DNA of 15,016 nt from Parcubacteria group bacterium (GCA_016186325.1 JACPLW010000013.1:1-15016), one strand, 5' to 3'; positions 1 through 15,016 are shown, numbered from the stretch's first letter. The notes: generated by a model from the letters alone, not told the origin. Made by a program: numbers and translations.

Positions 1-66
1 GCCGCGACGGATGAATCAACGCCGCCACTCATTGCTATAAACACCCTTCGACTACGCTCGGGATAA
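1..66 (+). CDS. Possible 3' end of an unidentified plus-strand CDS entering from the window edge (partial)
   Basis: Frame 1 is open from base 1 to TAA at 64-66. The first ~60 nt are clearly GC-richer than the AT-rich intergenic sequence that follows. No recognisable motif, so identity unknown. Confidence 0.2.
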   Translation, partial: AATDESTPPLIAINTLRLRSG

Positions 67-160
67 ACTTTTTTCTTTTCTTGACTTTTCATAATTAAAA
101 TATTGTAGTATATAAATTATCTTTAATCAATAAAATAAAAAATCTCATAGTAAATGTAAA

Positions 161-181
161 ACCCCCGTTTCGTGGGGGTTT
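161..181. terminator. Bidirectional rho-independent terminator hairpin, 12 nt downstream of the nrdJ stop
   Basis: aaaaCCCCCgtttcgtGGGGGttt: a 5-bp G/C stem (162-166 pairs with 174-178) and 7-nt loop, flanked by an A-run on one side and a T-run on the other. It can therefore terminate transcripts from either strand. The nrdJ stop is at 190-192 on the minus strand. Confidence 0.7.
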
Positions 182-189
182 ATTAATTC

Positions 190-2625
190 TTAGCAAGTAC
201 TGTAGTCGCAACTGCTGCAGCGAGTACAGCCTTCTTGATAAATAATGGTATTCTGTTTGCACTTGGGACAACGATTACCGCTAAATCCAACGCTTTCTTC
301 GTGTTTTTGATCGAAAACGGATTTTTCTTCCGATTTCTCAATATCAGAAACAAAACCAAAGCGCACAAGATAAACATCAATTGCTTTGCTGATGCCGTCG
401 GCAAGTGAAGTAACTTTGTCTTTACCGAAGCCGGAAACTCGGCTTCCACCAATTCCTTTAAGCTGGTCCTTAAGCTGAACTAGCCTCTCCACGGCCGATT
501 TCGGAGAATCGAGCCGCAAAAATGACGAAGCCAGACGTCCGATTGCTTCGGCATCGGCTGCGGCATCGGTACCGGCTTTGGCAACATTGACAAAAAGTTC
601 AAATGGCTCGCTCGAGCCGGCCTCCGAATCAAAATTAATGGTGATGAAAGCAGCGCCATCAGGCGTATCCATTCTGATTGTTGAACCTAAAACCAATTTG
701 GGACGCGATTTGATGAAATCTCGCGATTTTTTACTTTCGTCTTTTTTCCCAACGCCAACAGATAAGACTCCGCCTTTGCAACCATCGCGAAAAACGGTAA
801 CACCAAGACAACCGAGTTCGTAAGCCATCCAATAAGCCTTCTCGATATCGGCCGGAGTGGCCGAATTCGGAAGATTGATGGTTTTAGAAACTCCATTATC
901 GGTGTTTTTCTGGAAAGCCGCCTGAATTCTTACGTGCCATTCTGGCGCAATTTCGTGAGTAGTGACAAAAACTTTTTTAACCTCTTCCGGAATTCCATCT
1001 AAATCGCCGATATGGCCTCGATTTTTCACCTCGTCCATAAGAGTCTGGGAATAAAAACCCCGTTCCTTGGCAACTTCAATAAATCTCTTAAATCCCGGCT
1101 GAATACGATGAAGAATTCTGTCTTCGAACCGATGGATTTCGGTTAATCCGAAATAAGGTTCAACTCCTCCGGAACATCCAGCAAGAATCCTAATCTCTCC
1201 AGTCGGAGCAATAGTTGTAACCGTGCAGTTCCTTATAGGTTCCTCGTCTTTATAAATGCTTTGATCCCAGAGAGGAAACGGTCCTCGTTTGACGGCTAAA
1301 CGTCTTGATTCGCGATGGCCCATTTTATTGACAAAAGCAGAAACTTCTTCCGCCATCCGACAAGCGTCATCAGACGCATATGGCACATCAAGATATGCCA
1401 GCATATCTGCCCAACCCATCACTCCAAGACCTATGCGCCGAATTTTATGAGCCAAATCAGTGATTTGAGGTAGTGGGTAAGGATTTAGCTCAATTACGTT
1501 GTCTAAAAAGTGAACCGCCAATTCGGTCGATTTTTTCAGGTTTTCCCAATCGACTAGATAACCGGAACCTTCTTTATAAACGAAATTTGCGAGATTAAGC
1601 GAACCAAGATTGCAAACGTCAAAATCAAACAGCGGCTGCTCTCCGCAGGGATTAGTGGCATTAATGGTCTTAAGAGCCGGAATCGGATTTGCCCGTCCGG
1701 CGTTAGTTCGATCAATAAACCACAATCCGGGATCGCCAGTTTCCCACGCCATATTCACAATCATTTCGAAAACTTCCCTAGCCTTAAGTCGTCCGACAAC
1801 TTTTCCATCTTGAGGATCAATCAAATCGTATTCGGTGTTTTCACGGACTGCCTTCATAAATACATCGGTTGCTGCGACAGAAATATTAAAGTTAGCAATC
1901 TGGGTCGCTAAAAGGGATTTTCTAAGCAGTTCTAATGCATAACTGCTGTACAGATATTCTTTGATTCCTTCATAAGTAGCTTTGTTTTTTCCAGTCAAAG
2001 TGCTTTTGCTTCGGATAAAATCCAAAATATCCGGATGGTGAACATTCATAACCGCCATATTGGCGCCTCGACGCATACCGCCCTGCTTAACATGTTCGGT
2101 AGAAGTATTGAATACTTCAAGGAAAGAAAGCGGGCCGGAAGAACGGCCGCGAGTCGACTTTACTAATGCGTTTTTCGGACGCAGTGAAGAAAACGAGAAT
2201 CCGGTTCCACCGCCAGATTTGTGGATTATCGCCTGCCACTTAATGGCGTCGTATATTTCATCCATGGAATCTTCAATCGGTAGAACAAAACACGCGGAAA
2301 ATTGTAGTCCATTACCGGTACCGGCGTTGTAAATCGTCGGAGCGTTAGGGAAGAATTTTCGTTCGGCCATAAGACTATAAAATTCCCTAGCTAAAGCGAT
2401 GATTTCTTCTTCAGAGTGGCCGAATTTCTTATCAGCCGAGGCGATGAAATAAGCGACTCGCCAACACATCCCTTCTACGGTTTCCGTAACTTGTCCGTCT
2501 TTGTCTCGCCTCAAATATCGTTCGTTGATAAGCTTTATAGCATCTTCAGTCCATTCACACTTAACCAAGTCGTCCGGCATAACCGCAATAGTAACCTTCT
2601 TTTGCTGTATCATTCTCGCCTCCAT
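190..2625 (-). CDS. nrdJ: Class II (adenosylcobalamin-dependent) ribonucleoside-diphosphate/triphosphate reductase, monomeric NrdJ type
   Basis: 811-aa ORF. The RNR active-site motif NPCGEQPL (radical Cys) is present. The C-terminal tail has a Cys cluster CPKC...CTRCSSC, typical of the thioredoxin-interacting/zinc tail of class II RNRs. The overall length fits NrdJ. The better start is probably M5 at 2613, because GGAGG lies 5 nt upstream of it (atGGAGGcgagaATG); the ORF-track start at 2625 has no SD. Confidence 0.88.
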   Translation of the reverse strand: MEARMIQQKKVTIAVMPDDLVKCEWTEDAIKLINERYLRRDKDGQVTETVEGMCWRVAYFIASADKKFGHSEEEIIALAREFYSLMAERKFFPNAPTIYNAGTGNGLQFSACFVLPIEDSMDEIYDAIKWQAIIHKSGGGTGFSFSSLRPKNALVKSTRGRSSGPLSFLEVFNTSTEHVKQGGMRRGANMAVMNVHHPDILDFIRSKSTLTGKNKATYEGIKEYLYSSYALELLRKSLLATQIANFNISVAATDVFMKAVRENTEYDLIDPQDGKVVGRLKAREVFEMIVNMAWETGDPGLWFIDRTNAGRANPIPALKTINATNPCGEQPLFDFDVCNLGSLNLANFVYKEGSGYLVDWENLKKSTELAVHFLDNVIELNPYPLPQITDLAHKIRRIGLGVMGWADMLAYLDVPYASDDACRMAEEVSAFVNKMGHRESRRLAVKRGPFPLWDQSIYKDEEPIRNCTVTTIAPTGEIRILAGCSGGVEPYFGLTEIHRFEDRILHRIQPGFKRFIEVAKERGFYSQTLMDEVKNRGHIGDLDGIPEEVKKVFVTTHEIAPEWHVRIQAAFQKNTDNGVSKTINLPNSATPADIEKAYWMAYELGCLGVTVFRDGCKGGVLSVGVGKKDESKKSRDFIKSRPKLVLGSTIRMDTPDGAAFITINFDSEAGSSEPFELFVNVAKAGTDAAADAEAIGRLASSFLRLDSPKSAVERLVQLKDQLKGIGGSRVSGFGKDKVTSLADGISKAIDVYLVRFGFVSDIEKSEEKSVFDQKHEESVGFSGNRCPKCKQNTIIYQEGCTRCSSCDYSTC

Positions 2626-2658
2626 TTTTATGCTGTAAAAGATCTAAAAAGTAAAAAA

Positions 2659-2686
2659 AGTATAGCATAAAGAAATTTTTGGTCAA
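2659..2686 (-). promoter_or_regulatory. Sigma70-like promoter for nrdJ (TTGACC-16 nt-TATACT on the minus strand)
   Basis: The reverse complement of 2681-2686 (ggtcaa) is TTGACC. A 16-nt spacer follows, then the reverse complement of 2659-2664 (agtata) is TATACT. The predicted TSS is about 27 nt upstream of the ATG at 2625. Same architecture as the promoter at 14586-14613. Confidence 0.45.
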
Positions 2687-2788
2687 AATCGTAAAACTGT
2701 GGACAAATCATCGTGAAACATATAACATGGAACACGCAACATGAAACGCAAAAATATTTATGTTACATGTTACGTGTTGCGTGAAACT

Positions 2789-3361
2789 ATGTTATCAATA
2801 AACGACTTACAAAATGGAACATACATCGTTTACGAAAATGCGCCTTACCAGGTTTTGGAAGTGCGCCATCTTCATATAGGGCGCGGCGGTTCCAGTATTC
2901 AAACCAAGCTTAAAAATTTAAAAACCGGCCAGGTTTTGGCGCGCAATTTCAAACCGGCCGATATGTTTGAAGAAGCCGATGTTGAAAAAAGAAAAGTAAA
3001 ATATTTATATAATCATCGAGACGAATACTGGTTTGCGGAAGAAAAAAACGAGAAAAACAGGTTTATAATCAAAGTTGACGTGCTGGGAGATATAATTCAT
3101 TTTCTTAAACCAAATACAATGGTTGAAGCGCTTAATTTCAAAGGAGAAATCTTAACTATTACTCTGCCTATTAAAATGGATTTTAAAGTTATCGAAGCGC
3201 CTCCGGCCACGCGCGGCAACACGGCCCAGGGCGGCACCAAAACCGTCACCATAGAAACCGGCGCTCAAATAGTAGTCCCCTTGTTTGTGAGCGAAGGAGA
3301 CATAATTCGCATCAACACTCAAACGGGAGAATACGTGGAAAGAGTAGAAAAAGGGAAATAA
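2789..3361 (+). CDS. efp: Translation elongation factor P
   Basis: 190 aa from the ATG at 2789 aligns end to end with bacterial EF-P. The N-terminus S-x-NDL-x-G matches E. coli MATYYSNDFRAG, and the C-terminus TQTGEYVERV matches TRSGEYVSRVK. The ORF-track start at 2741 adds 16 residues that have no EF-P counterpart. The loop-tip residue is Arg (HIGRGGSS) rather than Lys. Confidence 0.9.
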   Translation: MLSINDLQNGTYIVYENAPYQVLEVRHLHIGRGGSSIQTKLKNLKTGQVLARNFKPADMFEEADVEKRKVKYLYNHRDEYWFAEEKNEKNRFIIKVDVLGDIIHFLKPNTMVEALNFKGEILTITLPIKMDFKVIEAPPATRGNTAQGGTKTVTIETGAQIVVPLFVSEGDIIRINTQTGEYVERVEKGK

Positions 3362-3433
3362 AAATTAAAAATTTAACATGTTAAGAACCGATCGGAAATT
3401 AAGTTGTCGAATTTTAATTTTCTATTATATCCC

Positions 3434-5083
3434 CTATGTTTTCGGTATTGTCTCTTCCAAGATTTTTTTTAGTCCTTCTGTGTCAACGGTTTTTCTTTCC
3501 CGTTTTGTTTTCTGTAGCGGCGGCATAGTTCTTAAAGGGAAAGAAGATACCGATTTGTTTCCCTCTCTTCCTTTTTCACGCGTTTTTATAAAACAATCTT
3601 TGCAATAAACCGGTCTTTTGCCATCCGGCTTAAAGGGCAACACCGTTCCTTTTTTGCAGAGTTCACAAAATGCTTTAAAAGACTGTACTGTTCCCTGTCT
3701 AACAGGGTCGGACGATATTCCCACCCTTGGCGCGACAGATTTAAACTCCGGCTTTTTTAATTCCGGCAAAAAACCTGTTTCATCAGCTATTTTAACGCCG
3801 GATGCTATTCCTATTTGTTTTTCAACATCGGCAATAGGCGTTCCATACATTTTTCTTGAATATTCTATAATTTCATCTACATAGGAAATTTCCGGTTTAG
3901 GCGATGGAGCAAGAGTGATGGCCGAAAAAGGTCGCGAAGGAACGCCGTCAATCATCAGGCGCAAGTAAATATTATAATTGGGCAGGTTTAAAAGATCTTG
4001 CGCAATAATGTTCGGCCCAAATTGTTTTTCTTCTAAAAATTCCACATCCTCGGCGCCGGTTCTAAAAGCGACAAATGTTCCAACGTTGCCAAAAACCGCG
4101 TCTTTGACCGTAACGTTTTGATCATGAACCAGTTGACCTATATACTGGTTGGTAATAATAAGATTTAAATGATATTTGCGAGCTTCCGATAAAATAGCGG
4201 CAAACGCGTCGGTCACAAAGTTTTGAAATTCGTCAACATAAAGATAAAAGTCCTGGCGGTCTTCTTCCAAAATGTCAACCCGGCTCATAGCAGCCAGCTG
4301 CATTTTAGTTATAAGCATGCCGCCTAAAAGTTTTGAATTATCCTCGCCGATCCGACCCTTAGACAAGTTAATTATAATGATTTTTCTTTCATCCATTGCT
4401 TTTCTAAAATCAAAAGATGAATGCGGCTGGCCGATAATATTTCTAATGATGGTGGCCGAACTAAATTGGCCGATTTTATTTTGAATTGCGGCCGTTGCTT
4501 CCTGTTCATAGCGCTGCTGGTATTGAGCGTATTCTTGAGTCCAAAATGTTTTGATAATCGGGTCGGTAAGCTGATCAACCACCGATTTTCGAAAAATCTT
4601 ATCGGAAAACATTCTATTAACGCCCAAAAGCGTTGAGCCCGGAATTTCAAGAAGGGCTAAAATAGTGTTGTTCAATATATATTCCATTCTTGCCGACCAA
4701 ACATCCGGCCAGATTTTTTTAAAAACTCCCATAAGGCCCGAAGCGACAAGATGGCGCACTTCAGGTTTAACTTTTTCAATAGCGTTAAAAGCAATGGGAT
4801 ACTCCAAGTCCGCGGGATTGAAATAAATTACATCTTTGACTCTTTCTTTAGGAACATACCGCAACAGGCTTTCTGCCATGTCGCCGTGGGGATCAATAAA
4901 ACTAATGCCGTGACCGGTTAAAATATCGGAAATCATCATATTCATTAATAGGGTGGTTTTTCCGGTACCGGTTTGGCCGATGATATACATATGGCGCCGC
5001 CTGTCGTCGGTTTTAATACCAAATTTCCTTCGCTGATTGCGAAAGGTTGTTTCGGCAAAAAATGTTATTTCGCTGTTACTCAT
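3434..5083 (-). CDS. VirD4/TraG/TraD-family (type IV coupling-protein-like) P-loop NTPase with a C-terminal CxxC-x15-CxxC zinc ribbon and a basic tail
   Basis: Walker A GQTGTGKTT is followed by IDPHGD, the DPxGE-type motif seen after the P-loop in TraD/VirD4/TraG ATPases. Walker B is LYVDEF. The N-terminus FFAETTFRNQRRKFGIK is conserved in this family. The C-terminus adds CELCKK...YCKDCF and a K/R-rich tail. The likely start is M39 of the ORF-track protein (ATG at 5083). The 38 upstream codons overlap the palindrome and the stop of the upstream gene. Confidence 0.7.
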   Translation of the reverse strand: MSNSEITFFAETTFRNQRRKFGIKTDDRRRHMYIIGQTGTGKTTLLMNMMISDILTGHGISFIDPHGDMAESLLRYVPKERVKDVIYFNPADLEYPIAFNAIEKVKPEVRHLVASGLMGVFKKIWPDVWSARMEYILNNTILALLEIPGSTLLGVNRMFSDKIFRKSVVDQLTDPIIKTFWTQEYAQYQQRYEQEATAAIQNKIGQFSSATIIRNIIGQPHSSFDFRKAMDERKIIIINLSKGRIGEDNSKLLGGMLITKMQLAAMSRVDILEEDRQDFYLYVDEFQNFVTDAFAAILSEARKYHLNLIITNQYIGQLVHDQNVTVKDAVFGNVGTFVAFRTGAEDVEFLEEKQFGPNIIAQDLLNLPNYNIYLRLMIDGVPSRPFSAITLAPSPKPEISYVDEIIEYSRKMYGTPIADVEKQIGIASGVKIADETGFLPELKKPEFKSVAPRVGISSDPVRQGTVQSFKAFCELCKKGTVLPFKPDGKRPVYCKDCFIKTREKGREGNKSVSSFPLRTMPPLQKTKRERKTVDTEGLKKILEETIPKT

Positions 5084-5100
5084 AATAATGATTTGACTTA

Positions 5101-5149
5101 TATCGATATCGGATATCAATAGTACTATTGATATTCTCCGATATCGATA
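5101..5149. promoter_or_regulatory. 49-bp near-perfect palindrome between the membrane-protein gene stop and the ATPase gene start
   Basis: tatcgatatcggatatcaatagt | actattgatat(tct)ccgatatcgata. That is 23 matched bp on each arm with a 3-nt bulge, centred on AGTACT at 5121-5126. It carries nested ATCGAT and GATATC sub-palindromes. It is not followed by a T-run on either strand, so it is not a canonical intrinsic terminator. Confidence 0.6.
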
Positions 5150-5150
5150 T

Positions 5151-6395
5151 TTACCCGATTGGTAAAGATACGGGCGGTTCGGCTTTTTTAGAATCAACCC
5201 GCCTTAGAGTCGGCGCTTCAACAACAATCACCGGATAATGATAAATTGTGGCCAGTTCTTCAATATTTAAAATAAAATCTTTTTTAGGCCACTTCCTTTT
5301 TATATAACGGCTCATAAATCCGCTCTTTTTTAAATACTCGCGCCGTTTCTTAAAAGGCTGACCGGCTGAAGTGCCGGCTTCGCCGTTTGATTTAAAAGCG
5401 TTTAAATTGACAGTGTTAAACTGTTTAAAAGCGCCATTTACCGCCGCCATATTGGCGCGATTAAAAACATCGCTTCTGGCAATGTAAGCAAAACGAATAC
5501 CGGTTTTAAAGGCCAGCTTTGACATTTTATTCTCTATTGCTTCAACAACCGTCTTTTCTCCCGGAGAAAGATTTGCAGTACTTGTTTTTGATTCTTCTTT
5601 TTTTGCCGCCCCCCATTCTGGATAAACTGCCGGAGCTATCATAAGATTTCTTATAAATTCCTCAAGCCCGCCGAAAATCTTTGTAATCAAACTTTTCTTT
5701 TTTTCAACTTTTTTCCCGACAAGCTTATTTATCGCCTCGACACCTTTTTCTTTCCAGCTTTTTTCGTTGGTCGGTTTCATTAAATATTGGATAAAAATAT
5801 TTTCTCCTGATTTAAGTTTTGAAAGTATTTCAAGAAAAGGCGCCATTGGATCGACCTGCCTTTCTTCCTCCTTTTCTTCAAAAGACAAATAAGTTCTTAT
5901 GGGGTAAAAATCGTCTTTATCTAAAATAAGCTCAGCGCCGCTAATATCGTTGGTTTTAGACGGAACTTTATTGCCCATAGGGCCTGCGTAGTCTAAAACC
6001 TCCAAGATTTCAGCATCCGGATATTGAGCGTGAATTTGCGCTTCAACGAGATTCCTAAATTGTTCCGGAGTTCTTATGAAGAAATAAACCATGCCGTCTA
6101 TGCCTGCGATTTCAAAGCTAAACCATTCCTGGACCTTCCCTTTCCAATATTTGTCTAAAAATTTTATTCCGGTAAGAACTCCGTGAAGGCCGGCAAAAAC
6201 CTGCTCCATCGATTTCGGGGTTTTTTGAATATCTCTGGGAATTTTTATTTCAAGTAAAAGCCAGTTAATTTTTTTTAGGGCCCTACTTTTCAAATACTGG
6301 GTCCAAAGTTCAATAAAAATTGCGATTAAAAATACCGGCAGCCATAACCACCATAAACTCAAAAAAATGACCAGGATTGTATAAAGGATATTCAT
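5151..6395 (-). CDS. Conserved hypothetical protein with an N-terminal membrane anchor and a K/E-rich soluble domain; upstream partner of the VirD4-like ATPase
   Basis: 414-aa ORF. The first ~30 residues are hydrophobic (MNILYTILVIFLSLWWLWLPVFLIAIFIELW). The rest is charged, with LLEIKIPRD, YHYPV and GxF motifs but no enzyme motif I recognise. It lies in the same direction as the ATPase gene and 67 bp upstream of it. Confidence 0.75.
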   Translation of the reverse strand: MNILYTILVIFLSLWWLWLPVFLIAIFIELWTQYLKSRALKKINWLLLEIKIPRDIQKTPKSMEQVFAGLHGVLTGIKFLDKYWKGKVQEWFSFEIAGIDGMVYFFIRTPEQFRNLVEAQIHAQYPDAEILEVLDYAGPMGNKVPSKTNDISGAELILDKDDFYPIRTYLSFEEKEEERQVDPMAPFLEILSKLKSGENIFIQYLMKPTNEKSWKEKGVEAINKLVGKKVEKKKSLITKIFGGLEEFIRNLMIAPAVYPEWGAAKKEESKTSTANLSPGEKTVVEAIENKMSKLAFKTGIRFAYIARSDVFNRANMAAVNGAFKQFNTVNLNAFKSNGEAGTSAGQPFKKRREYLKKSGFMSRYIKRKWPKKDFILNIEELATIYHYPVIVVEAPTLRRVDSKKAEPPVSLPIG

Positions 6396-6493
6396 CCCGT
6401 TAGAAATTTATTATACTATAAAATATAGTTTTAAAACGACAATTACTATACATCTGTGAAATTGGCAAAATGTAAATATATTTCTAACGGGAT
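6394..6493. repeat. 14-bp inverted repeat (atcccgttagaaat / atttctaacgggat) flanking a ~72-bp AT-rich spacer
   Basis: The left arm 6394-6407 overlaps the ATG (6393-6395) of the membrane-protein gene. The right arm 6480-6493 lies ~25 nt past the stop of the sigma-r4 gene. The match is perfect over 14 bp. Confidence 0.4.
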
Positions 6494-6517
6494 TCATTTC
6501 TTAAGAAACCCCTATTT

Positions 6518-7609
6518 TTAAACTAAGAAAAAGCGTCCGTCATCCGATTTTTTAAAGACTTTTTTATTTTGAAGATTGAGTAGAATCGTATTCTCTTTTA
6601 CAAAACGCTTCGATTGGATTGCTTTGACTATTTTTTCTTTAATTAAACCGTCTTTATAATTTTTTAAGAGTGAAATCAATACATCATTCACCGTGCCAGG
6701 CGTATAACCCCAGTCTGACAAAGCATATGTTCCTCTTCCCACCAAAACGAAGCGCGGGTCCTTAATCAGTTCGTTGTGCACGGTTTGAGGATGGGCCAAT
6801 TTGTCAGAAAAAACAGCTTTATTAATCAAATTTGCCACTTCACTAAAATGAAGCGGCTTCTTTTCTTTTTTAAAAACCAAATAGGCCTTATCTTTTACGC
6901 CTTTCGGAGAAATTTCCGGCGAGTGAATTAGACCCCACTGGCCGAAAGGATTTTGAGAAATCTTAGAAGAAAGTTCAAGGTAAGACATGAGGATCTTGTC
7001 ATTATTAGCCAGTCTTAGGCCCGCGTCTTTGTTTAAGGAGGTTAGGGTTTTAAATAGATAATTTCTTGAAACCGGGGTATTTTCTTGATCTAATTTTTTC
7101 TTCAAGGCTTCCAATGCGTTAATGGCATTATTATAACTAAGCGCATCGAGCGCCCAAGCGGCATTATATAATGGCGTTTCTTTAAAATACGAAAAACGTC
7201 CCTTGCCCAAAGCCAAAACAAAATTTATAACATTTTCTCGATTTCTATCTTGGAGAGAAAACAAATTAACCAGTTCTTTTAAGAGGTAATCCTTTCTTCT
7301 TACGCCGCCATATGCTTTAAGATGATTTGCGATAACATCAAACGCCGGCGCTAAAGATTCTAGAACGTTTTTATTGGCGAGCTGTTTTAAACCCAGAACT
7401 TCTATTTGTCTTATGCGCTCTCTGGTAACGCCTTGATTGTGGCCGATAGCCTCGAGAGTTTGGTAAGCTTCTGATTTAAGTCCGAAACGTTTTTCAATTA
7501 CCGCTTTCACACGGGGATTTAAAACCTTTATTATTTCATCCAAACTATTTTTTAAATTTGGGCTGCGCATGTTGTATTCTATTATATTAATAATCTTACA
7601 ATACGCCAA
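6518..7609 (-). CDS. DNA-binding protein with an N-terminal sigma-70 region-4 HTH and a C-terminal HARE-HTH-like motif; putative transcription factor
   Basis: Residues ~30-80 (VIEKRFGL...YQTLEAIGHNQGVTRERIRQIEVLGLKQL) closely match the sigma-70 region 4.2 consensus (RfGL...TLeEvG..fgvTRERIRQIE..AL.KL). Near the C-terminus, DPRFVLVGRGTYALSDWGY resembles the HARE-HTH signature (D-x-RF...G-x-W-x-L). An alternative start is M14 at 7570. Confidence 0.75.
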   Translation of the reverse strand: MAYCKIINIIEYNMRSPNLKNSLDEIIKVLNPRVKAVIEKRFGLKSEAYQTLEAIGHNQGVTRERIRQIEVLGLKQLANKNVLESLAPAFDVIANHLKAYGGVRRKDYLLKELVNLFSLQDRNRENVINFVLALGKGRFSYFKETPLYNAAWALDALSYNNAINALEALKKKLDQENTPVSRNYLFKTLTSLNKDAGLRLANNDKILMSYLELSSKISQNPFGQWGLIHSPEISPKGVKDKAYLVFKKEKKPLHFSEVANLINKAVFSDKLAHPQTVHNELIKDPRFVLVGRGTYALSDWGYTPGTVNDVLISLLKNYKDGLIKEKIVKAIQSKRFVKENTILLNLQNKKVFKKSDDGRFFLV

Positions 7610-7626
7610 TATTGTAAAGTTGTCAA

Positions 7627-15016: not shown

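Follow-up and report, generated by a model that had tools for sequence, protein, structure and literature searches.

In solved structures of type IV secretion systems (T4SS), VirB3 and VirB8, both of them membrane subunits, are linked to the ATPase ring through the N-terminal domain of VirB4. VirB4 proteins, such as TrwK of R388 and VirB4 of Thermoanaerobacter pseudethanolicus, consist of a single polypeptide. Type IV coupling proteins (T4CPs), among them VirD4/TrwB of R388, DotL and Cag-beta, have a P-loop nucleotide-binding domain with a helical insertion, and most members carry their own N-terminal transmembrane (TM) domain. In TraD and DotL, the C-terminal tails serve the binding of partners. 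The T4CP TraJ of pIP501 is TM-less, and its anchoring by a separate small membrane protein, TraI, has been proposed (PMC12857230). On pGO1, TrsD, which is related to the N-terminus of VirB4, is a protein of its own, encoded just upstream of TrsE (PMC12102498). The T4SS of Patescibacteria is derived from the MPF-FATA type, and the T4CP homologues are nearly always encoded apart from virB4: 148 of 5713 t4cp genes are found near a virB4 gene (PMC12102498). T4CP homologues are present in 2918 of 3035 Patescibacterial genomes (96%), whereas VirB4 is found in 2417 (80%), and thousands of 'orphan' VirD4 homologues are on record in this group without a recorded partner (PMC12102498).

We analyzed a stretch of 15,016 nucleotides from a Parcubacteria group bacterium, termed the window, in which a first-pass annotation had proposed a two-gene module at positions 3434-6395. 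Both open reading frames exist and are co-directional on the minus strand, and the start of the ATPase gene was corrected. It lies at ATG 5083 (MSNSEITFF...), from where all homologues align, which yields a protein of 549 aa (3434..5083; the closest relative has 523 aa). The previously proposed TTG at 5197 (3434..5197, 587 aa) was rejected because it would cause a 47-nt overlap with the upstream gene and because homologues begin at ATG 5083. The upstream gene (5151..6395) encodes a 414-aa protein that had been assigned to no recognisable family. It is in fact a member of DUF8128 (PF26449), an assignment precomputed for the identical protein and for 120 of 120 homologues among the matches listed. 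Since DUF8128 has 2344 homologous cluster representatives at E<=1e-3 and the ATPase at least 8000 matches, both genes are real and not chance open reading frames.

The ATPase has its core at aa 1-430; a disordered linker leads from there to a zinc ribbon, after which come a basic tail and a C-terminal helix. Its catalytic motifs are intact. The Walker A motif GQTGTGKT (aa 36-43, 4955..4978) is found in all 62 paired orthologues, with G36, T38, G39, G41 and K42 invariant in 50 homologues. In the same 50 homologues D284, E285, F286 and Q287 of the Walker B motif LYVDEFQ (aa 281-287, 4223..4243) are invariant, and VDE[FA]Q occurs in 60 of the 62 orthologues. The proposed VirD4/TraD-like identity holds: three Pfam models score above their cut-offs (TrwB_AAD_bind 45.1 bits, cut-off 20.5; T4SS-DNA_transf 23.9, cut-off 20.1; TraG-D_C 24.7, cut-off 22), TrwB_AAD_bind and TraG-D_C match 50 of 50 homologues, and a phmmer search of PDB sequences recovers TrwB and DotL only. 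As in TrwB and VirD4, Walker A and B lie in a nucleotide-binding domain into which an all-alpha domain is inserted. HerA/DUF87 (33 bits) and FtsK (18 bits, under its cut-off) score lower than TrwB_AAD_bind, and a HerA or FtsK-SpoIIIE identity was therefore rejected. So was VirB4, because AAA_10 matches none of the 50 homologues at E<=0.01, whereas a genuine Bacillus VirB4 reaches 399 bits. Unlike VirB4, the ATPase has T4CP signatures and no adjacent VirB3, and its hhalign alignment to pGO1 TrsE is confined to a 44-residue P-loop region. Judged by its sequence, the ATPase is closest to coupling proteins of the VirD4/TrwB type.

It differs from these T4CPs in several respects. A Kyte-Doolittle (KD) scan of the 549 aa finds no TM-like segment (maximum 1.29), as predicted by the first-pass annotation, and 60 of the 62 orthologues likewise lack a hydrophobic segment. 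The ATPase is chromosomal, vertically conserved and housekeeping-like, whereas T4CPs are plasmid- or ICE-borne, and it has an extra C-terminal Cys4 treble-clef zinc ribbon (Pfam match aa 468-501, 3581..3682). The ribbon (CELC-x17-CKDC, aa 473-497) shows the CxxC-x17-CxxC pattern of zf_Tbcl_2, scores above cut-off with this model (44.9 bits, cut-off 27) and with TIGR04272 (44.2 bits, cut-off 36), and is ordered in the AF2 model (pLDDT about 80-90). Zinc binding by its domain family has been found in small proteins of M. mazei (PMC12704099). The ribbon is optional, as 31 of 62 distinct orthologues have it, and in the window ATPase it is followed by the K/R-rich tail that had also been noted. C-terminal to it is a conserved motif, (K)TVDTEGLKKILEETI (aa 531-545, 3449..3493), that forms an amphipathic helix, which the AF2 model places at 535-545 and in which L538 and L542 are nearly invariant. 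In at least 26 of the 62 orthologues, the tails of which are otherwise unalignable, the pattern [VIL][DN]xxx[LV][RK]xx[LI] lies within the final 70 aa. The short conserved peptide resembles the situation in TraD and DotL, and we consider it a candidate docking peptide.

The DUF8128 protein comprises an N-terminal helix, a domain with a VirB4-N-terminal-domain-like fold and a disordered tail. Its single hydrophobic stretch is Trp-rich (aa 1-35, 6291..6395; KD 2.47) and is followed by KSRALKK. This predicts, by the positive-inside rule, a membrane anchor in N-out/C-in orientation and a cytoplasmic location of the large domain. A hydrophobic N-terminal segment (KD >=1.2) is found in 115 of 121 family members, and in 86 of 89 members with a single N-terminal segment of KD >=1.6 the number of K/R residues is higher after the segment than before it. 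The relationship of the cytoplasmic domain to the VirB4 N-terminal domain holds at the level of the fold only: in hhalign comparisons the DUF8128 profile reached probabilities of 0.1% with a Bacillus VirB4, used as a single sequence or as a 7-sequence profile of the N-terminal domain, and of 0.1% with TrsD, a weak negative given the shallow target profiles. The C-terminal tail (...RRVDSKKAEPPVSLPIG, 5154..5225) is of low confidence in the model (pLDDT 51-57) and yet conserved, P408, L411 and P412 being nearly invariant. We found no mention of DUF8128 in the literature searched.

Relatives outside the Patescibacteria link the two proteins directly. The 833-aa protein WP_003349917 of the Bacillus plasmid pBM69 combines in one chain a DUF8128-like N-terminus (hhalign 98.8%, E 1.3e-16) with a homologue of the ATPase (28.7% identical to the window ATPase, E 2e-34). 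The DUF8128 tail aligns to aa 300-314 of this fusion, just N-terminal of its ATPase domain, and thus by alignment corresponds to the inter-domain linker of the fused protein. A colinear fusion is also represented by the phage family phrog_5156, with DUF8128 at profile positions 74-311 and the ATPase at 407-804. Besides being fused, these proteins differ from the window pair in that they lack the TM helix and the zinc ribbon; our searches found no experimental characterisation of fused DUF8128-T4CP proteins. The pBM69 gene adjoins a Replic_Relax (relaxase-like) gene, conjugal-transfer genes and VirB4 (AAA_10, 399 bits), indicating that the Bacillaceae fusion stands where the coupling protein would be in a conjugation module. 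Haloarchaeal plasmids, in turn, encode in this order a T4SS pilin, a VirB6-like protein, a TM-bearing ATPase, a DUF8128 homologue and a T4CP-like protein. In an example from Haloterrigena pHTS138 (WP_204749458 and WP_204749459), the DUF8128 homologue is recovered with 97.6% probability (hhalign, E 2.6e-12) and its partner ATPase is about 28% identical. As in the window, there are two separate genes with the DUF8128 homologue first; in the haloarchaeal pair their stop and start codons overlap. Unlike the window pair, however, the haloarchaeal pair lies inside a T4SS cluster (pilin, VirB6-like, TM-bearing VirB4-like ATPase, primase-polymerase), and its ATPase has about 500 extra C-terminal residues.

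The fusions in the Bacillus plasmid and in phrog_5156, together with the adjacency in haloarchaeal conjugative clusters, indicate that DUF8128 and the ATPase are two halves of one functional unit. For the same reason DUF8128 is more than an anchor. The first-pass annotation had suggested that the anchor of the coupling protein has moved to the upstream protein. The sole helix of the pair is indeed located there, supplying in trans what most T4CPs carry themselves, but "moved" goes too far: the Bacillus fusion and both haloarchaeal proteins lack a TM segment, so the role of the helix is a presumed one, and it could just as well have been added in Patescibacteria. The arrangement recalls pIP501 and pGO1. 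It differs from the former in that TraI is a small two-TM protein, whereas the partner here has a VirB4-N-terminal-domain-like domain, and from the latter in that TrsD partners a VirB4 protein, TrsE, whereas DUF8128 partners a T4CP-like ATPase. Where VirB4 itself is one polypeptide, the window encodes two.

In Patescibacteria the pair is recurrent, as the first-pass annotation had suggested. The ATPase gene lies immediately downstream of DUF8128, on the same strand and with a median gap of 45 nt, in 64 of 73 species-level loci, and look-ups starting from the ATPase found the pair in 6 of 6 cases (about 4 distinct loci). In 70 of 75 loci, some of them lacking the ATPase, the gene that immediately precedes DUF8128 encodes a protein with a sigma-70 region 4 and a HARE-HTH domain (in the window 6518..7570, minus strand, 350 aa from ATG 7570; Pfam Sigma70_r4 39 bits, HARE-HTH 39.5 bits). 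The suspected clustering of this gene with the pair was thus borne out as a positional link; in the clusters from Bacillus and haloarchaea, the pair has no such gene next to it. The conserved block reads SecD-SecF-sigma-r4/HARE-HTH-DUF8128-ATPase. As this whole block is syntenic, and as in nine of the 73 loci the sigma-r4 gene and DUF8128 are retained with no ATPase downstream, the two genes could be adjacent merely through conserved Patescibacterial gene order and not act jointly. We give this next to no credence, in view of the domain fusions and of an adjacency, with overlapping stop and start codons, that extends to another domain of life.

Two sequence elements flank the DUF8128 gene in the window. 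The gap to the ATPase gene is filled by a 51-bp near-perfect palindrome (5100..5150), with 100% complementarity in both pairs of arms (5100-5113/5137-5150 and 5113-5123/5124-5134). It is specific to this genome, the closest relative having a gap of 20 nt without it. A 96-bp MITE/REPIN-like insertion (6396..6491) abuts the start codon of DUF8128. Its terminal inverted repeats are perfect over 12 bp (CCCGTTAGAAAT), it shows a direct duplication of 6 bp (ATTCAT on the plus strand, ATGAAT on the gene strand), and it contains a promoter-like TTGTCG-16-TATAGT. Alignment to the closest relative shows a clean 96-bp insertion with ATGAAT duplicated. The pair of terminal repeats occurs at a spacing of 60-90 nt in at least 120 metagenome contigs, and the 6-mers flanking such elements show a likeness of 4.2/6 within an element compared with 2.9/6 in shuffled pairings.

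The genes surrounding the Patescibacterial pair are housekeeping genes: SecDF, sigma-r4/HARE-HTH, MnmA, AlaS and PGK. Besides the pair, the window encodes a class II RNR, EF-P, the sigma-r4/HARE-HTH protein, SecF, SecD, a major-vault-protein-like protein, an MPG glycosylase and a PD-(D/E)XK nuclease. In agreement with the first-pass annotation, there is no other T4SS or relaxase gene in the window, no T4SS, relaxase or pilin gene within about 10 kb of any Patescibacterial locus examined, and none of the T4SS and relaxase genes was detected by tblastn, an insensitive search, over 1.26 Mb of flanks. The linkage to relaxase or mating-pair-formation genes that is seen for the Bacillus and haloarchaeal homologues was thus not found in the Patescibacterial loci examined. 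The ATPase is also under strong constraint, on par with SecD: across Patescibacterial loci its median identity is 55%, compared with 54% for SecD and 45% for SecF.

These features also bear on whether the ATPase is an anti-phage or anti-plasmid defence NTPase of the HerA/DptH/MADS type, with DUF8128 as effector or sensor. Its best single HMM score is to PADLOC mad8 (60 bits, E 6.5e-17), a Bradyrhizobium homologue adjoins CHAT and TPR genes, and relatives are found in two jumbo Bacillus phages as well as in phrog_5156. Defence genes are typically patchy, island-borne and fast-evolving, however, and the phylum-wide spread, fixed synteny and SecD-like conservation seen here are the opposite of this pattern. 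Whereas MADS combines a mad8-like ATPase with other mad genes, no mad, dnd or dpt gene and no nuclease or methyltransferase partner is adjacent. In the PADLOC scan, DUF8128 and the vault-like protein had no match and the sigma-r4 gene matched MzaA region 4 only. We consider a role in defence highly improbable.

The same context argues for the main rival, namely that the two-part machine has been exapted as a membrane-tethered nucleic-acid translocase or receptor that acts independently of a T4SS in a housekeeping task, such as dealing at the membrane with DNA or RNA imported from the host, or transactions of chromosomal or plasmid DNA. The putative nucleic-acid binders would in this case be the zinc ribbon and the basic tail. 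Such an exaptation, which has been raised as a possibility (PMC12102498), agrees with the housekeeping synteny next to a DNA-binding-type protein, the absence of T4SS genes nearby, the SecD-like conservation and the excess of genomes with T4CP homologues over those with VirB4. Moreover, for a cultivated Patescibacterium, published work does not settle by which path RNA of the host is taken up (bioRxiv 10.64898/2026.06.21.733656). On the other hand, half of the ATPase orthologues lack the ribbon, no gene for an alternative membrane pore adjoins the pair, and every non-Patescibacterial relative with an informative context resides in a conjugation-type cluster. FtsK is mentioned for Saccharibacteria (TM7x) in the literature and, if it is present, a replacement in chromosome segregation would be unneeded. 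We regard the exaptation as possible rather than probable. It is unlikely, in our view, that the pair goes further and forms a cytoplasmic motor or receptor that moves nucleic acid across the Patescibacterial membrane, as a core nutritional machine and not a relic of conjugation. It might, for example, reel in host-derived RNA or DNA delivered via a T4SS or pilus conduit. If true, this would account for the near-universal presence and SecD-level conservation, the absence of a relaxase, the zinc ribbon and basic tail, and the fixed place beside the sigma-r4/HARE-HTH protein.

The best explanation, to which we assign about an even chance, is that the pair is a split, membrane-tethered type IV coupling ATPase, most likely serving a T4SS encoded elsewhere. 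DUF8128 would insert its N-terminal helix into the cytoplasmic membrane and display a cytoplasmic domain of the VirB4 N-terminal domain fold. The soluble VirD4/TrwB-type ATPase would dock on this scaffold, probably via the conserved C-terminal tail of DUF8128 and the invariant N-terminal beta-hairpin of the ATPase, and would oligomerise, presumably into a hexamer as in TrwB. We infer that the use of ATP then serves to recruit a substrate and push it toward a membrane conduit, with the basic tail, the conserved C-terminal helix and, where present, the zinc ribbon as possible receptors for substrates or partners. The likeliest conduit would be the chromosomal monoderm-type (MPF-FATA) T4SS, encoded elsewhere in most Patescibacterial genomes.

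A T4SS is required for growth on the host in S. epibionticum ML1, one Tn-seq-tested strain, in which the T4SS genes are essential and t4cp is not (PMC12102498). We counted this against coupling to a T4SS, although the ML1 gene may or may not be the orthologue of the window ATPase, as we did the lack of T4SS genes near the pair and the wider distribution of T4CP homologues than of VirB4. The nine loci without the ATPase, a likeness to the VirB4 N-terminal domain that is confined to the fold, and the lack of a TM segment in the Bacillus and haloarchaeal relatives were counted against the split coupling ATPase.

A large part of bacterial diversity belongs to the Patescibacteria, whose cultivated members are epibionts on host cells. 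With the pair described here, an orphan ATPase of this group becomes one half of a conserved two-part machine, the other half of which has the VirB4 N-terminal fold, and DUF8128 gains a testable role as a scaffold or adaptor, at the membrane, for a coupling ATPase. This defines a lineage of coupling proteins with a VirB4-like N-terminal domain in place of the TM domain, which is of relevance to the divergence of VirB4 and VirD4. We nominate the pair as an entry point to the cargo of the Patescibacterial T4SS and to the acquisition of nucleic acids from the host.

The minus strand of the window, a contig of a Parcubacteria-group MAG, encodes two co-directional ORFs between positions 3434 and 6395. 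The upstream one (5151–6395) specifies a 414-aa protein with an identical match in NCBI (HYW79_04110, Parcubacteria group bacterium), and the downstream one a VirD4/TrwB-like ATPase whose mechanical ORF has its start at TTG 5197, inside the upstream gene. However, alignments of homologues, together with the closest relative (523 aa), put the true start at ATG 5083, which yields a protein of 549 aa (3434–5083). The two-gene module proposed in the first-pass annotation is thus present, with the start of the ATPase amended. A Kyte-Doolittle scan detects a single hydrophobic stretch in the 414-aa protein (aa 1–35) and no TM-like segment in the ATPase, in agreement with the earlier view that the ATPase is soluble and that the membrane helix resides on its upstream neighbour. 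Walker A and Walker B of the ATPase are both intact. The other ORFs of the 15,016-bp window encode RNR, EF-P, a sigma-r4/HARE-HTH protein, SecF, SecD, a vault-protein-like protein, MPG and a PD-(D/E)XK nuclease, and no type IV secretion system (T4SS) or relaxase gene is found among them. Rfam and tRNA scans of the window give no matches, and promoter and terminator scans show no enrichment over shuffled sequence.

By sequence, the ATPase groups with the type IV coupling proteins (T4CPs). It scores above the Pfam cut-offs for TrwB_AAD_bind (45 bits), TraG-D_C (24.7 bits) and T4SS-DNA_transf (23.9 bits). The HerA-type DUF87 model reaches only 33.5 bits, less than TrwB_AAD_bind, and FtsK_SpoIIIE stays under its cut-off, so that the comparison suggested by the first-pass annotation, coupling family versus HerA/FtsK, is decided in favour of the former. 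The only solved structures matched in the sequence search are TrwB and DotL, and VirB4-type AAA_10 is absent from all 50 ATPase homologues scanned. The idea that the ATPase replaces FtsK was rejected, as FtsK itself is mentioned for Saccharibacteria and the ATPase is a poor FtsK match in both sequence and fold.

In the AlphaFold model of the ATPase (pLDDT 75.8), aa 1–430 form an ordered core with an all-helical insertion; the linker beyond it is disordered, the zinc ribbon is ordered, and a short helix lies at the C-terminus. The ribbon (CELC-x17-CKDC, aa 473–497) exceeds the cut-offs of both zf_Tbcl_2 (Pfam) and TIGR04272, which bears out the extra C-terminal Cys4 motif noted before; zinc binding has been shown experimentally for members of this domain family (PMC12704099). 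It occurs in 31 of 62 distinct ATPase orthologues. The orthologue tails (3434–3790 in the window; compared across loci L001–L083) are low-complexity and cannot be aligned, apart from short terminal motifs, namely a recurrent C-terminal amphipathic helix, VDxxxL(R/K)xxLxxxL, and a terminal (K)PGxx(I/V)KF. These motifs resemble docking peptides for some partner and are candidates for this role. A Cys-rich, zinc-ribbon-like tail (CPKC...CTRCSSC) is also seen in the class II ribonucleotide reductase of the window (190–2625, minus strand), and its Cas4-like PD-(D/E)XK nuclease (13701–14456, minus strand) has a Cys cluster at the C-terminus; the window has no CRISPR array.

The upstream protein had been described as belonging to no recognisable family. 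It indeed has no match in the Pfam and NCBIfam copies scanned, of which the Pfam copy lacks the PF26449 model, but the precomputed annotation of every one of its homologues is PF26449 (DUF8128), which overturns that description. The family comprises 2344 clusters at 50% identity, and we found no mention of it in the searchable literature. Its members share one architecture, and 115 of 121 carry a Trp-rich hydrophobic helix at the N-terminus. Since basic residues come after this helix in the window protein, its large domain should be cytoplasmic. An AlphaFold model of DUF8128, computed with 60 diverse members as input, has a pLDDT of 85.9 and a pTM of 0.83, and the top 13 Foldseek matches to it are all chains of TrwK, the VirB4 of R388 (E about 1e-5, prob 1.0). 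In R388 T4SS structures, the N-terminal domain of VirB4 joins the ATPase ring to VirB3 and to the tails of VirB8 at the membrane. No relationship to DUF8128 was detected by hhalign for the pBM69 VirB4, for a profile of seq­uences from seven VirB4 N-terminal domains (a search to deepen it yielded only 11 close Bacillus sequences) or for pGO1 TrsD. The latter is encoded directly upstream of the VirB4-type trsE; it is described as a remote relative of the VirB4 N-terminus (PMC12102498). Because these sequence-profile comparisons are negative, the relationship between DUF8128 and the VirB4 N-terminal domain is shown by the model at the level of the fold only.

With one genome scanned for each GTDB species, at least 593 DUF8128 loci were found, 80 of which were kept for analysis; all 80 belong to Patescibacteria-type MAGs and cover many candidate orders. 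The ATPase gene lies directly downstream on the same strand in 64 of the 73 loci with enough sequence (median gap 45 nt), and the sigma-r4/HARE-HTH gene (6518–7570, minus strand, in the window) lies directly upstream in 70 of 75. The recurrence of the pair in Patescibacteria and its clustering with the sigma-r4 gene, both surmised previously, are thereby supported. SecF is found within 3 kb upstream in 30 of 54 loci. In nine loci (L011, L033, L040, L044, L051, L058, L066, L073 and L081) sigma-r4 and DUF8128 are kept and MltG-like, MnmA or AlaS genes take the place of the ATPase. Six look-ups that started from the ATPase (about four distinct loci) all show the same gene block among housekeeping neighbours (SecA, PGK, MnmA, AlaS and ribosomal proteins) and contain no T4SS genes, which extends to these loci the lack of such genes noted for the window. 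Moreover, tblastn searches of 1.26 Mb of Patescibacterial flanks with Bacillus and haloarchaeal VirB4, VirB6 and relaxase gave no matches, although this is an insensitive test. Compared with the window proteins, the median identity is 55% for the ATPase, 54% for SecD, 45% for SecF and 38% each for DUF8128 and sigma-r4/HARE; judged by these values, the ATPase evolves at the pace of a core secretion protein. Such core-gene behaviour contradicts a role of the pair in defence, which we consider very improbable in spite of the similarity of the ATPase to DptH and to the PADLOC mad8 model (60 bits). The idea of a remnant of an integrated conjugative element was rejected on account of the vertically conserved housekeeping synteny across classes.

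Some loci contain additional genes. One lineage (L003 and L091) has two between sigma-r4/HARE-HTH and DUF8128, encoding proteins of about 100–118 aa and about 624–630 aa, with a weak Peptidase_S55 match in L003, and in L003 and L004 a gene for a 120-aa "23S_rRNA_IVP" (four-helix-bundle) protein separates DUF8128 from the ATPase. These additional genes lie at 5762–8183 and 9615–9977 of L003 and at 4076–6463 of L091. The window itself differs from the locus of its closest relative (L090), whose proteins are 85–86% identical, by a 96-bp MITE/REPIN-like insertion at 6396–6491. Its termini carry perfect inverted repeats of 12 bp (CCCGTTAGAAAT), and 6 bp, ATGAAT, are directly duplicated, precisely at the start codon of DUF8128. 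The same repeat pair, spaced by 60–90 nt, is present in at least 120 metagenome contigs, with heterogeneous internal sequences. Of 125 copies, 30 make up a subfamily of about 93 nt in which GC hairpins are conserved, and a tRNA-like sequence lies inside one copy. The 6-mers on either side match RTNNAY, in the manner of target-site duplications, and the elements seem to form an undescribed MITE/REPIN-like family found in Patescibacteria-type genomes. The space from the DUF8128 stop codon to the ATPase start codon is taken up by a near-perfect palindrome of 51 bp (5100–5150), with arms of 14 nt and 11 nt that each pair with 100% complementarity. No T-run follows it, and L090 lacks it and has a gap of 20 nt. 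As RNA it could form a hairpin that influences how the two genes are coupled; alternatively, it may be a further small repeat that was inserted. Finally, an 836-aa major-vault-protein-like protein (10097–12607, minus strand) matches MVP_shoulder (93.7 bits) and Vault_3 (42.7 bits) in Pfam and nothing in NCBIfam, PADLOC or PHROG. Its gene is an insertion between MPG and SecD, since in L090 MPG is directly followed by SecD.

Three independent lines of sequence evidence support DUF8128 and the ATPase as one unit. The 824-position profile of the phage protein family phrog_5156 matches DUF8128 (aa 87–330 to positions 74–311, E 6e-21) and, colinearly, the ATPase (aa 25–424 to positions 407–804, E 2e-59). 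An 833-aa "DUF87 domain-containing protein" of the Bacillus methanolicus plasmid pBM69 resembles DUF8128 in its N-terminal part (hhalign 98.8%, E 1.3e-16; 268 columns aligned, the EELAxxxxxP motif among them) and is a homologue of the window ATPase in its C-terminal part (28.7% identity, E 2e-34). Directly downstream of its gene come a Replic_Relax gene, conjugal-transfer genes and an authentic VirB4 gene (AAA_10, 399 bits); this is the place of the coupling protein in a conjugation module. In haloarchaeal plasmids, DUF8128 has a homologue of 395–399 aa, annotated as "hypothetical protein" (hhalign 97.6%, E 2.6e-12, 297 columns), whose gene overlaps the start of a T4CP-like gene. Further members of the cluster encode a T4SS pilin, a VirB6/TrbL-like protein, a primase-polymerase and an ATPase of 1099 aa that bears a TM segment. 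The fusions contradict mere synteny of two proteins that do not interact, the least credible of the readings we weighed. Neither protein of the Bacillus or haloarchaeal versions has a TM segment. DUF8128 is therefore more than the mere anchor it had been taken for, and the N-terminal helix, the only hydrophobic one in the pair, may be a Patescibacterial addition.

A tblastn search of a phage collection with DUF8128 gave no match. The fused pBM69 protein has relatives, detected by tblastn, in the jumbo Bacillus phages G (gp156, JN638751 91735–93183, E 9e-12) and 0305phi8-36 (ORF201, E 2e-6), which fits phrog_5156 being a phage family. The closest non-Patescibacterial homologues of the ATPase are a 395-aa orphan on a Sulfitobacter plasmid (L085, 6983–8170; 39% identity), adjoining transposases, and a 708-aa protein of Bradyrhizobium p131_1 (L086, 6059–8185), flanked by CHAT and TPR genes, in whose N-terminal 314 aa DUF8128 is not detectable. 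The context may be related to conflict systems.

In the reading we favour, at about even confidence, DUF8128 would bind the ATPase, a putative hexamer, and would tether and scaffold its ring on the cytoplasmic face of the membrane, a part that in VirB4 falls to the N-terminal domain. The ATPase would recruit a substrate and power its transfer, most likely through a chromosomal T4SS encoded elsewhere. Most Patescibacteria have an MPF-FATA-derived T4SS, with VirB4 in 2417 of 3035 genomes; 5713 VirD4-type T4CP homologues occur across 2918 genomes, only 148 of them near virB4, and relaxases are almost absent (Quiñonero-Coronel et al., 2025, PMC12102498). The same study reports that the t4cp of S. 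epibionticum ML1 is not essential, states that exaptation "cannot be ruled out" and describes no partner protein. [quoted passage not shown] The main rival has the same machine acting independently of a T4SS, to translocate or receive nucleic acids. In its favour are the housekeeping gene context, a distribution wider than that of VirB4 and the zinc ribbon with its basic tail, but every relative outside Patescibacteria with an informative context is found in a conjugation setting and no pore gene adjoins the pair; we regard it as possible and less probable than transfer through a T4SS. A 2026 preprint (bioRxiv 10.64898/2026.06.21.733656) shows uptake of host RNA by a cultivated Patescibacterium, by a route that it leaves open.

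The pair has the sequence and fold of a T4CP, but its ATPase lacks the TM domain, and its genes the linkage to relaxase or MPF genes, that are usual in this family; the VirB4 sequence signature is lacking as well. The pair would work in the manner of a T4CP, and in its build it resembles a split VirB4. Orphan T4CP homologues in Patescibacteria have been published already; the searchable literature describes neither the partner of the T4CP, nor the fold of this partner, nor the fusion evidence. A two-part coupling-type ATPase with a VirB4-NTD-like partner is common to uncharacterised conjugation modules of Bacillus and haloarchaea, and in Patescibacteria it has become fixed as a core chromosomal module.
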